Shown here: one piece after another, positions 1 to 64,000 of the stretch
Numbering within the stretch: the first letter of the stretch is position 1
Layout: every line of letters begins with the position of its first letter
DNA from: an uncultured delta proteobacterium
Lineage (GTDB): Bacteria > Desulfobacterota > Binatia > JACPRU01
DNA length: 64,000 nucleotides
Assembly (NCBI GenBank): GCA_963711395.1
Contig: CAVQEA010000014.1
Coordinates: 15,269-79,268, forward strand
Direction of reading: 5' to 3'
Program-made: the position numbers and the translations under genes
The notes under the pieces: generated by a model
Database searches by the model: none
The model's input: only the letters and a program-made list of their open reading frames with translations
Told to the model about the DNA's origin: nothing

Positions 1-1032
1 GGCAAGGCCTACGAGGGCGAGGAAGACGCCGAACCGGAAGCCGACGAATCCGTCGTCTCGTTCTTCCGTAGAGTGCAGTCCGGTCGCGATTTCTTCCAGC
101 GGCGGCCGTACGCGAGGAAGGTCCGCCAGATCGCCGAGTTCTACAGCGATCCCATGGGCCAGCCGCTGATCCCCGGGGCCATTCTTCTCTATACTCCCGA
201 GAAGCTCGCGTTCGACGCCAGCGGCGCATCGCAGCTCATGGGCAATCTGCACGACCCGCAGGAGCCCTTCTTGGTGATCGACGGTCAGCACCGGCTCGCC
301 GGTCTCGAGGTGCTCGGGCGCCGCCAACCCGACACGCTCGAGAAGGTCGACGTACCGTGCGTCATCTTCGACAAGTCTCAAGCTGATTTCGCGGTCGAGA
401 TGTTCGTCATCATCAATTCCACGCCGACGCGCCTCAACCGCTCGCACCTGATCGCCCTCTACGACCGGTTGCAGCGCTCCACGCCGGTCGAGAAAGCCGC
501 CGCCAAGGCGGTGGCGCTGGCCTATGGCGAGACCGACTCGCCGCTCCATCGCAAAGTGGACATGCTCGGGCGCCGGCGGCGTACCGAGCGCTGGATCCGT
601 CAGGCGAGCCTGTTCCGCGAACTGCGCCGGCTCGCCGACAAGAACGAGAAGCTGCTCGGCGCCGAGCCGAACGCCAAGGCGCTCTACGAGGTGATGCGCG
701 ACTTCCTCCGCTCGGTGCGCAGGATCTTCGGCGAGGCGTGGGACAATCCCCGCTATCAAGTCAGCACCGACGTGACGTTGATGGCGATGATACGCGTGCT
801 CGGCGACTATCTGCGCAGCGCGCGCGGAGCCAGGACCTTCGAGGCCGTGGAGCGTCAACGCGCCTTCGAGAACTTGATCGAGCCCTGGGCGCGCATGGTC
901 CCAGAGTTCCGAGAAGAGGGCTTCTATGAGCGCTTTGCGGCGCGCGGTCAGGTCGAGCGCATCAGCGTGATCCAGCGAGCGCTCGCCAACGCCATCGGAA
1001 TCGGAGCTCGCGCCAGCGCCGAAAAGCGCTGA
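1..1032 (+). CDS. DGQHR-domain protein (DndB/DpdB-like family), 5' end probably cut by window edge
   Basis: Frame 1 is open from nt 1 with no stop before the listed GTG at 73. Motif FLVIDGQHRLAGLE has DGQHR encoded at nt 280-294. FVIINSTPTRLNRSHL lies downstream, as in DndB-like DGQHR proteins. Confidence 0.75.
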   Translation, partial: GKAYEGEEDAEPEADESVVSFFRRVQSGRDFFQRRPYARKVRQIAEFYSDPMGQPLIPGAILLYTPEKLAFDASGASQLMGNLHDPQEPFLVIDGQHRLAGLEVLGRRQPDTLEKVDVPCVIFDKSQADFAVEMFVIINSTPTRLNRSHLIALYDRLQRSTPVEKAAAKAVALAYGETDSPLHRKVDMLGRRRRTERWIRQASLFRELRRLADKNEKLLGAEPNAKALYEVMRDFLRSVRRIFGEAWDNPRYQVSTDVTLMAMIRVLGDYLRSARGARTFEAVERQRAFENLIEPWARMVPEFREEGFYERFAARGQVERISVIQRALANAIGIGARASAEKR

Positions 1033-1049
1033 GGGCGCCCCCCGCTCCG

Positions 1050-1256
1050 TCAGTCGGAATCTTCTTCCGACCCCTCCCCTTCGTCGCCGCCCGAATCGTC
1101 GGAGCCGGATTCATCGTCAGTCGCCTCTTGGACATGGCTGCGGTCGAGTGAAGCAATCCCCGCCTCCACCCGAGGAAGCGCCCCGGCACCTGGCATCCCG
1201 AGGTATAGCCCGTATGCGAGAGCGACGAGGAAGATTCGCAGGACTTCTTGCTTCAT
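1050..1256 (-). CDS. small hypothetical secreted protein with acidic tail
   Basis: MKQEVLRIFLVALAYGLYLGMPGAG is a signal-like hydrophobic N-terminus. It is followed by a D/E/S/G-rich tail. No homology recognised. Confidence 0.3.
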   Translation of the reverse strand: MKQEVLRIFLVALAYGLYLGMPGAGALPRVEAGIASLDRSHVQEATDDESGSDDSGGDEGEGSEEDSD

Positions 1257-1373
1257 GTGTGCGGCCTTTCTCTCACCCACCGAGCATCACGCCCGACGAT
1301 GGCTCCGGGGTAGCACACGTCCCGCGATGACGAAAGCCAACGGATTTGCGTCACGCAAGCTCTTCTAGGCGGG

Positions 1374-2234
1374 TCAGATCTTCCCGATCAATCCGCTCTT
1401 CACTTCGGCGATCGCTGCGAGCAAGCTCGCCTCGTCCCTAGCGCGCGGTGCGTAGAGGATCAGCCGGTGCACGCCCGCCTCGGCGTATCGCTCGGCCGCG
1501 GTGCGATCGAGGACCAGGCGCTCGCGCTCCGGCGCCGGCGTGACGCTGATCTCGAGATCCTCGAACCGTCGGCCTTCCTTCGCGCATGCCGCGCGCAGGC
1601 CGGCGATCGACTTCTTCGTCGCGTCGACGTCGAGCGCGAAGCCGTACCACCCTTTGGCGAGCCGCGCGGCTCTCGAATAGGCCTCGGGGGTGTGGCCGCC
1701 GAAGACCACTTCGGGATGGGGCTTCTGCGTCGGCTGCGGCCGCGCCTGCACGCCCGCGAACTTGGCGAACCGGCCCTCGAAGCGCGGCTGGTCCATCGTC
1801 CAGATCGCGATCATCGCGCGCAGGTACTCCTCGGTACGCGCGCCCTTGTGCGCGAACGAGACGCCGAGCGCGTCGAACTCCGGCTTCAGGTAGCCTACGC
1901 CGATGCCGAAGATGAGCCGCCCGCCGGAGAGCACGTCGAGAGAGGCGAGCTCCTTGGCCAGGACCAAGGGATTGCGCTGCGGAAGGATGATGATCCCGGT
2001 GCCCAAGCGGACCGACTCCGTGTGCGCGGCGAGAAAGGTGAGCGCGACGGTCGGGTCCAGCATCGACGTCATCGGCGGCACCGGCGACGGCGGCGCTTGC
2101 GGGTCCGGCAGCACGACGTGCTCGCCGACCCACAGGCTCTCGAAGCCTGCGGCCTCGGCGGCCCGTGCCACGCGCGCGGCGACCTTCGGATCGGCGCACG
2201 GCCCCATGTTGCAGGCGAACAGCGCGAACTTCAT
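1374..2234 (-). CDS. LLM-class (luciferase-like) F420-dependent oxidoreductase
   Basis: 286 aa. MKFALF...AAEAAGFESLWVGEHVV and RLIFGIGVGYLKPEF are typical of luciferase-like monooxygenase/F420-dependent oxidoreductases. Confidence 0.85.
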   Translation of the reverse strand: MKFALFACNMGPCADPKVAARVARAAEAAGFESLWVGEHVVLPDPQAPPSPVPPMTSMLDPTVALTFLAAHTESVRLGTGIIILPQRNPLVLAKELASLDVLSGGRLIFGIGVGYLKPEFDALGVSFAHKGARTEEYLRAMIAIWTMDQPRFEGRFAKFAGVQARPQPTQKPHPEVVFGGHTPEAYSRAARLAKGWYGFALDVDATKKSIAGLRAACAKEGRRFEDLEISVTPAPERERLVLDRTAAERYAEAGVHRLILYAPRARDEASLLAAIAEVKSGLIGKI

Positions 2235-2247
2235 CGAGACCTCCTCA

Positions 2248-4658
2248 TCAATAGAAGACCTTCTCGGCTCGCAGGCGGGCGATCTCCTCAGCCGTCATGC
2301 CGAGAAGCTCGCTCATGACCGCGTCGGTGTGCTCGCCGATGAGCGGGGCAGGCGAGCGCACGCCGTTCGGCGAATTGGCGAACCGCCACGGAATGCCGGC
2401 GTGGGTGCGCGCGCCGACCTCCGCGTGCGGCAGGCAGCGCGAAGAAGCCGCGCTCGACGAGCTGCGGATCGTCGACGAGGTCGCGGCTCGACATCGACGG
2501 GAACGCCGCAACGCCGGCCGCCTGCAACATTCGTGTGATCTCCCAGCGGTCGCGCGTGCGAGTCCAGGCGCTGATCTCCGCGCCGAGCGCGTCTTCGTTC
2601 GCCTTGCGGTCCCGCAGCGTGGCGAATCGCGGGTCGGCGCCGAGCTCCGGCCGGCCCATGGCGCGCGCCAGCGAATGCCACTCTGCGTCGTCGGCGCAGG
2701 CGATCGTCACCCACGCATCCTCGCCAGCCGCCGGGAAGCAGTCGCACGGCGCCATCCACGGATCGCGATTGCCGATGCCGGTCAGGCGCGCGCCCGGTCA
2801 TCGAGTACTCCATCCATCCCTCGGCGACCAAGGCGGCGGTCGCTTCCCAGAGCGCGACGTCGATGTGCTGCCCTCGCCCGGTGCTGCGGCGCGCCACCAG
2901 CGCGGCGAGAACCCCGGCCGCCGCCGTGAGCCCGCCCGTCGGGTCGCCGTACGAGATGCCGAGCTCCTTCGGTCCCCCTTCGGAGTATCCGCTGAGCGAA
3001 GCGAGCCCGGAGAGCGGAACGATCGCGGGGCCGTAGCCCATGTAGCTCGCCTGCGGGCCTGTATGGCCGTACCCCGAGATCGACGCCATGATGATGTCCG
3101 GCTTGATCTCCTTGAGTCGCTCGTAGCCGAGGCCGAGCCGCTCCATCACCCCGGTCGCGAAGTTCTCGACCACCACGTCACAACGAGCGATGAGCCGCCG
3201 CGCCACCTCGATCGCCTCGGGCCTGGCGAGGTTCAGCAGCACGCTCTTCTTCCCCTGGTTCCACTGGTTGAAGTACCCGGAGCAGTTGAGGGTGTGCTCC
3301 ATGCCGACCGGCAGGATCGGCAACCGGCGGGCGGCATCGGAGCGCCCCTGCGACTCGATTCGAATGACTTCGGCGCCGAGATGGGCGAGCTGCATGGCAC
3401 AGAAAGGGCCGGCCCATACCCAGCTGAAATCGGCGACGCGAATGCCATCGAGGGGCAGCCTCTCGCGCGCTCGCGGGCCTTGCACGCCCGCCGCGGGCGC
3501 AGCCGCGGGCAGCTTCGAGAAGATCTCGGCGTCGTGCTCGCCGAGACGCGGGGCGGGTCGGCGCACGCGCCACCACGGCTCGTGCAAGCGGTAGGGCGGG
3601 CCGAGGTGGCGAAGCGTGCCGGCGACGGGATGCGCGACGTCGACGAAGAAATCGCGGGCGCGAAGCTGGTCCTGCTTCGCGAGGTCGGCCATCGTCAGGA
3701 CCGGCGCGAAGCAAACTCGCTGCTTCTGCCCAGCGCGGAAGAGGTCATCGACCTTCCATTCCCGAGTCCACTCGCTGATGAAGGGCTTCATCACGTCCGC
3801 GTTGTCGGCGCGTCCCACTAGCCCTTCGAAGATCTCCCAGCTCGCCCACTCCGGATTACCCATCAACTCGATCAGCCGCTTCCATTGATCTTCCTCGACG
3901 ATCACGAAGAAGATGAGGCCGTCCGCGCACTCGAACATTCCCCAAGGGAACAGCATGCGCTGGCCGAGACGCGACGAGACCTTCTCGCAGTACGTGTAGT
4001 AGACGAGGTTCTGCTCGATGAAGGATGCCACGTGCGCCTGCACCGATAGGTCGACGTGCTCGCCGCGGCCGGTTTCCGTTGCGCGATAGCGCGCGCCGAG
4101 CAGCGCCACCATCGCGCTCATGCCGGCGTGCAGGGAGCACTGATGCCCGAACGCCTTGAGCGGAGGCAGGTCGGGTCGATCCGAAGCGCCCGGGCTGACC
4201 CACGCCCAGCCGCCCGCGTGCGCCGCCGTGATCTCCTCCGCGCGATAGTCGCGGTGCGGGCCCGTCAGGCCGAACGGGGTGATCGAGCCGACGACGAGGC
4301 GGGGGTTGATCGCGGAGAGCGATTCGAAGTCGAGCCCTCGGGCCGCGATCGCCGCCGGAGGATGGTCGTGAACGAGGATGTCGGCCCATGCGACCAGATC
4401 GTGAAAGCGTCGCCGGTCGCCCGCCGCGCGCGGGTCGAGCACGACGCTTCGCTTGTTGGTGTTGAGATAGAGGAAGAGGCCGCCCTTGTCGGGATGCGGG
4501 ACACCCTCGGGGAACGGCCCGCGGCGTCGGGTGCGATCTCCGCCCGGCTCCTCGATCTTGATGGCGTCGGCGCCGAGGTCGGCCATCAGCTTCGCGGCGT
4601 AAGCGGCCGATACCCGCTCGCCGAGCTCGAGCACGCGCAAGCCTTCCAATCCCTGCAT
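2248..4658 (-). pseudogene. tandem two-domain family III CoA-transferase (CaiB/BaiF), frame broken twice near the 3' end (or assembly indels)
   Basis: Likely start is MQGLEGLRVLELGERVSAAYAAKLMADLGADAIKIEEP at 4658. A second CoA-transferase N-terminus (LDGIRVADFSWVWAGPFCAMQLAHLGAEVIRIE) lies mid-protein. Real sequence continues in ORFs 2288..2755 (MAPCDCFPAAGEDAWVTIAC...GRPELGADPRFAT) and 2248..2511 (LPHAEVG...LIGEHTDAVMSELLGMTAEEIARLRAEKVFY). Frameshifts are at ~2780 and ~2440. Confidence 0.8.
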
Positions 4659-4713
4659 CGTCGGGCGGCATACGCTTGTCGCGGCGCGAGGGCAAGGATA
4701 GAGAGCGAGAGTC

Positions 4714-6048
4714 ATGAGGACCCGCTGTGACGACCGCTGGCGCGAGCGCTGCGGGGGCAGGCTCACGACCGCCGCCGAGGCCGTGCGTCTCATCCAGAAC
4801 GGGCAGCACGTCTACGCGGGCGGCTGGACGTCCGTGCCGATGACGCTCTGCCGCGCGCTCGCCGACCGCCGCCGCGAGCTTCGCGGCGTGACGATCAGCA
4901 CGTACCTCACTCCGTTCTCGTGGGACGATCCCGCGATCCTCGAGAGCTTTCGCATCCGCACGTTCTACGCCGGGCCCTTCGAGCGTCCTGCCGTTCAAGC
5001 GGGGCGCTTCGAGTACGTGCCGATCGCGCAGTGGCGGATGGGCTGCCTGCCGCCGGGCTTCGGCGATCGCGTCGACGTGGCGATGATCCCGATCTCGCCG
5101 CCCGATGCGCGCGGCTACTGTTCGTTCGGCACCGGCGCGTGGTTCAGCCCGACCGTCATCCGGCACGTCGACACGCTGATCGGCGAGGTGCACCCGGAGT
5201 TCATCCGCACGGGCGGCGACAACTGCGTGCACGTCTCGCGCTTCGCCCGCCTGGCCGAGATCGAAGACAGGCCGCCTGCGCCGCCGATCCCGCCGCGCAC
5301 CGAAGAGACCGAGATCGCCGCCCAGGTGATCTGCACGCTGGTCGCGGCCGAGATCGTCAAGGACCGGGCAACCCTGCAGATCGGCATCGGCGACGTTTCG
5401 GCGGCGCTGCTGGCCTTCCTCGGGGACAAGCACGATCTCGGAATCCACACCGAGCTCTGTCCGGGCGGCATCGCCGACCTGGTGCGCCAAGGAGTGGTCA
5501 CCGGAAAGTACAAGTCGCTCCACCCCGGCAAGGTCGTGGCCTCGGCGCTGGCGCAGATGCCGGAAGAGGATCTCGACTTCATCCACGAGAACCCCGTCTT
5601 CGAGCTCTACGACTTCACGTACACCGATGATCTGCGCAATCTGCTGCAGCTCGAAAACTTCACCGCGATCAACAACGCGCTCTTCGTCGACTTGACGGGC
5701 AACGTCTGCTCCGAGACGCGCGGCACGGAGGTTTTCAGCGGCCCGGGCGGGCAGCCCGCATTCGCGGTCAGCGCCTCCACGGGGAGCGGCGGCTCCGTGA
5801 TCGTGCTGCCTTCGTCACAGCTCCGTCCCGACGGCCGGGTGCCCCGCGTCGTCGCCGAGCTGCCGCTCGGCTCGACGCCGACGGTGCATCGCGGCTTCGT
5901 CGACGCGGTGGTCACCGAGCAGGGCATCGCCAGGCTGCGCGGCAAGAGCCTGCGCGAGCGGGTCGGAGAGATGCTCGCCGTGGCTCATCCCGATTTTCGC
6001 GCCGAGCTTCGCAAGGACGCGCAGCGGCTCTACGCCGCGGCGCTCTGA
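4714..6048 (+). CDS. acetyl-CoA hydrolase/transferase family protein (4-hydroxybutyrate CoA-transferase-like)
   Basis: 444 aa with TAAEAVRLIQNGQHVYAGGWTSVPMTL, LQIGIGDVSAAL and SGPGGQPAF motifs. Divergent from the CoA-transferase at 4658. Confidence 0.85.
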   Translation: MRTRCDDRWRERCGGRLTTAAEAVRLIQNGQHVYAGGWTSVPMTLCRALADRRRELRGVTISTYLTPFSWDDPAILESFRIRTFYAGPFERPAVQAGRFEYVPIAQWRMGCLPPGFGDRVDVAMIPISPPDARGYCSFGTGAWFSPTVIRHVDTLIGEVHPEFIRTGGDNCVHVSRFARLAEIEDRPPAPPIPPRTEETEIAAQVICTLVAAEIVKDRATLQIGIGDVSAALLAFLGDKHDLGIHTELCPGGIADLVRQGVVTGKYKSLHPGKVVASALAQMPEEDLDFIHENPVFELYDFTYTDDLRNLLQLENFTAINNALFVDLTGNVCSETRGTEVFSGPGGQPAFAVSASTGSGGSVIVLPSSQLRPDGRVPRVVAELPLGSTPTVHRGFVDAVVTEQGIARLRGKSLRERVGEMLAVAHPDFRAELRKDAQRLYAAAL

Positions 6049-6069
6049 GCGTCGACCGCGGTCCGCCGG

Positions 6070-9000
6070 CTACTCCGCGGCGGTGTAGCCGGGCCCTTCC
6101 ACGCTCGCCATCAGACGCAGCAGCTTCTCGCGGTTGAGCGGCTTCACGAAATGCTCGTTGAAGCCCGACTCGAGGGCGCGGCGACGGTCGAGGGGCTGGC
6201 CGTAGCCGGTCAGCGCGACCAGGTAGACGGCGTCGGTCGAATCCGCCGCGCGGATCTCGCGCGCCACGTCGTAGCCGTCGAGCCCCGGCAGACCGATGTC
6301 GACGAGGGCGATCTCCGGCGGATCGGCCAGCGCGAGCTCGACGGCCTCGTCGCCGTTGCGCGCCACCGCGACCCGGTGTCCCGAGGCCTCGAGCAACAAC
6401 CGAAGGGATTCCCGCGAATCGGAGTGGTCCTCGGCGATCAGCACCCGGCGCGGCGTGACGCGCGCGGCTTCGGGCACGCTCTCGGTCGCCGCGGCTTCGC
6501 TGACGGGTTTGGCGGGAATGCGAACCCGGAACTCGCTTCCCTGCCCGGTCCCCGCGCTCTCCGCCTCGACCGATCCGCCGTGCATCTCGGCGAGGCGGCG
6601 CACCAGCGTGAGACCGATGCCGAGGCCGCCCCGCGGCCGATCGAGCGATTGCTTGCCCTGCACGAATAGATCGAAGATGCGCGGCAACAGCTCGGGCTCG
6701 ATGCCCTGCCCGTTGTCGCGCACGCGCAGTTGTGCGTCCTCGCCGACTCGCTCGACGGCGATCTCTATCTCGCCGCCCTCGGGCGTGTACTTGATGGCGT
6801 TTTCCACGAGGTTGGTGACGATCTGCTCGAGGCGTACGGGATCACCGTCGACGAATACCGGCTCTCCCTGGAAGTGCACGAAGTGGCGCGAAGCCTTGCC
6901 GGCGGCGCGTAACGACTCGAGGGTCTGACTGACGAGCTCTCTCAGGTCGGCGACCCGCGTGCGCAGCCTGACCTTTCCGGAGATCAGCCTGGTGACGTCG
7001 AGCAGGTCGTCGACGAGTTGCGCCAGGGTGTCCGTCTGACGCGCGATGATCGAGCAGAGCATGGCCCCGGCGCCGTCGCCGCTGCGCGCTTGCGACATCT
7101 CGAGCGCCTCGACGCTGTTGCGGATCGCGCCGATCGGGTTACGCAGCTCGTGCCCGAGCATTGCGAGGAACTCGTCCTTCGCGCGGCTCGCCGCCTCGGC
7201 CGCCGCCCGCGCGCGTCGTTCGGATTCGAAGAGCTCGGCGTTCTCGAGCGCCACCGCCGCGTGGGCGGCGATGCCGGAGACGATGCGCTCTTCGCGCTTG
7301 GTGAAGGCACCCGGCTCGGCATGCGAGAGCGCGATGCCGCCGAGGATGCGGCCGCCGCGCGACACCACCGGCACCGCGAGGTAGCTCGCCACCGCCGTCC
7401 CGCCGAACTGACCCTCGAGGCCCGCGGGCCCGCCCGTGGCGCGAACGTCGTCGATGCGCAGCGGGCCGTCGCTCGAGAAGAGCCGGGTCGGGAACCGCGT
7501 CGGCCGCGGCGCGTCGAGCCCGAGGGCGTCGCGCGAGGCCGATTTCGAAGTGTAGCTCTTGTACCCCTCTCCGTCGCGCCCGTGGAAGAAGAACGTGCCC
7601 ATCTGCGCGTCGGCGAGCTTGGTCGCCGCGTCGGTGAGCTCCTGGATCAGCCGGTCGACGTCGAGCATACCGGAGAAGGTCGGCGAAAGGCGGTTGACGG
7701 TCTCGAGCGCGGAGCTCTTCTCGCGATGGCGTTCGTCGGAACGGCGGCGATCGACGAACTGGCCGATCTGATTCCCGATCGACGCGAGAAGCTTGCCGAG
7801 CGCCTCATCGGGCGGACGCACGTCGCGGGACCAGAGCTCGACGACGCCGAGGAATTCGTCGCGGACGCGGATCGGGAAGCCAAGCGCGCCGCGCAGGCCG
7901 TCGCGCTCCGCCTCGGCGCCGCGGGCGAAGGCTGCTTCCTTCGTGACGTCGTCGATCCATGCCGTCGCGCCGCTCCCCCACACGCGCCCGGGAAGCTCCT
8001 CGCCTCTCGAGAACGCGCGGCCCCGGGTCGCTGCCGCGAACGTCGTGCCGAGGTCGGGCGACCCCTGCCAAACGTCCATCGCGCGTAACACGCCGAGATC
8101 GCGGTCGAGCGTCCATGCGGCGCCGAAATCCCAGTCGAGCTTCGTGCCGAGCGCGCTCAACAACCGCGGCAGCGCCGCGTGCAGCGACTGCGAGTCGCCG
8201 AGCACCCGCGCGACCTCGTTTTGCGCGGCGAGGCGGCGCTCGGTCTCTTTGCGCTCGGTGACATCGAGCATGACGCCGCGGTGCCAGCGGCCGGCGCCGT
8301 CCCCGTCGTCCGCATAGAGGCGCGCGCGGAGCCAGCGCACCGCGCCGTCGGCTTTGACGGCACGGAACTCGAACTCGCAGTCGCGGCCTTGATCCGCCGC
8401 GGCCAGCAACTCGACGGCGGCGCGCTCGCGATCACGCGGATGGACGATCTTCGTCCAGAAGTCCCCGTCGGCGAGCCAGTGGTCCGGCGACTCTCCGCGC
8501 GTATCATCGGCCGCGGGGCTCTCGAACTTCAGTCGGCCACTGTCGGGCTCCGCCTCCCAGACGACCGCCTCCAGGTCGCGCAGCAACTGCCGATAGTGCG
8601 CTCGCGACCGCTCGGCCTCGGAGCGGACGGCGGTCTCCCGCAGCAGTTGGCCGTGCATCTCCTCGGTCGCGCTGAGCGCGCGCTCGGCATGACGCAGGCG
8701 AGCCGACCCGATCCAGGCGACCCCCGCGAGCACGAGCGCGGCAAGCGTCACCAGCATGGAGATCGCGCCGGTCGAATCCATCCACCCGTCCCGCTGCCCG
8801 ATCACCGCGATCAATCCGGCGAGCGCCGGCCCGGCGACCGTGAGTGGCAATAGCTGGCGCATGAGCGCGCTGGTGGGCGCCTCCCGGGCGAGCAGCGAGA
8901 GCGGCCCTGCGTCGGGCCGGATCGACAGAAGCGCGGCCGCCGCGAGACCGAAGAGGCAGATCACGGTGAGCTCGATCGGTGGCCGCGGCCCGACGGAGCC

Positions 9001-9591
9001 GCTCGCGGCATAGAGCACCTGGAGAGCGATCTCCAGCACCACGAACAGCGCGCCGATGGCGAAGAAATCGGAGAGCCGCCGCCCCGGCCAGCTTTGCACG
9101 TCGATCACCGCGGCGGCGGTGCCGAGCAACACGAGCTGCGCCGCGGTTCGCACGCTCGTGCCGTGGCCGGCATCGAGAAGCACCTGCTCGACGATGGTCA
9201 GCAGGCCGACGAGCGCCACGACGACGCCGAGCGCTTTGCCGATTCGTCGCTGCCCGGCATCGTCCCGCGATACCAGGATGAGCGACGCGGCGAGCAGTGA
9301 CAGCGACGCGGCGACCCTCGGTCCGAGCAGAGCGATCTCGGGCAGGAACGTCAGACCGAGCAAATGCTCGACGACCGATAGCGCGCCGGCCGCGAGCAGC
9401 AAGCCAGCGGTGCCGCGGACGAAGGCCTCCGCCATCTTCGAGCGCATCGTGGGAGATTCCACGATCGAGGCGGGAGCGTTGCTGATCAGAAGCACCGGCG
9501 GCGTGTCTTTCGTAGCACGTTTGACGGTCTTCCGAATAGTGCCGCCGACACTTTTCGCACCGCAGCGCGCGCTCTTTGAGCCTGTCCGCAC
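6070..9591 (-). CDS. hybrid sensor histidine kinase (multi-TM N-terminus, PAS, 2x GAF, HisKA, HATPase_c, receiver)
   Basis: H-box is FLAMLGHELRNPIGAI. N/G boxes are NLVENAIKYTP and DNGQGI...GGLGIGLTLV. C-terminal receiver is RVLIAEDHSDSRE...VDIGLPGLDGY. Hydrophobic N-terminal ~300 aa. The true start may be the Met at 9447 (MRSKMAEAF). Confidence 0.9.
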   Translation of the reverse strand: MRTGSKSARCGAKSVGGTIRKTVKRATKDTPPVLLISNAPASIVESPTMRSKMAEAFVRGTAGLLLAAGALSVVEHLLGLTFLPEIALLGPRVAASLSLLAASLILVSRDDAGQRRIGKALGVVVALVGLLTIVEQVLLDAGHGTSVRTAAQLVLLGTAAAVIDVQSWPGRRLSDFFAIGALFVVLEIALQVLYAASGSVGPRPPIELTVICLFGLAAAALLSIRPDAGPLSLLAREAPTSALMRQLLPLTVAGPALAGLIAVIGQRDGWMDSTGAISMLVTLAALVLAGVAWIGSARLRHAERALSATEEMHGQLLRETAVRSEAERSRAHYRQLLRDLEAVVWEAEPDSGRLKFESPAADDTRGESPDHWLADGDFWTKIVHPRDRERAAVELLAAADQGRDCEFEFRAVKADGAVRWLRARLYADDGDGAGRWHRGVMLDVTERKETERRLAAQNEVARVLGDSQSLHAALPRLLSALGTKLDWDFGAAWTLDRDLGVLRAMDVWQGSPDLGTTFAAATRGRAFSRGEELPGRVWGSGATAWIDDVTKEAAFARGAEAERDGLRGALGFPIRVRDEFLGVVELWSRDVRPPDEALGKLLASIGNQIGQFVDRRRSDERHREKSSALETVNRLSPTFSGMLDVDRLIQELTDAATKLADAQMGTFFFHGRDGEGYKSYTSKSASRDALGLDAPRPTRFPTRLFSSDGPLRIDDVRATGGPAGLEGQFGGTAVASYLAVPVVSRGGRILGGIALSHAEPGAFTKREERIVSGIAAHAAVALENAELFESERRARAAAEAASRAKDEFLAMLGHELRNPIGAIRNSVEALEMSQARSGDGAGAMLCSIIARQTDTLAQLVDDLLDVTRLISGKVRLRTRVADLRELVSQTLESLRAAGKASRHFVHFQGEPVFVDGDPVRLEQIVTNLVENAIKYTPEGGEIEIAVERVGEDAQLRVRDNGQGIEPELLPRIFDLFVQGKQSLDRPRGGLGIGLTLVRRLAEMHGGSVEAESAGTGQGSEFRVRIPAKPVSEAAATESVPEAARVTPRRVLIAEDHSDSRESLRLLLEASGHRVAVARNGDEAVELALADPPEIALVDIGLPGLDGYDVAREIRAADSTDAVYLVALTGYGQPLDRRRALESGFNEHFVKPLNREKLLRLMASVEGPGYTAAE

Positions 9592-9612
9592 GCCGAAGGG
9601 ACTGCCGCGGCG

Positions 9613-9893
9613 CTAGCCGTCGATACGCGAGCGCAGCGCGGCGACGCGAGCACCGACGAGCCGCATGCGGTGCTCGACGCGCGGCAAGACCGCGCCTGCT
9701 GAGGCGAGCTTCAACCCGACGAGGATGCCGAGGGCGATCGAGAGAAGCGCATCGCCCCACATCCAGCTGCGCCCCTCGTCCTCATCGAGACGCGACGAGA
9801 ACGCCGGCGAGGACGATCAACCCCGCCAAAATGATCACGGGGGCTCCCGCGATCGCCGGCGCGAGCCGCCAGCAGCGGACGCGGCTCGCTCAT
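9613..9893 (-). pseudogene. possible small 2-TM membrane protein, needs two frame changes
   Basis: Stitching three frames gives MSEPRPLLAARAGDRGSP / VIILAGLIVLAGVLVAS / EDEGRSWMWGDALLSIALGILVGLKLASAGAVLPRVEHRMRLVGARVAALRSRIDG. Weak; no homology recognised. Confidence 0.2.
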
Positions 9894-9936
9894 GCATTCC
9901 TCCCTCGCCCGAGCTTGCAGCGCTCGTGCGTCGGGC

Positions 9937-10353
9937 TCAGAGCGCCGCTCGGATCTTGGCGGCGACGGGCTCGAGCCGTTCGGGTGCCACCATCGACCGC
10001 CCGTGCAGCTTCAAGTCCAACCCCTCGGCGCGCGGCAGAACGTGGAAGTGGATGTGCGGCACGCTCTGGCCGGCGGCCGCTCCGTTCAGTTGCACCAGCA
10101 TGATCCCGGGGCATGCGAAGGTCTTCTTCACCGCCTTGGCCACCTTTTGCGTCGTCCGGATCAAGGCAGCCGCGCCGTCGGGTGAAAGATCGAGTATATC
10201 CTGCGCCGGCTCCTTGGTGATGACCAGCGTATGGCCCTCTACCGCCGGCATGATGTCCATGAAGGCAAGCGTTGCCTCGTCCTCATACACCTTCACACAC
10301 GGCAATTCCTTACGCAGGATCTTCGCGAAGACGTTGGTCGGGTCATACGCCAT
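9937..10353 (-). CDS. HIT-family (histidine triad) protein
   Basis: 138 aa from MAYDPTNVFAKILRKELP, with histidine triad VPHIHFHVLPR. The upstream part of ORF 9937..10647 is not protein-like. Confidence 0.9.
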   Translation of the reverse strand: MAYDPTNVFAKILRKELPCVKVYEDEATLAFMDIMPAVEGHTLVITKEPAQDILDLSPDGAAALIRTTQKVAKAVKKTFACPGIMLVQLNGAAAGQSVPHIHFHVLPRAEGLDLKLHGRSMVAPERLEPVAAKIRAAL

Positions 10354-10398
10354 CTGAGTTCCTCGCTTTCTCAAAGGCCTATAGCATTCCGAATCCCG

Positions 10399-11343
10399 AT
10401 GCCGACAGAAGAAGGGAGGCCACGGATCTCGCCCGAAGGGCAACCGCCCTATCCGTGGATAGTTCAGCCGGTCGTCGACCTGCTCTTCGTCTGTGGAGGC
10501 CTGCCGCTGCTGCTGATCGGGGTCAACGTCGCGACGATCGGCTGGAGAGTTCCCTTCGATGGGAACACGATCGTGCAAAGGTCTCTGTTGATTCTCATTC
10601 TCTTCGGGCAGCATCTCTTCGCGGACGCGCATAACGCCGCCACGCATCTACGGATCTGGGGCAGTGGGGAGGATCGAGATCGCTTTGCCTTCTATCGCAT
10701 CTGGCTGACGCTGACCTGTCTGCCGCTCTTCCTTCTCGGGTTAGTCTCTCCGCGTGCCACGAGCGTCTTCGTCTACCTCTATCTCATCACCGTATTCTGG
10801 CACTACGCGGCGCAGGCGTTTGGCATCTCACTGATCTATCTCGCGAAGCGGGGTTACCTTCTCTCGGTTCGCGAAAGGTTCATCTACAAGTATTTCTTCG
10901 TCTCGCTCTCGGCGATGACGATCGTTCGCTTCGTCACCTTTCGAGCCCTGAGCGCGGAGGTCTGGTTCGGTATTCCGATCCCGTTTTGGGGACCGCTGCC
11001 GCACGTGCTGTACCAGGCGGTCGCCAGCGGCTTCGCGCTGTTCGCGACGCTCCTCTGCATGATCGTCGTACGAAAGGCGGCGTTCGACCGAATGCTGCTC
11101 CCGCTGCCGAGCGCGCTGATCATTGCCACGACGGCGTGGCTCGGAATCTCGCTCGGCCCCGCAAACTCGCTGCTCTGGCTCTACGTTCCAGCCTTCTTCC
11201 ACGGCTTCTTGACAACGCTCTGGGTGCGGGCATACCTCTTCGCCGATGGGCTGACGAGGCGCGTCATCACCATTGCTCGAGGAATCGCAGAACATGGAAA
11301 GGCTTCGGTCGGGATGAAGAGAAGCTACTTCAAGCCTCAATAG
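10399..11343 (+). CDS. polytopic membrane protein, unknown family
   Basis: ATG at 10399 (MPTEEGRPRIS...). About 8 hydrophobic segments, non-shadow composition. No family recognised. Confidence 0.55.
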   Translation: MPTEEGRPRISPEGQPPYPWIVQPVVDLLFVCGGLPLLLIGVNVATIGWRVPFDGNTIVQRSLLILILFGQHLFADAHNAATHLRIWGSGEDRDRFAFYRIWLTLTCLPLFLLGLVSPRATSVFVYLYLITVFWHYAAQAFGISLIYLAKRGYLLSVRERFIYKYFFVSLSAMTIVRFVTFRALSAEVWFGIPIPFWGPLPHVLYQAVASGFALFATLLCMIVVRKAAFDRMLLPLPSALIIATTAWLGISLGPANSLLWLYVPAFFHGFLTTLWVRAYLFADGLTRRVITIARGIAEHGKASVGMKRSYFKPQ

Positions 11344-11439
11344 TGCGGTTCGTATCCTTATGCCACGTCCAACGCACGTGGCCCCACCGAAACGCAGCCC
11401 CAGCTTCTTCAGACGACGACTTGTGGTACGAACGCGAGC

Positions 11440-12153
11440 ATGAAGAGAGCGAGTGACACCGATACATCGGCACTGCAAGTGACAGACGCCGGGCAGACCG
11501 GCGGCGAAAGCGAAAGGGCGGACATCATGGCAGCAGATTCCAAATCGGCACCAAAAACAACCGAAGGATCCAACGGGCCGCAGGCCCTTCCCGTTCTCGA
11601 TCTGGGAAGTGGCGATGCCCGGGGCGTGGACAAGATTCGCGACCTCCTGTTCGGGAACCAGATGCAGGACTACGATCGCCGGTTCTCGATGCTCGCGGAC
11701 GGCTTCCAACAGAAGCTGCGCGACATGGAATCCGAGGCCGCTCGAAGCCTGAGTAGCTTGGAGGTCAACCTCAAGAAGCAGCTCGAATCGATCGCGGGTC
11801 AGGTTCGGGAGGAGAAGGATCTGCGAACCGACGCGGACAAAGAGCTCGCGCACAAACTGCTCGAGTCGAGCCAGGCGCTGGAGAAGCGCATGGGACAGCT
11901 GTCCGACCAACTCGCTCGCCTGGAGCGGGACATGAGCGATCGGGTCAGCCACGACGTCCAGGGCTTGCGTGAAGAGATCAAGCGCCGCAATGACGACGCG
12001 CGTGCCACCGTCGATCGGATGTTCGCCGAGCTTCGCGAGGTGAAAACGGACCGGACCCTGCTTGCCGGCTTGTTCGTCGAAGTCGCGCGATGTCTGAACC
12101 AGGAGCTGCCAGCCCAGTTCGCGAACAAGGGCGGAGGCGGCGAGCGGAGCTGA
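11440..12153 (+). CDS. coiled-coil protein, first gene of the GTPase/cyclase operon
   Basis: 237 aa. The central ~150 aa are heptad-like and charged (KLRDMESEAARSLSSLEVNLKKQLESIAGQVREEKDLRTDADKELAHKLLESSQALEKRMGQLSDQLARLERDM). 26-nt gap to the next gene. Confidence 0.6.
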   Translation: MKRASDTDTSALQVTDAGQTGGESERADIMAADSKSAPKTTEGSNGPQALPVLDLGSGDARGVDKIRDLLFGNQMQDYDRRFSMLADGFQQKLRDMESEAARSLSSLEVNLKKQLESIAGQVREEKDLRTDADKELAHKLLESSQALEKRMGQLSDQLARLERDMSDRVSHDVQGLREEIKRRNDDARATVDRMFAELREVKTDRTLLAGLFVEVARCLNQELPAQFANKGGGGERS

Positions 12154-12179
12154 TACCCACGCCGAGCAGAGCGCCGGGC

Positions 12180-14021
12180 ATGTCGGATTCCCCGCCGTCT
12201 CGCAGGACGGATTCGGAAGTCTACGGGCAGACGCCGAATGGTGAGCGGCTCGCCAACCTGCTGATCGGAATCGCCCGGTACGTCGATCCCGCGACCGCTC
12301 CGAGCATCCCCGCCCTGAGCGGTGATCCGAGCCTCGACGCGGTCCGCCACATCCTGCTCGACCGGGAGCTCGCGGTTCTCGCTCGGCTTCGCGGGACTCT
12401 CGACGATCCCGAGCGCCTGGCCGCGGCCATCAGTGACGTGCTGTCGATGGCCGTCCAGCGAGCCGCGGTGCGCGACGGGCGGTTGGGCGAAGTGCTCACC
12501 CCGGCGGTCGAGCGCGCCGCGCAATGCTCGATCAAGAAGGACCCGCGGATTTTCATAAACATCTTTGCGCCGGTGATGGGCGCCAGCATTCGCAAGTCGA
12601 TCGCGGAGACCCTGGAGAACACGCTCCAATCCCTCAACCAAGCCCTCAAGCATAGCTTCTCCTGGCGAGGGCTCATGTGGCGGCTCGAGGCGCGTCGCGC
12701 CGGGACGACGTTCGCAGACGTGGTGCTCCGCCACACGCTCGTCTACCGCGTCGAGCACCTCTTCCTGATCCACAAGGAGACCGGCCTCCTGATCAGCCAC
12801 GTCGCGGCAGACGACGCCGCGAGCGAGGATCCGCAGCTCGTTTCGGGAATGCTCAGCGCCATCCAGGATTTCGTCCGGGACTCTTTCGGTCGCGCCGATG
12901 CCGCCGGCCTCGATTCCCTGCGCTTGGGCGATCAGGTCTTGTGGTGCGAGCAAGGCGCGCTCGCTTTTCTCGCCGCCGTCATTCGCGGCACGCCCCCCGA
13001 AACGCTCCACGGCACTCTCCGCGATGCGCTTGCGACCATCCACGACGAGTGGCGCGGTGCACTCGTGAACTTCGCCGGCGACGATGCCGAGTTCGGCGGC
13101 GTCGCCGAGCAACTGCGGCCGTGTCTGCAAGCGCAAGCGCGCGCCCCCGAAAAGCACTTGTCGCCGCTCCTGTGGGCGCTGCCCCTGCTGCTCCTCGTGC
13201 TCGGCGGCTACTGGCTGTACGAGCGGCACGAAGCTTGGGAGCGATTCGACCACTACGTCGCGCGGCTCGAAGCAGAGCCCGGGATCGTCGTCACCAGCGC
13301 CGGAAGGCGCGACGGCGTCTGGCAGGTGGCCGGCATGCGGGACCCGTTGGCGCCCGATCCGACGACGCTGCTGGGTGCGGGCGACTTGGCGCCGGCCGAC
13401 GTCGAGGGACATTGGCAGCCGTATCTCGCGCTCGACCCCGCCCTCGCGCTGAAAAGGTACCAGACCAGCCTTTCGCCGCCCCCCGGCGTGTCCCTCAAGC
13501 TCGACGGCGGCACTGTGCGCGCCGACGGGTCCGCGCCGCATCACTGGATCGAGCGAGCTCGTGCCCTCGTGCGCACCTTGCCGCCCGGATCCCCCGGGCT
13601 CGACCTGGCGAGCCTCGAGGATCCCGAGATGGCGGAGTACGAGCGCGTACGGGGCGCCGTCCAGTCCCACGTGATCTACTTCGATCACAACGTCCCGAAG
13701 CCGGCGGTCGGCCAGGACGCCGAGATGGACGCTCTGGCGAGCGACCTGCTCGAGCTCGAGCGGGTGGCGCGGGAGATGCGCGTCACCGCGCGCGTGACGA
13801 TCACCGGCCATGCCGATTCCACGGGCAAAGACACGCCGAACCTCGCCCTCAGCACGGGTCGGGCGGAGGTCGTGCGCTCCATGCTGAAGGCGCGTGGCGT
13901 CGATCCCGATCTGTTGGCGGTCAGGGGCGCCGGGCCGCTCGAGCCCTTGAAGCTGGAGACGACCGACGAAGATCGCTCCATCAACCGACGCGTATCGTTC
14001 ACCGTCGGCATCGGAGAGTGA
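12180..14021 (+). CDS. bitopic envelope protein: cytoplasmic helical + Roadblock/LC7-like region, one TM, periplasmic region, C-terminal OmpA-like peptidoglycan-binding domain
   Basis: 613 aa from MSDSPPS. Residues ~186-300 (TLVYRVEHLFLIHKETGLLISHVAADDAASEDPQLVSGMLSAIQDFVRDSFG...VLWCEQGALAFLAAVIRG) look Roadblock/MglB-like by eye. TM is LSPLLWALPLLLLVLGGYWLY (~329-347). OmpA-like C-terminus is VIYFDHN...ITGHADSTG...NLALSTGRAEVV...NRRVSF. Confidence 0.8.
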   Translation: MSDSPPSRRTDSEVYGQTPNGERLANLLIGIARYVDPATAPSIPALSGDPSLDAVRHILLDRELAVLARLRGTLDDPERLAAAISDVLSMAVQRAAVRDGRLGEVLTPAVERAAQCSIKKDPRIFINIFAPVMGASIRKSIAETLENTLQSLNQALKHSFSWRGLMWRLEARRAGTTFADVVLRHTLVYRVEHLFLIHKETGLLISHVAADDAASEDPQLVSGMLSAIQDFVRDSFGRADAAGLDSLRLGDQVLWCEQGALAFLAAVIRGTPPETLHGTLRDALATIHDEWRGALVNFAGDDAEFGGVAEQLRPCLQAQARAPEKHLSPLLWALPLLLLVLGGYWLYERHEAWERFDHYVARLEAEPGIVVTSAGRRDGVWQVAGMRDPLAPDPTTLLGAGDLAPADVEGHWQPYLALDPALALKRYQTSLSPPPGVSLKLDGGTVRADGSAPHHWIERARALVRTLPPGSPGLDLASLEDPEMAEYERVRGAVQSHVIYFDHNVPKPAVGQDAEMDALASDLLELERVAREMRVTARVTITGHADSTGKDTPNLALSTGRAEVVRSMLKARGVDPDLLAVRGAGPLEPLKLETTDEDRSINRRVSFTVGIGE

Positions 14022-14533
14022 TGCAGCAAAAGAAGATCTGCATGCTGGGCGCGTTCGCCGTGGGTAAGACCAGCCTCGTCCGCCGTTACGTCGACAGTAT
14101 CTTCTCGGACACCTACCTCTCCACGGTCGGGGTCAAGATCGACAAGCACGTCGTCACGGTCGGCGACGAGACACTGAACCTGATTCTCTGGGACATCGCC
14201 GGCGAGGATGATGTCTCTTCGGTTCGGATGAGCTACCTCCGCGGCGCGAGCGGCTATTTCCTGGTGGTGGACGGGACACGCGCGGTGACGCTCGACGTCG
14301 CGCGCTCCATCCAGGAGCGCGCCAAAGGCGAGATCGGCAACGTGCCGTTCATCGCCCTCGTCAACAAGCTCGACGTGCGCAACGAGTGGACCGTCGCACA
14401 GGAAAGCCTGGCCGAGCTCGAAAACGCCGGGTGGTCGGTGGCGCTGACCAGCGCCCGGACCGGCGAAGGCGTCGAAGAGGCGTTCCACACCCTCGCCGAG
14501 CGCATGCTCCTCTCAAACACGACGACGCGATGA
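14021..14533 (+). CDS. small Ras/Rab-like GTPase (prokaryotic Ras-superfamily, Rup-type)
   Basis: 170 aa. G1 GAFAVGKTS. Switch I YLSTVGV (Rab-like). G3 WDIAGED. G4 NKLD. G5 TSARTGEGV. The start overlaps the upstream stop (TGATG at 14019-14023). Confidence 0.9.
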   Translation: MQQKKICMLGAFAVGKTSLVRRYVDSIFSDTYLSTVGVKIDKHVVTVGDETLNLILWDIAGEDDVSSVRMSYLRGASGYFLVVDGTRAVTLDVARSIQERAKGEIGNVPFIALVNKLDVRNEWTVAQESLAELENAGWSVALTSARTGEGVEEAFHTLAERMLLSNTTTR

Positions 14534-15606
14534 ACCCGCCCGGCGCGTCGTGGCTCATGAAAGCCTGGCCCGCCGCAGTGACCGACTATCTGAGTCGGCT
14601 GCTGCAAGAGCAATTTCACCCGGCCTTTCTGCAAGTGGATCCGGACGGCAACCTGGCGGCGGCGGGCGGCGCGCTGGAGCTGTACGGACTCTCGGGGTTC
14701 CAGACGGGCGTGCCGATCGTCGACTACCTGCCGCTCCTGATGGGCCTCTTGCCGTTGCAAGCGTCCAGTGATCCGTTCGTAATCCCCTGGGTCAACATCG
14801 ACGGCGGCGGTTATATGGATGTCCACCTCCTGCCCGGCGACGGCTGCGACTTCGTCATCTGCGTCGAGGCCCTCGTCGAACGGGAGGAGCGCGTGGCGTG
14901 GCAGCAGAAAGGAAACGAGCTCGCCCTGACCAAGCAGAAGCAGGCGCAGCTGCTCGAATCTCACGTGGGAAAGTACGTTGCCGGAGAGCTGCTGCGCGGT
15001 GGTCTGGTGCCAGACGAGGAAGGCGAGCGGCGCGAGGCCTCGCTCCTCTTCTGTGACATTCGCAGTTTTACCACCTTCGCCGAGCGGAACCCGCCGCAGG
15101 TCGTCTTTCAGACGCTGAATCAGCTTCTCCAGGCAATGGTTCAGCCCATCCTCGACCACGGTGGTTGGCTCGACAAGATGGCCGGGGACGCCGTCTTCGG
15201 CGCGTTCGGCCTCATTCCCTATCAGACGCCCGGCGGAGACGAGCGCAAGACCCCGGCGCCGGTTCGCGCGCTGCTCGCTGCGCAAGCCATCATGAGCAAG
15301 CTGCGCGATTGGAACGACGAGAGGCGTCGCGGCGGAGCCGAACCACTGGGCGCCGGTATCGGCATCACCACGGGAACAGTCGCAGTCGGAGTACTCGGTA
15401 CGCGTGAGCGGCGGCAGTTCACGATCATCGGCCACCACGTCAACCTCGCGGCGCGGCTGCAAGGACAGGCCTTGGCCGGCGAAATCTTCGTCGATGCGTC
15501 CACACTTGCGACGCTCGGCGAGCTCGCGCAGGGTTTTACGCCGCGACCGCTCAGTCTAAAGGGCCTGCAGGACGTCGAAGCCTACGTACTCGCCACGGAT
15601 TGGTAG
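14530..15606 (+). CDS. class III adenylate/guanylate cyclase with PAS-like N-terminal domain of unknown function
   Basis: 358 aa. The catalytic domain has ASLLFCDIRSFTTFAE (metal Asp), LDKMAGDAVFGAFG (Lys + second Asp), GIGITTGTVAVGVLG and FTIIGHHVNLAARLQ (Asn/Arg). ATGA overlap with the GTPase stop at 14530-14533. Confidence 0.9.
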   Translation: MNPPGASWLMKAWPAAVTDYLSRLLQEQFHPAFLQVDPDGNLAAAGGALELYGLSGFQTGVPIVDYLPLLMGLLPLQASSDPFVIPWVNIDGGGYMDVHLLPGDGCDFVICVEALVEREERVAWQQKGNELALTKQKQAQLLESHVGKYVAGELLRGGLVPDEEGERREASLLFCDIRSFTTFAERNPPQVVFQTLNQLLQAMVQPILDHGGWLDKMAGDAVFGAFGLIPYQTPGGDERKTPAPVRALLAAQAIMSKLRDWNDERRRGGAEPLGAGIGITTGTVAVGVLGTRERRQFTIIGHHVNLAARLQGQALAGEIFVDASTLATLGELAQGFTPRPLSLKGLQDVEAYVLATDW

Positions 15607-15723
15607 CGCAGGGCGCAGCCACCCAGGTTCGACCCCGCATTGAGAAATCGCAGACCCAGGACTTATGACGGGCGTGACGCCGCAAGCCGTCCGCCTGCTT
15701 TTCGAGAACGAGGGAGAGGCACA

Positions 15724-17486
15724 ATGAGACGAGTCATCGACGGAAGCCTTGCGCTCATCGCACTACTGGCAGTCACACCGGTCGCGGCGCAGCAGGTCAC
15801 GGGCGAGTTGGGTTCGCCCAGCGCCACGACCACGATCGACGGAAGACAAATTCCGCCTCCGCCGATGAAGTTTGGCGGCGTGATCAAGGAGAGCGCCACG
15901 GAGTCGAAGCAGTGGTGGCCGCCGCGCGTGGTGCCGCCGAAAGGCGCGCCCAACGTGCTACTCATCATGACCGATGACCAGGGCTATGGCGTGTCGGGCA
16001 CCTTTGGCGGGGTCATCTCGACGCCGGCGCTGGACCGCATGCCGGCTACGCGGCCTATACCGACCATGAGATCGGCCGGGTGATTCAGGCTGTCGAGGAC
16101 ATGGGCAAGCTCGACAACACGCTGGTCATCTACATCTGCGGCGACAATGGCACCAGCCCGGAAGGCACCCTGTATGGCGCCTTCAATCAGCTCACCGCCT
16201 ACAACGGCATTCTCGATGCCCCTGAAGCCCTGCAGTTGTTGCACTATGAAGACTGGGGCTCGGACAAGACCTACCCGCATATGGCGGTGGGATGGGCGTG
16301 GGCCTTTGATACGCCCTTCAAATGGACCAAGCAGGTGGCGTCGCATTTCGGCGGGACCCGGCAGGGCTTGGCCATTTCGTGGCCCGGCCACATCAAGGAC
16401 CTCGGCGCCGTTCGCTCCCAGTTCCATCATGTCATTGATGTCGTGCCGACGATCCTTGAAGCCACTGGCATCAAAGCGCCGGACATGGTCAACGGCATCC
16501 AGCAACGACCCATCGAAGGCGTGAGCATGGCCTACACGTTCGACGCGGCGAATGCGAAGGCACCGTCGAAGCGCGACACGCAGTATTTCGAGATGGCCGC
16601 CAATCGCGGGATTTATCACGACGGCTGGATGGCCAATACGACACCGTTCGCCCCGCCCTGGGACTTGGCAACGGGCAAGTTGCCCGATGTCGTCACCGGC
16701 TACAAATGGGAGCTCTACAACATCACCGAAGACTACTCGCAAAACGACGACCTCGCCGCCAAGAATCCTGAGAAGTTGAAGGAGATGCAGGCATTGTTCG
16801 CGACAGAGGCGGCGAAATACAACGTCTTCCCGTTGGATAACACCGCCTTCTCGCGCTTACTGACGCCGCGACCGAGCGCCACCGCGGGACACACAATGTT
16901 CACCTACACGGGTGAGAATGCCGGCATTCCCCTCGGCAATGCTCCGAGCATTCTGGACAGGGACTATACCATCACAGCCGACGTGACGATCCCCGAAGGC
17001 GGCGCGGAGGGCATGATCGTGACGCTCGGGGGCCGCTTCGGCGGCTACGCCCTCTTCCTGCAAAAAGGCAAGCCGGTCTTCGTCTACAACCTCCTCGATC
17101 TGGAGCGATTCCGCTGGGAGGGTGGCGTGGGAGGCATCATCGGCGAGGACTTCCTTGGCCGTGCGCTCCAGCCGGGAAAACACACGCTCGTGTTCGACTT
17201 CAAATACGACGGCCCCGGCCCCGGCAAGGGCGGCACGGGCGTGTTCACGGTGGATGGCAAGGAGTTGGCCCGCAAGACGCTCAAGCACACGATTCCGCTC
17301 ATGATGACCATTGACGAGACCTTCGACGTTGGGGTTGATACCCGCACGGGGGTCGACGACAGCTACAAGCTGCCGTTCCGCTTCACCGGGACGATCAACA
17401 AGCTGACCTTCAAGCTCGGGCCGGAGCAGTTGACGGCGACGGATCAGAAGGCCGCGGCTGAAGCAGTTGGCAAAGCCAACGAGTAG
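15724..17486 (+). pseudogene. arylsulfatase with internal deletion of the catalytic core
   Basis: N-terminus has a signal peptide and NVLLIMTDDQGYGVSGTFGGVISTPALDR. Reading then jumps, with a frame change at ~16040-16050, directly to GYAAYTDHEIGRVIQAVEDMGKLDNTLVIYICGDNGTS. The segment that normally carries the C/S-x-P-x-R formylglycine motif and most of the sulfatase fold is absent. Confidence 0.8.
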
Positions 17487-17512
17487 CCGCCCGATCACGA
17501 CTCCTTTGCGAG

Positions 17513-17550
17513 GGCAGGCGGCTCCGGAAGGAGCGCCTGCCATTTTCCCC
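17513..17550 (+). terminator. intrinsic terminator-like hairpin after the sulfatase
   Basis: GGCAGGCGGCTCC-GGAA-GGAGCGCCTGCC, a ~12-bp GC stem with one bulge. It is followed by ATTTTCCCC, 27 nt after the stop codon. Confidence 0.55.
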
Positions 17551-17558
17551 AAAATGCA

Positions 17559-17948
17559 ATGAACCGTTTGCTCAAGCTCACCTCGATCATTGAAGCGGCC
17601 ACGGGACTCGCGTTGATGACCGTGCCTTACGTCGTCGTCCGGGTGCTGCTCGGTGGCGAGATTTCCGGCGCCAGTGTGCCCCTCGGCCGCGTGGGCGGCT
17701 TTGCCTTGCTCTCGCTCGGGATGGCGTGTTGGCCGGGACGCGACCCCGACGGCAACATGGACTCCGCCCTCCGGGCAATGCTGACCTACAATTCCCTGGC
17801 GACGCTCTATCTCCTCTCCCTCGGCATCGGCGGTGAATGGGTCGGGCCGCTCTTGTGGCCCGCGGCGGCGTTGCACGCCGTCCTGTCGCTCCTGCTTGCG
17901 CGCCAATGGAGACTCGGAAACCGAGACAATGGGGCGCGCCCGGTTTGA
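17559..17948 (+). CDS. small 4-TM membrane protein, hypothetical
   Basis: 129 aa with four hydrophobic segments (IIEAATGLALMTVPYVVV..., FALLSLGMACW, LATLYLLSLGI, AALHAVLSLLLA). Confidence 0.5.
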   Translation: MNRLLKLTSIIEAATGLALMTVPYVVVRVLLGGEISGASVPLGRVGGFALLSLGMACWPGRDPDGNMDSALRAMLTYNSLATLYLLSLGIGGEWVGPLLWPAAALHAVLSLLLARQWRLGNRDNGARPV

Positions 17949-18058
17949 AGGCAATCTAGATGTCCCCAGCAATGTGCGCTCCTTCGGAAAATCGCTTGGA
18001 TGGTCGTTTAGGCGAATAGGACGCAGTGGACCGTAGATCAGGGAAGGGCACGACGAGA

Positions 18059-18874
18059 ATGATATTCAAAAGACGATTCGCTATGAGTGGGGCGCTGCTC
18101 TTCAGCGTGCTGCTGGCGCGCGTGGACGCGGCGCAACAGCAAACTCTCGGCGGCTGGACGTTCACGGTCGCTCCCTACGTGTGGCTCTCGGAGGTCCACG
18201 GCAGCGCCCAAGTTCGCGACCTCTCAGCCAACATCGACGTCACCTTCAGCGACATCTTCGACCTGCTGTTCGATGGCGACGCCATCGGCGGGAGCGGGCA
18301 CTTCGAAGGGCGCTACAACAAGTTCATAACCTTTCTCGACGTCACCGGCGATTTCACCAAGCCGGGCGCCAGCGGCCCACGGGGTGCAGAGTCCGAGCTC
18401 AGAACGGGGCTCATGCTCTTGGAATCGGTCATCGGCTATCGCGTATTCGAATTACCGGTGGGCGAGTCGCGAGCACTCGGAATCGAGCCGATGTTCGGCG
18501 TGCGCTACACGTACAGTCGCAACACGATCGAGGTGAACACCGCGGGCAACCCTCTGGTGCCGCCCCGCAAGGTCGAGGCCGACGCCGACTATGATCTCAT
18601 CGATCCGTTCCTCGGCGGACGCATCACCCTGAACCTCTTCGACAAGCTCGATTGGTCCTTCCGAGGCGACGCGGCGCCCTTCAAGACAGGATCCGACTTC
18701 GCCTGGAATATCGTCTCGGTCTTCCAATACGAGCTGCCCTGGAAGATCTGCAACACCAGCTCCCTCCAGGTGGCGGCGGGTTACCGCCTGCTCGACTTCA
18801 ACAAATCGAACAACGCGAAGAGTATCGACCTCCAGTTCCGCGGCCCGCTCGCCGGACTGGCCATCGACTTCTGA
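18059..18874 (+). CDS. outer-membrane beta-barrel protein, hypothetical
   Basis: Signal peptide MIFKRRFAMSGALLFSVLLARVDAAQQ. Alternating amphipathic strands. C-terminal LAGLAIDF ends in Phe, an OMP signature. Confidence 0.6.
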   Translation: MIFKRRFAMSGALLFSVLLARVDAAQQQTLGGWTFTVAPYVWLSEVHGSAQVRDLSANIDVTFSDIFDLLFDGDAIGGSGHFEGRYNKFITFLDVTGDFTKPGASGPRGAESELRTGLMLLESVIGYRVFELPVGESRALGIEPMFGVRYTYSRNTIEVNTAGNPLVPPRKVEADADYDLIDPFLGGRITLNLFDKLDWSFRGDAAPFKTGSDFAWNIVSVFQYELPWKICNTSSLQVAAGYRLLDFNKSNNAKSIDLQFRGPLAGLAIDF

Positions 18875-18994
18875 CGGTGGCACGGTCAAGGTCGACTGGT
18901 TGATCCTCGTCAACCTGCGGCTCGATCCATTCGAGCGAACGGGGATCACGGGCCGGCAACGGCGCACGGCTGATGACACTCCTGCATCACGACA

Positions 18995-19684
18995 ATGCCG
19001 GTCGTTGTTATCAGTAGGTACCCAGTGCAGTCACTCCAATTGACCTTCGATCGAGCGCCGCGCTTCGTGCTGCTGCTGCTGTCGATCATCACGGAGCTCA
19101 TGATCGCCCCGCTCTTTGCTGGGAGCGAATTGGGCCTGCATGCCGCTCAAGGCCTGGCGATCCTCGTCATGGTGTCGGCTCTGTGGGCCGCCGGCGGGCG
19201 AGCGGCATCGGTGGTGCTCTTCGTTCCAACGATTGTTGTCCATCTGCTCGCGGCATACTGGGGTACCGCTTCAATCCATGTGGCGGCGCTGATACTCCGC
19301 ATCGTCTTCTTCAGCTACACGACGGGGCTCATCGTGTGGCGCACCATGCGCCGGGCGGACGTGACGATCGACACGATCGCAGGGGCGGCGTGCGCGTACA
19401 CCCTCCTCGCCCTGGTGTGGGGCAACGTCTATGTACTCCTCGAGCTCGTCCGCCCGGGATCCTTCAACATCCCCGCTGTCTGGCTGATGGGTGCCTCCCA
19501 CGATCCGGGTGCGGCACTCGTCTACTTCAGCTTCATCACCCTGACGACCGTGGGCTATGGAGACATCACGCCTGTGTGGCCAGGTGCCGGGGGTCTTGCA
19601 GCGGCCGAGGCGATCGTCGGCCAACTCTATCTCGCGATAACGATCGCCCGACTGGTCGGTGTGCACGCGTCGCAGCGGACCTGA
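18995..19684 (+). CDS. potassium-channel-like ion channel (pore TTVGYGD) with extra N-terminal TMs
   Basis: Selectivity-filter-like FSFITLTTVGYGDITP is flanked by TM helices. Paralog of 43855..44478. Confidence 0.75.
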   Translation: MPVVVISRYPVQSLQLTFDRAPRFVLLLLSIITELMIAPLFAGSELGLHAAQGLAILVMVSALWAAGGRAASVVLFVPTIVVHLLAAYWGTASIHVAALILRIVFFSYTTGLIVWRTMRRADVTIDTIAGAACAYTLLALVWGNVYVLLELVRPGSFNIPAVWLMGASHDPGAALVYFSFITLTTVGYGDITPVWPGAGGLAAAEAIVGQLYLAITIARLVGVHASQRT

Positions 19685-19951
19685 TGCGCCGCTACTACAT
19701 GTCGTCAGCACGCTGGCGCGTCGACCGCTACGGCGGCGTGATGACTGGGGTGCAAGCGATCGCGCATCGATGTCAAGGTGCCGGCATTCTCGCGCGAGCA
19801 GCCGCCCGAGCTAGAAGCGCGCGTCAACGAGGCCGTCACAGGCGGCCTCGCCGGCGAAGACGAGTACCGTGGGCGCCCCGAGTTAACCCGGATGTCCGGA
19901 AGGCGCAATGCGGGTAGCCCGCGAAGCGAAGTAAGATCGCGATTTGATTGA

Positions 19952-20035
19952 TGCCGGAAGGGGGACTCGAACCCCCACAGCCTTGCGACTACCGGATTTT
20001 GAGTCCGGCGCGTCTACCAGTTCCGCCATTCCGGC
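19952..20035 (-). tRNA. tRNA-Leu (anticodon CAA), class II with long variable arm
   Basis: The reverse complement folds by hand. Acceptor GCCGGAA/TTCCGGC. Anticodon stem CCGGA/TCCGG with loop CTCAAAA. Variable arm TAGTCGCAAGGCTGT. T-arm GGGGG-TTCGAGT-CCCCC. Discriminator A. No encoded CCA. Confidence 0.9.
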
Positions 20036-20369
20036 CTGTGCTGCGGGTATCAGCGAAGTACCTGACTTTCAAGGTGATCTCGCCGGGGTAGTCGACATGC
20101 ACCATTCCCCCTTCAGGAAGTGGCCTTTTACAAATGGCCGACCCCGTGAATGCGCCCGGCGATCGCGCCGAGGTCTAGTTCTTGGCGCATATTCAGCGAG
20201 GGCGTCTCAGCAAGGGCGCCGGCACCACTCGAGGCGTTCCGTGGCTCGGTGCCAAATTTTGACTCCGAGTTACGCTGGAAAGGATTCCAACTACCTAGGT
20301 TTTCTGAGTTGCGATGAAGCGGCACAGCAGTTGCTCTGGAAACATCATCGAGAGGTTCGGGATAGGCGC

Positions 20370-21479
20370 ATGTTGGACAGGCGTCCGAGGCCCTTCACTC
20401 CAAGCACTCTCGGTTGTTCTTCTCGCGGAGCGAGATGGCCGTTTCTGTCCCCTCGCTCCACGGGCCGGAAGGTTCTCTCTCGGCTGACCATGACGCTGGT
20501 GGGCATTTGTTTCGGCTTTCTCGGTGCCGAGGCTTGGGTGCGGTTCTATGATCCGCATGCTCGCGATCACGTGCTTCCCCCGGGCCTGCTGGAAACGGAT
20601 GCAGACCTCGGCTGGAGACTGACGCCAGGGGCGCAAGGCGTCCACCACTCCCGGTATTTCAACGTCACCTATTCGATCAACGCGCTAGGCTTCCGCGATG
20701 GTCCTCGGATGGTCGTAAAGCACCCCGGCACCGAGAGGATGCTTCTCTACGGCGATTCGGTGATCTTCGGCTGGGGCATCCCCATGAACGAGCGCGTCTC
20801 CAATCGGCTGCAGAGCGCCGACCGAGAGATCTGGAATCTCGCCGTGCCCGGCTACGGCCTCGACCAGGAAATTCTCTCCTATCGCCGAGATGGGCGGACG
20901 CTCGGCGCTGATGAGGTGCTCTTCTTCGTCTCCTCGGCAACCCTGGAGCGTCTCGGTACGTCGTACATCTACAAGAAGCACAAGCCGGTGTTTTTTCTGG
21001 ATAGGACGGGGAATTTGACGCTGAAGCCGCCCCCGAGAGTCGCCATCGGCGCGTGGAACATGCTGCATCGCCTGCTCGACCGATTCTATCTGCCCTATTT
21101 CCTTGACCGTCGATTCGCGGCGTCCAGCAACCCAACCCCGAGTGTGCATGAACTCGGTGACTTGCCGAAGAAGCTGCTCCTGGAGGCGCGGTCCCTCGCG
21201 CTACAAGCTGGCGAGCGGATCATCGTCCTATCCGACCTGCCACCGAGCGCGACAGACGAGATGCGCGACTTTTGCAAGAAGAACGGAATCGGACTTCTAG
21301 AGATTGACCTCGGGGACAATCCCGAGACGCTCAGGTTCGGCAGCGAAGACCCACACTGGGACCTGCAGGCCCAAGCAATCATTGCTGCGCAGATTAGCCC
21401 TCAGCTCGGGGAGCAATCACCGCAACCGTATCGAGCGAACTTTCGCCAAAAGCGCGACGGTCCACGCTTGCACGGTTAG
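20370..21479 (+). CDS. SGNH/GDSL-type hydrolase-like protein with N-terminal membrane anchor
   Basis: LLYGDSVIFGWG (block I GDS) and hydrophobic LTMTLVGICFGFLGAEAW. The start is ambiguous (20370 or 20490). The ORF-track extension back to 19944 overlaps the tRNA and is not credible. Confidence 0.6.
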   Translation: MLDRRPRPFTPSTLGCSSRGARWPFLSPRSTGRKVLSRLTMTLVGICFGFLGAEAWVRFYDPHARDHVLPPGLLETDADLGWRLTPGAQGVHHSRYFNVTYSINALGFRDGPRMVVKHPGTERMLLYGDSVIFGWGIPMNERVSNRLQSADREIWNLAVPGYGLDQEILSYRRDGRTLGADEVLFFVSSATLERLGTSYIYKKHKPVFFLDRTGNLTLKPPPRVAIGAWNMLHRLLDRFYLPYFLDRRFAASSNPTPSVHELGDLPKKLLLEARSLALQAGERIIVLSDLPPSATDEMRDFCKKNGIGLLEIDLGDNPETLRFGSEDPHWDLQAQAIIAAQISPQLGEQSPQPYRANFRQKRDGPRLHG

Positions 21480-21668
21480 TGTTGAGCGCCGCCCTTTCGG
21501 GCCGATCCGCCGGAACTCGACAACCTCGCAAGCTTCCGCTCTTTCCCTCCCCACGGTGGCTCAGTTTCCCAACACATGGCATACTGAAGTCTCGCGGATT
21601 TGAGGATGGGCATGGGTGGGTGTGCAGGTATAAGAGAGGATCTACATTCCGGTACGACTCCTATCGGA

Positions 21669-22484
21669 ATGCTCAAATCTCTTCTCGTCCTTGGCGCACT
21701 AGTCCTTACCGCTCTGAAGCTTCCGCTCGTGCATGACTCGCACGCTGCCGTCGAAATCATCGCGCATCGCGGCGCATCGCACGACGCACCGGAAAATACA
21801 GTCGCGTCGTTTAAGCTCGGTTGGGAGCAGAAAGCAGACGCCGACGAGCTCGACACACGCCTTACCCAAGACGGACAGGCCGTGGTGATTCACGATGCCA
21901 ACACTAAACGCACCACCGGTGTGGCTCTTGGGGTCGCGACTTCGACGATAGCCGAGTTGCGTTCGCTCGACGCCGGAGCCTGGAAAGGCTCGCAATGGAC
22001 CGGGGAGAAACTTCCGACGCTCGCCGAGGCTGTGGCGACCATCCCAGATGGAAAACGTCTGTTCGTCGATATCAAGTGTCGCTCCGAGGCGCTGCCTGAA
22101 CTAGAACACGTGCTCACGTCATCCGGCAAGAAATCGGCACAGTTCGCCATCATCGGTTTCGACTACGCCACCATGCAACAGGCGAAGAAACAGTTCCCCG
22201 GCTTGGAAGTATATTGGCTGGCGTCCACCGCAACCGAGATGAACGGAGCGATGCCGACAGTTGAAGCATTAGTCGAAAGGGCCGCAGCCGCCGGCTTCGA
22301 TGGGCTCGATCTGGAGTACACGTTTCCGATCGATCGTGAGTTCGCATCGAAGATCAAAGCGGCTGGTTTGAAGTTCTACGTCTGGACGGTGGACGACGAC
22401 GCCGTGGCTAGGAAACTCGTCGCGGCGGGCGTCGACGGCATCACGACCAACCGGCCCGAGTGGCTGCGAGAACATCTCAAGTGA
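21669..22484 (+). CDS. glycerophosphodiester phosphodiesterase family protein (secreted)
   Basis: Signal-like MLKSLLVLGALVLTAL, then EIIAHRGASHDAPENT, ELDTRLTQDGQAVVIHD and GVDGITTNRP. Confidence 0.85.
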   Translation: MLKSLLVLGALVLTALKLPLVHDSHAAVEIIAHRGASHDAPENTVASFKLGWEQKADADELDTRLTQDGQAVVIHDANTKRTTGVALGVATSTIAELRSLDAGAWKGSQWTGEKLPTLAEAVATIPDGKRLFVDIKCRSEALPELEHVLTSSGKKSAQFAIIGFDYATMQQAKKQFPGLEVYWLASTATEMNGAMPTVEALVERAAAAGFDGLDLEYTFPIDREFASKIKAAGLKFYVWTVDDDAVARKLVAAGVDGITTNRPEWLREHLK

Positions 22485-22781
22485 CATCTCCTTGTCTCCG
22501 CGCGAAATTCCCGCCGTGTCCCTGCACGACGTGCCGCTCGAGCTCACCTGCGTCTGACGGTTCAGCCCTCCCTCGTGTCAGATCTCGCAGCGACCCTTGT
22601 TCAGGAAATGAAACAGTGAGAAGGCGGAAGATCCGCCACGTCGAGAGACGGCGCGGGCAACCAGCGCGCCTCGGCGCAGTACGGTCTGGCAACTCATGGC
22701 CCGCCTCCGTCCCGGTGGGCGGAATCAGGCCTTCATGGCTCAGGCAGCGAGATCGACGATTCCCCGTCCTCCCGGCGCAAC

Positions 22782-23237
22782 ATGCTGCTCGAGGGCGCAA
22801 ATCTGGAACTGGTCCTGCTTGGTAACCTGCGGCCGAACGGGATCCTTCTTCACGTCGCGCGTTCGAGTTGGCGGACTCCCGACGCCTTCAAGGAGGCAAT
22901 GGGGGCGCTGAAACGGTACGTCATGGAGTGGTACCACCGCGTCGGCTGCGCACACTACCTCGCTGCCGTCGTTGAGGCCGCCATTCACGAGGTCAAAGGC
23001 ATCGCGGACGTGATCGAACCGGTCGACATGTCTTCGGCCCCTGATTGGCTGCCCGAAGGCCCGCGCCGCCTCGGGTCGGCGATCTTCTACCAGGCAGCCG
23101 TCCTTCATCATCTGGCCGGGAACCGCGAGAAGGCGATCACCAGGACGAAGGACTGGCTCGGGGCGATTCCGGCTCAGAATACCGCCGAAAAGGCGATGGC
23201 GCAGGCGCAGTTGTCCGCCCTCACTCGGCCTCACTGA
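22782..23237 (+). CDS. hypothetical protein
   Basis: 151 aa with balanced composition, unlike the overlapping Arg-rich minus ORF 22740..23453. No family recognised. Confidence 0.4.
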   Translation: MLLEGANLELVLLGNLRPNGILLHVARSSWRTPDAFKEAMGALKRYVMEWYHRVGCAHYLAAVVEAAIHEVKGIADVIEPVDMSSAPDWLPEGPRRLGSAIFYQAAVLHHLAGNREKAITRTKDWLGAIPAQNTAEKAMAQAQLSALTRPH

Positions 23238-23476
23238 AGTCTCGCGCAGACCGCGAAGCGTTTGGGTACTCTGATGACGATGCCTTCGAATTGCCCCCGT
23301 CCTTGGCGATCTCGAACTATCGTCAATTCTGTTTAGACGAATCGCCGGTCGCGCCAGCGATTCACCATTCTCGTGCGCCAAGTTCAGCATCTTCCAGGCT
23401 TGATCGTGCGCGACATAGCTGTAACTGTCAGGCCAGCGAGTCGCAAATGACATTCTTTTAGAGAAAAGGAGGGCGA

Positions 23477-23918
23477 ATGCCGAAGGGGAGAAGAAAGCAA
23501 AAGGTCGGGATCGACATACTCGGGTTGGTGATGAAAGCCCGTGAAGCCAGCAGGGGCGCGCTTGGACATCTGCGCAAGGAGATCCGCGCGGCGAGAAACT
23601 GGCTCGAGAAGCTCATTGCGGAGGAGCGAAGCTTCCGGCTCGACCTCTTCGGGTCGGGCGGCCCTGGCAGGCCACGGGTGGTCGGCAAGTCACCGAAGGC
23701 TGGGCGAGCAGCGAGCGGGAAAGCTCCCGCGCGGAAGGCGAAACCTCGTCGTAAGGGACCTCCTAAAGCGGATCAGTTCTTCGCCAAGCTGCCGAGCAAG
23801 TTCACGATCGACGACGTCCGGAAGCTCGCTGGGAAAGCGACCGGGAGTGAGCTTGGCGCAGTGGGCGAGAGCGAAGAAGGTGAAGAAGACGGCCGACGGG
23901 TATCAGAAAGTCGCGTAG
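23477..23918 (+). CDS. hypothetical basic (Lys/Arg/Pro-rich) protein, one frameshift near 23845
   Basis: Strong RBS AAAGGAGGG lies 5 nt before the ATG. Sequence MPKGRRKQKVGIDILG...KAKPRRKGPPKADQFFAKLPSKFTIDDVRKLAGKATG continues in ORF 23541..23918 as VSLAQWARAKKVKKTADGYQKVA. Confidence 0.45.
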
Positions 23919-24190
23919 GCGCTCACCCATCGCAGTCAGATTGTTGCGCTGCGCCACTGCGCCCAGAGCGAGCTTTCTCGTATCAGACGCCGCCTCTCGC
24001 TGCCGAGACTCTGACTTCTCGATCATGATGGCCGGAGGGGGAGCTACCTCGTACAGCTTCCCCGCCGGCGGAACCTTTGTTAGTGGTAGGGGACTCCCCT
24101 CATAGCATTCATGTCTTCCACGGTACTTGTATGTGCTCAGGCCGCGCCACCAGCAGTGAACGAAGGCGCGCGATTACGGAGGTGGAGCAC

Positions 24191-24445
24191 ATGCTGTTCA
24201 GGGTTGTTTGTGCTCCTTGTCGGCTGTCGACGCTCTGGACCGACGATCCCGAGGGGTTTCTGAGCGCCACCTGCAATCACCCGAGACGCTGCGAAGCGTT
24301 GCTCTCGGACGACGACTTCCCCTCGCTCCACTCCAGCAGCACCGTCACAGCGGCTTCGCGCAGTTCTGCGGCGTCAAGCGCGGTACTGCTCTCTACGGAA
24401 CCCGACCCGCCGCGTGCCGAACAGCATGTTAAGTTGACGCCATGA
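24191..24445 (+). CDS. hypothetical small Cys-rich protein
   Basis: GGAGG lies 8 nt upstream of the ATG at 24191. Sequence MLFRVVCAPCRLS...TCNHPRRCEAL. The stop overlaps the next start (ATGA at 24442-24445). Confidence 0.3.
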   Translation: MLFRVVCAPCRLSTLWTDDPEGFLSATCNHPRRCEALLSDDDFPSLHSSSTVTAASRSSAASSAVLLSTEPDPPRAEQHVKLTP

Positions 24446-24729
24446 CAAATCGGCCATGTTGGAGCCCGATCTGGCCGAGCGTGCTGGCCAGGGGGAAAAA
24501 AGACGTGCTGTCCGAGATGGACTTTGCGTATGATTTCGACGGTGACATGTTCGTTCACTTGCAGCTCAGGACGGCGCTCTCTTTTGATGCCATATCGGAT
24601 ATGCAGCTCGACGAGCTGAAGGTTGTCTTGAGCGGAAAGGGTAACCCGAGGGACATTGAGCTTCGATTCAGAGGAGAACCGCCGGAGGGACTTCGCGAGC
24701 TCTTGATCGAGCGATATGGGTGGGGCTGA
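24442..24729 (+). CDS. hypothetical small protein, coupled to 24191..24445
   Basis: 95 aa (or 70 aa from MDFAYDFDGDMFVHL at 24517). Non-shadow composition. No family recognised. Confidence 0.35.
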   Translation: MTNRPCWSPIWPSVLARGKKDVLSEMDFAYDFDGDMFVHLQLRTALSFDAISDMQLDELKVVLSGKGNPRDIELRFRGEPPEGLRELLIERYGWG

Positions 24730-24870
24730 GATCCTCCAGTGAGTGCCCTTCATCGACCTCACCGCATCGTCTCAAAGCTCGACTACGCTCCGCCTTCATG
24801 ATCACCTTGGGATCGCGCGCCGGAACGAGGGACATTGCTGCCATTACCTCGGAATATCGTAGGAGAGACG

Positions 24871-25929
24871 ATGAAAATGCAGAGCTACGTCGAAGCGCTC
24901 GCCGAGCCAACATGGAGCATCGCCGGCGACTCGATGAAGACGACCTTCGACTACGACTACGCGGCCGGCCGCGAGAAGCTGCTCAACCTTTACCAAAAGG
25001 GCAAGGACCTGCAGTGGGACAGCGGCAAACGCATCGACTGGACACGCGAGATCAACATGGAGAATCCTCTCGGCGTTCCCGACGAGTTCATGCCGATCTT
25101 CGGCTCCCCCACGTGGGAGCGCCTCAATGCGAAGGAACGAGGCAACGTCCGGCGGCACATGACGGCGTGGCAGTTCTCCCAGTTCCTGCACGGTGAGCAG
25201 GGAGCGCTGGTATGCACCGCCAAGATCGTGCAGACCGTACCGATGATCGATTCGAAGTTCTACGCGGCGACCCAGGTGATGGACGAGGCCCGCCACGTCG
25301 AGACCTACTCACGCTATCTGCGCGAGAAGATCGATCTGGCCTACCCGATGAATCCGCATCTCGCAGAGCTCCTCGGCCAGATACTCCGCGATTCGCGCTG
25401 GGACATGACCTACCTCGGCATGCAGATCATGATCGAGGGGGTGGCGCTCGGGGCCTTCGGAACGATCCGTGACAACGCGACCGAGCCGACCGCGCGCGAA
25501 GTCAACGCCTACGTGATGCAGGACGAGGCCCGTCACGTGGCGTTCGGTCTATTGGCGCTGCGCGACCACTATCCGCAGCTGACTGACAAGGAGCGAGACG
25601 AACGTGAGCAGTTCTGCGCCGAAGCAGCGTATCTGTTGCGCGATCGCTTCCTCGCGCAGGAAGTTTGGCGGAAGCTCGACTACGACGCCGAGGAATGTTG
25701 TCGCTACGTCGAGGAATCCGAGCTTCTGCGATTCTATCGCCGATCGCTGTTCATGCGCATCGTACCGACGTTGAAGAGCATCGGGCTCTGGGGGAAGCGC
25801 ATCCAAGCCGCGTTCAAGGACATGGGCGTGCTCGAGTTCGCCTCCTTGAATCCCGAGGAAGGCATGCGCGCGGACGAGTCGGAAGCGCTACGCCTCGAGC
25901 AGGAGCTTCGCAAGGATCGCGCGGCCTAG
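24871..25929 (+). CDS. ferritin-like diiron oxygenase (AurF-like family)
   Basis: RBS AGGAGA lies before the ATG at 24871. Carboxylate/His ligand pattern is HGEQGA, MDEARHVE, MIEGVAL, MQDEARHVAFG (E, ExxH, E, ExxH). Confidence 0.75.
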   Translation: MKMQSYVEALAEPTWSIAGDSMKTTFDYDYAAGREKLLNLYQKGKDLQWDSGKRIDWTREINMENPLGVPDEFMPIFGSPTWERLNAKERGNVRRHMTAWQFSQFLHGEQGALVCTAKIVQTVPMIDSKFYAATQVMDEARHVETYSRYLREKIDLAYPMNPHLAELLGQILRDSRWDMTYLGMQIMIEGVALGAFGTIRDNATEPTAREVNAYVMQDEARHVAFGLLALRDHYPQLTDKERDEREQFCAEAAYLLRDRFLAQEVWRKLDYDAEECCRYVEESELLRFYRRSLFMRIVPTLKSIGLWGKRIQAAFKDMGVLEFASLNPEEGMRADESEALRLEQELRKDRAA

Positions 25930-25964
25930 GCTAGTCGATGGATGTAAGAAGGAAGCGGTGCGGC

Positions 25965-26672
25965 TCAGGCTTTGGCTTTGTCTAGCACGCCGCCCGTCTG
26001 GAACAGGAAACCAGCAGCGCCGGCGCCGATCAGCGGGGCGATGATGAAGAGCCAGAGCTTGGCGGCGGCTTCTGGACGGCTCGCGATGCCAACGAGCGCC
26101 GGGCCGATCGAGCGAGCGGGGTTGACGGACGTGCCGGTGATGTTGATGCCGACGAGGTGAATGACGACGAGCGTGAGCCCGATGGCAAGGCCGGCGAAGC
26201 CGGTCGGCGCAGAGGGATGCGTGACGCCGAGAATACAGACGAGGAACAGGAAAGTGCCGACCACCTCAAAGACGAAGGCCGAAGCCACGTTGTACTCGCC
26301 AAGATAGCCTGCGCCCCAGCCGTTCTGGCCGAGTCCGCCCGTCCAGCCCTGCGCCTTGCCGGACAGGATGATGTAAAGGACCGCCGCTCCGACGATCGCC
26401 CCGAACACCTGCGCGATCCAGTAGCCGATCATCTCGCTCGCGCTCATGCGGCCGGCGACGAAGACCCCGAAGCTGACCGCCGGGTTGACGTGGCAGCCTG
26501 AAATCGGGCCGATGCCGTAGGCCATCGCGACGATCGCAAACCCGAAGGCGCTCGCTACTCCGAGCAGGTTGATGGCGGCGACGCCCGATCCCATGCTTCC
26601 GACCACCGCCGCCCCGCAGCCGAAAAACACAAGAGCGAAGGTTCCAACGAATTCTGCGACTTGCTTATTCAT
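25965..26672 (-). CDS. aqpZ: aquaporin Z
   Basis: MNKQVAEFVGTFALVFFGCG. Two NPA boxes (SGCHVNPAVS and GTSVNPARS). Length is typical for AqpZ. Confidence 0.92.
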   Translation of the reverse strand: MNKQVAEFVGTFALVFFGCGAAVVGSMGSGVAAINLLGVASAFGFAIVAMAYGIGPISGCHVNPAVSFGVFVAGRMSASEMIGYWIAQVFGAIVGAAVLYIILSGKAQGWTGGLGQNGWGAGYLGEYNVASAFVFEVVGTFLFLVCILGVTHPSAPTGFAGLAIGLTLVVIHLVGINITGTSVNPARSIGPALVGIASRPEAAAKLWLFIIAPLIGAGAAGFLFQTGGVLDKAKA

Positions 26673-26979
26673 GTAAAGCGCCCCCCGATGGCGCGCCAAG
26701 AACGCGCCGGAATCAAGCCGACGGATGCCAGCCTTGCACCGGCTGAGACTGTTGGAATTGATGGACTCGCGTGCCGCTCGCGCTCACCTCCGTGTGACGC
26801 TCGGCCTTCGATCAAGCTTCCGAAGGAGCTCGACTCATGAATGTGCGGCCCTGTCGGATGTCGAACTGGGAAGTTCTAAGCCAGCAAACCTGATTGTCGC
26901 CACGGTGGGACGCCGAGGTTTCGGCGCCCCACCAGAGTATGCTCGCTACCTCACTGCCGACGTACCAGCCTTACCAGAC

Positions 26980-27381
26980 CTACCGCCACTCCCATGCCTT
27001 CAACTTACCGTTGCCGTCGGCGTCGGCCTCGTACTCGAAGACGACGGCGATGCCGTTCAAACCCTTCCAGACCTCGGCCTGGGTCTGATAGTAGACGGCG
27101 CCGCGATAGCGGACGCCGCCGTGGCCGAGGAGCTGGCCGACTCCCTGTCCTTTCCAGCTCGCTGTTTCGCCCGCCTTGCCGATATCGATTCCCTGTCCCT
27201 CGATGGAGAGGATGCCGTCGGGGCGAACCGTTGCGGTGTACGTGCTGTTCCCGCGCATCTCGACGCCGAGGAGCTTTCCCGTCCCTTGGCCCGAGACCTC
27301 GACGCGCGGCGGCCCGTCGCCCGGAAGTACACGGCGGACGATGACTTTCCCTGTTCCCTCAGCGATCTGTTCACCAAGCAT
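26980..27381 (-). CDS. conserved-looking small hypothetical protein (beta-rich)
   Basis: AAGGAG lies 7 nt before the ATG. 133 aa: MLGEQIAEGTGKVIVRRVLPG...WKGQGVGQ...YRGAVYYQT...VFEYEADADGNGKLKAWEWR. Family name not recalled. Confidence 0.55.
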   Translation of the reverse strand: MLGEQIAEGTGKVIVRRVLPGDGPPRVEVSGQGTGKLLGVEMRGNSTYTATVRPDGILSIEGQGIDIGKAGETASWKGQGVGQLLGHGGVRYRGAVYYQTQAEVWKGLNGIAVVFEYEADADGNGKLKAWEWR

Positions 27382-27729
27382 GAGCGTCTCCTTTTGCGGC
27401 CCGGATTCATCCGAGCCGTACTACAATGGGGGAGAACTGCAGCGGTCCCCCCGTAGCGCCGGCCACGTCGCCGACGCAGCTTCTTCACCCGTACGCCTTA
27501 TCAGCGAAGAAGGATAGCCCACTTCAAAATCTGCCGTCCTGTCCCCGCAACTATGAAGGGGACGTGACCGTCTTCACACCCGCTGCCGTGCCACGTGTCC
27601 GTGTGTAGACCCCCTTGATGCTCAACCGCGCTGCCACGTCTAACGGTGTAGCTCCGCTGCTGGTCGGATCACGCCGACGCTTGTCGCAGCGTGACCATAC
27701 TGACCATTGCCACTTCGACCCGAAAGCCG

Positions 27730-27846
27730 TTACTTCGCAATGAGCATGACGCCGACCACCGCGAACACCACCGCCGCTACACGCTTCGTCAGCTCGGGCC
27801 GGAGTGCACTTCCCGCCCAGGAGCCAAGAGGGACGACGATGGCCAT
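27730..27846 (-). CDS. 38-aa hydrophobic ORF resembling a TauE/SafE-type C-terminal helix
   Basis: MAIVVPLGSWAGSALRPELTKRVAAVVFAVVGVMLIAK. The start overlaps the upstream stop (TGATG). Below the ORF-track length cutoff; may be a gene remnant. Confidence 0.2.
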   Translation of the reverse strand: MAIVVPLGSWAGSALRPELTKRVAAVVFAVVGVMLIAK

Positions 27847-28210
27847 CAGTCGGCCTCCACGATATCACGCAAGTGCTGCATAAGGTTCTGCTTGGCCGCC
27901 TGTGCGGCGACGCGTCCGAGGTAAGGATCGAGCTTCTCGAGAAGCTCGTCGTCGACGTCGAAGAGGGCGCGCGCGTCCTCGACCGTGAGCTCGGTGAATG
28001 CGTCGTTGACGACTGAGACGACCCTCAAGACCTTGAAGACCTCGAGCTCCTTGACCTTGGGGTTGAACTTCACCTCGACGTTGAACTGCATCCCGACTTG
28101 CTCGCGCACGGCGCGAGCATCGAGTCCTCGACCGCTTCCCAGATCAGCTTTTTGCTGATCCCCTTCTCCATGCTCACCGCCTCGATGACATGTTCGACCT
28201 CGGGATGCAT
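27846..28210 (-). CDS. stand-alone NusA N-terminal (RNAP-binding) domain homolog, one frameshift near 28112
   Basis: MHPEVEHVIEAVSMEKGISKKLIWEAVEDSMLA, then a frame change, then [31 protein letters not shown]...LTVEDARAL...[24 protein letters not shown]. It matches the NusA NTD by eye, including the terminal (F)GRIAAQTAKQVI.QK.REAE motif. No S1/KH domains follow. Confidence 0.65.
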
Positions 28211-28294
28211 TGTGAGATCTCCTTCCCGCGAAGAACTAATGCGACGACAGTAGCGTCAAGCCTTTCTTGCTACCTGCCGCCGCATGGACGGAAG

Positions 28295-28519
28295 TCAGAG
28301 GTAGAGGAGAAACAGCTGTGTGAATCCGTTCTGCTGAAAGACTGCCGGAGCGTCTTTCCAGAAGAGCGGATTTTCATATCCGGGAAGTCCGCACGCGCAC
28401 CTACCGCACTGAGGGCACAGCTTCGAGGGGTTAGCGTGGCCGCACCACGCACTTCGAAAGAGCTCAAAGCTCCTTTGGCAAGACGGGCAGCTCACGGTAT
28501 GACTTACGTGCGCAATCAT
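28295..28519 (-). CDS. hypothetical zinc-ribbon protein
   Basis: MIAHVSHTVSCPSCQRSFELFRSAWCGHANPSKLCPQCGRCACG, with multiple CxxC pairs. Confidence 0.4.
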   Translation of the reverse strand: MIAHVSHTVSCPSCQRSFELFRSAWCGHANPSKLCPQCGRCACGLPGYENPLFWKDAPAVFQQNGFTQLFLLYL

Positions 28520-28665
28520 CGAAACCCTGCACAAATTGCTCTGGCGTCATTGTCGTCTTGCCGAACGACGATCGGAATCAGGGAAAACCCCTAGACTTCT
28601 GGCGGCGGCGCTGCTCAGGGCAACACCCTATTACCCGCGCCCCGCGCTCCTGCCACGGTCGGCGT

Positions 28666-28941
28666 ATGTTCGTAGAGCCGTTGATCCCCGTACCGCTCTG
28701 GCGCAACGTTTCCGCCCGGCCGGAGCAAAATCTCTACGCCGAGATAGTGTTCGACGCGGTCAGACTCGTGCGGGGCGAAGGTTTGGTGGCTAAGACGAAG
28801 GCGGCCGACGTGGCGGCGGCACGCGCCTGGATCGAGGACGGCAACATTGGCGTGGTCAGCTTCAACGAGGCGTGCGGCTGGCTCGGCTGGGACGCGGAGC
28901 ACACGCGGCGGGCAATCTTTTCTACCGTGCTCGCCGCCTGA
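28666..28941 (+). CDS. hypothetical phage/mobile-element-like small protein
   Basis: MFVEPLIPVPLW...EQNLYAEIVFDAVRLVRG...ARAWIEDGNIGVVSFNEACGWLGWDAEHTRRAI. The pattern is reminiscent of small phage proteins; no family assigned. Confidence 0.4.
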   Translation: MFVEPLIPVPLWRNVSARPEQNLYAEIVFDAVRLVRGEGLVAKTKAADVAAARAWIEDGNIGVVSFNEACGWLGWDAEHTRRAIFSTVLAA

Positions 28942-29034
28942 CCACGGCATCGGCTTCAGTACGGGAAGGTCCCTATTCCCTTGGAGATCCGGTGATGCCA
29001 CGGTGCTCGCGAAGCTCCAATCGTCTTCGAAGCT

Positions 29035-29223
29035 GTGGCGGAGATGAAGAGAGTCAACTTTTCGTGCGAGAAGAGCCATTACTGGGTACGGGTCTGTCAA
29101 TACGATGAGGGAGAGAGGCGCATCGTGTCATCAGCCTCCGACTCCCGGCGCTGCCCGTTGTGCGGAGCCCAGGGACGTATCGAGAGCGTTGGGGAGAACG
29201 ACTCTGATCGCTCACCGAAGTAA
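29035..29223 (+). CDS. hypothetical small Cys-containing protein
   Basis: MKRVNFSCEKSHYWVRVCQYDEG...RRCPLCGAQGRIESV, a possible zinc ribbon. Confidence 0.3.
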   Translation: MAEMKRVNFSCEKSHYWVRVCQYDEGERRIVSSASDSRRCPLCGAQGRIESVGENDSDRSPK

Positions 29224-29349
29224 CGGCTAGCTCGGATGGAACGGGGAGCGCAGGCAGAAAGCAAATCGCCCGCGCCCTCGACCTGCCGCGCCTCTCCGGG
29301 GAGCTTTCGTATCTTAGCGGTGACGAGCGGCTTGCGCCCCCACTTCGTG

Positions 29350-29881
29350 GCCCCAGTTCTCGCGCCGATCCAACTGTGACTGCAGCTTCCTTGAGGTCCT
29401 TCTCGTTCTTGATGCTGTACCTTTCGACGACGGAGCGGGGCTTCCAACCTGCCAGCTGCCTGATCACGCCCTCCGATACTACGACCATCGGCTTGGCACC
29501 TCCGCGCCGAAACGGGCGTAGAGCGAGCGTGTCTGCGTCCGATATCAACCGTTATGTAGCTTTCAGGCTTTTGCGGCCGCTATCCGCTGGCGGGGGGATC
29601 CCTGAATCGGCTGCGTCGCATGGACGGCCAATCGAAACCTCGAATACATCACGCTTTCGATCGTGGCCGGACTGGTCGTGCTCTTCGCGGCCGCCCGATT
29701 CGGCGGCGCGGTGGCCCTGCGCTTTAAATGCCTCGCATTGCAGGTGGGCCTCGTGAAGGTCGACCCGAACGGCGGCTTGGGCGTCGTCGATTTGAAGGAG
29801 TGTCGCGGTGATACGCCGGCCGAACCGATTCCGCCTCTGCCGCTGCCCCCCGAGGCGGCCGGCGAGGAGAGGCGGCATCAC
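29350..29881 (-). pseudogene. truncated, frameshifted tyrosine recombinase (integrase) catalytic-domain remnant
   Basis: ORF 29552..29881 has GRRITATLLQIDDAQAAVRVDLHEAHLQCEAFKAQGHR, which is box-I-like (R-I-x-E-L-L-x-L...V-D-L). ORF 29054..29548 has VIRQLAGWKPRSVVERYSIKNEKDLKEAA, like the C-terminal LLGH..i..T.RY motif with the catalytic Tyr. There is no N-terminal domain. Confidence 0.4.
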
Positions 29882-30018
29882 CTCGGCGATGGCAATCCGG
29901 GGGTTCGAACAATACCCTTTTCGGCGGTGACCTGCCGACCGAGGGCCTGTTCGCCGATTTCACGTTCACGCTCACGCAGGAGCAGATCGACTTCGCCAAC
30001 GAGAACGGTGGTAGCTTC

Positions 30019-30324
30019 GTGTTGAGCTTCGATGCGTTCGGGGTGAACCAGGCGGTATGCGCAGACGTGTCCTGCGGCGCTTTTCGCAACAGCAACGTCT
30101 CCGCCGATACGGTACAAGTCGACGGCACGACCGTCGGTTTGGCGCAAAACGGCACGAATCAGATTTCGCTCGACGCCGACTCGCTCGCGCCCGGCGAGCA
30201 CACCATTCGGCTCGACACGGGATCGCTTTTCCCGAACCTTACGCTCGATGAGGCGCAAGCGCAGCACCTGCTCGACGATTTCGAGTACAAGGGGCTGACT
30301 CTCGGGTTCGGCTCGACGTCCTGA
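30019..30324 (+). CDS. hypothetical protein (frame stays open and protein-like upstream to ~29920 without a start codon)
   Basis: ...FTFTLTQEQIDFANENGGSFVLSFDAFGVNQAVCADVSCGAF...GEHTIRLDTGSLFPNLTLDEAQAQHLLDDFEYKGLTLGFGSTS. Balanced composition. Probably 5'-damaged. Confidence 0.35.
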   Translation: MLSFDAFGVNQAVCADVSCGAFRNSNVSADTVQVDGTTVGLAQNGTNQISLDADSLAPGEHTIRLDTGSLFPNLTLDEAQAQHLLDDFEYKGLTLGFGSTS

Positions 30325-30400
30325 CGATCGTCGACGCCCGGCGATCTCAGCTTTCGTGCGGGCCGAGTGCCAAAGGTGTGGGCAGCATGTAAGAGGTGAC

Positions 30401-30934
30401 ATGGCCTCCGATTCCTCCATCGTGCGCAGTATGTGGAATCGCCTCAACGGCGCGCAGCGCGTGGCATTGGCCATTGCCATTCTCTGCGTGTTCATGATCG
30501 GCGGCGCCCTTTACTGGGAAGAAGGCTATGAGCAACGATTCGTGAATTGGACGTTCACCCAGGCACAGACCGTAAAAAGTGAGTTCACAACTGCCCCGGC
30601 TTGGATGGACGTCGTAGGCCTCACACCGGCTTACTATGGGACCGCCACTTTGCGCTTCAATGCCGGCGAGAAAGAAGCCGCCACCGAAGTCCATTTCGTC
30701 TATCACAGCTTCTTCCGTTCCGATTTGGATCGGTTCCTGCGGCGGTTCGTGCCCGGAGGCAAGGTCAACATCCGCTTCGATCCACGACGGCCTGACCAGG
30801 TCCACGTCAACAGCACTTTTCCCACCGCGACTTCCCGATTCATCTATATGGGTGGTTTTCTTCTTGCGCTCTTGGCGGGAATCCTGTCCGTCGTAGGCGA
30901 ATTATTTGAAGCCGTAGCAAAATTCAGAAAGTGA
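30401..30934 (+). CDS. membrane protein, DUF3592-like topology (TM - beta domain - TM)
   Basis: MASDSS...RVALAIAILCVFMIGGALYW, then a ~110-aa soluble region, then FIYMGGFLLALLAGILSVVG. Confidence 0.5.
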   Translation: MASDSSIVRSMWNRLNGAQRVALAIAILCVFMIGGALYWEEGYEQRFVNWTFTQAQTVKSEFTTAPAWMDVVGLTPAYYGTATLRFNAGEKEAATEVHFVYHSFFRSDLDRFLRRFVPGGKVNIRFDPRRPDQVHVNSTFPTATSRFIYMGGFLLALLAGILSVVGELFEAVAKFRK

Positions 30935-30980
30935 ACTATGAATAGCAGTCGAATCGATCATCGAAGATGAAGGAGGTCTC

Positions 30981-31415
30981 GTGGCAAGCAAAAGAAAACT
31001 GGCGCTCGCCCTGCTCTTCGTCGGTCTCGTCGCGGTCGAAGCGAACGCGAAGGAGCTGCTCGTAATCACCGTATTCCTCAAGGACGGGAAGCTCGAGACG
31101 TTGTTCATGGACCCTGCGGAATTCCCCGACTCGACGAGCTGCACGGACGCTGGCAAGCGTTTCGACAAGCACGCAGCCGCCAATCCCGACCCGGCGGTTC
31201 AGAAGTTCGAGTGGCGCTGCGCCGAGAGCACCTATTTGTTCTCGGCGGCGACGGACGATGTCAACAACGTCGTCATGGTTCGGTACTCGAGCAGTGACAC
31301 GCTATCAGTCACGGAATACGACAGCCTCGAGAAGTGCGAGCAAGCGAAAGCCCTCAATCCGGTGAAAACCACGTGCTCCCTTACGTCTCAGCGCATTCGC
31401 GGAACCGCAAAATGA
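30981..31415 (+). CDS. hypothetical secreted protein
   Basis: Signal peptide KRKLALALLFVGLVAVEANA. Four Cys in the mature part. No family recognised. Confidence 0.5.
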   Translation: MASKRKLALALLFVGLVAVEANAKELLVITVFLKDGKLETLFMDPAEFPDSTSCTDAGKRFDKHAAANPDPAVQKFEWRCAESTYLFSAATDDVNNVVMVRYSSSDTLSVTEYDSLEKCEQAKALNPVKTTCSLTSQRIRGTAK

Positions 31416-31430
31416 GGTGCTGACGGCAGT

Positions 31431-32225
31431 TCAAATGGTCTTGATTTGCCCTCCGTCGATAACAAACTCTGCGCCGGTGATGTTGGCAGCGCGGGGCGAC
31501 GCGAGAAAGACGGCTAGCTCGGCGACCTCTTCAGGTTCGGTGATCCGCCCGGTAGAGATGCCCATGCTCCGCGGCACCACCTTCTCCAGAGCAGCCCGAG
31601 CTGTGGTGCCGGCACCGGCGGCGACGACGTCGGCGAAGCCGCCGGGATCGGTCCAGAACGGGGTTCGCACCGGGCCGGGGGCCACGGCGTTCACGCGCAC
31701 GCCCCGCGGGGCAAATTCCTCTGATAGCGCCTTGGTGAGGTTGGCTAGCGCCGCCTTGGCCGCGGAGTAGTCCACCACCATGGGGAAGGGCAGCCGAGCG
31801 TTGATCGAGCTGATGTTGACGATCGCTCCGCCGCCGGCAGCGAGAAGGTGCGGCAGCGCCGCATGGCTCGCGCGAACCGCGCTGAAGAAGGTGAGCTCGA
31901 ACACGTGCCGCCAGTCGGCGTCGTTGATTTCCAGGAATCCGGTCCGAGGACTGGCTGCGCCGAGATTGTTGACCAGCACGTCCATCTTGCCATGACGGTC
32001 TACGGCGGCGCGGACGAGCGAGGCCGGACCGTCGGCGGTGCCCAGGTCGACGTTGACGATGGTGACCTCGTGGCCATCGCGTACAGCCGCGAGCTCGGCG
32101 GACGTGGTCCGGCTGCCTGCAACGACACGGGCGCCCTCGCGGGCGAGAGCTTTGACGACCGCCAAGCCGATGCCCTTACTGGCCCCGGTTACGACGGCGA
32201 TCTTGTCCTCGAGGTTCAGATCCAT
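31431..32225 (-). CDS. SDR-family oxidoreductase
   Basis: From MDLNLEDKIAVVTGASKGIGLA (TGxxxGxG), then NNLG and YSAAKAAL (YxxxK). Confidence 0.85.
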   Translation of the reverse strand: MDLNLEDKIAVVTGASKGIGLAVVKALAREGARVVAGSRTTSAELAAVRDGHEVTIVNVDLGTADGPASLVRAAVDRHGKMDVLVNNLGAASPRTGFLEINDADWRHVFELTFFSAVRASHAALPHLLAAGGGAIVNISSINARLPFPMVVDYSAAKAALANLTKALSEEFAPRGVRVNAVAPGPVRTPFWTDPGGFADVVAAGAGTTARAALEKVVPRSMGISTGRITEPEEVAELAVFLASPRAANITGAEFVIDGGQIKTI

Positions 32226-32312
32226 CCGGATGCGCTCCTTCTTCAGGCTCCGCCGCCTGCTGGAGTTCGTCGGCGCGAGGGCTATCATGCTCCCGCACAC
32301 GCGGCCACCACG

Positions 32313-33513
32313 ATGACGTCACTTGCCTTCACTCCAGCTGATCTCACCAACCGTTCGCTATTCGCCGATCCATACCCTCTCTACCATTGCCTGCGTAGTC
32401 GATCCCCAGTGCGTTACATTGGTATTCCGGCCAGCGAAGCTACCGGGAATGAGCCTGTCTGGTCGTGGGGATTGCTGAAATATGAAGATGTCTATGGCGC
32501 GCTGCGGGACCATCAAACGTTCTCGTCAGCAAGCCCGCAAGCCGGTCAGTTCGGGCCAAAGTTGGTGCTGATTCAGGACGATCCCCCTCGTCATACGCAT
32601 TTCCGTAGGCTGGTGAACAGAGCCTTTACCTTGAGACGAGTCGAAGCGTTGGAGCCCTGGATCGCCGAAATCGCCAATGCTCTCTTGGATGAGATGGGTG
32701 AGGACGGACGGGACGTCGTCGAATCGTACACCGTGCCCTTGCCTGTGAAGGTCATTGCCCGTCTGCTTGGAATCCCTGGTGAAGACTACGTCACGTTCAA
32801 GCGATGGTCGGACGCCTTTCTCTCGACGGTGTCCGTTCAGGCGACGGAGCGGCTCCAGAATCTTCAGGAGATGGTCGCATATTTTGGCCAGATGGCGGCC
32901 GCACGACGCACGCGCGGGGTCGACGATTTGATCTCGGCGTTGGTCGAAGCTGAAGTCGAGGGGGAGGCTTTGCAGGATTGGGAGATCCTCGGCTTTTGCA
33001 TCCTGCTACTGATCGCTGGAAACGAAACGACGACCAATCTCATCGGGAACCTTTTGCACGTCTTGAGCGCTCGACCAGATCTATGGCGACGACTGCGAGA
33101 AGACCGCAGCCTCGTCGAAACCGTGATCGAAGAGTCTCTGCGTTACGAGAGCCCCGTGCAACGACTGTTTCGTTGGGCGACGCGCGACGTTGAGATTTCC
33201 GGCGTCAGGATGAGTCAAAGGGGACCGCGTGACGATCTTCTATGGCGCGGCAAATCGCGACCCGCAGGCTTTCGTCGATCCGGACGAGTTTCGGCTCGAT
33301 CGCGATCTCCGGAACCATGCCGCGTTCGGCGCGGGCATTCACTATTGCCTCGGCGCGCCGCTGGCTCGCGCGGAAGCGAGAATTTCCTTGAACGCTTTCT
33401 TGGATCGTTTCGCAACGCTCCGCCGTGGGGCCGGAGAGGCGCTGCGGCAAACCGAAAGCCCTGTGGTGTTGGGATTCAAACACCTTTCCTTGACGCTGGA
33501 CCCTCGTTCCTAG
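32313..33513 (+). CDS. cytochrome P450, one frameshift near 33215
   Basis: AGNETTTN (I-helix), ESLRYESP (ExxR). Continues in ORF 33229..33513 with the heme loop FGAGIHYCLGAPLAR. Confidence 0.85.
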
Positions 33514-33577
33514 ACCGGCAAGCACTCCGGGAGTCGGATTCCCAAGCCGCTCGGAAAAAGATATCCCGATTCACGGG

Positions 33578-35104
33578 ATGCCAACGGACGAAAGGCCATC
33601 GCCGCAAGCTCAGGCTCCCCCGCTCGAGGCCCGTACACCGGCGACGGCGCCGCCGCCCAGCACGGCGCATGAGCGCGCGCCGGTGCCAGCCGCGTCCGGC
33701 GTACTGCAACGCTGGCGCTGGGCCATCGGCGGCGCCGGTCTTCTCGTCGTGCTGATGGTCGGCGTCCCATGGATCTTCAGCGCGCTGCGCACGGTTTCGA
33801 CCGACGACGCCTACGTGAACGGCCACGTGACGTTCGTCGCCCCGCGCGTGCGCCGGCCAGGTCGCGCGCGTGCTGGTCGACGACAACAACCGCGTGCAGA
33901 AGGGCGACCTGCTGGTGCAGCTCGACAAGGAGCCGTACCAGGTGCAGGTCGACATCGCGCAGGCCGCCGTCGACACGGCGCAGGCCGATCTGGTCGCCGC
34001 ACAGGCCCAGGCGCGCGCGCGTCGCGGGGCAGGTGCGCAGCCTGCGGTTCAACCTGGAGCACGCCATCGAGGACGTCGACAACCAGATTGCGCTGCTGCG
34101 CTCGAAGGTGGCGGCTCTGGAATCCGAGAAGGCGACGCTCGCAAGGCGCAGGCCGACTACGACCGGGCGCTGCCGCTCGTCAGCTCCGGCGCCGTCACGC
34201 CGGAGGAGCTCGACCACCGCAAGCAGACGCTGCACGTCGCGCAGGCGGAAGTCGAAGAGGCCCTGCAGGGCGTCTACCAGATCCGCGTCGGCCTCGGCCT
34301 TCCGCCGAAGCCGGAGACGGGCGACGACCTGGCCGCAGGTGCCCGCCGGACCTCGATCAGACGTTCTCCTCGGTCCGGGAAGCGCAGGCGAGGCTGATCC
34401 AGGCCGCGGCGCAGCTCGGCGTGACCGACTCGTTCAACAAGACGCCCAGGCAGATGATCGCCGACTTCTACAAGCGCGATCCGAGGGCAGACATCGACCG
34501 CATCTACGCGCAGCTCGCTGAAGGACGCGCCCGCGGTCAAGCAGGCCGAGGCCAAGCTGCTGCAGGCGCAGCGCAATCTCGACCAGGCCAAGCTGAACCT
34601 GCGCTACTGCGACGTCGTCGCCGAGATCGACGGCGTCGTCACGCGCCGCAACGTGAATCCCGGCAACAACGTCGTCGCCGGGCAGAGCCTGATGGCGGTC
34701 CGCTCGCTGACCGAGATCTGGATCGACGCCAATTTCAAGGAGACGCAGCTCGCCGAGCCTGCGCATCGGCCAGCCGGTCGATCTGGACGTCGACATGTAC
34801 GGCAGGCGCCAGCGTCTTCAAGGGCCGCATCTCCGGCTTCACGATGGGCACCGGCTCGACGCTGGCGCTGCTGCCGCCCGAGAACGCGACGGGCAACTTC
34901 GTCAAGGTCGTGCAGCGGCTGCCGGTGCGGATCGACCTGCTCGACTACGATCCGGAGCAAGCTGCCGCTGTTCATCGGCCTGTCGGTGACGCCGTACGTC
35001 CACGTGCACGAGCAGCCGACCGGCCCGAACGCGGGCAAGCTGCTGCAGCCGCATCTCTGCCGATCGGCTCCGCGCAGGACTCCGAGCCGCGCGCGCAGCG
35101 ATGA
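33578..35104 (+). pseudogene. HlyD/EmrA-family membrane fusion protein, ~8 frame changes
   Basis: Fragments spread over all three + frames: TDDAYVNGHV; VLVDDNNRVQKGDLLVQLDKEPYQ; GQVRSLRFNLEHAIEDVDNQIALLRSKVAALESEKATLA; KAQADYDRALPLVSSGAVTPEELD; NLDQAKLNLRYCDVVAEIDGVVTRRNVNPGN; FKGRISGFTMGTGSTLALLPPENATGNFVKVVQRLPVRI. Confidence 0.8.
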
Positions 35105-36722
35105 CCGCCGCGGCCGCTGGCCTTGCCGCTGCCGCGCACGGTCGATCAGTCCCTGGCTGGTCGCGGTGGCGGTCGTGATCCCGACCTTCATGGAGGTGCT
35201 CGACACGACGATCGCCAACGTGGCGCTGCGCTACATCGCCGGCGGCCTGTCGGCGCCGGCGACCGACAGCGAGTGGGTCATCACCAGCTACCTCGCGGCC
35301 AACGCGATCATCCTGCCGATCTCCGGCTGGCTGGCGGTGCGGCTCGGCCGGCGGAACTACTTCCTGCTGTCGATCGCCGTGTTCACGCTCGCGTCGGCGA
35401 CTGTGCGGCATGGCGACGAGCCTGAACGCGCTGATCGCCGTTCCGCGTGCTGCAGGGACTGGCCGGCGGCGGACTGCAGCCGTCCAGCCAGGGCGATCCT
35501 GCTCGATGCCTTTCCGCGCGAAAAGCAGGGCGCGGCGATGACCATCTTCGGCATCGCCGCGCTGCTCGCGCCGGTCGTCGGCCCGACGCTCGGCGGCTAC
35601 ATCACCGACAACTACGGCTGGCGCTGGATCTTCTACCTCAACGTGCCCGTCGGCCTGCTCGCGCTCGCTGATGTGCAGCGCGCGTCGTGACCGATCCGGA
35701 CTACCTGAAGGCCGAGCGCGCCGACGCAGCGCGCCCAGCAACGACGGTTCGACACGCTCGGCCTGGGCCTGCTGAGCCTGACGATGGTCTGCTGGGAGGT
35801 GCTGCTGAGCAAGGGGCAGGAATGGGACTGGTTCGGCGACCCGTTCTGGCGCGTGCAGACGCTGCTCGGCGCTCTTCGTCGCGGGCCTGGTCGGCCCTGA
35901 TCTACCGCGAGCTGCGGATCGCCAACCCGCTGATCAACTTTCGGACGCTGACGGACCGCAACTTTCGCTCCTGCTGCATCATCATCTTCTGCGCCTTCGG
36001 CGTGCTGTACGCCAACACGACGACGCTGCCCGGCACTGCTGCAGTCGCTGTTCGGCTACGACGCGACGACCTCGGGCCTGGTGCTGTCGCCGGCCGGGCT
36101 GTTTGCGCGTCGCGCATGCTGTTCATCGTCGGCACGCCTGCTGGCGCGCGGCGTCGACGCGCGCTATCTCATGGCCGCCGGCCTGCTGACGATGGCGGCC
36201 GGCAACTTCTGGATGTCGCAGATGAACCTGGACATCAGCCCGTGGCAGGTGGTCTGGCCGCGGGTCGTCGTGATCGCCGGCCTGTCGATGATGTTCGCGC
36301 CGCTGAACGTGGCGGCGTTCCTGTACATCCCGCCGGAGCTGCGCGGCGCCGCCGTCGGCCTGCTGGCGCTGCTGCGCAACGAAGGCGGCAGCGTCGGCAC
36401 CTCGCTGGCGCAGACGATCCTGCGAGCGCCGCGAGCAGTTCCATACGCTGCGGCTCAACGAGCAGCTCGACGCGCTGTTCCCGCGGTCGGGCAGCGGCTG
36501 GCGGAAGGACAAGCGTTCTTCATGCAGAGCAACGGCGATCCGGTCCTGTCGCACCAGATGGCGCTCAAGTCACTGGAGAAGCTGCGCGACGAGCAGGCGG
36601 CGTCGCTGGCGTACTTCGACGTCTTCTGGTCGTCGGCCGTCGTGGCCGCACTGTTGGTGTTCCTCGTGCTCCTCATGCGCCGCTCGGTGATCGAGAAGGG
36701 AACGCTCGTCGGAGCCGAGTGA
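35101..36722 (+). pseudogene. DHA2/EmrB-family MFS efflux permease, many frame changes
   Basis: ATGA overlap with the upstream gene. Fragments: PTFMEVLDTTIANVALRYIAGGL; FRVLQGLAGGGLQPSSQAILLDAFP; GPTLGGYITDNYGWRWIFYLNVPVG; LINFRTLTDRNFRSCCII. The last ~210 aa (ORF 36081..36722) are intact. Confidence 0.8.
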
Positions 36723-36810
36723 GGCGTCTCGCTGATGTGACGCGAGACTTCGCAAGGCGACCGGCTCTTCGCTATCCTGGCCGCCGCGGACGCGGTTCGC
36801 CTCTCATCGT

Positions 36811-37489
36811 ATGCGCATCCTGGTCGTCGAGGACGAGCGGAAGGTCGCGAGCTTCATCCAGCGCGGCCTCGAGGCGGAGCACTACACCGTCGACGTCGCC
36901 TACGACGGCGACACGGGCCTCGCCCGCGCGCTCGAGGGACACCACGACCTATTGATCCTCGATCTCATGCTCCCCGGCCGCGACGGCGCCGCCGTGCTTG
37001 GCGAGCTGCGGGCGCATCAGCACAAGCTGCCGATTCTCCTGCTCACGGCGCGCGCCGCGGTGACCGACAAGGTACGCGGCCTCGACCTCGGCGCCGACGA
37101 CTACCTGACGAAGCCCTTCGAGTTCGACGAGCTGCTCGCGCGCGTGCGCGCACTGCTGCGCCGCGGCAGCGCGGCGCCGGCCGCCCAGCCTCGCGCTCGC
37201 CGATCTGACTCTCGACCCGGCGAAGCGCCAAGTGACCCGCGCCGGGCGCCCGATCGAGCTGACCGCCCGGGAGTTCGCGTTGCTCGACTTCTTCCTGCGA
37301 AACCCGGGGCGGGTGCTGAGCCGGGCGATCATCGCGCAGCACGTCTGGGGAGTGAGCTTCGATACCTTCACGAACGTCATCGACGTGTACGTCAACTACC
37401 TGCGGCGCAAGATCGACGCCGACTTCGAGCCGAAGCTCCTGCACACCGTGCGCGGCGCCGGTTACGTGCTGAAGGGGCCCGAGCGGTGA
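36811..37489 (+). CDS. OmpR-family response regulator, one frameshift near 37195
   Basis: [16 protein letters not shown]...[12 protein letters not shown]...DDYLTKPF. The winged-helix part is in ORF 37232..37489 ([23 protein letters not shown]...[13 protein letters not shown]...[11 protein letters not shown]). Confidence 0.85.
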
Positions 37490-38906
37490 AGGGAGCGCGG
37501 CGGCCGGCGAGCCTGCGCTGGCGTCTGACGCTCTCGTACACGGCCGCGCTGGGCGGGCTCCTGTTGCTGCTCGGAGCGGCTGCCTTCCTGTTGCTCGACC
37601 GCACGCTGCGGGCGAACGTCGACTCCTCGCTCGTCTCCATCGCCCAGGTCATCGCGGCCTCCAGCCAGCGCTCGAAGCCGCCCGATCCCGACCTCGACGA
37701 GGCGTTCGGGCTGTTGCTCGGTCCCGCGTTCGCCGAGCGGTTCTTCCGGCTCGTCGATCCGCTCGGGCGCCCCGACCCGCATCTGGGGCCACGGGACCAG
37801 ACCGAGCTGCCACTCAGTCCCGACGCGCGGAGCAACGCCGCGCAGGGGCGCGATACCTTCGAAACACTGACGGCGCCCGGGGTCGCGGCGGGCCCGGTCC
37901 GCCTGCTCACCTACCCCGTCGTGGAGGACGGGCGTGTCGCCCATCTGGTGCAGGTGGCGATGCCGCTCGCCGGAGTTCAAGCCGCACGCACGCGCTTCCT
38001 GCTCATCGTGGTCGGGCTCTTTCCGCTGGCGCTCGCCGCGGTGGCGGCCGCAGGCTGGGTCCTGACGGGACGGGCGCTTGCGCCCGTCGATGCGATGGTC
38101 GCGGCGGCGCGCCGCATAGGCGCCGAGGATCTCTCTCGCCGCCTCGCCACCGAGAACCGGGACGACGAGCTCGGCCGCCTCGCCGCCGTACTGAACGAGA
38201 TGCTGGCGCGTCTCGAGCGCTCGTTCGCTTCCGTCCGCCACTTCAGCGCCGACGCGGCGCACGAGCTGCGCACTCCGCTTTCGATCTTGAAGGGCGAGAT
38301 CGAGGTGGCGCTGCGCACCGCGCCCGGCCCGACGGAGTCTCGGCGAGTGCTCGAGAGCTGCCAAGAAGAGGTCGACCGCCTGGCCGCGCTCGTCGAGGAT
38401 CTGCTCTTTCTCGCCCGCGCCGACGCGGGAGCCATGGAGCGCCCACTGGAGCCCGTCGACCTCGCCGCGGTGATCGACGACATGACCCCGGCGCTGCGGG
38501 CGCTCGCCGAGCGCGCGGACGTCGCGCTCATCGAGAGCCAGCCCGAGAGCGTCGATCGTGCGCGGCAGCGCGCCGATGCTCTTCCGCCTGATTTTCAACC
38601 TGGCCGACAACGCCATCAAGTACGCCGGCGCCGGCCGACGCGTGGAGCTCACCCTCGGCACTCGAGAGAGGAACGCGATCGTCGAGGTGCGCGACGACGG
38701 TCCCGGCATTTCGGCCGATGACCAAGCGCACATCTTCGACCGCTTCTACCGCGCCGATCCGGCTCGCACTCGCGGCGGCGCGGGGCTCGGCCTGGCGTTG
38801 GCGCGCTCCATCGTCCAGCTCCACGGTGGCCAGATCACGGTCGAGAGCACGCCCGGGATCGGCACCACCTTTCGCGTTCTCCTGCCGCTCGCCCCGCCGC
38901 GATTAG
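37486..38906 (+). CDS. sensor histidine kinase (2 TM, HAMP, HisKA, HATPase_c), frameshift near 38550 and unclear stop
   Basis: GTGA start/stop overlap with the regulator. H-box is [16 protein letters not shown]. After the shift come [17 protein letters not shown] and [14 protein letters not shown]. The kinase frame has no stop before 39499, so another indel near ~38900 is likely. Confidence 0.8.
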
Positions 38907-38984
38907 AGTTTTCTAATCTCCGTCTCATCCTCCCCTCACATCGTGCGCCCGGCGCCGGCGTCGAACAGTCAGGAGGAACCACCG

Positions 38985-40487
38985 ATGAAGGCGGGATTCT
39001 TGAAGCAGACTTTGGCGACGGGCCTGGCCCTGTCCGCGGTCGGCGGAAGCTTTGCGCTCGGCCGGTCGACGCGCGCCACGAAGTGGCTGGCGGCGGCGCC
39101 GGACGAAGCGCGGGCCGCCACTCCGGAACCGTTGCCCAGCGTCACTCATACCGGCGGCCAGGCGCCGACTTCGTTCGCACCCCTCGCGGCCGAGGCCTCG
39201 CCCGCCGTCGTCCACGTCAAGGTGACGGCGGTGGTGAAGGCCGCCGCAGAGGACGGCATGCCATCTGGATTTCCGCCCGGCACGTTCGGCGACGAGGAAA
39301 ACCCCTTCCAGGGGTTCTCCGCCCCGCGTCGCGGCCGCGGATACACCCAGCAGGGCACGGGCTCGGGATTCATCATTCGCAAGGACGGCGTCGTTCTCAC
39401 CAACAACCACGTGGTGGAGAATGCCAAGCAGATCACCGTCATCTTGAGCGACGGGCGCGAGCTCGAGGCCAAGGTGATGGGACGCGACCCGAAGACTGAT
39501 CTCGCGGTGCTGAAGATCGATCCCGCGAAGAGCTTGCACACGGCTCGGCTCGGGGACTCCGATGGCGTGAGCGTCGGCGACTGGGTGGTCGCGATCGGCA
39601 ATCCCTTCGGCCTCAGCAACACCGTCACCGCGGGCATCGTCAGCGCCAAGGGGCGGGCGATCGGCGCCGGCCCATACGACGATTTCATCCAGACGGACGC
39701 TCCCATCAATCCGGGCAATTCCGGCGGGCCGCTGTTCAATGATCGCGGCGAGGTGGTGGGTATCACCACGGCCATCTTCAGCCAGAGCGGCGGAAGCGTC
39801 GGCATCGGCTTCGCGATCCCGATCAACCTCGCCAAGAAGCTCGTGCCTGAGCTCGAGGAGAGCGGACACGTGACTCGCGCCTGGCTTGGGGTGACGATCC
39901 AGAAGCTCACGCCCGACCTGGCACAGTCGCTCGGAGTGGACCTGGCTCATGGCGCGCTGGTCGCCGAGGTTTCAGCAGACGGTCCGGCCGCGGCATCCGG
40001 GATCGAGCGCGGGGACGTGATCACCCGCTACGACGGCAAGGCGGTCGAGGACCACGCCGCTCTGCCGATGCTGGTAGCGTCAACCGCGGTCGGGAAGTCG
40101 ATTCCGGTCGAGGTCGTGCGCGACGGCAAGACGAAGACGTTCGAGGTAACCGTCACCAAGCAGCCCGGCGATGAAACCGCGCAGGAGGAACACGAGCACA
40201 AGGGCAAGTGGGGCCTCGCCCTTCGCGAGCTGAACCCCGCGGAGCGAGAGCAGCGAGAGCTCCCCGCCGGCGCGGGCGTGCTCGTCGCCGGTGTGTCGGA
40301 CGATAGCCCAGCGGCAGAGGCCGGTATCAAGGCGGGCGACGTGATCTTGCAGGTGAACCGCAAGTCGGTCGCCACCGTCGAGCAGGTGAAGAAGGAAATC
40401 GCCTCCACCCCGGCGGAAAAGCCGCTCCTCCTTCTCGTTCACCCGGCCGACGGCAACGAACGGTTCGCCGCGTTAACACCGCGGTGA
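38985..40487 (+). CDS. DegP/HtrA (Do-family) periplasmic serine protease with two PDZ domains
   Basis: RBS CAGGAGGA. Signal-like N-terminus. Catalytic motifs TNNHVV, DLAVLKI and GNSGGPL. Two PDZ-like C-terminal repeats. Confidence 0.92.
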
Positions 40488-40520
40488 GCGCCGCGGCAAT
40501 CCCGCTGCGGTGATGCCCCG

Positions 40521-40546
40521 GGGGGCGGCTCCTTGGAGCCGCCCCC
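40521..40546 (+). terminator. perfect 12-bp GC hairpin between degP-like gene and ABC transporter (terminator/attenuator candidate)
   Basis: GGGGGCGGCTCC TT GGAGCCGCCCCC starts 34 nt after the protease stop. It is followed by TTGCGCTT; the T-tract is poor. Confidence 0.4.
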
Positions 40547-40566
40547 TTGCGCTTAGGGAGAGCTTC

Positions 40567-42402
40567 ATGACGACCGAACCCCGCCGGTTTCTCCGCGACG
40601 CGTGGCGCCTCCTCATGCCCTACTGGCGGTCGGAAGACAGACGGACCGCCCTGGTCCTTCTCGCCGCCATCGTCTTCCTCAATCTCGGCGCGGTGTACGT
40701 GCTGGTCTTGCTCAACTCGTGGAACCGCGCCTTCTACGACGCGCTCCAGCAGCGGGACTACGCGGCGTTCACACATGAGCTCGGCCGCTTCTGCCTGCTC
40801 GCGGGTCTGTTCATCGTCACGGCCGTCTACCGGCAATACCTGACGCAGACGCTCGAGATGCGCTGGCGGCGTTGGCTCACCGAGGTGTTCCTGCGCGGCT
40901 GGCTCGGTGATCGAATTTACTACCGTTTCGAGCATGTCCACCGCGGCACCGACAACCCCGATCAGCGCATCGCCGAGGATCTCAAGCTGCTCGCCGGCGG
41001 CTCGCTGTCGCTCGCGAGCGGGCTACTGAACGCGGCTGTCACGCTCGTCTCGTTCGTCGGCATCCTGTGGACGCTGTCGGGACCGCTCGCGGTGCCGCTC
41101 GGCGGCTGGACGATCAACATCCCCGCCTACCTGGTCTGGGCCGCGATTCTCTACGCGCTCGGCGGCAGCTTCTTTACCCACCGCATCGGCCGCCCGCTCG
41201 TCAGCCTCAACGCACAGCAGCAGCGCACGGAGGCGGACTTCCGCTTCAGCCTCGTCCGGCTGCGCGAGAACGCCGAGGAGGTGGCGCTCTACGGCGGCGA
41301 GCCGCTCGAGCAGCAAAGCCTGCGAAGGCGCTTCGCGGCGATCCTCGACAACTGGTGGCGGCGCTTGCGGGTGCAGAAGCGTCTCACGTGGTTCACGGCG
41401 GGCTACGGCCAGGCCGCGACCGTCTTCCCGATCCTGGTGGCGGCCCCGCGCTACTTCTCGGGGGCCATCCAGCTCGGCGCGTTGATGCAGATCGCGTCCG
41501 CCTTCGGCCGGGTCCAGGACGCGCTCAGCTGGTTCGTCGACAGCTATTCGAACCTCGCGGAATGGAAGGCGAGCATGGATCGCCTGCTCGCCTTCGAGCA
41601 GGGCATGGCGGCCTGCGCCGCGCCTAGCGGAGACGGCGATATCCGCATCGTCACGCGCGCCGAGAGCGAGATCGTCCTCGACCACGTCGACATCGCGCTG
41701 CCTTCCGGCGCGACGCTCGTCCGGGACGCGGACGCCGTGATCCGACCAGCAGAGCGCGTGCTCCTGACCGGGCCGTCCGGCAGCGGAAAGAGCACCGTCT
41801 TTCGGGCAATCGCGGGTCTCTGGCCCTACGGGCGGGGAGAGATTCGACGGCCGGCCGCCGGACGCATGCTCTTCCTCCCGCAGCGCCCGTATCTGCCGAT
41901 CGCCTCGCTCCGCGAGGCCGTCGCCTATCCATCCGATCCAGAGGTACTCGGCGACGCGGCGATCGCGATCGCACTCAAGCGGTGCCTCCTCGACGGTCTG
42001 GTGCCTCGCCTGGCCGAGGTGCAGCACTGGGCGCAGCAGCTGTCGCCCGGCGAGCAGCAGCTCGTCGCGCTCGCGCGCGCGCTGCTCCACGCGCCGGCTT
42101 GGCTGTTCCTCGACGAGGCGACCTCCGCCCTGGACGAGGCGACGGAGGGGTACATCTACCGCGAGCTTCGCACCCGCCTTGCCGAGACCGCAATCGTCAG
42201 CATCGCGCATCGACCCGGTGCGGCGAAGCACCACGAGCGCCGCCTCGAGCTCGTTCGCGTCGGCGACGCGGTGCGGCTCAGGGAATGTCCGTCGGCGATG
42301 AGCGGCTTCGGGAACGACGCGCTCGGCGACGCGACGATCTTCTCGCGACGGTCGGTCGGGCTCGGACGATTCCGGTCACGGCTCCACCACTCGCCGAGGT
42401 GA
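40567..42402 (+). CDS. fused ABC transporter permease/ATPase of the BacA/SbmA-related (YddA-like) type
   Basis: TMD begins PYWRSEDRRTALVLLAAIVFLNLGAVYVLVLLNSWNRAFYDAL. NBD has Walker A GPSGSGKST, signature LSPGEQQ and Walker B LFLDEATSALD. Confidence 0.85.
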   Translation: MTTEPRRFLRDAWRLLMPYWRSEDRRTALVLLAAIVFLNLGAVYVLVLLNSWNRAFYDALQQRDYAAFTHELGRFCLLAGLFIVTAVYRQYLTQTLEMRWRRWLTEVFLRGWLGDRIYYRFEHVHRGTDNPDQRIAEDLKLLAGGSLSLASGLLNAAVTLVSFVGILWTLSGPLAVPLGGWTINIPAYLVWAAILYALGGSFFTHRIGRPLVSLNAQQQRTEADFRFSLVRLRENAEEVALYGGEPLEQQSLRRRFAAILDNWWRRLRVQKRLTWFTAGYGQAATVFPILVAAPRYFSGAIQLGALMQIASAFGRVQDALSWFVDSYSNLAEWKASMDRLLAFEQGMAACAAPSGDGDIRIVTRAESEIVLDHVDIALPSGATLVRDADAVIRPAERVLLTGPSGSGKSTVFRAIAGLWPYGRGEIRRPAAGRMLFLPQRPYLPIASLREAVAYPSDPEVLGDAAIAIALKRCLLDGLVPRLAEVQHWAQQLSPGEQQLVALARALLHAPAWLFLDEATSALDEATEGYIYRELRTRLAETAIVSIAHRPGAAKHHERRLELVRVGDAVRLRECPSAMSGFGNDALGDATIFSRRSVGLGRFRSRLHHSPR

Positions 42403-42507
42403 CCAAGAGCCCGCGCGCACGGTCTCGGATTTCACCTTGGACGTCGTGCGGCGCAAATAGCGCGGGGAGTTGCGTGAAGACGCCCATCGGCGCATTCGGG
42501 AGAGACC

Positions 42508-43263
42508 ATGAACGGCCGAGTGCAGGTGATCGGCAGCTTCCTCTCTCCCTATGTCCGCAAGGTGCTGGTCTGCCTCGATCTGAAAGGCGTGCCATACGAA
42601 ATCGATCCCATCGTCCCCTTCTTCGGAGACGACCGCTTCTCGCGAGTGAGCCCGCTGCGGCGGATCCCCGTCCTGATCGACGAGCAAGTCACGCTCGCGG
42701 ACTCCTCCGCGATTTGCCAGTACCTGGAGGACCGCTACCCGCAGCCCAACCCCCTCTACCCCGTGAACATCGCCGACCGTGCTCGCGCGCGGTGGCTGGA
42801 GGAATTTGCCGATTCAAGGATGGGAGAGGTGTTCATCTGGAGGCTCTTCAACCAAGTGGCCATCAAGCCCTTCGTATGGGGCGAACAAACGGACGCCGCG
42901 GTGGTGGAGAAGACCTTGAGCGAGGAGATTCCCCACGTCCTCGACTACCTGGAGACGGAGGCTCCGGAGCAAGGGTTCCGATTCGGCGCGCTTTCCATCG
43001 CCGACATCACGATCGCGTGCTTCTTTCGCAACGCGGGCTTCGCGCGGTTTCGCGTCGATGCCGCTCGCTGGCCGCGCACGGCCGCGTTCGTGGAGCGGGT
43101 GCTGAAGATCGAAAGCTTCGAGAAGCTGAAGCCCATCGAGGAACGACTGCGGCGCACGCCGCTGTCACAGCACCGCGCCGTGTCGGCCGAGATGGGCGTG
43201 ACGTTGACGCGTGACAGCTACGGCGTGAGCGCACCGCGCCGGGGAATCATGCGCATCGACTAG
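42508..43263 (+). CDS. glutathione S-transferase family protein
   Basis: N-terminal thioredoxin-like SFLSPYVRKVLVCLDLKGVPYE...IPVLIDE...LADSSAICQYLE. Confidence 0.85.
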   Translation: MNGRVQVIGSFLSPYVRKVLVCLDLKGVPYEIDPIVPFFGDDRFSRVSPLRRIPVLIDEQVTLADSSAICQYLEDRYPQPNPLYPVNIADRARARWLEEFADSRMGEVFIWRLFNQVAIKPFVWGEQTDAAVVEKTLSEEIPHVLDYLETEAPEQGFRFGALSIADITIACFFRNAGFARFRVDAARWPRTAAFVERVLKIESFEKLKPIEERLRRTPLSQHRAVSAEMGVTLTRDSYGVSAPRRGIMRID

Positions 43264-43670
43264 CTGCCGCCGCCCTGGGCGCGGTGCTGCTGGATCTGAT
43301 CGAACAGGCGCTCGCGCATCTCGTCCTTGGCAGCCTGGAACTTCTGGAACTGGTCGGGCGAGAGCAGCGCCTTCAGCTCGTCCTCCTTCTGCGTTTCCAC
43401 GGCGCGAGCGTCGTGCATCTTCATGAGCGGCCCTTCGGAGCCCTTGATGATGGGATCCATCTTCTCGGCATATTTGAGGTTGATGGCGCCGACCTTCGCC
43501 GCTTGCTCGTCCGTCAGGCCGAGCTTGGTCTTCATCATGGCGGTCTGCGCCTTGGCGCGCTCCGCCGGCGTCGTGTCTTTGAGCTGGTCGAGCTCAGATG
43601 CGAGGACGGTCGCGGCCGTCAGCAGGCACAGCGCGATCGCGAAGCTGCGAACAGTCGATGGGAGCGGCAT
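43260..43670 (-). CDS. periplasmic LTXXQ-motif (CpxP/Spy-like) protein
   Basis: RBS GGAGGA. Signal peptide MPLPSTVRSFAIALCLLTAATVLA. LTDEQ and LSPDQ motifs in a helical, charged protein. Confidence 0.6.
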   Translation of the reverse strand: MPLPSTVRSFAIALCLLTAATVLASELDQLKDTTPAERAKAQTAMMKTKLGLTDEQAAKVGAINLKYAEKMDPIIKGSEGPLMKMHDARAVETQKEDELKALLSPDQFQKFQAAKDEMRERLFDQIQQHRAQGGGS

Positions 43671-43854
43671 CGTTCCTCCTCTGTCGGTGAGGCGTGCTAC
43701 ATAACGCTCACCGCTCCATGCGTCCAGCTCCCCAGCCTCTCGTGATGCTCCTGCCGGCCCTCGCGGCCGTGAGACGCCGAGCTCGGTGACCGCCGTTACG
43801 AGAACAGGCGCAGCCGAGGCGCGCGATCGCCACGAGAGCTTGCGCCAGCGGGAG

Positions 43855-44478
43855 ATGAAGCGCGGCCTACGCGTGTTGCTCTTCGCGTTGCTTCTGCTGC
43901 TGGTCACGTACCCGCTGTTGTCCGAGACGTTGATCGGCAAGGCGATCTTCGTCGTCCTGTCGACGGCCATCATGCTCGCCGGCGCCTACGCGAGCAGCAG
44001 GACCCGACGCGCGCTCGCGGCGGCGCTGCTTCTCGCCATGCCGGCGATGATCACGCGCTGGAGCGATCTCTTCGTGCCGTCTGCGCCGATGCTGATCGCC
44101 TCCATCGTCTCGACGATGTTCCTCTACGCGTACATCGCCGCCCTCGTCTTTCGGCGCATTCTGAATACGGGAGAGGTCAGCGCCGAGGAGCTCTACGGGG
44201 GCCTTGCGGTCTACATCCTGATGGGACTGGTGTGGGCGGATGCGTGCTGGCTACTCGAAGCCGCCGCGCCGGGATCGTACTTCACCGGCGGCGAGCCGGC
44301 TTCCCTGGCGATCTTCATATACTACAGCTTCTCGACGCTCATGACCGTCGGATTCGGCGACATCCGCCCGGTCGGCCCGCTGGCCCGCTCGCTCGCGACG
44401 TTCGAGTCGCTCGGAGGAATCTTCTTCATGGCGGTGTTCATCTCTCGGTTGGTGGGGTTGGCGCAGGTCCGCCGATGA
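43855..44478 (+). CDS. potassium-channel-like ion channel (pore TVGFGD), paralog of 18995..19684
   Basis: YYSFSTLMTVGFGDIRP is flanked by TMs. It shares the ...LVW....LLE...PGS... block with the first copy. Confidence 0.7.
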   Translation: MKRGLRVLLFALLLLLVTYPLLSETLIGKAIFVVLSTAIMLAGAYASSRTRRALAAALLLAMPAMITRWSDLFVPSAPMLIASIVSTMFLYAYIAALVFRRILNTGEVSAEELYGGLAVYILMGLVWADACWLLEAAAPGSYFTGGEPASLAIFIYYSFSTLMTVGFGDIRPVGPLARSLATFESLGGIFFMAVFISRLVGLAQVRR

Positions 44479-45047
44479 CGGAGCGACCGCAAACGATCGC
44501 GAGTCTGCTGCCGCTCGCCGTCGCGGTTGCGAGCCTCGACTACGCCGCGGCGCGCACGGCCAACGCGCTCGGCATACCGTTCTATCTCGACACCTGGGCG
44601 ACGTCGGTCGGCGTCCTCGCCGGCGGGCTCGTTCCCGGAATCCTGGGCGGGGCGCTGTACTGCGCCGCCATGGTCGTCACGGTCTGGGGCTCTGCCGGGA
44701 TTGTATGGACGGTCAGCAGCGTCAGCGTTGCGCTTCTCACCTGGGCCTTCGCGCGGCGCGGCTGGATCGACGTCGAGCGCCCGCTCGGCTTGCTGAGCGC
44801 AGGCATCGTGACCGGGACCCTCAATACGTTGCTGGCGGTGATGCTCGAGCCGTTGGCTTATGGCGCCCGCAACCCCTTCGACAAGTCGGTGCTGTTCCGT
44901 GAGCTGTTCCAGGGGGCCTTGGGTTCGTGGGACATCGCGCTGCACCTCGACAACCTGCTGGTCGAGATCACGGACAAGACGGTATGCATCATCGTGGCGG
45001 CGGCGACCGCGACACTCATGCTGGAGCCGCACCGCCGGGCGCGGTGA
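44475..45047 (+). CDS. polytopic membrane protein coupled to the channel gene
   Basis: ATGA overlap at 44475-44478. 190 aa with 5-6 TMs ([33 protein letters not shown]...), reminiscent of ECF S-component/5TM-receptor-type membrane domains. Confidence 0.5.
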
Positions 45048-45066
45048 AGCCCTCGGCCAGATTCCG

Positions 45067-45835
45067 CTAGCGAAAGCCGAGCCGGCTTGGCGCCCACTGC
45101 TGGGCGAGCTGCTCTTCCACGTAGTCGCTGCGCGCGAAGAGCTTGACGAGGACGATGCCGGCGATGAGGCCGCCGATGTGCGCCCAGAAGGCGACACCGC
45201 CGCGGCTCCCCCTGCGCTCGAGCGAGACGACGCCGCTCACGAACTGGATGAGCGCCCAGTAGCCGATCATCGTCCACGCCGGCATCGCGAAGCGTCGTGA
45301 GGAAGAAGCCGAGCGGAACGAGCACGTAGACCCTCGCGAACGGATAGAGGACGACGTAGCCGCCCATCACGCCGCTGATCGCACCCGACGCGCCGACCAT
45401 CGGCACGCCGGAGTCGGGCGTGATCGCACACCTGCAGTAGCGGCCGCGGCGAGGCCGCAGACGAGATAGAAGACGACGAATCGCAGGCGCCCCATCGAGT
45501 CTTCGACGTTGTTGCCGAAGATCCAGAGGAACCACATGTTGCCGAGGAGGTGCATCCACGAGCCGTGCAGGAACATGTGCGTGAGCAGGTGGAGCGGTTG
45601 ACGGCCCGGGTCGACGACGCAGACGAGGCCGTCGCCCATCGGGAACGCCGTGCCGGGCGCGAGCCGCTCGGTGAGCTCGCCGGCGACGAGCCCCAGGTTG
45701 CAAACCGAGGTCGCGAGCGGCATCGGCGAGCCCGCGCCCTGCACGAGGAGCCAGACCGCGACGTTGGCCGCGATCAGGGCGAAGGTCGCGATCGGGGTCG
45801 CGGAGGCTCACGTTCTCGTCGCGGTACGGGAACAT
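45067..45835 (-). pseudogene. rhomboid-family intramembrane serine protease, at least 3 frame changes
   Basis: Pieces in three frames: MFPYRDEN; [30 protein letters not shown]; [18 protein letters not shown] (catalytic GxSG); [16 protein letters not shown] (catalytic His). Confidence 0.7.
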
Positions 45836-45907
45836 CCATCACCTCCCTGGCGACAGTCACTCGGCCCAAGCTGCGGAAAATTCGCGGCTACAGATCCGCT
45901 TCGTTGA

Positions 45908-46690
45908 TCACCCCGCCGGCTCGCCGGCGTTGACCGGCAGCACCTGGCCCGAGATGCTCCGCGACATGTCGCTGCAGAAGAAGACCGTCGCGTCGACGAT
46001 GTCGTCCGCGGTGGTCATGCGCTTCAAGGGGGAGCGATCGATGAAAGCCTCGCGGACCGCCTCGGCGGACATGCCGCGCGCCTGCGCCTGACCCTCGATC
46101 ACGCGGTCGATCCGGTCGCCCTCGACGGCGCCCGGCGCCACGCAGTTGACGCGGATGTTGTGGGGCGCGAGCTCGAGCGCCATGCCGTACGTCATGCCGA
46201 CCTGGCCTGCCTTCGCCGAGCAGTAGCCGATGCGGTACGCCAGCCCGCGGCGGCCGGCGCCGGAGGAGATGTTCACGATGGTCCCACCCCCGGCCTTGAT
46301 CATCTCCGGGACGACGAACCGCGTGCAGAGGTACGAGCTGGTCAGACACGAGTCGATCGTGTAGCGCCAGTCCTCCATCGTGTAGTCCTGGACGGGCTTG
46401 GTGGCGCCGCCGTCGCCCGCGTTGTTGACGAGCGCGTCAATGCGGCCGAACGCTTGAACCCCGGCGGCGACGAGGCGGCGCACGTCGTCCTCGACCGCCG
46501 CATCGCAGACGACGGCGATCGCCTGGCCGCCCGCCTTCTTCACCTGCGCCGCGGTCTCATTCACCAGATCGGCCGAGCGCGCCGCGCAGACGACACGCGC
46601 GCCCTCCCGGCTGAAGCGCAGGGCCATGACCCGTCCGATGCCCTTGGAAGCGCCGGTGATGATCGCAACTCTGCCGTCGAGCAAACCCAT
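45908..46690 (-). CDS. SDR-family oxidoreductase
   Basis: MGLLDGRVAIITGASKGIGR, NNAG, YCSAKAG. Intact. Confidence 0.85.
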   Translation of the reverse strand: MGLLDGRVAIITGASKGIGRVMALRFSREGARVVCAARSADLVNETAAQVKKAGGQAIAVVCDAAVEDDVRRLVAAGVQAFGRIDALVNNAGDGGATKPVQDYTMEDWRYTIDSCLTSSYLCTRFVVPEMIKAGGGTIVNISSGAGRRGLAYRIGYCSAKAGQVGMTYGMALELAPHNIRVNCVAPGAVEGDRIDRVIEGQAQARGMSAEAVREAFIDRSPLKRMTTADDIVDATVFFCSDMSRSISGQVLPVNAGEPAG

Positions 46691-46851
46691 GGTCTTCTCC
46701 TTCTCGAAAGGCGCGGGCGCGTGCTCGCGGATACTGGCATTCCTCCGTTCCGGCTGCCACCGTCTTCGCGCGTTGATCCCGACTGCGGATCCTCCTAAGG
46801 TGGCGGCCGGTCGCGGCGTGCTCTCGCCGCGACGACGAGAGGAGATCGCGC

Positions 46852-48061
46852 ATGGCCGGACCACTGGCGGGGATTCGCGTCGTCGAGATCGGACAGGAGA
46901 TCCAGGGACCTTACGCGGCCCTCTATCTCGCGGACATGGGAGCCGACGTCGTCAAGATCGAGAACCGCGAGACCGGCGACCTCTCCCGCTGGCTCCGCGC
47001 CGACACGTTCTTTCCGGGGATCCGCGCCGGGCACGTGAGCCCGTACTTCCTGGCGATGAACCGCGGCAAGCGGAGCATCACGCTCGACCTCAAGAAGGAC
47101 GGCGGCCGGGAGATCCTGAGCAAGCTGGTCGAGCGGTCGGACGTGCTGCTGACGAACTACCGGCCCGGAGTGCTCGACCGGCTGGGCTTCGGCTACGAGC
47201 AACTCGCGCCGCGCCACCCTCGCCTCATCTGGGCGCAGGGTTCGGGTGGGGGCCGAAAGGACCCTGGACGCATCGCCCGAGCCGCGACACGCTGGCGCAG
47301 GCGGCGGGTGGCCTGATGGCCAAGACGGGGCTGCCCGAGGATCCGCCGCTCGCGGCCGGCGCCGCGGTCGCCGACACGAACGGCGCGCTCGCGCTCGCCA
47401 CCAGCGTGCTCGCCGCGCTCTTCGTCCGCGAGCGCACGGGCCAGGGGCAGAAGGTCGGCGCGAGCATCTACGGGACGGTCATCGCCATGCAGGCCTTCGA
47501 GCTCGCCTTCGCGTCGTTCTCCGGCAAGGAGCCGCAGCGCGCGGGGCGCGCGCATCAGCTGCTGCACGGAGTCTGGGGGGCGTTTCGCACCAAGGACGGC
47601 TGGCTCTGCCTCGCCGGGGTCGACGACAAGCGCTGGCCCCGCTTCTGCGCGATCCTCGGCATCGAGCATCTTGAAGGACGATCCGGAGTGCGACAACCAG
47701 ACCCGCAACTTCTACGGCGAGCAGAAGATCCAGAAGGTGCTCGACGAGATCTTCCCGACGCGCACCACCAAGGAGTGGCTCGCCGCGCTGAACGAGGCGG
47801 ACATCCTGGCGACGCCGGTCGCCTGCGTACAAGGACATTCTCGAGAGCGAGCAAGCGTGGGTGAACGGATACCTGACGACGATCCACCATCCGGAAGTCG
47901 GAGACCTCACGGTCGCCGGGACGCCGATCTCGATGGAGGCGACGCCGCTCGAGCCGAAACGCACGCCGCCGGAGCACGGGGAGCACACCGAGGAGATCCT
48001 CCTCGAGCTCGGCTACGGCTGGGAAGAGATCGGCAAGCTGAGAGAGAGCGAGGCGGTCTAG
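46852..48061 (+). pseudogene. family III CoA-transferase (CaiB/BaiF), about 3 frame changes
   Basis: MAGPLAGIRVVEIGQEIQGPYAALYLADMGADVVKIE. Continues in other frames: RDTLAQAAGGLMAKTG...; DDPECDNQTRNFYG...KEWLAALNEADILATPVA; VNGYLTTIHHPEVGDLTVAGTPISME...EHTEEILLELGY. Shifts at ~47243, ~47670 and ~47825. Confidence 0.8.
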
Positions 48062-48429
48062 GGCCGATTGCCTCTATCGGTCGACCGCCGCGCGAGCGCT
48101 CCCAACCACGCGGGCACTGCGCACACCGCCGCGAAGAACGCGAAAAGCAGGAGCCCGAGCGGCAGCAGGCTCCAGTCGCGGTTCTGCGCCATCATCACGA
48201 CAGCTTGAGCGGCGAACGGCAACACGGCCCAGCGCCAGGCGCCGCGAGGCGACAGAAACCCGAGCACGGCCACGAGTACGGCGAGCGCGGGTAGCAGCGC
48301 GGAAAAATAGATGGCGCTGTCCCAAGCCTCGCGGCGATGAGCCACGCGGCCGACGACAACCCAACCCGCCGCTCCGGCTCCCGCGGCAATCCCTCCCGCC
48401 AGCCACGCCGGAACCGTCCTCATGAGCAA
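48058..48429 (-). CDS. hypothetical 4-TM membrane protein
   Basis: 123 aa with four hydrophobic segments. No family recognised. Confidence 0.45.
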   Translation of the reverse strand: MLMRTVPAWLAGGIAAGAGAAGWVVVGRVAHRREAWDSAIYFSALLPALAVLVAVLGFLSPRGAWRWAVLPFAAQAVVMMAQNRDWSLLPLGLLLFAFFAAVCAVPAWLGALARRSTDRGNRP

Positions 48430-48435
48430 GCTACT

Positions 48436-48825
48436 CTACGGCGCGGCGAGCGGGATTCCCGTGGCGTTCATCCACGTCGCGTAGTCGAAGTAGTCGCGGT
48501 GGGCCGTGATCTTGCCGTCGCGCACCTCGAAGACGCCAGCCACGGGCAGGGCGAGGGTCTTCCCTTGCCAACGAAAGTGGTCGATGCGCTCGGTGAACAC
48601 CACGTTGCCGTTCGCGGCCACGTGCAGGTTCTCGATCTCGATCGAATCCATGAGCTTCGCGAAGCCGAGGAACGCTTCGCGGATGGCCTTCGCGCCCTTC
48701 ACGGGGGGAACGGGGATGTTGTGATACACGGCGTCGGCGGCGAAGAAGCTCATCAGCTCCTCGATGTCGCCGCGCTTCCACGCCTCGCAAAACTTCCTGA
48801 CGATCGCTTCCGGGCTCCCACTCAT
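48436..48825 (-). CDS. limonene-1,2-epoxide hydrolase-like / SnoaL (NTF2-fold) protein
   Basis: IVRKFCEAWKRGDIEELMSFFAADAVYHNIP...GKITAHRDYFD is typical of the LEH/SnoaL family. Confidence 0.75.
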   Translation of the reverse strand: MSGSPEAIVRKFCEAWKRGDIEELMSFFAADAVYHNIPVPPVKGAKAIREAFLGFAKLMDSIEIENLHVAANGNVVFTERIDHFRWQGKTLALPVAGVFEVRDGKITAHRDYFDYATWMNATGIPLAAP

Positions 48826-48846
48826 CTTCGACCTCCGTCGTCGTTC

Positions 48847-49632
48847 TCAGCCGCTCACCGTCCGTAGCACGAACGCCACCGCCGTGTGACTGAAGCGGAG
48901 CTCGCCGTCCTCGACGCGCACGGCGAGACCGGCCCGGTCGCCGTCGATCGATCCGTGCATCGTGCGCTCGATCTCGCGCGCCACGTCCGGCGCCGGGCCG
49001 CCGTGCGACATCCATTCGGCGACCGAGTAGTCGATCGTCGATTGCCCGCGGAAGGCAACGGTGAGCCCGAGACACGCGAACATCTCGCGGAGCTCGCTCT
49101 CGGCGAGCGCCCGCGCGTGCGTCGGATCGCAGAGGCGCTCGATCTCGTTGTGGAGCGCGGCCTTGGCCGGGTCTTCCGAGGAGACCTGGTCGGCGATCAG
49201 CAGGCGCGCGCCCGGCCGCGTCACGCGCACCATCTCGCGGAGCACGAGGTCGGGCTTCGGAAAGTGATGGAACGCGGCGCGGCAGGCGGCGACGTCGAAC
49301 ACGCGATCGGCGATCGGCATGCGCTCGACGTCGCCAAGTACGAAGCGGAGGTTCCCGAAGCCTCGCCGGCGCGCCGCGGCGCGAGCGTGGTCGAGGAAGA
49401 CGTCCGTGCCGTCGACGCCGACGACCGCCGCGCAGCGCTCGGCGAACGTCATGGTGAGGAACGCCGGGCCGCAGGCGACGTCGAGCACGCGATCCTTCGC
49501 GCCGGCGTCGCTCACCGCCACCAGCCGTGCGAGCGCCGCGGCGTCGGTCACCGAGGCGAGCCGCTCGTAGGCGTCCGCCTGGCGCCGAAACTGTCGCTGG
49601 ATCCGGCCTAGCTGTTCGTTGGCGAGCGGCAT
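48847..49632 (-). CDS. class I SAM-dependent methyltransferase
   Basis: Motif I VLDVACGPAF. Post-I and motif II: VGVDGTDVF and FDVAACRAAFHHF. Confidence 0.85.
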   Translation of the reverse strand: MPLANEQLGRIQRQFRRQADAYERLASVTDAAALARLVAVSDAGAKDRVLDVACGPAFLTMTFAERCAAVVGVDGTDVFLDHARAAARRRGFGNLRFVLGDVERMPIADRVFDVAACRAAFHHFPKPDLVLREMVRVTRPGARLLIADQVSSEDPAKAALHNEIERLCDPTHARALAESELREMFACLGLTVAFRGQSTIDYSVAEWMSHGGPAPDVAREIERTMHGSIDGDRAGLAVRVEDGELRFSHTAVAFVLRTVSG

Positions 49633-49721
49633 GGGCCGGAGTCTAGTCGTCTCCCGCGGCCGAAGCCATGCGGCCGCCGCGGCGCGTGGACAGCCGGCGA
49701 AGCGCTGTCGTAGTGTGCGCC

Positions 49722-50528
49722 ATGGCGGCGAAGTCGAAGGGGTCTCCCTATCAGGTGCAGGTGCTCGACCGCGCCGTCGCGATCCTCGAGACGCTGGCGG
49801 CGCGCGACGAGGACCTTTCCTTGTTCGAGATCGCCGAGCGCCTGCGCCTCCACAAGAGCACGATTCACCGCCTGCTCATGGTGCTCGAGCGCCACCGGCT
49901 CGTCGAGCGCCGCGCGGACGGCGGCAAGTACGGCCTCGGCCTCCGTCTCTTCGAGTTCGGCAGCAAGGCGTTCACGCGCCTCGGCCTCGGCGAGCGCGCG
50001 CGGCCTCACCTCGAGAAGCTCGCCGCCGAGACCGGCGAGACCGCGCACCTTTGCATCCTCGACGGCGGCGGCGTGCTCTACCTCGAGAAGGTCGAGCCGT
50101 CGCGCACGGTGCGCGTGCCGTCGAGCGTCGGACAGCGAAACCCCGCCCATTGCACGGCGGTCGGCAAGGCGCTGCTCGCCTACCTTCCAGAGCGGAACCT
50201 CGAAGCGCTGCTCGAGAGCCGCGGCCTCAAGGCCTACACGCGGAACACGATCACCACCCCGGCGCTCCTCCAGCGCGAGCTCCGCACCATTCGCCAGCGC
50301 GGCTACGCCATCGACGACGAGGAGATCGAGGAGGGGCTGCGCTGCGTCGGCGCTCCGGTGCGCGATCACTCGGGGCGGGTCGTGGCGTCGATGAGCATCG
50401 CGGGCCCGGCCTTTCGCGTGACGCGCGCCAAAGCTCCGGCTCTGGCCCGGGCGGTGATGAAGGTCGCCGACGCCTTCTCGAGCGAGCTCGGCTATCGGCC
50501 GCTGCGGCGAGCCCCGAGGACGGCCTGA
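49722..50528 (+). CDS. IclR-family transcriptional regulator
   Basis: VQVLDRAVAILETLAARDEDLSLFEIAERLRLHKSTIHRLLMVL (wHTH), plus a C-terminal IclR effector domain (AIDDEEIEEGLRCVGAPV). Confidence 0.9.
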   Translation: MAAKSKGSPYQVQVLDRAVAILETLAARDEDLSLFEIAERLRLHKSTIHRLLMVLERHRLVERRADGGKYGLGLRLFEFGSKAFTRLGLGERARPHLEKLAAETGETAHLCILDGGGVLYLEKVEPSRTVRVPSSVGQRNPAHCTAVGKALLAYLPERNLEALLESRGLKAYTRNTITTPALLQRELRTIRQRGYAIDDEEIEEGLRCVGAPVRDHSGRVVASMSIAGPAFRVTRAKAPALARAVMKVADAFSSELGYRPLRRAPRTA

Positions 50529-50605
50529 GGATTGACGGCGTCGGCGCACGGGCCATAGAAGGCGTGAGACTCTGTACCGCATTGTAAGATTCGCGGAGCC
50601 ACCCG

Positions 50606-50908
50606 TTGCGAGCGATCTGCAAGACCTCGGAGATCGGCCCCGGCTCGGTCAAGCGAGTCGAGGTGGACGGCCTGCCGCCGCTCGCCGTCTACAATCTCGG
50701 GGGACGGTTCTTCGTGACCGACGACACCTGCACGCACGGCAAAGCGTCGCTCGCCGAGGGCACCGTCGAGGGGACGGAGATCGAGTGCCCGTGGCACGGC
50801 GGCCGGTTCGACATCGCCACGGGCCAGCCGACCTGCCTGCCGGCGATCGAGTCGATCGCCACGTATCCGGTCACGATCGTCGACGACGAGATCTGCATCG
50901 GAGGATGA
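50606..50908 (+). CDS. Rieske [2Fe-2S] ferredoxin component
   Basis: CTHGKASL...CPWHGGRF (CxH...CxxH). 100 aa. Non-ATG start as listed in the ORF track. Confidence 0.85.
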   Translation: MRAICKTSEIGPGSVKRVEVDGLPPLAVYNLGGRFFVTDDTCTHGKASLAEGTVEGTEIECPWHGGRFDIATGQPTCLPAIESIATYPVTIVDDEICIGG

Positions 50909-50912
50909 CACC

Positions 50913-51653
50913 ATGCGAGGCTTGAAGGACACGGTGGCATTGGTGACGGGCGCGGGCCGCGGCATCGGCCGCGCGATCGCCGAGCGGCTCGCCGCCGAGG
51001 GCGCGAAGGTCGCGGTGCTCGACATCGACGAGGCGACGGCGCGCGCGACGGCGGAGGCGATCGGCGGCGCCGGCATACGCATGGACGTGACCGACGGGGC
51101 CAGCGTGCGCGCCGCCACCGCCGAGGCCGAGCGCCGTCTCGGGCCGGTCACGATCCTCGTCAACAACGCCGGCTGGGACAAGGCCGAGCCGTTCGTGAAG
51201 AGCAGCGAGGAGACGTGGGACAAGGTGCTCGCCATCAATCTCAAGGGGCCGATCCGCATGACCCGCGCGGTGCTCGACGGCATGATCGAACGGCGCCGCG
51301 GGCGCATCGTCACCGTGAGCTCCGACGCCGGCCGCGTCGGATCCTCGGGTGAGGCGGTGTACTCGGCCGCCAAGGCCGGCGTGATTGGCTTCTCGAAGAC
51401 GCTTGCCCGAGAGCTCGCGCGCTACTCCATCAACGTCAACGTCGTCTGTCCGGGGCCGACCAATACGCAGCTCTTGCGCGACGTCGCCCCGGAGAACTCG
51501 AAGCTCGTCGAGGCGCTCAGGCGCGCCGTGCCGTTCGGGCGCATCGGCGAGCCGCACGAGATCGCCTCCGCGGTGGCGTTCCTCGCTTCCGACGACGCGG
51601 GCTTCATCACCGGCCAGACGCTGTCCGTCAGCGGCGGCCTGACGATGGTCTGA
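50913..51653 (+). CDS. SDR dehydrogenase resembling 2-hydroxycyclohexanecarboxyl-CoA dehydrogenase (BadH-like)
   Basis: TGAGRGIGRA, NNAGWDK, GRIVTVSSDAGRVGSSGEAVYSAAKAGVIGFSKTLARELARYSINVNVVCPGPTNTQLL, FITGQTLSVSGGLTMV. Strong resemblance by eye to BadH as I recall it. Confidence 0.8.
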   Translation: MRGLKDTVALVTGAGRGIGRAIAERLAAEGAKVAVLDIDEATARATAEAIGGAGIRMDVTDGASVRAATAEAERRLGPVTILVNNAGWDKAEPFVKSSEETWDKVLAINLKGPIRMTRAVLDGMIERRRGRIVTVSSDAGRVGSSGEAVYSAAKAGVIGFSKTLARELARYSINVNVVCPGPTNTQLLRDVAPENSKLVEALRRAVPFGRIGEPHEIASAVAFLASDDAGFITGQTLSVSGGLTMV

Positions 51654-51655
51654 CC

Positions 51656-52437
51656 ATGTACGAGACCCTGCAATTCGACGTCGTCGATTCCATCGGCTGG
51701 GTGCGGCTCAACCGGCCGCGGCGCCTGAACGCGATCAGCCCGCAGATGGTGAGCGATCTCCGCGCGGTGGTCGACCGCGTGCGCGCCGATTCGTCGATCC
51801 GCGTGCTCGTCTTCGTCGGCACTGGCCGGGCGTTCTCGGCCGGCGCCGACATCGCCGAGCTGGTCGGGCTCGAGAGCTCGGTTCGCTTCCTGCGCTTTCT
51901 CGATTCCATCCACGCGGTCCTCGACGACATCGAATCGCTCGACCGCCCGACGATCGCGGCCGTGAACGGCCTCGCCTATGGCGGCGGCTGCGAGCTCGCC
52001 ATCGCCTGCGACCTCCGTCTCATGGCCGAGAGCGCCAAGCTCGGCGTGCCAGAGATCCTGATCGGCGTGCTCCCGGGCGGGGGCGGCACACAGCGCCTGC
52101 CGCGCCTGCTGCCGCCGGCAATTGCCAAGCAGATGATCTTCTTCGGCGAGCCGATCAGCGCGGAAACCGCCGCGCGCCACGGCATCGCCAACGCGGTCGT
52201 GCCGGACGAGCAGATCGAGAAGACGGCGCGGCGAATGGGCGAAGAAGCTCGCCGCGCTGCCGCCGCTCGCGCTCGGCGCGGCCAAGATGCTGGTGCGCGC
52301 GGCCGGCAACGCCGACTTGCAGAGCGGCCTCGACGCCGAGCGCCAGGCCGTGGCGTTCCTCTACGGAACCGAGGACGGCCGCGAAGGGCTCAAGGCGTTC
52401 CTCGAGAAGCGGCCGGCGAAGTTTCGCGGCAGCTGAG
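51656..52437 (+). CDS. enoyl-CoA hydratase/isomerase (crotonase) family, one frameshift near 52225
   Basis: GTGRAFSAGADI...AAVNGLAYGGGCELAIACDLRL. The C-terminus is recovered in another frame (LALGAAKMLV...EGLKAFLEKRPAKFRGS). Confidence 0.85.
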
Positions 52438-52450
52438 CGGGCCCTGGTCG

Positions 52451-54087
52451 ATGTTCTTCGAGACCACCCTCGCCGCGGAAGCCATCGACCGGCACACAGC
52501 TTCGGGCGCGTATCCCGACCGGCTGCTCAACGACTTCGTCGACGAGTGGGCGAAGGAGAGCCCACTGAAGACCGCGATCGTCGACGCGCGCAGCCGCTAC
52601 GGCTACCAGGAGCTGCGCGCCAGGGCCGACACGGCGGCGCTCGGCTTCCTCGACTGCGGCATTCGCCGCGGCGACGTGGTCACCGTCCAGCTCCCCAACT
52701 GGAACGAGTTCATCATCATCGCGCTCGCGCTCGAGCGCATCGGCGCGGTGATCAACCCCGTGGCGCCGATTTTCCGCCAGCGCGAGCTGAAGAGCATCCT
52801 GCGGCTGGCGCAAAGCCGGGCGGTCGTGATGCCGGCGAGCTTCCGGGGCTTCGACTATCCCGCGATGTACGCCGAGCTCGGCGGCGATTTCCCGGCGCTC
52901 GCCACGCGGGTCGTGATCGGCGAGGGAGTGCCGCGCGGCTTCCTCGACTGGCACGAGCTTCTCGACCGCGGCGCCGACCGCGAGGCGCTGCGCGCCGAGC
53001 TCGATCTTTTCCGCCCCGACCCGAACGATGTCATCGAGCTGATGTTCACCTCGGGAACGACCGGCGAGCCGAAGGGCGTGATGCATACCGCCAACACGAT
53101 CTCGGCAGGAGCCGATCCGATCCGGCGGATGCTCGGCGTGTCCCCTTCGGATGTCTTCCACATGGCCTCTACGCTCGGACACCAGACGGGCTTTCTCTAC
53201 GGCATGCAGGCGACGCTCCGCAGCGGCGCGCGGCTCGTGCTGCAGGAGACCTGGGATCCCGTTCACTTCGTGAAGCTCGTCGACGCCGAGCGCATCACCT
53301 GCTCGATGGGCGCGACGCCGTTTCTCGCCGACATGCTCGGCGCGCCGAACCTCGCCGACCACGACACCAGCTCGCTCCGCATCTTCATCTGCGGCGGCGC
53401 GCCGATTCCGCGCCCGCTCGCCGAGACCGCCGTGGAGCGGCTGTCGTGCCGGCTCGTCCCGGTGTGGGGGATGACCGAGATGGGCATCGTCACGCTGGTG
53501 AGCCCTCACCATCCCGCTGCGAAGATCGCCGACGAGCGACGGCACCCCCTACCCCGGCGCCGAGGTCGCCGTTCGCGCGCGACGACGGCGAGGCGGCGCC
53601 GGTTGGCGTCGAGGGCGAGCTCTGGACGCGCACGCCCGCGATGTTCGCCGGCTACAGCCAGGGACGCGCCTTCACCGCGCGCTTCTTCGATCCCGAGGGG
53701 TGGTTCAGCACCGGAGACCGCGCAACCGCCGACGCCGACGGCTTCATTCGCATCACCGGCCGCAGCAAGGACCTCATCATCCGCGGCGGCGAGAACGTGC
53801 CGGTGAAGGAGATCGAGGACGTATTGATCCGCCATCCCGCGGTGAGGAACGTGGCGCTGGTCGCCGTGCCCCACCCGCGGCTCGGCGAGATCGGCTGCGC
53901 CTGCGTGGTGCCCGACGGGAGCACGCGGCCCTCGCTCAGCGAGCTCTGCGCGTTCCTCGGCGAGCGGCAGGTCACGCGCCAGTTCTGGCCCGAGCAGCTG
54001 CTCGTGCTCGACGCGCTGCCGCTGACCGCGAGCGGCAAGGTGCAGAAGTTCCTGCTTCGCGAGATGGCCGCGGCGGCGAGCCGCTGA
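52451..54087 (+). CDS. AMP-dependent acyl-CoA synthetase/ligase (AliA-like), ~2 frameshifts near 53535-53575
   Basis: LMFTSGTTGEPKGVMHT (AMP-binding motif). After the shifts: WFSTGD, GRSKDLIIRGGENV and ASGKVQKF. Confidence 0.85.
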
Positions 54088-54094
54088 GGGTTCG

Positions 54095-55246
54095 ATGGAT
54101 TTCGGATTCTCCGACACCGAGCGCGAATTCGCCGAGTCGCTGCGCCGCTACGCGCGCGAGCGCTTGCTCGCCGAGTATTCGAAGTGGGATCGGGGGACGC
54201 CCTACCCGCGCGAGCGACTGCGGGAGCTGGCCGCGCTCGGCATTCCCGGGCTGCGGGTCCCCGCTGCCTACGGCGGCTCCGAGGCGACCTACGTGATGGG
54301 CGGCATCGCCGCCGAAGAGCTCGCGCGCGGCGACTACAACGTGACGCTCTTCGTGCAGCTCTCGATGATCGCGGCCGACCTCATCTCCGGGTTCGCGACC
54401 GCGGCGTGCAAGGAGCGCTGGCTTCGCGGCCTGGCGAGCGGCGACGATATCGTGGCGTTCGGCCTGACCGAGCCCGGCGCCGGCTCCGATGCCGCGGCGC
54501 TCGTCACCACGGCCACCCGCGACGGCGACAGCTACGTGGTGAGCGGCGAGAAGGCCTCGATCACGTTCGCCGGCATGGCAGACGCCGCGATCGTGTTCGC
54601 CCGCATGGGAGGCGGCGGGGCGCGAGGCATCGGCGCCGTGGTCGTGCCGCTCGATGCGCCCGGCGTATCGCGCCGCGTCTACCGATCCGCCGGGGAGCGG
54701 CTCTCGCAGCGCGGCTCGCTCACCTTCGAGTCCGTGCGCGTGCCGGTCGAGAACCGGCTTGGCGACGAGAGCGGCGGGTTCATCCAGGCCATGAGCGCCT
54801 TCGACTACAACCGTGCGGTGATCGCCCTCGCGTGTGTGGGCGCCGCGCAGCAGTCGCTCGACGAGACCATCGAGTACGCCAAGCAACGGCACACCTTCGG
54901 AAAGCCGATCGCCACCCGCGAGGGCGTGTCGTTCCAGATCGCCGAGCACCTGACGATGCTGTCGGCGGCTCGCCTGCTTGCCTACCAGTGCCTTGCGCTT
55001 CGCGACCAAGGGCAGCCGCACACGCGCGAAGCGGCGATGGCGAAGTGGCTCGGACCGAAGGCCTCCGCCGAGGCGATTCACGCGGCGATCGTGCTCAACG
55101 GCTGGATGGGTTACGACCAGGACCTGCCGCACGAGCAGCGTCTGCGCGACGTGATCGGCCTCGAGATCGGCGACGGCACGCCCGAGATCATGAAGGCGAT
55201 CATCGCGCGCGAGACGTTCGGACGCGAGTTCACGTCGTACAAGTGA
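54095..55246 (+). CDS. acyl-CoA dehydrogenase
   Basis: 383 aa, intact. FGLTEPGAGSD and EIGDGTPEIMKAIIARE are typical ACAD motifs. Confidence 0.9.
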   Translation: MDFGFSDTEREFAESLRRYARERLLAEYSKWDRGTPYPRERLRELAALGIPGLRVPAAYGGSEATYVMGGIAAEELARGDYNVTLFVQLSMIAADLISGFATAACKERWLRGLASGDDIVAFGLTEPGAGSDAAALVTTATRDGDSYVVSGEKASITFAGMADAAIVFARMGGGGARGIGAVVVPLDAPGVSRRVYRSAGERLSQRGSLTFESVRVPVENRLGDESGGFIQAMSAFDYNRAVIALACVGAAQQSLDETIEYAKQRHTFGKPIATREGVSFQIAEHLTMLSAARLLAYQCLALRDQGQPHTREAAMAKWLGPKASAEAIHAAIVLNGWMGYDQDLPHEQRLRDVIGLEIGDGTPEIMKAIIARETFGREFTSYK

Positions 55247-55404
55247 GCGGGTGATGAGCATCCTCTCGACAAGCGGGACGGCATCCGACGATCGCCATCA
55301 CCGTCGCGGATCTTGGCGCCGGGATGTCGTCATCGCGCTACGGTGGACGGGCGGTCGCGAGGCGTTCATCGAGAAGCGCGGGCCACCCGCGGAGCGTCGA
55401 TCGC

Positions 55405-56160
55405 ATGAGACTCGCCGGAAAGGTGCGCCATCGCGGGGCGTCAGCGGCATCGGCCGTGCGACGGCCGAACGCTTCGCCCGCGAGGGCGCTGCGATCGTCG
55501 TCAACTACCGGCGCAGTCGCGAGGCCGCCGCGCAACCGTCGACGCAATCGTTGGCGGCGGCGGAACGGCGATCGCCGTCGAGGCGACCTCGAGAGCGGCG
55601 ACGCGATCGCGGCGATGTTCGCCGAGGTGCGCGAGCCGATTCGGCGCGCTCGACTTGCTCGTCGCCAACGCGGCGGCGACCGCGTTCCGGCCCGCTCCTC
55701 GACACCAAGCCGCATCACGTCGAGCGCACGTTCGCGATCACGGTCTCGGGCTTTCTGCGCTGCGTCCAGGAGGCGGTGCCGTTGATGGACAGGCCGCGAA
55801 GGCGCGATCGTGGCGGTCTCGGGCTTCGACACACTGAAGGCGCATCCCCGGCCACGGCACGCTCGGCGCCGCCAAGGCTTCGATGGAGACGATGGTCCGC
55901 TACCTCGCCGCCGAGCTCGCGCCGCGTGGGATCCGAGTCAACGCGGTGAATCCCGGTTACGTCGACACCGACTCGGCGCGCTTTTACGCGGGAGAGGACT
56001 TCAGCGGCGGGTCCGCGAAGAGTGGATTCCGTCGATCCCGGCCGTCGCGCATCGCGTCGCCGGAGGAGATCGCCGCGGCGATCCTCTTTCTCTGCTCGGC
56101 CGACGCGAGCTACGTCTACGGCCAGACGCTCGTCGTGGACGGCGGGCTAACGCTGCTTGA
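55405..56160 (+). pseudogene. SDR-family oxidoreductase, several frame changes
   Basis: MRLAGKV..., [81 protein letters not shown]. The pieces are spread across frames and the end is approximate. Confidence 0.6.
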
Positions 56161-56225
56161 CGGACATTCGCGGCTCGCCCAAATTGTGGAGATCTCATCT
56201 CGTAATGTAAGACGGCGGATCAGTC

Positions 56226-56971
56226 ATGGATTCGGGACTGAGAGGCTTGCGGTCGTCACCGGCGCGAGCCACGGCATCGGCCGCGAGATCGCGATGACGC
56301 TCGCCGAGCACGGTTTCGTGGTGCGCGGCATCGGTCTCTATCGAGCGGGACCTCCGCGAGACCCACGAGGAGGCGAAGCGGCGGTCGCTCGACGTCGAGG
56401 TGTACGAGGGCGACGTCAGCCGGGCGCGGAGGTCGCGAAGTTTCGGGCGCTGGGTGGCGAAGGCGGGCGGCCAACTGCGCGCGATCTGCAACAACGCCGC
56501 GATCCGCCCGGTCGGCACCGTGCTCGACATCTCGGAGGAGGACTGGGATCGCGTGTTCGCGGTCAACGTGAAGGGCGCGTTCCTCGTGTTGCGCGCCTTC
56601 GCTGCCGATCCTGATCGCCGCCGGCGGCGGCTCGATCGTCAACATCGCGTCGTGCTCTTCGATGGGTGCCGCGAACCTCGTCGCCTACTCGGCGAGCAAG
56701 AGCGCGCTCATCGCCATGACTCGCTGCCTCGCGGAGGACCACAAGGCGCAGCGAATACGCGCCAACGTGATCCTGCCCGGTCCGATCCGTTCGGGCATGA
56801 CCGAGGGCTGCCGAACGAGTGCTCGTGTGGTGCGAGCAGAACGGCGTGCAGGGCCGGCTCGGCTCGCCGCGCGACGTCGCCAACGCGGTCGCGTTTCTGG
56901 CGTCGGACGAAGCCGAAACGATCAGCGGCACCGAGCTGCGGGTCAATTACTGGCCGGCCCTCTTCGGCTGA
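56226..56971 (+). pseudogene. SDR-family oxidoreductase, several frame changes
   Basis: MDSGLRG / [16 protein letters not shown] / [31 protein letters not shown] / GSIVNIASCSSMGAANLVAYSASKSALIAMTRCLA / ISGTELRVNYWPALFG. Confidence 0.6.
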
Positions 56972-57052
56972 GGCTAAAGCACGAGTATGTACGGGCGGAG
57001 ACGACTCGCGACCAACGGGAGCGAGCAAACGAGACGGTAAGGCGCAGAGCCC

Positions 57053-57845
57053 ATGGACTCCGGACAAGATCGAGCCTACGGCGACGAGCTCTACCGGGCG
57101 TTGCGCGAGCGCTTCACGGTCGCGCCGCTCACCGAGCGCGAGCCGGAGATCACGGTCGAGGACGCCTACCGCATCCAGCTCGCGATCGTCGCGCGGCAAG
57201 CTCGAGCGCGAGGGCGTTCGCACGTCGGCAAGAAGATCGGCGTGACGAGCGAGGCCGTGCAGAAGATGCTCGGCGTCGACCAGCCGGACTTCGGCTACCT
57301 GACCTCCGAGATGCTGGCTACGCGACGGCGGCGCGGTGCCGACCGAGCGCCTGATCCAGCCGCGCGCCGAGGGCGAGATCGCGTTCGTGCTGAAGCGCGA
57401 CCTCGTGGCCCGGGCCTCACGTCGGCCGACGTGCTCGCGGCGACCGATTGCGTCGAGGCCGTGCTTCGAGATCGTCGACTCGCGCATCCGCGACTGGAAG
57501 ATCAAGATCCAGGACACGGTCGCCGACAATGCTTCGTCGCGGCATGCTGGTGGTGAGCGACGGCCGCGGCTCTCGCCGGCGCGCGTCGATCTGCTCGGCT
57601 GCCGCATGAGGCTCGAGAAGAACGGCGCGATCATCGGCACGGCGGCACCGGCGCCGCGTCGATGGGCTCGCCGCTCCTGCGCCTGACGTGGCTCGCCAAC
57701 ACGCTCGGCGAGCTCGGCATCGTCGCTCCGGGCGGGCGAAATCGTGCTCTCGGGCTCGCTCGGTCCGCTCGTGCCCGTCGCAGCCGGGGACCGCATGCAG
57801 CTCACCATCGACGGGATCGGCGACTGCGCGGTGCGCTTCGAGTGA
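57053..57845 (+). pseudogene. 2-oxopent-4-enoate (2-keto-4-pentenoate) hydratase, multiple frame changes
   Basis: TVEDAYRIQLAIV, GKKIGVTSEAVQKMLGVDQPDFGYL, RAEGEIAFVLKRDL, FEIVDSRIRDWKIKIQDTVADNAS, GDCAVRFE. Confidence 0.75.
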
Positions 57846-57853
57846 GCGTTGCC

Positions 57854-58779
57854 ATGAAGCTCGGCGCCGCCATCATCGGCTCGGGCAACATCGGCACCGA
57901 CCTCCTGTACAAGCTGCTGCGCAGCGCGTCGGATCGAGCCGGTGTGGATGGTCGGCATCGATCCCGGCTCCGACGGCCTGGCGCGCGCGCGCGAGCTCGG
58001 CTTGAAGACCACCGCACGACGGCGTCGACGGCCTGCTGCCGCACCTGGCGCGCGGACGGCGTGCGAGATCGCCTTCGACGCGACCTCGGCCTACGTGCAC
58101 GCCGAGAACGCGCGCAAGCTCAACGCGCTCGGCGTCGTCGTCGATCGACCTGACGCCGGCGGCGATCGGCCCGTACTGCGTGCCGCCGGTCAACCTGCGC
58201 GCAGCACGTCGGCGAGGCGCGCGATGAACGTGAACATGGTGACGCTGCGGCGGCCAGGCGACGATCCCGATGGTCGCCGCGGTCAGCCGCGTGCAGCCGG
58301 TGGCCTACGGCGAGATCGTCGCCACCGTCGCCTCGAAGTCGGCCGGGCCCGGCACGCGCAAGAACATCGACGAGTTCACCCGCACCACCGCGCGCGGCAT
58401 CGAGAAGGTCGGCGGCGCCAAGCGCGGCAAGGCGATCATCATCATCAACCCCGCCGAGCCGCCGCTGATCATGCGCGACACGGTCCACTGCCTGACCGAG
58501 ACCGAGCCCGACGAGGCGGCGATCACCGCCTCGATCGCAGGCGATGATCCAGCGAGGTGCAGACGTACGTGCCCGGCTACAGGCTGAAGAACGGCCCGGT
58601 GTTCGACGGCAAGCGCGTGTCGATCTTCCTCGAGGTCGAGGGACTGCGGCGACTACCTGCCGAAGTACGCCGGCAACCTCGACATCATGACCGCGGCGGC
58701 GCGCGCACCGCGCGAGATGTTCGCCGAGGAGATGCGAAGGAGCGCGTTCAAGCCGCGCCCGGGGCGCAGGAGCGCCGTC
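57854..58779 (+). pseudogene. acetaldehyde dehydrogenase (acetylating), multiple frame changes; 3' end approximate
   Basis: [120 protein letters not shown]. Confidence 0.8.
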
Positions 58780-59822
58780 ATGGACCTTGCGGGGCAAGAC
58801 AGCGTCACGCTGCACGACATGTGCCTGCGCGACGGCATGCACCCCAAGGCGCACCAGATCACGCTCGAGCAGATGATCGGCGATCGCCACGGGCCTCGAC
58901 GAGGCCGGCGTGCCGCTGATCGAGGTGACCCACGGCGACGGCCTCGGCGGCGCCTCGGTCAACTACGGCTTCCCGCGCGCACACGACGAGGAGTATCTGC
59001 GCGGCCGTGGTGCCGAAGATGAAGCGGGCGCAAGGTCTCCGCGCTGCTGCATCCCCGGCATCGGCACGGTCGACGCACCTGCAGATGGCGGTGGACTGCG
59101 GGGCGACGCGACGATCCGCGTCGCCACCCATTGCACCGAGGCCGACGTCTCCGAGCAGCACATCGGGGTCGCGCGCAAGCTCGGCCTCGACACCGTCGGC
59201 TTCCTGATGATGGCGCACATGATCACCGGCGCAGACGCTGCCGCGCAGGCCAAGCTGATGGAGAGCTACGGCGCCAACTGCATCTACGTGCACGGACTCG
59301 GCCGGCTACATGCTGCCCGACGACGTCACCGCACGCATCGGCGCTGCTGCGCAGCGGCCTGCGGCCGGAGACGGAGATCGGCTTTCACGGCCATCACAAC
59401 CTGGCATGGGGATCGCCAACTCGCTCGCCGCGATCGAGGCCGGCGCCGTCGCATCGACGGCTCGGCGGCGGGCCTCGGCGCCGGCGCGGGCAACACGCCG
59501 CTGGAGGTGTTCGTCGCGGTGCTGCGACCGCATGGGCATCGTCACCGGCGTCGATCTCTTCAAGCTCATGGACGTGGCCGAGGACCTGGTGGTGCCGATG
59601 ATGGATCAGCCGATGCGCATCGACCGCGACTCGCTGATGCTGGGCTATGCCGGCGTCTACTCGTCGTTCCTGCTGCTTCGCCAAGCGCGCCGAGCGAGCG
59701 CTACGGCGTGCCGGCGCGCGACATCCTGGTCGAGCTCGGGCGGCGCGAGCACCGTCGGCGGCCAGGAAGACATGATCGAGAGCGTGGCCCTCGAGCTCGC
59801 CGCGCAGCGGAGGACGCAATGA
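58780..59822 (+). pseudogene. 4-hydroxy-2-oxovalerate aldolase, multiple frame changes
   Basis: AGGAG RBS, then [128 protein letters not shown]. Confidence 0.8.
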
Positions 59823-60679
59823 GCCTGTGGCTGGATCTTCTGGGAGCGGAGGTGCGCTTCGTCGACACGCCGAGCTTCGGACGCGTGCGCATCGCCGAGG
59901 CGGGGCGCGGCAAGGAGCCGCTGTTGTTCCTGCACGGCATCGGCGGGCATCTCGAAGCCTATGCCAAGAACGTCGTGCCGCTCTCGGACCGCTTTCACAC
60001 CATCGCCTACGACTACGTCGGTCACGGCCTTTCCGAGAAGAAAGTCCTCGACTACACGCCGTTCACGTTCGTCGAGCACCTCCGCGAGCTCTGCGACGCT
60101 CTCGGCCTCGGCCGGGTCAACCTCTCCGGTGAATCCCTCGGCGGGTGGGTGAGCGCGCTCTTCACGGTGCGGTGGCCGGAGCGCGTCAACCGCCTGATGC
60201 TGAACACCACGGCGGGCATCCCCATCCTCACCGAGAAAGGCCGCGCCGATCTCGAGAACCTGAAGGCGCTGTCGCAGAAGAACGCCGGGCAGATGCCGAC
60301 CTTCGAGAGCGTGCAGGCACGCATGCAGTGGCTCATCCATCCCGCCAATCATCACCTGCTGAACGACGAGCTGGTGCGCACGCGCCTTCGCTTCTACACC
60401 CAGCCGGGCATGCGCGAGGTCGCGCCGGCGGTGCTGAGGATCATCGGGCGCCACGACGAGTTTTTGATCCCGCTCGAGAAGATCGGCTGCGAGACGTTGT
60501 TCCTGTGGACGCTCGACAACCCCGTGCACGACGTCGAGTCCGCACGCCAGGCCTGCGCGAAGGTGGCGCGGGGGCAGCTCTACCTGATGAAGGGCGACTC
60601 CGCGCACTGGCCGCAGTACGAGCAGCCCGAGGAGTTCAACGCGGTGACGCGGAGCTTCTTCACGACCGGGAAGATCTAG
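59819..60679 (+). CDS. alpha/beta-fold meta-cleavage-product hydrolase (BphD/MhpC-like)
   Basis: ATGA overlap with the aldolase stop. [10 protein letters not shown], nucleophile elbow LSGESLGG, C-terminal [16 protein letters not shown]. Intact. Confidence 0.88.
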
Positions 60680-60688
60680 GGAGCCCTC

Positions 60689-61573
60689 ATGAAGATCTCA
60701 TCGCTAGGCTACGTCGGCGTCGGCAGCGCGCGCGCCAAGGAATGGGAACGCTTCGGCCCGGAGATCCTCGGCACGCCGCTCTGGACCGAGCCGGACGACG
60801 GCGTCTACCTGCGGCTCGACGAGCGCGCCTATCGCATCGCCGTGCACCCGGCGGCGCGCGACGAGCTCCAGTACGTCGGCTGGGAAGTGTCGGGTCCGGC
60901 GGCGCTCGACGAGGCCGTCGAGGAGCTGCGACGCGCAGGCATCGGCGCCGATCACGGCTCCGCCGAGGATCGTCGCCGCCGGCGGGTCGAAGGGCTCGCC
61001 GCGTTCCGGGACCCGTGGGGAACCCGCCACGAGCTCTTCTACGGCCAGCGCTCGCTCATGTCCTTCCGGCCGACGCGGGACATCTCCGGATTCGTCACCG
61101 GGGAGCTCGGCCTCGGGCACATCGTCCTCGCGGTGCCCGACCTGGGGGCGGCAAGCCACTTCTTCGTCGAGACGCTCGGCTTCCGGATCAGCGACTTCAT
61201 CGACGTCCCCTTCCCGCTCGCCTTCTTTCACTGCAACCCGCGCCACCACACGGTCGCTGTCGGCCACATGGGCCCGCTCGCCGGCCTGCATCACGTGATG
61301 CTCGAGGTGAAGGACCTGAACGACGTCGGCACCACCTACGAGCTCTGCCGCAAGCAGGGCATCCAGCTCTCCATGGACCTCGGCCGGCACTCGAACGACC
61401 GTATGCTGTCGTTCTACGTACGCACGCCGGGCGGCTTCGAGATCGAGTACGGCTGGGGCGGCCTCTTGATCGACGATTCGAAGTGGCAGGTGCTGCGGCT
61501 TCCCAAGCCGAGCTTTTGGGGGCACGAGATGGTGAACCCAACCCCGCCGACGACGATCCGTCCCGTGGAGTGA
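60689..61573 (+). CDS. extradiol ring-cleavage dioxygenase (2,3-dihydroxybiphenyl/catechol 2,3-dioxygenase type, two VOC modules)
   Basis: LGYVGV...ERAYRIAVH...LGHIVLAVPD...FFHCNPRHHTVA...LHHVMLEV...GRHSNDRMLSFYVRTPGGFEIEYG. Intact. Confidence 0.9.
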   Translation: MKISSLGYVGVGSARAKEWERFGPEILGTPLWTEPDDGVYLRLDERAYRIAVHPAARDELQYVGWEVSGPAALDEAVEELRRAGIGADHGSAEDRRRRRVEGLAAFRDPWGTRHELFYGQRSLMSFRPTRDISGFVTGELGLGHIVLAVPDLGAASHFFVETLGFRISDFIDVPFPLAFFHCNPRHHTVAVGHMGPLAGLHHVMLEVKDLNDVGTTYELCRKQGIQLSMDLGRHSNDRMLSFYVRTPGGFEIEYGWGGLLIDDSKWQVLRLPKPSFWGHEMVNPTPPTTIRPVE

Positions 61574-61614
61574 GAGAGCGTCTTTCCGCGGCACGCGCGA
61601 AGGAGGGATTGCCC

Positions 61615-62082
61615 ATGGCAGTGAAGCCCATCCCGGAAGGCTACGCCGGAGCCACTCCGTACCTGTCGATCCGCAACGCGGACGCGGCGATCGACTTCTA
61701 CAAGAAGGCCTTCGGCGCCACGGAGCTACTGCGCATGACGCAGCCTGACGGCCGCGTGGGACACGCCGAGCTGCGCATCGCGGGAGCGATCGTCATGCTT
61801 GCCGACGAGTTCCCGGAGATGGACATCAAGAGCCCGCAGGCCCTCGGAGGCTCTGCGGTGACCATCCACATCTACGTCGAGGACGTCGACCGGTTCGCCG
61901 AGCGCGCGGTCTCCGCCGGCCTCGCGGTGCTCCGGCCCGTCGCCGACCAGTTCTACGGAGACCGCTCCGGATTTTTCCAGGACCCCTTCGGGCATCGCTG
62001 GAGCTTCGCCACCCACAAAGAGGATCTATCGCCCGAGGAGTTGCGCCGCCGCCACGAGGCGCTGGCGAAGCAGCAGAACTGA
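61615..62082 (+). CDS. VOC/glyoxalase-family protein (PhnB-like)
   Basis: RBS AAGGAGGG. MAVKPIPEGYAGATPYLSIRNADAAIDFYKKAFGA...HAELRIAG...DQFYGDRSGFFQDPFGHRWSF. Confidence 0.8.
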   Translation: MAVKPIPEGYAGATPYLSIRNADAAIDFYKKAFGATELLRMTQPDGRVGHAELRIAGAIVMLADEFPEMDIKSPQALGGSAVTIHIYVEDVDRFAERAVSAGLAVLRPVADQFYGDRSGFFQDPFGHRWSFATHKEDLSPEELRRRHEALAKQQN

Positions 62083-62144
62083 GCCGGCATCACCGCCGTG
62101 TGTGGCGAGGTCGCTCCGCTACCGCCGAGGCAGCGCACCCGAGG

Positions 62145-62684
62145 CTAGAAGAACACGCTCAGGTTCTTCGCGAGCACCACGTTCTGGTCGAGCAGGATCG
62201 TGCGCTTGGCGATTTGCCAGCCGTCCGAGGTCTTGCGCAGGACGTCCTCGCGGCGGCCGGCGAACACGTTCAAGTCGGTCTCGAGCCGGCTGCGGTAGAG
62301 CAGGAAGTTCGACGACACGTCGTACTCGGCGCCGCCTGCGCGGGGGCGGATTTGCACGTTCGTCACCAGGTGCCGCGTGCGCGACGGCGGGTCTTCCGCC
62401 CAAGCCATCCCCGTGTCCAGGCGCTTGACGCGCATCTTGAGGCTCGACTTGTCCTCGTCGAAGAAGGCGATCTCGTTCGGCTTGCTGAACTCGAGAGCGC
62501 GCTCGCGCCGGGAGCGATTGTAACGCGTCGGCATCCAGTAGTGGATGTCGTCGGCGAGGATCGCCAGCCACTCGTGAAACTTCCCCTCGTCGAGCAGCGC
62601 CGCCTCCAGGTAAAGGAACTGCTCGATCTCGTGCTGCAGCTCCGGGCTCACCGCGTCCGCCATGTCAGCTCGCTCCGTCTCCAT
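62145..62684 (-). CDS. aromatic ring-hydroxylating dioxygenase, beta (small) subunit
   Basis: [34 protein letters not shown]...RHLVTNV. The start is either 62684 or 62663, the latter 1 nt after the alpha-subunit stop. Confidence 0.9.
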
Positions 62685-63948
62685 TGGTGTCCTTGGTGAG
62701 CAGCTCGAGCCATCGGCGGTAGAAGCTCCGGCCGTTCATCTCGCTGAAGACATGGGTGACACGCCCGGGGAAATCCGGGTCCGTGCGCTCCTCGCCGAGG
62801 CTCATCTGCATGTTGCTGTGCCGATGGCGCGAGACGAAGCCGCGCGTGGCGGCGGAGCACTGGCTCCAGTTCTCGCCGTCTTCCTGCTCGAACATGGCGC
62901 CCGGCCCGAAATTGCGCAGCGTCGCCACGCGAAACGCCTCCTTCACCTCGGGGGACGCGGCCTTGTCGACGAAGATCCACGCCCAGACCTCCATGCGCTG
63001 CGGTCCTTTCGGATGCCAGACGCGCAGCGTCTGCACCTGCGGCAGATAGGACATCGAAGGAAACACCGTGGCGTGCGCCGCCTTGATCTTGTTCGGCCGT
63101 ACCGGTCCGAGGCGCCGCTCCGCCTCGGCCATGCTGTCGACGGTGAGGTACTTGCCGCAGACGGGTCCCATGATGAGCGGCGTGAGGTCGCCCTCCGTGA
63201 AGAAGCCCGTGCCGTGGCCGTTGCCGGCATCGACCTGGATGCCCTCCTTCAAGGCGGACGCCACGACCGCCGGGCTCATGCCCTCCGGAAGCCAGGCCAT
63301 GATCGCCGACGAGTGCGTCGGCCCGACGTGGTGCATGTCCTGAACGAAGTTCTCGGCGCCGAACTTCCAGTTCGCCTCGATCACCCACTTCTGCACGCCG
63401 CCGATGAGCTCGATGCCCCCCTCTCGACGATCGAGCACCAGGTCGAGGTACCAAGCCATGTCGCCGAGATACTCCGCGAGCGTCGGCGCCCCGGGATCGA
63501 AGGAGGCGAAGATCATGCCTTTGTAGCTCTCGATGCGCGCGACCGGGTGAAGGCCCCATCGCCGCTTGTCGAGCCCGCGGTAGTGCTCCTCGTAGGGCAC
63601 GCCGACCAGCGCGCCGCCCATGTCGTACGTCCAGCCGTGGTACGTGCAGGTGAACGACTTGGCGTTGCCGAGATCTGCGCGACACACCCTCATGCCGCGG
63701 TGGCTGCAGGAATTGAGAAACGCCTTCACCGAGCCGTCGCCTTGACGAACGACGAGCACGGGGTCCTCGCCCATGTAGGTGGCGAAGAAATCGCCGGCCT
63801 TGGGAATCTGCGACTCGTGGGCGAGGAACAGCCAGCAGCGGGCGAAGATGCGCTCGAGCTCGAGCTCGTAGATCGACGGATCGGAATAGACCAGGCGACT
63901 GATCGTCCCCTCGTCGAGGTTTACGAGACCACGTGGATCCGTTGGCAT
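62665..63948 (-). CDS. aromatic ring-hydroxylating dioxygenase, alpha (large, Rieske + mononuclear Fe) subunit
   Basis: From MPTDPRG at 63948. Rieske CSHRGMRVC...CTYHGWTY. Catalytic-domain [22 protein letters not shown]. Intact. Confidence 0.92.
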
Positions 63949-64000
63949 CGCGGCGCCCTCCCCGGGCTGTCTCACAATGTGATACGGCTTCTCAGTTCTG

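Follow-up and report, generated by a model that had tools for sequence, protein, structure and literature searches.

Gene organization of the locus

The window analysed here is a 64,000-nucleotide stretch from an uncultured delta proteobacterium (GenBank assembly GCA_963711395.1, contig CAVQEA010000014.1), which contains four consecutive genes encoding a cytoplasmic protein, a bitopic inner-membrane protein, a Rab-like small GTPase, and an output enzyme with a class III cyclase domain (Table 1). The names DUFY, DUFX:OmpA (DUFX for short) and Rup follow the published system to which the cluster is assigned below. The DUFY and DUFX genes are separated by 26 nt (12154-12179), the DUFX and Rup genes meet in a TGATG junction (TGA 14019-14021, ATG 14021-14023), and the Rup and output genes meet in an ATGA junction (ATG 14530-14532, TGA 14531-14533). 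A preliminary description of this DNA had reported four co-directional genes with these coordinates and with TGATG and ATGA overlaps, all of which were re-read identically, and its OmpA, GTPase and cyclase domain calls are all matched by Pfam families. The four ORFs are genuine genes rather than chance ORFs: homologues of the 613-aa protein number more than 1500, and every related locus of sufficient length shows the four genes in this order. The DUFX start at 12180 is backed by homologues sharing its MSDS N-terminus, while for DUFY the homologues suggest that the ATG at 11527 (giving 208 aa) is as likely a start as that at 11440. A promoter and terminator scan of positions 10600-16200 returned nothing beyond shuffled expectation.

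Table 1. Genes and protein domains of the cluster, in window coordinates
Feature	Extent	Position	Strand	Evidence
DUFY, cytoplasmic, mostly helical/coiled-coil	237 aa	11440..12153	+	ORF; alignment; Nostocales homologue
DUFX:OmpA, bitopic inner-membrane protein	613 aa	12180..14021	+	ORF, homologues, AF2 model
DUFX cytoplasmic helical region	aa ~20-175	12237..12704	+	DSSP of AF2 model (low-confidence, pLDDT 42-68)
DUFX longin/Roadblock-like alpha/beta domain	aa ~178-296	12711..13067	+	AF2 model, Foldseek
DUFX single TM helix, LSPLLWALPLLLLVLGGYWLY	aa ~327-347	13158..13220	+	Hydropathy; AF2 model
DUFX periplasmic BON-like alpha/beta domain, ~110 aa	aa ~367-480	13278..13619	+	Alignment, model, Foldseek
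DUFX OmpA-like predicted peptidoglycan-binding domain	aa ~498-611	13671..14012	+	Pfam, NCBIfam, Foldseek, conserved residues
Rup, Rab-like small GTPase, single-domain	170 aa	14021..14533	+	Pfam, PDB relatives, motifs
Output enzyme, Rup-associated N-terminal domain + class III adenylyl cyclase (predicted)	358 aa	14530..15606	+	ORF, Pfam, alignments
Output N-terminal domain (followed by helical linker, aa 136-167)	aa ~10-135	14557..14934	+	Alignments
Class III cyclase catalytic domain	aa 168-355	15031..15594	+	Pfam Guanylate_cyc, PDB alignment

The first gene product, DUFY, contains a conserved core running from GVDKIRDLLFGNQMQDYDRRF (aa 62-82) to VKTDRTLLAGLFVEVARCLNQ (aa 201-221), and an alignment of 12 sequences has 51 invariant columns. 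It is related to the first gene of a Nostocales Rup cluster (31% identity, E 8e-26). No Pfam or NCBIfam family scored above cut-off or could be assigned even at E<=10, and the coiled-coil character of DUFY is suggested by its sequence together with weak helical-repeat Pfam matches. A helix motif of ~30 residues is common to the DUFY C-terminus and the N-terminal helix of DUFX (hhalign probability 87%), and BLASTP between DUFY and the DUFX N-terminus gave no significant match.

The membrane protein DUFX:OmpA

DUFX shares 38% identity with a Nostocales DUFX:OmpA across 561 aa (E 3e-131), and its full-length AF2 model has a mean pLDDT of 74. The top Foldseek match of this model is Rv0899 (2l26, BON+OmpA-like; 263 aligned columns). 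Because the full-length Foldseek list is dominated by matches to the OmpA domain and is silent on the cytoplasmic part, residues 160-330 were remodelled alone, giving a model (pLDDT 77, pTM 0.71) with secondary structure in the order alpha-beta-beta-alpha-beta-beta-beta-alpha. The top 50 matches of this model in the PDB were recognised as proteins of the longin/Roadblock fold or as complexes that include such proteins (E 2e-4 to 5e-3, TM about 0.4-0.65), including AP sigma subunits, zeta-COP, Mon1-Ccz1, Ragulator, TRAPP, Ego3, the Rag C-terminal domain, MglB and MglC, with MglB (3t12) having the highest sequence identity among them (25%). Residues ~178-296 thus model as a longin/Roadblock-type fold, an assignment that applies at the level of fold, and the Roadblock-like cytoplasmic part proposed in the preliminary description is supported at that same level. 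This domain is also the most conserved stretch of the protein, with the motif DPQLVSxMLxAIQDFVxDSF. Pfam Robl_LC7 does not match residues 178-296, even at E<=10, and Pfam and NCBIfam scans of the whole cytoplasmic part and of the periplasmic repeat likewise return no family at this threshold. A Robl_LC7 match at residues 58-93 (E 0.22), which falls in the helical region outside the alpha/beta domain, was taken as chance. The same scans of DUFX revealed no recognisable enzymatic domain.

The TM helix is the best hydropathy window of the protein and sits in helix 329-365 of the model. It is followed by the periplasmic ~110-aa domain, which is confidently modelled (pLDDT 84-94) and looks BON-like by structural comparison; one copy is present here, and 2 to 5 tandem copies are present in homologues, including those of Mesorhizobium. 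The C-terminal domain matches Pfam OmpA (aa 525-603, E 4e-12), NCBIfam models of Pal, YiaD and MotB type, and, by Foldseek, the C-terminal domains of Pal, OmpA and OprF (TM up to 0.88). It carries the motif GHADSTG...NLALSTGRAEVV, with D546 in GHADSTG and R561 in LSTGRA, and in the homologue alignment R561 is invariant and D546 nearly so. These two residues correspond to the conserved OmpA_C-type Asp and Arg that contact diaminopimelate, and DUFX is predicted to bind peptidoglycan.

The GTPase Rup and the output enzyme

Rup matches the Pfam families Ras, Roc and Arf (Ras E 7e-28), and contains the eukaryote-like motifs G1 (G10-A-F12-A-V-G-K-T17), switch I (T35), G3 (D58-I-A-G-E62), G4 (N115-K-L-D) and G5 (S144-A-R). 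Its closest relatives in the PDB are Rab23, Rab1, Rab21 and Rab7 (E down to 1e-22), in keeping with the Ras/Rab-like GTPase of the preliminary description. The best 60 solved relatives listed are nearly all Rabs, together with a Thorarchaeota Rab, and none of them is MglA. Two positions depart from canonical Ras: E62 replaces the catalytic Gln in G3, and F12 occupies the position of Ras Gly12. Both substitutions are conserved, DxAGE being present in 77 of 78 related loci and the Phe in all. Identity to a Nostocales Rup is 57% (E 9e-70).

The output enzyme consists of an N-terminal domain of ~125 aa, a helical linker, and a catalytic domain. Conserved positions of the N-terminal domain are G72-L-L-P75, D97-x-H99 and Q125-Q126-K; when cyclase and PP2C outputs are aligned, G72, P75 and D97 show no variation, and conservation of Q125/Q126 is at least 90%. 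No Pfam or NCBIfam family matches the N-terminal 150 aa, even at E<=10, a profile of the domain has zero matches among all PDB sequences at the same threshold, and hhalign finds no relationship between the domain and DUFX (probability 0.3%). The domain looks PAS-like, an impression from its sequence pattern. HNOBA Pfam matches on some of the outputs were rejected as a guide to its fold, as they cover only the C-terminal coiled coil of the HNOBA model and no PAS-like part. In profile searches, the N-terminal domain turns up fused to PP2C, cyclase and HisKA domains, and in Nostocales it is also encoded by a gene of its own.

The catalytic domain matches Pfam Guanylate_cyc (aa 168-355, E 1.5e-17), and its best sequence relatives in the PDB are the solved cyclases Cya2 (2w01), CyaB (3r5g) and CyaC (1wc1), in agreement with the class III cyclase first proposed. 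Active site residues were assigned by alignment to Cya2 and by similarity to CyaB and CyaC, and comprise the metal-binding D176 and D220, the substrate-specifying K216 and T298 (at the positions of a Cya2 Glu and Gly, respectively), and the transition-state N305 and R309. By sequence, the enzyme has a complete adenylyl cyclase active site of the purine type, with a Lys/Thr pair that we take to be class IIIb in the Linder & Schultz classification.

Conservation and exchange of the output domain

The order DUFY-DUFX-Rup-output, with the N-terminal domain present on the output, is found in 81 of 84 related loci, the other three ending at contig ends. The synteny of the cassette spans Proteobacteria, Acidobacteriota, Myxococcota and Cyanobacteria, and this gene-neighbourhood survey supports the functional linkage of the four genes that had been proposed from their spacing. 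At this locus, the closest species-representative genomes have only about 57% identity. A scan of 47 outputs identified 27 with SpoIIE/PP2C and 20 with Guanylate_cyc catalytic domains, all carrying the N-terminal domain. Within the 81 syntenic loci, the catalytic part of the output is the only part that changes, being either a class III cyclase or a PP2C phosphatase. This swapping of the catalytic domain behind a constant front end is the signature of an interchangeable output. The DUFX cytoplasmic domain is found still more widely, matching 4416 clusters of 50% identity at E<=1e-3, and 1526 at E<=1e-30.

The weakest of the alternative readings, one that we regard as very improbable, is an anti-phage system of the Pycsar kind, with the cyclase producing a cyclic nucleotide as an alarm signal. 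PADLOC models of PycC do match the cyclase domain (best E 2.5e-22), and ZorB/MotB models match the OmpA part, but these are generic domain matches, and DUFY and Rup match nothing in PADLOC. No Pycsar effector gene (TM or TIR) adjoins the cyclase, the neighbours being DUFY, DUFX and Rup; the cyclase has a purine-type Lys/Thr pair; and across phyla the cassette keeps a fixed chromosomal order while driving PP2C or kinase outputs.

Assignment to the Group 1 Rup system

The preliminary description presented the four-gene combination as undescribed, and also allowed that it might match a named signalling module. The latter is the case, as the cluster corresponds point by point to the Group 1 Rup system, described through comparative genomics by Wuichet & Søgaard-Andersen (2014, Genome Biol Evol 7:57; PMC4316618). 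The components of that system are a coiled-coil DUFY, a DUFX with a TM helix and OmpA domain, a Ras-superfamily GTPase in which G3 has no glutamine, and an output enzyme with an invariant glutamine in its conserved N-terminal domain (PMC4316618); the same four components are present here in the same gene order. Clusters of the type DUFY>DUFX:OmpA>Rup are listed in Table S2 of that paper for Mesorhizobium loti, Nostoc and other taxa, and its authors likened the system to the conservon, proposing that it is a signalling pathway at the membrane (PMC4316618).

Homology to clusters from the genera of Table S2 was used as a stand-in for placement in the published Rup phylogeny. The window proteins are homologous to the Mesorhizobium clusters, and all three core proteins (DUFY, DUFX and Rup) are clearly homologous to the Group 1-type cluster of Nostocales; on the strength of this homology, a position outside the Rup Group 1 clade is unlikely. 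We assign a probability of roughly 0.6 to the reading in which the cluster belongs to the Group 1 Rup small-GTPase signalling module, has an adenylyl cyclase output and works by the mechanism outlined below.

Because the cassette is already published, the claim to discovery is weaker than the one first made. Two differences from the 2014 account stand out. The typical outputs named there are GGDEF/EAL proteins and (histidine) kinases, the cyclase type being absent from its text, whereas the present cluster has a predicted class III adenylyl cyclase in this role; and DUFX was left as a domain of unknown function (PMC4316618), while our models give it a longin/Roadblock fold joined to a BON-like periplasmic domain. 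The longin/Roadblock fold of DUFX, its Rv0899-like periplasmic part, the Phe at the Gly12 position of Rup and the Lys/Thr cyclase site were not seen in the 2014 paper or in the later literature searched, and in that literature we found no experimental follow-up of the Rup system since 2014.

Proposed mechanism and alternatives

From these components, we infer as plausible a relay from the envelope through the GTPase to cAMP; each of its steps is an inference, and information is assumed to flow in this order. The OmpA/BON part would hold DUFX at the peptidoglycan, allowing the state of the envelope to be reported across the membrane. The longin/Roadblock domain, probably as a dimer and together with DUFY, would then set the nucleotide state of Rup, acting as a GEF or a GAP; precedents for such a step are the longin/Roadblock platforms that act on MglA, Rab7, Rag and Arf-family GTPases. 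Rup-GTP would bind the N-terminal domain of the output enzyme, altering the activity of the cyclase dimer and hence the level of cAMP. Since Rup lacks both Gly12 and Gln61, GTP hydrolysis probably requires a residue supplied in trans, for which Gln125/Gln126 of the output domain are candidates, a role already proposed for the conserved output-domain glutamine in 2014 (PMC4316618). If this glutamine acts in trans, the effector would serve as its own timer. Sister lineages would use the same front end of three genes to drive a PP2C phosphatase (for partner switching) or a histidine kinase.

In its fullest form, this relay would constitute a bacterial cascade from transmembrane receptor to G protein to adenylyl cyclase, comprising a peptidoglycan-anchored receptor with a longin/Roadblock GEF/GAP platform and an effector with a built-in GAP timer. 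We offer this fuller version tentatively, as one that is less likely than not. If true, it would be a prokaryotic counterpart, and possibly an evolutionary relative, of the longin-GEF/Rab logic of eukaryotes, with cAMP, PP2C partner switching, histidine kinase and c-di-GMP as plug-in outputs.

An unlikely alternative to the relay is a spatial scaffold, in which DUFX is a peptidoglycan-anchored landmark and Rup only sets where or when the output is recruited, localising cAMP production or phosphatase activity, with no sensing of the envelope. The OmpA-like anchor and the variable number of periplasmic spacer repeats suit a positional tether, and MglA with its Roadblock partner is a localisation switch, linked to DUFX in fold through the Foldseek match to MglB. 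However, the output always has a dedicated, conserved N-terminal domain and a linker of the signalling-helix type, features that usually point to allosteric control and not simply to recruitment; the scaffold and relay models are, moreover, not mutually exclusive.

An inside-out flow of information, in which the output N-terminal domain is a GAP or sensor that sets Rup, and DUFX/DUFY are the true effectors that alter the envelope or peptidoglycan attachment, appears improbable. A GAP role for the output is plausible given the conserved Gln of its N-terminal domain and the Gln missing from Rup, and longin/Roadblock proteins can serve as effectors as well as regulators, but this direction leaves unexplained why cyclase, PP2C and kinase domains are swapped behind a constant front end, and DUFX has no recognisable enzymatic domain.

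Rab- and Ras-like GTPases are central to eukaryotic signalling, and to our knowledge only the MglA branch of Ras-like GTPases has been studied by experiment in bacteria. Rup systems, for their part, are widespread: more than 4000 protein clusters of 50% identity match the cytoplasmic domain of DUFX alone. The locus and its relatives provide a concrete wiring diagram for the Rup branch, consisting of a putative wall-anchored longin/Roadblock platform, a GTPase without the usual hydrolysis residues, and a cyclase, phosphatase or kinase output with a candidate trans glutamine. If true, the relay would be the first bacterial pathway from a small GTPase to a second messenger, and would be relevant to the question of how the partnership of longin/Roadblock proteins and GTPases arose in prokaryotes.

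Comparison with other signalling systems

MglA is the best-studied bacterial Ras-like GTPase, functioning as a localisation switch with a Roadblock partner. The MglA/MglB system of Myxococcus xanthus and Thermus pairs a Ras-superfamily GTPase with a Roadblock-fold regulator, and the cluster described here may do likewise through the longin/Roadblock-like domain of DUFX. By contrast, Rup is Rab-like, with a canonical DxxG and no MglA-type features, and in place of a free MglB dimer the Roadblock-like domain is part of a membrane protein and has no Pfam Robl_LC7 match; the operon here also encodes a dedicated enzymatic output. The actinobacterial conservon (CvnA-D/Mfp) is likewise a four-gene operon, in which a membrane sensor is combined with a Roadblock-type protein and a small GTPase. 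Its components are CvnA, which resembles a histidine kinase, the separate Roadblock protein CvnB, the DUF742 protein CvnC and an MglA-family GTPase, and a search for the conservon Pfam families in the four proteins of the present cluster found none.

The preliminary description compared the cluster with the activation of adenylyl cyclase by Ras in yeast. The logic of this comparison stands, as control of a class III cyclase by a GTP-bound G protein is common to yeast Ras2-Cyr1, to the eukaryotic receptor-G protein-cyclase cascades, and to the relay proposed here. The molecular parallel does not, as Pfam detects neither a Ras-association domain nor an LRR region in the cyclase, which instead has a bacterial, family-specific N-terminal domain in common with the PP2C and kinase outputs, and the cluster has no GPCR. 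The likeness to yeast Ras2-Cyr1 and to eukaryotic G-protein cascades is thus one of analogy, with no homology of pathways.

Among TM-BON-OmpA proteins, Rv0899 (ArfA/OmpATb) differs from DUFX in having no large cytoplasmic longin/Roadblock domain and no link to a GTPase, but it aligns structurally with the periplasmic half of DUFX, and one TM helix is present in both.

Gene organization and match to Group 1 Rup

The four co-directional ORFs of the cassette were recovered by ORF calling exactly where the preliminary description had placed them (Table). The 26-nt gap between the first gene (DUFY) and the second (DUFX) is read in the sequence, as are the TGATG overlap of DUFX with the GTPase gene Rup (stop 14019-14021, start 14021-14023) and the ATGA overlap of Rup with the cyclase gene (start 14530-14532, stop 14531-14533). 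The DUFY start is uncertain, since homologues can be aligned only from about aa 56 on and a close relative begins at the equivalent of the ATG at 11527. Pfam searches bear out the Ras-like GTPase (Ras, Roc and Arf matches, E 7e-28) and the class III cyclase (Guanylate_cyc at aa 168-355, E 1.5e-17), and place an OmpA domain at aa 525-603 of DUFX; DUFY has no Pfam match above the cut-off.

Genes, helices and modelled domains of the cassette
Feature	Position (nt)	Residues (aa)	Strand	Basis or remark
DUFY ORF (237 aa)	11440-12153		+	ORF call
DUFY C-terminal helix VKTDRTLLAGLFVEVARCLNQ	12031-12102	198-221		motif shared with DUFX
DUFX ORF (613 aa)	12180-14021		+	ORF call
DUFX N-terminal helix GERLANLLIGIARYVD	12219-12308	14-43		motif shared with DUFY
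DUFX low-confidence helices		to about 175		AF2 model
DUFX alpha-beta-beta-alpha-beta-beta-beta-alpha unit		178-290		AF2 model
DUFX sole hydrophobic stretch, within one long helix		~327-347		AF2 model, hydrophobicity
DUFX confident periplasmic alpha/beta domain		369-466		AF2 model
DUFX OmpA-like domain		C-terminal to periplasmic domain		AF2 model
Rup ORF (170 aa)	14021-14533		+	ORF call
Output cyclase ORF (358 aa)	14530-15606		+	ORF call

Prokaryotic Ras-superfamily GTPases have been divided into the MglA and Rup families (Wuichet & Søgaard-Andersen, Genome Biol Evol 2014, PMC4316618). In that study, Group 1 Rup genes were found in a conserved neighbourhood with three further genes, among them those for a predicted cytoplasmic coiled-coil protein and for a signalling output (typically GGDEF/EAL or histidine kinase) with an invariant glutamine in its N-terminal region. 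Group 1 Rup was reported to be without the catalytic G3 glutamine, whose supply in trans was speculated, the DUFX domain was called unknown, and a conservon-like signalling system was proposed; Mesorhizobium loti, Nostoc, Sorangium and Alteromonas are among the taxa for which Table S2 gives DUFY>DUFX:OmpA>Rup clusters (PMC4316618). The window matches each point of this account. Its Rup likewise lacks the G3 glutamine (D58-I-A-G-E62, with the DxAGE motif in 77 of 78 related loci), and the N-terminal domain of its output (N-domain, aa ~10-135) carries Q125-Q126-K, a motif whose conservation is 90% or more in outputs of the cyclase and PP2C types. The combination had been put forward as undescribed, a view to be dropped if the cluster proved to match a published module; having been published as Group 1 Rup (PMC4316618), it can no longer be called so. 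The literature searched, by locus tags and component combinations, yielded no experimental follow-up on Rup after 2014, and Rup in this sense recurs there in just two other papers, one of which makes no more than a passing mention of it. The window cassette is a further case of a known but experimentally untouched system, and some of its structural annotation may be new.

Conservation of the cassette

The anatomy of the cassette is conserved. DUFX has more than 1500 homologues, and the contexts of three were inspected: the identical four-gene set surrounds an 87%-identical relative, Mesorhizobium keeps the set with a longer OmpA protein, and in the third (L004) the gene for a SpoIIE/PP2C phosphatase takes the place of the cyclase gene behind an unchanged trio. 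A species-level scan (one genome per species) gave 579 relatives, from which 80 loci were kept, a survey skewed to the closest relatives (many Variovorax, Mesorhizobium). These come from Variovorax and other Burkholderiales, Acidobacteriaceae, Vicinamibacterales, Mesorhizobium, Reyranella, Stellaceae, Steroidobacteraceae and a Myxococcaceae MAG. When window proteins were compared with all ORFs by BLASTP, the order coiled-coil protein, OmpA protein, GTPase, output was found in 81 of 84 loci, the other three being truncated by contig ends, which upholds the functional linkage proposed for the four genes.

At the N-terminus of every output lies a stretch homologous to residues 1 to ~135 of the window cyclase, and variation is confined to the catalytic part (SpoIIE/PP2C in 27 and Guanylate_cyc in 20 of 47, Pfam scan). 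The N-domain has no sequence match in Pfam or PDB, and we suspect from its sequence a PAS-like fold. Its profile also matches HisKA proteins and, in Nostocales, a 133-aa gene that encodes the domain by itself, in a cluster of DUFY, DUFX:OmpA, Rup, N-domain and HATPase_c kinase whose first three proteins are homologous to those of the window (DUFY 31%, E 8e-26; DUFX 38% over 561 aa, E 3e-131; Rup 57%, E 9e-70). In the Nostocales locus L085 (7001-8551, 8809-9748), 37 nt separate the N-domain gene from the kinase gene, and four to five tandem 67-aa ORFs lie immediately downstream of both on the opposite strand. In L004 (6445-7239), the PP2C-type module is immediately preceded by STAS and HATPase_c_2 (anti-sigma-kinase-like) genes and by the gene for a GAF-rich hybrid kinase, an adjacency that suggests output into a partner-switching cascade.

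The output enzyme

The catalytic domain of the window cyclase is nearest to Cya2, CyaB and CyaC (PDB sequence comparison). Alignment identifies the metal-binding aspartates D176 and D220, the substrate-specifying residues K216 (Glu in the guanylyl cyclase Cya2) and T298, and the transition-state residues N305 and R309. The output is thus a predicted adenylyl cyclase with a complete Lys/Thr site, which we take to be the class IIIb type in the classification of Linder & Schultz. Cyclase outputs in other lineages are visibly distinct subtypes (that of Mesorhizobium has an sGC-like linker and a Pfam score of 170 bits; in that of an alphaproteobacterial MAG, the linker is about 90 aa long), which points to repeated swapping of catalytic domains behind a constant N-domain. 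In the closest relatives (L001 and L002, both at 10348-11790; 87% identity), the cyclase is 480 aa long and has two N-domain copies in tandem rather than one.

Structure of DUFX

The full-length DUFX model (AF2, pLDDT 74) retrieved mostly Pal and OmpA domains in Foldseek, the best match being the TM-BON-OmpA protein Rv0899 (263 aligned columns). Residues 160-330 were also modelled alone (pLDDT 77, pTM 0.71), and the entries that could be identified among the matches were all longin/Roadblock-fold proteins or complexes containing such proteins (E 2e-4 to 5e-3, TM about 0.4-0.65). These include adaptin sigma and mu N-terminal domains, zeta-COP, Mon1-Ccz1, TRAPP Bet5, Trs23, sedlin, Ego3, LAMTOR, Rag C-terminal domains, MglB (3t12, 25% identity) and MglC. 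The Roadblock-like character proposed for the cytoplasmic part of DUFX is therefore supported at the level of fold, but not of sequence family, since Pfam gives no Robl_LC7 match in this region. Pfam and NCBIfam hold no model for the domain, which by itself matched 4416 clusters (50% identity) in a library of 1.8 billion proteins, 1526 of them at E<=1e-30. We cannot be sure that its longin/Roadblock assignment, drawn like the other DUFX folds from medium-confidence models, is new.

The periplasmic domain, a repeat of ~130 aa, occurs in one to five tandem copies across aligned DUFX homologues, which range from 613 to about 1020 aa (e.g. L003 8001-10658, L075 1359-4418). How far the peptidoglycan anchor lies from the inner membrane appears to be tuned from lineage to lineage.

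Nucleotide switch and proposed relay

Among the best 60 solved relatives listed for the window Rup, the closest are Rabs (Rab23, Rab1, Rab21, Rab7 and a Thorarchaeota Rab), and MglA is absent. The P-loop reads G-[AG]-F-[GAS]-V-G-K-T in 78 of 78 loci, with an invariant Phe at the position of Ras Gly12, and in the window Glu replaces Ras Gln61. In Ras, changes at Gly12 and Gln61 argue against intrinsic or arginine-finger-type hydrolysis, and the same is argued for Rup.

A relay from envelope to GTPase to cAMP is a reasonable reading of the cassette. DUFX, predicted to be anchored to peptidoglycan and to span the inner membrane, would through its longin/Roadblock domain set the nucleotide state of Rup together with DUFY. 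Rup-GTP would act on the output N-domain and so regulate the catalytic dimer, yielding cAMP in the window and PP2C or kinase activity elsewhere, and the conserved N-domain glutamine may complete the Rup GTPase site. A small further hint of a link between DUFY and DUFX is a conserved helix motif, DR-x-LLA-x-L-x-E-[VI]-AR, that the C-terminus of the former shares with the N-terminus of the latter (hhalign probability 87%, E 3.7e-6) and that may mark a docking helix common to both. The likeness drawn to yeast Ras and adenylyl cyclase holds for the logic and no further.

Rival readings are that the cassette is a localisation scaffold, or that it signals from the inside out. A Pycsar-like defence role is unlikely, as the PADLOC matches are generic, the ORF call shows no effector gene beside the cyclase, and the cassette is chromosomal and kept with non-cyclase outputs.

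Surroundings in the window

Upstream, longest-ORF calls for a HIT-domain gene (9937-10647, minus strand) and an unannotated membrane protein (10231-11343, plus strand) overlap. The HIT domain spans only aa 112-208 of its ORF (Pfam), so the true starts are probably near 10359 and 10399, respectively. The membrane protein is not conserved beside the module in the three contexts inspected. Just downstream, a sulfatase gene (15724-17486) is broken: its N-terminal part ends ...ISTPALDRM, the frame is lost at about 16080, and a second ORF resumes ...VIQAVEDMGKLDNTLVIY. Roughly 200 residues appear to be missing in between, the C/S-x-P-x-R active-site segment among them, as the result of either pseudogene formation or an assembly error. 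The G+C content is 0.60-0.64 over roughly 10-34 kb (10001-34000), compared with 0.66-0.71 on either side, and is intermediate in the Rup operon (0.65-0.69). Within this region, the translation of a 229-aa ORF (18995-19684) contains TTVGYGD, a selectivity-filter motif of potassium channels, along with several hydrophobic helices.

What the first reader, a model, noticed from the sequence alone, without database searches (positions are those of the whole stretch)
12180..14021. Unusual domain architecture: cytoplasmic Roadblock/LC7-like module fused through one TM helix to a periplasmic OmpA-type peptidoglycan anchor
Residues ~186-300 show the alternating beta/alpha pattern and the SGMLSAIQDFVRDSF-type helix I associate with Roadblock/MglB-like domains (VYRVEHLFLIHKETGLLISHVAADD...PQLVSGMLSAIQDFVRDSFG...LWCEQGALAFLAAVIRG). 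A single TM helix (~329-347, nt ~13164-13220) follows. Next is a ~150-aa periplasmic region of unknown fold, then an OmpA-like domain (nt ~13662-14018; ITGHADSTG...NLALSTGRAEVV...NRRVSF). GTPase regulators of the Roadblock family are normally soluble. Tethering one to the cell wall would make GTPase regulation report on envelope or periplasmic state.
Basis: inference. Interest (0 to 1): 0.6.

Follow-up and report, generated by a model that had tools for sequence, protein, structure and literature searches.

The report
Cell-wall-anchored Roadblock partner of a Ras-like GTPase
This gene encodes an inner-membrane protein whose cytoplasmic half folds like the Roadblock/MglB regulators of small GTPases and whose periplasmic half binds the cell wall; it belongs to a widespread four-gene Ras-like GTPase signalling cassette outlined by genome comparison in 2014 and never tested experimentally, and the Roadblock fold is the new point.

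Summary
ORF 12180-14021 (613 aa) has no signal peptide. It has a cytoplasmic N-terminal half, one TM helix (aa 328-346), two small alpha/beta periplasmic modules and an OmpA-type peptidoglycan-binding domain (Pfam E 4e-12).

The Roadblock idea is supported by fold only. An AF2 model of aa 160-327 (pLDDT 91) hits only Roadblock/longin structures in the PDB: MglB, Ragulator, Mon1-Ccz1, TRAPP and Asgard Roadblock (E about 1e-4). All sequence and profile tests against PF03259 fail.

The architecture is not unusual. More than 1,500 homologues were found, in at least 589 species genomes. The gene sits in a translationally coupled cassette: coiled-coil protein, this protein, a Ras-like GTPase with Glu at the catalytic Gln position, and an output enzyme (here a class III cyclase). 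The cassette is intact in 78 of 80 related loci.

Wuichet & Sogaard-Andersen (2014) described this as the 'Group 1 Rup' neighbourhood. They left the cytoplasmic domain unassigned and stated that Rup GTPases are not predicted to pair with MglB homologues.

Most likely function (inferred): an envelope-spanning sensor whose Roadblock-like platform controls the Rup GTPase, which in turn drives the output enzyme. This is a new member of a known but untested kind. The fold assignment is a modest new insight.

The parts
11440..12153 (+). Gene 1 of the cassette: a cytoplasmic, coiled-coil-type protein (237 aa from the first ATG; the true start may be ATG 11527).
   Evidence: Only weak helical-repeat or coiled-coil-type Pfam hits. 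A homologue at 42-68% identity lies directly upstream of the focal gene in 80 of 80 loci. It matches the 'coiled-coil cytoplasmic protein' of the Group 1 Rup neighbourhood.
12180..14021 (+). Focal gene: a 613-aa bitopic inner-membrane protein (cytoplasmic helical region, Roadblock-like domain, TM helix, 2 BON-like modules, OmpA-like domain).
12237..12710 (+). aa ~20-177: conserved all-helical cytoplasmic region of unknown function, modelled with low confidence.
   Evidence: Helices 21-174 in the full-length model, pLDDT 41-70. Many invariant residues, such as I137, K139, Q150, N153, W167 and R168. No Pfam or NCBIfam hit.
12711..13067 (+). aa 178-296: Roadblock/longin-fold domain (alpha-beta-beta-alpha-beta-beta-beta-alpha). 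Helix alpha2 (aa 218-237, PQLVSGMLSAIQDFVRDSF) is the most conserved stretch of the protein.
   Evidence: Domain model with pLDDT 91.4 and pTM 0.83. Foldseek against the PDB: Mon1-Ccz1 1.2e-4, T. thermophilus MglB 1.7e-4 (24-26% identity over 124 columns), TRAPP Bet5, Asgard Roadblock3, Ragulator p14/MP1 and M. xanthus MglB 2e-3. Invariant columns are listed.
13161..13217 (+). aa 328-346: the single transmembrane helix.
   Evidence: Only hydrophobic window above 1.5. The model shows a long helix 329-365.
13275..13664 (+). aa 366-495: two small periplasmic alpha/beta modules (BON-like order). In homologues this ~130-aa unit is repeated 1 to about 5 times.
   Evidence: pLDDT about 90. Foldseek top hit is Rv0899/ArfA 2l26 (BON + OmpA-like), 269 columns. 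phmmer aligns aa 431-611 with 2l26. Repeat-number variation is seen in alignment A1. The Pfam BON model does not hit.
13671..14012 (+). aa 498-611: OmpA-like peptidoglycan-binding domain carrying the GHxDxxG...N..LS..RA motif (H544, D546, N554, R561).
   Evidence: PF00691 E 4.4e-12. NCBIfam hits to YiaD, YfiB, Pal and TssL. PDB sequence and fold hits to Pal, OmpA-C and YfiB. G543, G549, R561 and A562 are invariant; H544 and D546 are at least 90% conserved.
14021..14533 (+). Gene 3: 170-aa Ras-like (Rup Group 1 type) small GTPase. Its start overlaps the focal gene's stop (TGATG). Motifs: G1 GAFAVGKT, G3 DIAGE (Glu at the Ras Gln61 position), G4 NKLD, G5 SAR.
   Evidence: PF00071 E 6.9e-28. Overlap seen. 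G3 is D-x-A-G-E in 77 of 78 loci. It is the only strong Ras-family gene in the genome.
14530..15606 (+). Gene 4: the output enzyme (358 aa). Its start overlaps the GTPase stop (ATGA). It has an N-terminal ~165-aa family-specific domain (14530-15024) with invariant Q125-Q126, and a class III nucleotidyl cyclase domain (about 15031-15594).
   Evidence: PF00211 E 2e-17. Overlap seen. The N-terminal domain is shared by 70 of 75 called outputs, with Q125 and Q126 in 70 of 70. In other loci the catalytic domain is PP2C/SpoIIE instead.

Best explanation
The gene encodes the membrane component of a 'Group 1 Rup' small-GTPase signalling cassette. The protein spans the inner membrane once. Its periplasmic part (two BON-like modules and an OmpA-like domain) binds peptidoglycan. 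Its cytoplasmic part carries a conserved helical region and a Roadblock/longin-fold domain.

Proposed mechanism (inferred). The Roadblock-like domain probably acts as a dimer, possibly together with the upstream coiled-coil protein. It would be the membrane-fixed docking platform for the adjacent Ras-like GTPase and would set its nucleotide state or its membrane residence according to the state of the periplasmic, cell-wall-bound part. The platform could act as an exchange factor, as Ragulator, Mon1-Ccz1 and TRAPP do. It could also act as a GAP or GAP co-factor, as MglB does.

The GTP-bound GTPase would then bind the conserved N-terminal domain of the output enzyme, here a class III cyclase, and switch second-messenger synthesis. 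Because the GTPase has Glu at the catalytic Gln position, hydrolysis probably needs a residue supplied in trans. Candidates are the invariant Gln-Gln of the output's N-terminal domain, as proposed in 2014, or the Roadblock platform.

Shown here: the domain architecture, the fold, the operon structure, the conservation and the modular outputs.

Inferred: the topology, every protein-protein contact, the direction of regulation and the signal that is sensed.
For: Architecture: OmpA domain; one TM segment and no signal peptide; Roadblock/longin fold from a confident model, with only Roadblock/longin proteins among the top 50 PDB hits.

Genetic coupling: stop/start overlaps TGATG and ATGA link the focal gene to the GTPase and the GTPase to the cyclase.

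Conservation: coiled-coil gene in 80 of 80 loci; GTPase and output in 78 of 80, across Burkholderiales, Acidobacteriota, Rhizobiales, Gammaproteobacteria and Myxococcaceae. Two distant members keep the same order. Flanking genes are not conserved, so this is a self-contained module.

One-to-one pairing: the genome holds one copy of the domain and one strong Ras-family gene, and they are neighbours. It has no canonical PF03259 protein.

Output modularity: a constant N-terminal domain with invariant QQ, joined to either a cyclase or a PP2C domain. This is what an effector-docking module would look like.

GTPase: G3 is DxAGE in 77 of 78 loci.

Literature: the same four-gene neighbourhood and the in-trans Gln idea are in PMC4316618. 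From memory, Roadblock and longin domains serve generally as small-GTPase platforms (MglB, Ragulator, Mon1-Ccz1, TRAPP); these are the very structures hit.
Against: No sequence-level link to Roadblock exists. PF03259 does not hit aa 178-296. hhalign against a profile of 30 genuine Roadblock proteins gives probability 0.16%. hmmsearch and phmmer are negative. Homology with MglB is therefore unproven, and the fold could be convergent or serve another purpose.

No physical interaction was tested or modelled; no complex prediction was available. Topology is inferred, and the charge bias around the TM helix is weak. The 2014 analysis assigned the putative GAP role to the output protein rather than to this protein. 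The N-terminal helical region (aa 20-177) is modelled poorly and may carry the actual function.
Confidence: 0.62

Rival explanations
1. The protein is only an anchor or localisation scaffold. It fixes the cassette to one place in the envelope by binding peptidoglycan. The Roadblock-like domain mediates dimerisation or binds the coiled-coil protein. It does not contact the GTPase or change its nucleotide state. Regulation comes from the output protein's N-terminal domain (a GAP supplying Gln in trans) and from an unidentified exchange factor.
For: Roadblock domains are first of all dimerisation modules, as in dynein LC7 and Ragulator pairs, which are among the hits. The invariant QQ in the output's N-terminal domain and the 2014 proposal give a GAP candidate that does not involve this protein. 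The coiled-coil gene is as conserved as the GTPase (80 of 80 loci).
Against: The strongest conservation in the whole protein lies on helix alpha2 and the neighbouring strands of the Roadblock-like domain. That is more than a plain dimer interface would be expected to need. In every characterised case among the top hits (MglB, Ragulator, Mon1-Ccz1, TRAPP) the fold contacts a small GTPase directly (from memory).
Confidence: 0.2
2. The Roadblock-like fold is a ligand- or signal-sensing module unrelated to GTPase control, comparable to a small alpha/beta sensor domain. The resemblance to MglB would be convergent. The protein would sense a cytoplasmic cue, with the periplasmic OmpA part as a passive tether.
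For: All sequence and profile comparisons with genuine Roadblock proteins are negative. Foldseek E-values are moderate (about 1e-4) and TM-scores are 0.4-0.66.
Against: None of the top 50 structural hits is a PAS, GAF or other sensor fold; all are Roadblock/longin. The strict adjacency and translational coupling to a Ras-like GTPase would then be a coincidence. No ligand-binding motif was seen.
Confidence: 0.08
3. The cassette is an anti-phage defence system. The envelope-anchored protein would detect damage to the wall or membrane during infection, and the cyclase would make a nucleotide alarm signal, as in Pycsar or Zorya.
For: PADLOC models of ZorB (E 8e-7) and the Pycsar cyclase PycC (E 2.5e-22) hit the OmpA and cyclase domains.
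Against: These hits cover only the generic OmpA-like and class III cyclase domains. There is no ZorA/MotA-like partner and no cyclic-nucleotide-activated effector next to the cassette. In most related loci the output is a PP2C phosphatase, not a cyclase. The GTPase and the cytoplasmic domain have no PADLOC hit.
Confidence: 0.04

Closest known systems
Group 1 Rup GTPase gene neighbourhood (Wuichet & Sogaard-Andersen 2014, Genome Biol Evol, PMC4316618)
   Same: The same four components in the same roles. These are a coiled-coil cytoplasmic protein; a protein with a conserved unassigned domain, a TM helix and an OmpA domain; a Ras-like GTPase with canonical G motifs but no G3 glutamine; and an output protein whose N-terminal domain carries an invariant Gln. 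Mesorhizobium, named in the paper, is among the loci found here.
   Different: The output here is a class III nucleotidyl cyclase, and PP2C in many relatives. The paper lists GGDEF/EAL proteins and histidine kinases. [quoted passage not shown] Here that domain models as a Roadblock/MglB-like fold.
MglA/MglB polarity module (Thermus thermophilus, Myxococcus xanthus)
   Same: A Roadblock-fold protein encoded next to a small Ras-superfamily GTPase. The structural alignment to T. thermophilus MglB has E 1.7e-4 and 24-26% identity.
   Different: MglB is a small soluble homodimer and is recognised by PF03259. This domain is not recognised by the profile and is fused to a TM helix and a cell-wall anchor. 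The GTPase is Rup-type (DxxGE) and not MglA-type.
Actinobacterial conservons (CvnA-D; the mfp operon)
   Same: A membrane sensor, a Roadblock protein, an accessory protein and a small GTPase in one operon. The 2014 paper drew this analogy.
   Different: Conservons use a histidine-kinase-like CvnA, a separate soluble CvnB Roadblock protein, a DUF742 protein and an MglA-family GTPase. None of these families is present here.
Eukaryotic Ragulator-Rag, Mon1-Ccz1-Rab7 and TRAPP-Rab1 platforms
   Same: Membrane-tethered Roadblock/longin platforms that dock and regulate Ras-superfamily GTPases. They are among the best structural hits.
   Different: Those are multi-subunit complexes tethered by lipid anchors or by other proteins on organelle membranes. 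Here a single bacterial polypeptide carries its own TM helix and a peptidoglycan anchor.
Rv0899/ArfA, and the Pal/YiaD/YfiB/MotB-C class of OmpA-like peptidoglycan anchors
   Same: The periplasmic part matches them in sequence and in fold. Rv0899 likewise combines a membrane anchor, a BON domain and an OmpA-like domain.
   Different: None of these has a large cytoplasmic signalling domain or a GTPase partner.

Membership tests
Roadblock/LC7 (Pfam PF03259; MglB-like) | Significant match to the family's sequence profile | tested here: not met
   Pfam scan of aa 1-327 and of aa 181-307 at E up to 10 gave no hit on aa 178-296. hhalign against a profile of 30 PF03259-positive proteins gave probability 0.16%. 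hmmsearch gave no significant match (best 4.7 bits, E 0.037 against only 30 sequences) and phmmer against PDB sequences found nothing at E up to 10.
Roadblock/LC7 (Pfam PF03259; MglB-like) | alpha-beta-beta-alpha-beta-beta-beta(-alpha) sandwich fold superposable on known Roadblock structures | tested here: met
   AF2 domain model with pLDDT 91.4 has element order H-E-E-H-E-E-E-H. The Foldseek top 50 are all Roadblock/longin, including MglB, LAMTOR, Asgard Roadblock3 and dynein LC7. TM-score is up to 0.66 and rmsd 3.2-3.7 A over about 104 columns.
Roadblock/LC7 (Pfam PF03259; MglB-like) | Forms dimers through edge strands and binds or regulates a small GTPase | not testable with these tools
   No complex prediction or experiment was available. 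Only gene adjacency supports it.
OmpA-like peptidoglycan-binding domain (PF00691) | Profile match above the curated cut-off | tested here: met
   46.6 bits against a cut-off of 27.2, aa 525-603.
OmpA-like peptidoglycan-binding domain (PF00691) | Conserved Asp and Arg of the peptidoglycan (DAP)-binding motif (role of these residues recalled from Pal/OmpA structures) | tested here: met
   The motif GHADSTG...NLALSTGRAE is present. R561 is invariant and D546 at least 90% conserved in 35 homologues. The binding role itself was not assayed.
Group 1 Rup system (PMC4316618) | Ras-like GTPase with canonical G1-G5 motifs but no G3 glutamine | tested here: met
   GAFAVGKT, DIAGE, NKLD, SAR. Glu at the Gln position in 77 of 78 loci.
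Group 1 Rup system (PMC4316618) | Neighbouring protein with a conserved unassigned domain, an inner-membrane helix and a C-terminal OmpA domain | tested here: met
   OmpA is present in 7 of 9 distant family members sampled.
Group 1 Rup system (PMC4316618) | Neighbouring coiled-coil cytoplasmic protein | tested here: met
   A homologue lies upstream in 80 of 80 loci. Only coiled-coil or helical-repeat-type weak hits, and no TM segment. The coiled coil itself was not modelled.
Group 1 Rup system (PMC4316618) | Output signalling protein with a conserved N-terminal domain that carries an invariant Gln | tested here: met
   Q125 and Q126 in 70 of 70 outputs. The output type differs from the paper: cyclase or PP2C rather than GGDEF/EAL or histidine kinase.
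MglA/MglB system | MglA-type GTPase (G3 without the conserved Asp, intrinsic Arg finger) paired with a PF03259 MglB | tested here: not met
   G3 keeps Asp58 (DIAGE) and the P-loop has no Arg. No PF03259 gene anywhere in the genome.
Actinobacterial conservon | CvnA histidine-kinase-like sensor and CvnC (DUF742) in the operon | tested here: not met
   No such domains in the four genes.
BON domain (PF04972) | Profile match, or an alpha-beta-beta-alpha-beta fold | tested here: inconclusive
   No Pfam hit at E up to 10 and no PDB sequence hit for aa 352-500 alone. The element order and the alignment with Rv0899 (BON + OmpA-like) suggest a BON-like fold.
Zorya / Pycsar defence systems | ZorA (MotA-like) partner, or a cyclic-nucleotide-activated effector next to the cyclase | tested here: not met
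   Only generic OmpA and cyclase-domain hits. No such neighbours.

The most novel reading that the evidence does not exclude
The unassigned cytoplasmic domain of the Group 1 Rup membrane protein is a true, highly diverged Roadblock/MglB-type regulator (GEF or GAP platform) of the Rup GTPase. According to the 2014 phylogeny, Group 1 Rup GTPases are the closest bacterial relatives of eukaryotic Rab/Ras/Rho/Ran. The partnership between a membrane-tethered Roadblock/longin platform and a Ras-like GTPase, as in Ragulator-Rag, Mon1-Ccz1-Rab7 and TRAPP-Rab1, would then already exist in bacteria on the Rup side. That would contradict the published view that Rup GTPases lack MglB-like partners. In bacteria the platform would be wired across the inner membrane to the cell wall. 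The result would be a G-protein-style transmembrane pathway that reads envelope or peptidoglycan state and feeds into cAMP/cGMP, PP2C, c-di-GMP or histidine-kinase outputs.
Probability: 0.5. Interest if true: 0.65.

Novelty: new member of a known kind. Interest (0 to 1): 0.42.

Why it matters
Group 1 Rup GTPases are the bacterial proteins most like eukaryotic Rab/Ras/Rho/Ran, and no member has been studied experimentally in the library searched. No regulator has been assigned to them. Here the conserved membrane partner models as a Roadblock/longin fold, the fold that regulates MglA in bacteria and Rag and Rab GTPases in eukaryotes. That gives a concrete candidate regulator and a testable pathway: cell wall, TM protein, GTPase, output enzyme. 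It also points to a large family (about 4,400 clusters at 50% identity) that has no Pfam or NCBIfam model for its cytoplasmic domain. The architecture and gene neighbourhood themselves are not new.

Tried and rejected
- Sequence-level Roadblock tests all failed: Pfam at E up to 10 on the whole cytoplasmic part and on aa 181-307 (the only Robl_LC7 line, E 0.19, lies at aa 58-93 and is noise); hhalign of the trimmed 123-sequence domain alignment against 30 genuine PF03259 proteins from the same phylum (relaxed settings); hmmsearch; phmmer of the domain against PDB sequences.
- Foldseek with the full-length model only returned OmpA-like domains, so a separate domain model was needed.
- An anti-phage defence reading (PADLOC) was rejected as generic domain matches.
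- I looked for a fifth conserved gene and for conserved flanks and found none. A histidine kinase follows the output gene in two distant loci only.
- I looked for paralogues in the window's own genome and found none.
- Four literature searches for later work on Group 1 Rup or on Roadblock-OmpA fusions found nothing beyond the 2014 paper. Subscription-only papers are not covered.
- Taxon naming through cluster members gave no names.
- A second hmmsearch direction (Roadblock profile against the domain sequences) failed on a script error and was not repeated.
Full report
**What is in the sequence**

The frame holding the finding is open from 12090, but the gene starts at ATG 12180 and ends at TGA 14019-14021. 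Twelve homologues of 611-613 aa begin with the same MSDSPP... residues. The product is 613 aa.

Pfam finds one domain, OmpA (PF00691), at aa 525-603, with E 4.4e-12 and 46.6 bits against a cut-off of 27.2. NCBIfam adds only OmpA-type anchors such as YiaD, YfiB, Pal, TssL and MotB. Nothing in Pfam or NCBIfam matches aa 1-500.

A hydropathy scan finds one hydrophobic segment, aa 327-347 (SPLLWALPLLLLVLGGYWL). There is no N-terminal signal peptide.

**Structure**

A full-length AF2 model built on 35 homologues has mean pLDDT 72.5. It shows:
- a helical region, aa 20-175, at low confidence;
- an alpha-beta-beta-alpha-beta-beta-beta-alpha unit, aa 178-296;
- a long helix, aa 329-365, that contains the TM segment;
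- two small alpha/beta modules, aa 366-495, at pLDDT about 90;
- an OmpA-like domain, aa 498-611.

Foldseek with this model returns only the periplasmic part. The top hit is Rv0899/ArfA (BON + OmpA-like), followed by Pal, OmpA-C, YfiB and MotB-C. phmmer against PDB sequences agrees.

To test the Roadblock claim I modelled aa 160-327 alone, on an alignment of 123 sequences drawn from a search of 1.84 billion cluster representatives. That model is confident, with pLDDT 91.4 and pTM 0.83. All 50 listed Foldseek PDB hits belong to the Roadblock/longin superfamily:
- Mon1-Ccz1, E 1.2e-4;
- Thermus thermophilus MglB, E 1.7e-4, 24-26% identity over about 124 columns;
- TRAPP Bet5/Trs23;
- Asgard Roadblock3;
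- Ragulator p14/MP1/LAMTOR;
- sigma-adaptins;
- M. xanthus MglB;
- dynein LC7.

TM-scores normalised to the target reach 0.66, and rmsd is 3.2-3.7 A over about 104 columns. A helix precedes the first strand, which is the Roadblock order and not the longin order.

**Limits of the Roadblock assignment**

No sequence method sees the relationship.
- PF03259 does not hit aa 178-296 even at E up to 10.
- I built a profile from 30 genuine PF03259 proteins taken from genomes of the same phylum. hhalign against it gives probability 0.16%.
- hmmsearch and phmmer against PDB sequences are negative.

The claim that stands is 'Roadblock/longin fold'. 'Member of the Roadblock/LC7 family' does not stand.

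**Context**

The gene is the second of four translationally coupled genes.
- Gene 1, 11440-12153: a coiled-coil-type protein.
- Gene 2: the focal gene.
- Gene 3, 14021-14533: a 170-aa Ras-like GTPase (PF00071, E 6.9e-28). Its start overlaps the focal stop (TGATG).
- Gene 4, 14530-15606: a 358-aa protein with a class III cyclase domain (PF00211). Its start overlaps the GTPase stop (ATGA).

A scan of one genome per species found at least 589 species that encode a relative. In the 80 best loci the coiled-coil gene is present upstream in all 80. The GTPase and output genes are present downstream in 78. Of the two exceptions, one locus runs off its contig, and in the other (L061) the cassette is cut right after the stop codon by an inverted-repeat element.

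These loci come from Variovorax and other Burkholderiales, Acidobacteriota, Vicinamibacterales, Mesorhizobium and other Rhizobiales, Gammaproteobacteria and a Myxococcaceae MAG. Two much more distant members (792 and 1,116 aa, no OmpA Pfam hit) still sit in the order small protein, X, Ras GTPase, cyclase, histidine kinase.

Genes flanking the window's cassette are not conserved in any related locus. The four genes therefore form a self-contained module. The window's genome holds one copy of the domain, and its only strong Ras-family gene is the neighbour. It has no canonical PF03259 gene.

**The partners**

The GTPase has canonical G1, G4 and G5 motifs and G3 = DIAGE. Glu replaces the catalytic Gln in 77 of 78 loci.

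The output proteins share an N-terminal domain of about 165 aa with invariant Q125-Q126 (70 of 70). Their catalytic domain is exchangeable: class III cyclase in 28 loci and PP2C/SpoIIE in at least 41. A constant docking domain joined to variable outputs is the pattern expected of an effector of the GTPase.

**Already known**

Wuichet & Sogaard-Andersen (Genome Biol Evol 2014, PMC4316618) defined 'Group 1 Rup' GTPases as Ras-like, lacking the G3 glutamine, and the closest prokaryotic relatives of Rab/Ran/Ras/Rho. They described exactly this neighbourhood:
- a coiled-coil cytoplasmic protein;
- an output protein (GGDEF/EAL or histidine kinase) whose N-terminal region has an invariant glutamine, proposed to act in trans.

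[quoted passage not shown] Four further full-text searches found no later work on this system or on a Roadblock-OmpA fusion. The library lacks most subscription journals, so this absence is not proof.

The architecture is therefore known and common.
- the fold assignment of the unassigned domain;
- cyclase and PP2C as further output types;
- the BON-like nature and variable copy number (1 to about 5 units of about 130 aa) of the periplasmic spacer;
- the size of the family, at 4,411 50%-identity clusters with E up to 1e-3 for the cytoplasmic part alone.

**Mechanism (inference)**

The C-terminal domain keeps the peptidoglycan-binding motif. R561 is invariant and D546 at least 90% conserved. 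It must therefore lie in the periplasm, which places the N-terminal 327 residues in the cytoplasm beside the GTPase.

Among the top structural hits, those I recall as characterised platforms (MglB, Ragulator, Mon1-Ccz1, TRAPP) use this fold to dock a small GTPase and to act as GAP, GEF or scaffold. The most conserved part of the protein is helix alpha2 of this domain (PQLVSxMLxAIQDFVxDSF, mostly invariant).

I therefore consider it most likely (about 0.6) that the domain is the membrane-fixed platform that controls the Rup GTPase in response to the state of the wall-bound periplasmic part. GTP-bound Rup would then engage the output's N-terminal domain. The missing catalytic Gln could come from that domain's invariant QQ, as proposed in 2014, or from the platform.

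Whether the platform acts as GEF or GAP, what is sensed (wall attachment, periplasm width, mechanical load or osmotic state), and what the coiled-coil protein does are all open.

**Rivals**
- Pure anchor or scaffold without GTPase contact (about 0.2).
- A convergent fold used for sensing something else (about 0.08).
- A defence system (about 0.04). PADLOC gives only generic OmpA and cyclase-domain matches.

**Verdict**

This is a new member of a known, computationally described but experimentally unexplored system, with one new structural insight. Interest is moderate.

Noticed in passing
Alignment A1; e.g. Mesorhizobium loci L059-L080: Homologues differ mainly in how many copies they carry of a ~130-aa periplasmic unit (two BON-like modules; consensus YVxRLRAxPGIVVT...GLRDPLAxDP...WxPYQAL...VLKRL...). 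The window protein has one copy. Proteins of 750 aa have two, and Mesorhizobium proteins of 885-1020 aa have three to five. This looks like a variable-length spacer between the inner membrane and the cell wall.
   Followed up: partly
L001-L080, gene downstream of the GTPase: The output gene keeps a constant N-terminal domain (invariant Q125-Q126, also YGL, GxLP, DxH). Its catalytic domain swaps between class III cyclase (28 loci) and PP2C/SpoIIE phosphatase (at least 41 loci). Neither output type is listed in the 2014 description.
   Followed up: partly
L061:3147-3400: In this Vicinamibacterales MAG the cassette stops right after the OmpA-fusion gene. The stop codon is followed by a pair of ~35-nt inverted repeats (cccagagctcactggtgttgaggatgcgaatccc ... 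gggattcgcatcctcaacacaagtgagctctggg) about 170 nt apart. The GTPase and output genes are missing. This may be a small mobile element or a rearrangement.
   Followed up: no
window 12180-13160 (aa 1-327): The cytoplasmic part has 4,411 clusters at 50% identity with E up to 1e-3 (1,510 with E up to 1e-30) but no model in Pfam-A (2025 copy) or NCBIfam 20.0. It is a large family without a domain definition.
   Followed up: partly
window 15640-17486: A sulfatase-like gene appears split into two overlapping frames (15640-16083 and 16080-17486). It may be a frameshift or an internal deletion. Another first-stage note flags the same thing.
   Followed up: no
window 6070-9591 (-): A large (1,173-aa) hybrid sensor histidine kinase with N-terminal membrane segments and a C-terminal receiver lies upstream on the opposite strand. 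It is not part of the conserved cassette; only generic kinase-domain matches were found in 13 loci.
   Followed up: no
whole genome G000 and 80 genomes of its phylum: 39 of 81 genomes sampled from the same phylum carry a canonical PF03259 Roadblock gene, but the window's own genome has none. The only Roadblock-fold candidate here is the fusion protein. The genome is only 78.8% complete.
   Followed up: partly
L111 and L113: In two distant cassettes, whose membrane proteins lack an OmpA Pfam hit, a histidine kinase or hybrid kinase directly follows the cyclase-type output gene. This hints at a further downstream relay in some lineages.
   Followed up: no
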